Source: the human T2T-CHM13v2.0 reference genome, Homo sapiens
Length of the DNA: 64,000 bases
Reading direction: 5' to 3'
Assembly: GCA_009914755.4 (NCBI GenBank)
Contig: CP086569.2
Span: forward strand, 384,001-448,000
A program made the position numbers and the translations under genes. The notes under the pieces are model-generated. The model was given only the letters and a program-made list of their open reading frames with translations. It did no database searches and had not been told where the DNA came from. Below, in pieces: positions 1-64,000 of the stretch. Position 1 is the stretch's first letter. Each line of letters opens with the position of its first letter.

Positions 1-53929: not shown

Positions 53930-55305
53930 AGATAGAGGGAGAAAGAGGAGAAACAAGAGGAGGAGGAGGCTGGAGGAGGAGAAGGAGGAGGAAGAGAAAG
54001 AGGAGGAGGTGGAGGAGGAGGGAGACAGAGGAGGAGGAGGGAGTGGTTGGAGGAGGAGAAAGAGAAGGATGAGGAAGAGAAAAAGAAGGAGGGGGAGGAG
54101 GAAGAAGAGGAGGAGGGGAAGGAGGAGAAAGAGGAGGAGAGGGAGGAAGAGGAGGAGGCTGGAGGAGGAGAAAAAGGAGAAAGAGAAAAAGGAGGAGGGA
54201 GAGGAGGAGGGGAAGGAGGAGGGAGAGAAAGAGGAGGAGAGGGAGGAAGAGGAGGAGGCTGGAGGAGGAGGAAAAGGAGGAGGGAGAGGAGGAGGGGAAG
54301 GAGGAGGGAGAGAAAGAGGAGGAGAGGGAGGAAGAGGAGGAGGCTGGAGGAGGAGAAAAAGGAGAAAGAGAAAAAGGAGGAGGGAGAGGAGGAGGGGAAG
54401 GAGGAGGGAGAGAAAGAGGAGGAGAGGGAGGAAGAGGAGGAGGCTGGAGGAGGAGGAAAAGGAGAAAGAGAAAAAGGAGGAGGGAGAGGAGGAGGGGAAG
54501 GGGGAGGGAGAGAAGTAGAAGCAGGAAGAGTGGGGAAGGAGGAGGTTGGAGAAGGTGGAGGAGGAAGAAGAGAAACAGGAAGAAGAGGAGGAAAAAGGGG
54601 AGGAGGAGGGAGAGGAGGAAAGAGAGGAGGAGGGGAAGGAGGAGGAAGAGAAAGAGGAGGAGGGGGAGAAGCAGGGAGAGGAGGAGGAGGAAGAGAAAGA
54701 GGAGGAGGGAGAGGAGGAGGGAGAGGAGGAGGAAGAGAAAGAGGAGAAGGGAGAGGAGGAGGGGGAGGAGGAGGGAGAGGAGGAGGAGGAAGAGAAAGAG
54801 GAGGAGGGAGAGGAGGAAGAGCCTGGAGGAGGAGGAAGAGAAAGAAGAAAAGGAAGAGGAGGGGAAAGAAGAGGCTGGAGAAGATGGAGGAGGAAGAAGA
54901 GAAAGAGGAAGAGGAGAGGGGAGAGGATGAGGGGAAGGAGGAGGAAGAGAAAGAGGAGGAGGGAGAGGAGGAAGAGGCTGGAGAGGAGAAGGAGGAAGAG
55001 AAAGAGGAGGAGGGGGAGGAGGGGAAGGAAGAGGTTGGAGAAGGTAGAGGAGGAAGAAGCGAAAGAAAAGGAGGGGGAGGAGAGAGGGGAGGAGAAAGAA
55101 CAGGAAGAGGAGAGGGAGAAGGAGGAACAAGAGAAGGGGGAAGAGGGGAGGAGGAAAAGATGAGAGGAGGAGAAGGAAGCGGAAGAGAAAGAGGGAGAGG
55201 TGGAGAAGGGGGAGGAGGAGGGGAAGGAGGAGGAGGAAGAGGAGGAGGAGAAGAAGGTGGAGGAGGGAGAAAAGGGAAGAGGGGGGAAGAGGGGGGAGAG
55301 GGACT
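53930..55305. repeat. ~1.4-kb polypurine (GGA/GAG/GAA)n tract with higher-order ~85-100-bp periodicity ('gaggaggctggaggaggag...' blocks at ~54143, 54244, 54329 and 54431)
   Basis: Almost pure A/G on the + strand; repeated 'ggaggaggctggaggaggagaaaaaggagaaagagaaaaaggaggagggagaggaggaggggaaggaggagggagagaaagaggaggagagggaggaagag' modules. Confidence 0.9.
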
Positions 55306-56247
55306 CAGGAAAACAGGTCCCCCTCACCCCCATCCCACCGTAATAAAGACATGACGCCTTTTTATGCTGAGAAAACATCAAGCTGTGTTTCTCCTTCCCC
55401 AGAGACACTTCGCAGCCCCTCTTGGGATCCAGCGCAGCGCAAGGTAAGCCAGATGCCTCTGCTGTTGCCCTCCCTGTGGGCCTGCTCTCCTCACGCCGGC
55501 CCCCACCTGGGCCACCTGTGGCACCTGCCAGGAGGCTGAGCTGCAAACCCCAATGAGGGGCAGGTGCTCCCGGAGACCTGCTTCCCACACGCCCATCGTT
55601 CTGCCCCCCGCTTTGAGTTCTCCCAGGCCCCTCTGTGCACCCCTCCCTAGCAGGAACATGCCGTCTGCCCCCTTGAGCTTTGCAAGGTCTCGGTGATAAT
55701 AGGAAGGTCTTTGCCTTGCAGGGAGAATGAGTCATCCGTGCTCCCTCCGAGGGGGATTCTGGAGTCCACAGTAATTGCAGGGCTGACACTCTGCCCTGCA
55801 CCGGGCGCCCCAGCTCCTCCCCACCTCCCTCCTCCATCCCTGTCTCCGGATATTAAGACGGGGCGCTCAGGGGCCTGTAACTGGGGAAGGTATACCCGCC
55901 CTGCAGAGGTGGACCCTGTCTGTTTTGATTTCTGTTCCATGTCCAAGGCAGGACATGACCCTGTTTTGGAATGCTGATTTATGGATTTTCCAGGCCACTG
56001 TGCCCCAGATACAATTTTCTCTGACATTAAGAATACGTAGAGAACCAAATGCATTTTCTTCTTAAAAAAAAAAAAAAACCAAAAAAAAAAAAAAAAACCA
56101 AAAAACTGTACTTAATAAGATCCATGCCTATAAGACAAAGGAACACCTCTTGTCATATATGTGGGACCTCGGGCAGCGTGTGAAAGTTTACTTGCAGTTT
56201 GCAGTAAAATGACAAAGCTAACACCTGGCGTGGACAATCTTACCTAG

Positions 56248-56559
<312 letters not shown>

Positions 56560-56896
56560 TAGCCTCCACTGCCCCATCAGCAAAAGGCAAAACAGGTTAC
56601 CAGCCTCCCGCCACCCCTGAAGAATAATTGTGAAAAAATGTGGAATTAGCAACATGTTGGCAGGATTTTTGCTGAGGTTATAAGCCACTTCCTTCATCTG
56701 GGTCTGAGCTTTTTTGTATTCGGTCTTACCATTCGTTGGTTCTGTAGTTCATGTTTCAAAAATGCAGCCTCAGAGACTGCAAGCCGCTGAGTCAAATACA
56801 AATAGATTTTTAAAGTGTATTTATTTTAAACAAAAAATAAAATCACACATAAGATAAAACAAAACGAAACTGACTTTATACAGTAAAATAAACGAT

Positions 56897-57341
<445 letters not shown>

Positions 57342-57375
57342 TCATTGCTGGAGCACGGGTGAGACTATGTCTTTA

Positions 57376-57882
<507 letters not shown>

Positions 57883-58338
57883 TCAAAACAGCAGAGATTC
57901 ATCCTCTCCCAGCTGTGGAGAACAGCAGTCTGTGATCCAGCTGTCTGAGGACCTTCCTCCCATCAGAAGCTCTAGGGGAGGCTCCTTCCTGCCTCTCCCA
58001 GCTCCTGGGGGCTCCAGGTGTCCCTGGGCTTGTGGCCGCATCACTCCAGTCTCTGCCTCCATCTCCACGTGGCCTTCTCCTCTGTGTCTGCGTCTCCTCT
58101 TCTGTCTCTTACAGGGACACCTGTCATTGTATTTAGGGCCCAGCCCTAAATGGAGTACCAGGATGACCTCATTATAACTAACTATATCTGCAGAGACCGT
58201 AGTTCCAAATAAGTCACCCGTCCTGGGTTCCAGATGAAATTATTTGTGTGGGGGAGATATTATTCCACCTGCTACGCAGGATGATTTGTTTTCCTCACTA
58301 TCAGTGATTGAGATTAACATGTTTCTGTGCTTGGTTAG

Positions 58339-58695
<357 letters not shown>

Positions 58696-58781
58696 TAAAA
58701 ATCTGTGAGAACTTTCCTTAGGTGATCATCCAAGCCTCAGGGGTCTGAGCAATGGCTTTTTGCTGTAAAAGTCAGACGTGG

Positions 58782-59583
<802 letters not shown>

Positions 59584-60040
59584 TCACCTCCTTGACCGTT
59601 TACAGGTGACAACTGTTTGAATCGGTCACCAAAGCGTCAAGATTACGGATCCTCAAGCCGTAGACATTTCACGTACAATCAAAATCAACTGAAAAGGCAG
59701 GCGACGTTTCCTGGAGGAACTTTGCTGAAAGAAAAGTCATGAGCCATAACAAACCCTGGAACCGGCTTCTTAACCCCCACCGCAAACTCCCAAGCTTCGG
59801 CGTGTGTTGAAAAACCAGAAAGACAGCCTTCTCTAAATAGGATCCACATCTTCATCTTTCTCTCAGGACCCCAAAGACACCTCCTGGCTGTTTCTTGCTG
59901 GAGAGAAAGCATTTCACGTGCAGTACACCCTGTTTGAAACATCGCTTGGGTATTTTGATACATTGTTTTGTTGTAGTCAGAAACAGCGCATCAGAAAACA
60001 CAGTTGTACAAATACTCTTTTTAATGGTACTCGGTGGGGG

Positions 60041-60815
60041 CTGTGTGTGTGTTTTAAAATAACAAAACTGCTAAACTCCATGGGAATTACTCAAAATGAA
60101 TATCAGGGAAAGGTTTCCTTCGTTACTTAAACAGATGCCTTTGCAACCTACTATTTTATTTTATTATGTCATTTCTATGGGAAGAGATTATTTAAAAGAA
60201 GAAAAGGGGCCCCAGGTTTTCTCTCCTAAATTTCTAGCCCCAAACCTTCGTGATATTGAAAAGCAAGTATATCACAAAAGACTGTCTTCTACAAATTATA
60301 TTTTTAATTGCAGTGTGCGTGTGTGTTTTAAAATAACAAAACTGCTAAACTCCATGGGAATTAGTCAAAATGAATATCGGGGAAGGGTTTCCTTCGATAC
60401 TTAAATAGGTACCTTTGCAACCTACTATTTTATTTTATTATGTCATTTCTATGGGAGGAGATTATTTAAAAGGAGGAGCTCACGTTTTTCGTACGAAATT
60501 TCTAGCCCCAACCCTCCATGATACTGAAAAGCAAGTATATCAGAAAAGACTGTGTTCTACAAATTATGTTTTTAATTGCACTGTGTGTGTGTGTGTGTGT
60601 GTGTGTGTTTTAAAATAACAAAACTGCTAAACTCCATGGGAATTACTCAAAATGAATATCAGGGAAAGGTTTCCTTCGTTACTTAAACAGATGCCTTTGC
60701 AACCTACTATTTTATTTTATTATGTCATTTCTATGGGAGGAGATTATTTAAAAGGAGGAGCCCACTTTCTTGCTTTTAAATTTCCAGCCCCAACCCTTCT
60801 GGACATAACTCGTCT
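60041..60815. repeat. Tandem repeat, ~281-bp unit x ~2.7, each unit starting with a short (GT)n
   Basis: '(gt)n ttttaaaataacaaaactgctaaactccatgggaattactcaaaatgaatatcagggaaaggtttccttcgttacttaaacagatgcctttgcaacctactattttattttattatgtcatttctatgggaagagattatttaaaag...' begins at ~60047, ~60326 and ~60609. Confidence 0.85.
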
Positions 60816-61701
60816 TCCTCTGCAGATTGGAACAGATGATTTTGCCGTCCAAGCATCCACCGGTGCTGTAGGAGAAGACGCACCGTGTTAGGTAGGTCAG
60901 CTGGCTCTGAGTTGAAAGTGTCACCCAAACCCAGGAGATCCAGGGCAGAAATTGTTTTAGTTCCACAGAGCAGCCACGGGTGCACCGTCTGTGTATCTCT
61001 GTCAGTGATGCAATCCAATGCATCTGGCAAAGGGAACGCAGGGGGCTGCGAGGAAGGCCCATTCGAGTGGCCTGTAAAAATGCTGAAAGCTCCATACACC
61101 TTCCCTGTCTCTGGGATTCTCAGCATCCTGCTCTGCCCTCCAAGTACAGGTCGCTGACCCACCTCCCACCCCTGCCCACCTCCAATCACATGCCTTGCAC
61201 CCCTTCCTACCATTAGGCCTGCCGCTAAGGACCTGATTAGCTATAAATTTATGGCAATCCGCAACCACCGGCCTTCCCCTCCTGATGTTTTCTGACACAT
61301 TTCAGGAGACGCAGAATACAGGCTCGCTGGTCCACCCGAGACCCCTGGCTGCAGAAACAGCCCGGCTCGTGAACACAGTTGCCGTGGTAACATGCCCCCC
61401 AGCTGTAGCCGGCCTAGGAAAACTACGTGGACAAGGATGATTTTTTCACAAGTTTTATTTTTTATTTATTTACTTGGGACCTTTTGTTTGGCAGCCGGAC
61501 GGTGCAGCTTTTTCTCTGCACGGAGTCTGGTTGTGTCTACACACACAGGCAACACGCATAGATGGACATAAAACTATCCCCTCCCAAGACTTGCAAAGGA
61601 TGCACGTTTTTCAGGCTGCAGCCAGGACGAGGGAGAGGTAGAGGTTGTAGTTATTGAGTAGGGGAGTCCCAAGAAAATCGTTGCCATAGGAAAGAAACAG
61701 T

Positions 61702-62477
<776 letters not shown>

Positions 62478-62666
62478 TTACACAAAAAACCAAACCAAAC
62501 AAAACAGGTGCTGAGGTGATATTGAAAGATAAGATTGCTTAGAATATGGAGGCTAATGTTTGGAGGTGACTTTTGTAAATTGATCTTCATCCCTGGCAGT
62601 CCTTTGGTTGAAGGAGCCTGGATTTTAGTGTAAGATTTGGCTGGTTTGTTATAACATGTGGATCCC

Positions 62667-62667
<1 letters not shown>

Positions 62668-62745
<78 letters not shown>

Positions 62746-62919
62746 TTTCTTTCTTTCTTTCTTTTCCTTTCTTTCTTTTCCTTTCTTTCTTTCTCTCTCT
62801 TTCTTCTTTCCTTCCTTCTTTCTTTCTTTCTTTTTTCTTTCTCTCTTTTCTTTCTTTCTCTCTCTCTCTCCCTCCCTCCCTCCTTCCCTTCCTTCCTTCC
62901 TTCCATCTTTCTTTCTTTT

Positions 62920-62962
<43 letters not shown>

Positions 62963-63009
62963 CTCTTTCTTTCTTTCTTTCTTTCTCTCTTTTTCTTTCT
63001 TTTCTTTCT

Positions 63010-63056
<47 letters not shown>

Positions 63057-63080
63057 CTCTTTTCTTTCTTCCTTCTTTTT
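62668..63080. repeat. (TTTC)n/(CTTT)n microsatellite with (CT)n and (CCTT)n interruptions
   Basis: 'ctttctttctttctttc...' for ~410 bp. Confidence 0.95.
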
Positions 63081-63152
63081 AAGTGAAAGCAAGTTTTTTA
63101 AGAAAGTGAAGTAATAAAAGAATGGCTACTCCAGAGGCAGAGTACCCCTTAG

Positions 63153-63498
<346 letters not shown>

Positions 63499-64000
63499 CC
63501 ATCCTCTTTATTTTTTAAATTCTATTTGTATTCTTGATCTTCCCAGTTTTAGTGGCTCTTCAGGGGCTGAGAAAGCATGAAATACAGAGAATTTCTCTCC
63601 TCTTTCAACCAGAAAAGTTGTCTCATGTCTTTGGAGGTGGTAAGACCAGAGATATCTTTCTTGCAGGAGGAAGATGATTTCAAGAACAGAGAAATTGAGA
63701 TGATTTTCCCGAGACAGGCAGTTGTTTCTTTCCTCCTCTCAGACACCTGTCCCGCGAGGCCAAGATGAAGTTGCTTCATTTTCTTAAGAGAGAATGACCG
63801 GAATGTTCCGGAAAACCAAAACGTCCAAGCTTTTGCAGGATGGAAGGAGTGGATCTATAGCAATTGAATTGAACACTTGTGTCCCTGTGTCTCCCTTGCT
63901 GCCCCCCAAACCTGAGAGCCCATTTTCAGCTTCTCCAGTGACCCAGTTGTCCAAGCGGAAACTAGTTAATCACCCTCAGTGGACCTGATATTCCCCGGAA

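What the first reader, a model, noticed from the sequence alone, without database searches (positions are those of the whole stretch)
53930..55305. 1.4-kb nearly pure polypurine tract with ~85-100-bp higher-order modules
The + strand is almost exclusively A/G, with repeated 'gaggaggctggaggaggag...' modules at ~54143, 54244, 54329 and 54431. Tracts of this size and mirror-symmetry potential are classic H-DNA/triplex formers. It generates the 655-aa, 435-aa and 406-aa E/G/K/R-rich and S/L/P-rich ORFs in the track, which should not be read as genes. It begins at the poly-A of an Alu (53505-53925), a common seeding mechanism.
Basis: partly seen in the sequence, partly recalled or inferred. Interest (0 to 1): 0.5.

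Follow-up and report, generated by a model that had tools for sequence, protein, structure and literature searches.

The report
Non-coding GA-rich polypurine repeat array
This is an ordinary, non-coding 1.4-kb stretch of purine-only repetitive DNA in a primate (human-like) sequence, built by repeated small duplications; its long "open reading frames" are composition artefacts and its capacity to form triple-helix DNA is modest.

Summary
Positions 53930-55305 are 96.6% A/G on the + strand. They contain four near-identical modules of 100, 85, 100 and about 88 bp, and a 155-bp stretch is duplicated perfectly at a 185-bp offset.

- **ORFs are artefacts.** Stop codons need T on the + strand (A on the - strand), and both are nearly absent. 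The Glu-codon phase changes 9 times. There are no Pfam hits and no homologues.
- **H-DNA potential is overstated.** The tract meets the published H-DNA motif definition 36 times, but the longest perfect mirror arm is 12 nt. That is no longer than shuffled controls give. It is shorter than the 18-45-nt arms in the five smaller purine/pyrimidine tracts of this window, and shorter than the roughly 33-bp mirror repeat needed for detectable H-DNA in genome-wide S1-seq.
- **Seeding by the Alu A-tail is not supported.** A 7-bp target-site duplication (TTAAAGA) lies between the A-tail and the tract. The Alu therefore most likely inserted at the edge of purine-rich DNA that was already there.

My best reading is a neutral, degenerate (GGA/GAG)n low-complexity array that grew by slippage and unequal exchange and is probably length-polymorphic. 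The genomic locus could not be identified. This is a known kind of sequence, and interest is low.

The parts
53502..53925 (+). Alu element with a duplicated left monomer (left-left-right). Its A-tail is at 53912-53925.
   Evidence: Read directly from the sequence. TRF finds a 135-bp period with 2.1 copies over 53522-53808. Self-BLAST against the other Alus of the window.
53494..53500 (+). 5' copy of the putative Alu target-site duplication, TTAAAGA. It is preceded by purine-rich AAAGAAG.
   Evidence: exact 7-mer shared with 53926-53932. The 15-nt alignment matches at 12 of 15 positions. Chance with a shuffled flank is 0.8%.
53926..53932 (+). 3' copy of the putative target-site duplication, TTAAAGA. 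It lies between the Alu A-tail and the start of the polypurine tract.
53933..55303 (+). The polypurine tract. Purines are on the + strand and pyrimidines on the - strand. It is a degenerate (GGA/GAG/GAA)-type low-complexity array.
   Evidence: 96.6% purine and 55% G. The commonest trinucleotides are GAG, GGA and AGG. The longest pure (GGA)n run has only 4 units.
53933..54095 (+). 5' degenerate part, with local periodicity of about 77-83 bp. It includes one older GGCTGG landmark at 53963-53981.
54096..54514 (+). Young higher-order core. Modules of 100, 85, 100 and about 88 bp start at 54158, 54258, 54343 and 54443, forming a 185-bp super-unit. Positions 54125-54279 are identical to 54310-54464.
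   Evidence: self-alignments of 93-96% identity; no mismatch over 155 bp at lag 185.
54515..55303 (+). 3' older part. Sub-units of 42-57 bp are marked by GAAGAGAAAGAGGAG, and self-identity is 81-87%.
   Evidence: spacings of 45, 42, 57, 107, 48 and 51 bp.
54673..54821 (+). Longest uninterrupted purine run (149 bp).
54599..54786 (.). Best imperfect mirror-symmetric segment: 93-nt arms with 17 mismatches and a 2-nt spacer.
   Evidence: score 25, against 15.9+-2.1 (maximum 21) in order-2 Markov controls.
55265..55302 (+). The only canonical G-quadruplex motif (G3+N1-7 repeated four times) in the tract.

Best explanation
The tract is a non-coding, degenerate purine-only low-complexity array of (GGA/GAG/GAA)n type with a minisatellite-like higher-order structure. 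It sits in primate (human-like) DNA that is very rich in Alus and tandem repeats.

How it arose (inferred from its anatomy):
1. An old triplet-periodic purine microsatellite decayed by point mutations and small indels.
2. Blocks of about 42-57 bp, then of 85 and 100 bp, and finally a 185-bp super-unit, were re-duplicated by replication slippage and/or unequal sister-chromatid or homologue exchange.
3. This left a young core (54096-54514) inside older flanks.
4. An Alu later integrated at a TT/AAAGA site on the 5' edge. This is the kind of A/purine-rich target that the L1 endonuclease prefers (established knowledge).

What follows from composition alone:
- The + strand has almost no T and the - strand almost no A, so stop codons are nearly impossible. 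All six frames stay open without any coding function.
- There are many short H-DNA-type mirror motifs with 10-12-nt arms.
- GGA/G2-type quadruplex potential covers about half the tract.
- The extreme G-skew would favour R-loops if the tract is transcribed with the pyrimidine strand as template.
- The tract is probably unstable in length, changing in steps of 85, 100 or 185 bp.

I see no evidence that any of these properties has been selected.
For: - Composition and boundaries.
- Hierarchical repeat structure: 3-bp periodicity; 42-57-bp sub-units; 100/85-bp modules; a 185-bp perfect duplicate of 155 bp; a gradient from 93-100% identity in the core to 81-87% in the flanks.
- Non-coding: 10 Glu-codon phase blocks, and 0-3 stops per frame against about 26 expected. 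Every + frame mixes Glu/Gly with 28-52% Arg/Lys. No Pfam family. No homologue at E<=1e-5. Not present in the gene-call index.
- Alu outside the tract: the target-site duplication brackets the Alu only, and purine-rich AAAGAAG already lies upstream of the Alu.
- Context: 25% of the window is tandem arrays with TRF score of at least 300 and 24% is Alu. There are five further purine/pyrimidine tracts. The locus as a whole is therefore prone to making arrays.
Against: - No population or cross-species data could be reached, so the order of events and the length polymorphism are both inferred.
- The target-site duplication is short. It is 7 bp exact, or 12 of 15 if extended, with a chance of 0.8%.
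- The homologue search was swamped by low-complexity words (8000 candidates, none significant), so it is a weak negative.
- Transcription, splicing and ribosome occupancy could not be examined.
- The count of short mirror motifs is about 4 times that of shuffles (24 against 6.3+-2.5). PRDM9-type 13-mers are also enriched (17 against 5-9). Both could reflect function rather than repetition, although module duplication inflates both counts.
Confidence: 0.85

Rival explanations
1. Functional non-B DNA element. The tract adopts H-DNA (an intramolecular triplex) and/or GGA-type quadruplexes in vivo. It acts as a replication or transcription barrier, a fragile site or a recombination hotspot, as proposed for the 2.5-kb polypyrimidine element in PKD1 intron 21.
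For: - There are 36 H-DNA motifs by the published definition, covering 31% of the tract. The genome-wide average is about 0.16% of bases (1589 bp per Mb).
- A 188-bp imperfect mirror lies above Markov controls.
- G2-type quadruplex runs cover 47% of the tract.
- There are 17 matches to the PRDM9 13-mer CCNCCNTNNCCNC, against 5.3-8.7 expected. H-DNA motifs are reported to be enriched at PRDM9B sites (PMC11879447).
Against: - The longest perfect arm is 12 nt, no better than shuffles.
- It has the shortest arms of the six purine/pyrimidine tracts in the window.
- It is below the roughly C(TC)16 length needed for detectable H-DNA, and mirror-breaking substitutions disfavour triplexes.
- There is only one canonical G4 motif.
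- The motif counts are inflated because the modules are copies of one another.
- There are no experimental data and no conservation data.
Confidence: 0.1
2. Outgrowth of the Alu A-tail. In this reading the tract began as the poly-A of the Alu at 53502-53925, acquired G substitutions and expanded.
For: The tract starts 8 bp after the A-tail. A-tail-derived (GAAA)n/(TTTC)n tracts demonstrably exist in this same window, at 2928-3105 and 12639-12840. A-tail seeding of purine repeats is well documented, for example at RFC1 in the poly(A) tail of an AluSx3 (PMC11667243).
Against: - TTAAAGA is repeated immediately 5' of the Alu and immediately 3' of the A-tail, so the tract lies beyond the target-site duplication.
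- The A-tail itself is an intact run of 14 A.
- The tract is 55% G with GGA/GAG triplets, unlike the 75%-AT GAAA-type tails nearby.
- Purine-rich sequence already flanks the Alu on its 5' side.
Confidence: 0.1
3. Protein-coding purine-rich exon encoding a Glu/Gly/Lys/Arg-rich low-complexity domain. The analogue is RPGR ORF15, a genuine coding exon that is 97.5% purine over 1 kb.
For: Long ORFs exist on the + strand (435, 205 and 203 aa). RPGR ORF15 shows that an almost pure purine repeat can be coding (PMC6770968). An AG...GT-flanked 41-nt exon-like segment lies 100 bp downstream, at 55404-55444.
Against: - No single frame is maintained. The Glu-codon phase changes 9 times, rotating at each module boundary.
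- Every + frame contains 28-52% Arg/Lys interleaved with Glu/Gly.
- The three long + strand ORFs in the tract start at TTG or GTG.
- Duplication units of 85, 100 and 185 bp shift the frame.
- There are no Pfam hits and no homologues.
Confidence: 0.01

Closest known systems
PKD1 intron 21 polypyrimidine element (PyRE), 2.5 kb
   Same: Both are kb-scale, almost pure purine/pyrimidine tracts in non-coding human DNA. Both are mixed-sequence tracts rather than pure microsatellites, and both hold multiple mirror repeats (PMC11667243). Size and purity are comparable here: 1.4 kb at 96.6%.
   Different: [quoted passage not shown] Several of these were shown to form triplexes and to stall polymerases, and the strength of arrest scales with motif length. 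Here perfect arms are at most 12 nt and nothing has been tested experimentally. The gene context is unknown.
Long homopurine/homopyrimidine (R.Y) tracts catalogued genome-wide (Bacolla et al. 2006, NAR 34:2663; cited in PMC11667243, reference 168; the paper itself was not held)
   Same: The tract contains an uninterrupted run of 149 bp. From my own knowledge of that paper, this would place it in the class of tracts of at least 100 bp. The window holds a cluster of six purine/pyrimidine tracts, reminiscent of the clustering reported for the pseudoautosomal region (the paper's title and my own knowledge).
Alu A-tail-derived purine microsatellites, e.g. (GAAA)n, or (AAGGG)n at RFC1
   Same: It lies immediately 3' of an Alu A-tail. 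True examples of A-tail-derived tracts occur in this same window.
   Different: The tract is separated from the A-tail by the putative target-site duplication. It is G-rich and triplet-based rather than an A-rich tetramer or pentamer, and it is far more degenerate.
RPGR ORF15 purine-rich coding exon
   Same: Purine content is nearly identical (97.5% over 1 kb, against 96.6% over 1.4 kb). Both are GA-rich and repetitive, and both give Glu/Gly-rich translations (PMC6770968).
   Different: ORF15 keeps one frame, with a 351-aa glutamylation region that is 88% Glu-Gly, and it is conserved across vertebrates. Here the frame is lost 9 times and no homologue was found.
Minisatellites (VNTRs) with higher-order repeat structure
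   Same: Head-to-tail units of 85-100 bp are nested in a 185-bp super-unit, with 93-100% identity in the core. The window contains several other minisatellites.
   Different: The units are themselves low-complexity purine sequence, so the array grades into cryptic simple sequence. Length polymorphism was not tested.

Membership tests
Long R.Y (homopurine/homopyrimidine) tract | Uninterrupted purine or pyrimidine run of at least 100 bp | tested here: met
   149-bp run at 54673-54821, with further runs of 98, 98, 95 and 88 bp.
Long R.Y (homopurine/homopyrimidine) tract | Uninterrupted run of at least 250 bp (the 'longest tracts' class) | tested here: not met
   The maximum is 149 bp. There are 47 interrupting pyrimidines in 1376 bp.
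H-DNA motif (non-B DB / PMC11879447 definition) | Mirror repeat with arms of at least 10 nt, spacer under 8 nt, at least 90% AG or CT, and AT content under 80% | tested here: met
   36 motifs in 11 merged loci, covering 31% of 53905-55322 (definition).
H-DNA former (experimentally detectable) | Perfect mirror symmetry of roughly 33 bp or more, C(TC)16-equivalent, which is the minimum giving detectable H-DNA | tested here: not met
   The longest perfect arm is 12 nt (26-31 bp including the spacer), no longer than shuffles at 12.8+-2.3. The threshold is from PMC9171763. The one long mirror (93-nt arms) has 17 mismatches.
H-DNA former (experimentally detectable) | Supercoil- or pH-dependent structural transition, or S1/chemical hypersensitivity | not testable with these tools
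   This needs wet-lab or S1-END-seq data.
Alu A-tail-derived microsatellite | The repeat is continuous with the A-tail and lies inside the element's target-site duplications | tested here: not met
   TTAAAGA occurs at 53494-53500 and at 53926-53932, so the tract starts after the 3' copy. Compare 2928-3105 and 12639-12840, which run directly into Alu tails.
Minisatellite / VNTR | Tandem head-to-tail units of about 10-100 bp in multiple copies | tested here: met
   TRF gives a period of 100 with 7.6 copies. Modules are 100, 85, 100 and about 88 bp. There is a perfect 155-bp duplicate at lag 185.
Minisatellite / VNTR | Variable copy number among individuals | not testable with these tools
   No human haplotype data were reachable. 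Metagenome and prokaryotic genome scans gave no match.
Purine-rich coding exon (RPGR ORF15 type) | A single reading frame maintained through the repeat | tested here: not met
   There are 10 Glu-codon phase blocks. Each + frame is 28-52% Arg/Lys. The duplication units are not multiples of 3.
Purine-rich coding exon (RPGR ORF15 type) | Homologous proteins or a recognised domain | tested here: not met
   No hit at E<=1e-5 (a weak test because of low complexity). No Pfam family for any of 5 ORFs.
Purine-rich coding exon (RPGR ORF15 type) | Transcript, splice or translation evidence | not testable with these tools
   No expression data or human annotation are available here.
Canonical G-quadruplex cluster | Repeated G3+N1-7 motifs | tested here: not met
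   There is only one merged motif (55265-55302), despite 53 runs of three or more G.
SVA retrotransposon 5' hexamer (CCCTCT)n, read on the opposite strand | Tandem AGAGGG hexamers abutting an Alu-like region | tested here: not met
   The longest (AGAGGG)n run is 1 unit. The neighbouring element is a sense-oriented Alu with its own A-tail.

The most novel reading that the evidence does not exclude
The tract might be a self-propagating recombination or instability hotspot. It combines a dense cluster of PRDM9-type 13-mers on the pyrimidine strand (17 of the window's 24, about 2-3 times expectation) with many short H-DNA motifs. It lies inside a young higher-order repeat array, in a window where a quarter of the DNA is tandem arrays. 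Double-strand breaks targeted there could drive the unequal exchanges that create the 85, 100 and 185-bp duplications, and perhaps contribute to the exceptional repeat density of the region.
Probability: 0.08. Interest if true: 0.35.

Novelty: already known. Interest (0 to 1): 0.1.

Why it matters
It matters little as a discovery. GA-rich low-complexity polypurine tracts next to Alus are a catalogued class in primate genomes, and this one shows no sign of coding or selected function.

Its practical value is as a caution for annotation. Six-frame ORFs of 400-650 aa arise automatically here and must not be called genes. Because RPGR ORF15 is a true coding exon of the same composition, frame coherence rather than purine content should be the test.

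The tract is also a plausible length-polymorphic site that is hard to sequence. If it lies in an intron, its purine-rich (or, on the other strand, CU-rich) RNA, its R-loop potential and its modest triplex potential could locally affect transcription or replication. That remains untested.

Tried and rejected
**Locus identification failed.**
- Rfam found only an Alu-related SRP match.
- Pfam on 10 high-entropy ORFs from across the window gave nothing.
The idea that this is PAR1, prompted by the cluster of purine/pyrimidine tracts and minisatellites, stays untested.
- Full-text search for six sequence strings from the window found no paper.

**Related sequences elsewhere.**
- Exact-pattern scans of the metagenome and prokaryotic genome collections with the 3' flank and with a module found nothing. 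This is expected for primate DNA.
- The gene-call index holds none of three window ORFs. Allele comparison by that route is therefore impossible.

**Homology search.** The search with the 655-aa ORF was saturated by low-complexity words and returned nothing. I ran no further search on it.

**Identities considered and rejected.**
- SVA hexamer reading: no (AGAGGG)n run.
- RPGR ORF15 identity: no match to its C-terminal domain.
- EWS-FLI-type (GGAA)n microsatellite: at most 2 consecutive GGAA.
- G-quadruplex cluster: only one canonical motif.

**Paper not available.** Bacolla et al. 2006 (PMC1464109) is not held in the library.

Full report

Yes. Positions 53930-55305 contain 1329 purines and 47 pyrimidines, which is 96.6% A/G (G 762, A 567). 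The continuous stretch in which every 100-bp window is at least 90% purine runs 53905-55322. GC skew and AT skew both sit near +0.9 to +1.0 across it and fall back to about 0 on either side. The rest of the window is 49% purine, so the chance probability is below 1e-300.

The tract is not a pure microsatellite. The longest uninterrupted purine run is 149 bp (54673-54821). The longest pure (GGA)n has 4 units and the longest (GAA)n, (GGAA)n and (GAAA)n have 2 each. TRF sees only a weak 3-bp (GAG) periodicity, with 63% matches.

The exact 19-mer GAGGAGGCTGGAGGAGGAG occurs at 53963, 54152, 54252, 54337 and 54437, against 0 expected. Modules starting at 54158, 54258, 54343 and 54443 are 100, 85, 100 and about 88 bp long, and M1 is identical to M3. 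Positions 54125-54279 are identical to 54310-54464 over 155 bp, so the real recent unit is a 185-bp super-unit made of one 100-bp and one 85-bp module.

**2. Anatomy**

The array is hierarchical.
- A triplet-periodic purine background runs throughout.
- In the 3' half, sub-units marked by GAAGAGAAAGAGGAG recur every 45, 42, 57, 107, 48 and 51 bp. Self-identity there is 81-87%.
- In the centre, 54096-54514 is a young core with 93-100% self-identity at offsets of about 85/100, 185 and 285 bp.
- The 5' end (53933-54095) is again degenerate.

Assuming about 0.5e-9 substitutions per site per year, zero differences in 155 bp bounds the last duplication (or homogenisation) only to under about 19 Myr at 95% confidence. 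This is an inference.

**3. The Alu junction**

The upstream element (53502-53925) is an Alu with a duplicated left monomer (TRF period 135 bp, 2.1 copies) and a 14-A tail (53912-53925).

The heptamer TTAAAGA lies immediately 5' of the Alu (53494-53500) and immediately 3' of the A-tail (53926-53932). A 15-nt alignment gives 12 of 15 matches. A shuffled 5' flank gives such a junction match 0.8% of the time.

If this is the target-site duplication, the retroposed unit ends at 53925 and the tract, which starts at 53933, belongs to the pre-insertion DNA. The reconstructed empty site, ...CATAAAGAAGTTTAAAGA|TAGAGGGAGAAAGAGG..., is already purine-rich on both sides. It also resembles the TT/AAAA preference of the L1 endonuclease (established knowledge).

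So the Alu most likely landed on the edge of an existing purine tract rather than seeding it.

The window supplies its own positive controls. The (TTTC)n tracts at 2928-3105 and 12639-12840 run without interruption into the tail end of antisense Alus. They are AT-rich tetramer repeats, unlike the 55%-G triplet-based tract studied here.

**4. Coding potential**

Stop codons need T on the + strand and A on the - strand.
- The tract has 28 T and 19 C.
- The three minus-strand frames therefore have 0 stops and the plus-strand frames have 1-3.
- About 26 stops per frame are expected at window composition, and about 6 even at tract composition.

Composition alone cannot settle the question, however. 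RPGR ORF15 is 97.5% purine over 1 kb and is a real, conserved Glu/Gly-coding exon (PMC6770968). The discriminating test is frame coherence.

In this tract the phase carrying GAG/GAA codons changes 9 times, giving 10 blocks of 60-399 nt. It rotates at each GGCTGG module boundary, because the 100, 85 and 185-bp units are not multiples of three. Every + frame therefore alternates E-rich, G-rich and R/K-rich segments and is 28-52% Arg+Lys overall.

Other negatives:
- The three long + strand ORFs in the tract start at TTG or GTG.
- No Pfam family matched any of five ORFs.
- No homologue scored E<=1e-5. This is a weak test, since low-complexity words saturated the candidate list.
- The 655-aa product is not in the gene-call index.

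I conclude that the ORFs are artefacts. Expression data could not be consulted.

**5. Non-B DNA potential**

I used the published H-DNA motif definition: arms of at least 10 nt, spacer under 8 nt, at least 90% AG or CT, and AT under 80% (PMC11879447). By this definition the tract contains 36 motifs in 11 merged loci, covering 31% of its length. The genome-wide average is 1589 bp per Mb. Non-nested motifs (counted with spacers up to 8 nt) are about 4 times more frequent than in dinucleotide shuffles (24 against 6.3+-2.5).

The arms are short, though. The maximum is 12 nt, which matches the shuffle expectation of 12.8+-2.3. No arm reaches 15 nt. The five other purine/pyrimidine tracts in the same window reach 18, 28, 30, 39 and 45 nt.

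Genome-wide S1-seq found about C(TC)16 to be the minimum for detectable H-DNA, and found that substitutions breaking the mirror disfavour it (PMC9171763). For the PKD1 element, the strength of arrest scales with the number of bases in the motif (PMC11667243).

One larger imperfect mirror exists (54599-54786, 93-nt arms, 17 mismatches). It scores above order-2 Markov controls, at 25 against 15.9+-2.1.

Only one canonical G4 motif is present (55265-55302). G2-type runs compatible with GGA-repeat tetrad/heptad folds cover 47% of the tract (the structural class is cited in PMC1543642, reference 49).

Overall, this is the longest purine/pyrimidine tract in the window, but the one with the shortest perfect mirror arms. 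'Classic H-DNA former' overstates it.

**6. Context**

The window looks primate, with about 60 Alu hits covering 24% of it. It is extraordinarily rich in tandem arrays: 16.2 kb, or 25%, has a TRF score of at least 300. It carries six purine/pyrimidine tracts.

This resembles subtelomeric or pseudoautosomal DNA, where long purine/pyrimidine tracts are reported to cluster (title of Bacolla et al. 2006, cited; the paper itself was not held). I could not confirm the locus.

**7. Mechanism and verdict**

My best-supported explanation, at confidence 0.85, is a neutral, non-coding, degenerate (GGA/GAG)n low-complexity array. It grew by slippage and unequal exchange in nested steps, and an Alu later inserted at its 5' edge. 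The open frames, the short H-DNA motifs, the GGA-type quadruplex potential, the extreme G-skew and the probable length instability are all by-products of composition and repetition.
- **Shown here:** the composition, the repeat hierarchy, the loss of frame, the mirror-arm statistics and the junction heptamer.
- **Inferred:** the order of events, the duplication mechanism and the polymorphism.

Rivals:
- A selected non-B DNA or recombination element (0.1).
- Origin from the Alu A-tail (0.1; this concerns origin only).
- A coding exon (0.01).

The closest known analogues are the PKD1 intron 21 polypyrimidine element, the catalogued long purine/pyrimidine tracts, Alu-tail microsatellites, VNTRs and, as a coding contrast, RPGR ORF15.

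This is an already known kind of sequence, and interest is about 0.1.

Noticed in passing
window 2928-3127, 3657-4157, 12639-12850, 19861-20317, 62644-63092: Five further tracts are at least 90% purine or pyrimidine, mostly (GAAA)n/(TTTC)n. Their perfect mirror arms reach 18-45 nt, far more H-DNA-prone than the tract under study. Two of them (2928-3105 and 12639-12840) run directly into antisense Alu tails.
   Followed up: partly
window 53930-55305 (- strand): There are 17 matches to the PRDM9-type 13-mer CCNCCNTNNCCNC inside the tract, out of 24 in the whole window. Shuffled and Markov controls give 5.3-8.7. The count is inflated by module duplication, and its significance is unknown.
   Followed up: partly
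window 23364-24892: A 29-bp minisatellite (TGGAGAGGGGATATATGGAGAGGCTGCTC) has about 53 copies with 91% matches. It generates ORFs of 550-660 aa in several frames, another source of artefactual ORFs.
   Followed up: no
window 17852-19723, 31700-32634, 35077-36888, 47554-48483, 49063-50046, 50494-51720: There are kb-scale degenerate tetranucleotide arrays, (ATCC)n, (ATCT)n, (TGGA)n and (GATA)n, some with 19-23-bp or 143-bp higher-order periods. Together with the other arrays they make up about 25% of the window.
   Followed up: no
window 38604-40642: A 2-kb AT-rich array includes a very regular 31-bp minisatellite (39927-40605, 21.7 copies, 96% matches).
   Followed up: no
window 677-1945: A tandem array of 6-8 units of about 153-171 bp. 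Each unit is an antisense Alu fragment plus a (TTA)n run, so an Alu piece has been amplified as a minisatellite.
   Followed up: no
window 53502-53925: The Alu next to the tract has a duplicated left monomer (left-left-right, 424 bp), probably from internal unequal recombination.
   Followed up: partly
window 55343-55348 and 55404-55444: An AATAAA signal lies 40 bp after the tract. A 41-nt segment there is flanked by a polypyrimidine run plus AG on one side and GTAAGC on the other, which looks like an exon. If real, the tract would sit about 100 bp upstream of a 3' splice site. No annotation or expression data were available to check this.
   Followed up: no
window 55650-56105: A unique GC-rich segment ends in an A-rich tail (A15CCA17CCA6 at about 56066-56105). 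It may be the 3' end of an unidentified retroposed sequence. There was no Pfam hit on its ORF.
   Followed up: partly
window 60042-60797 and 10971-11202: A 282-bp unit is repeated 2.7 times and a 46-bp unit 5 times, both in otherwise unique sequence.
   Followed up: no
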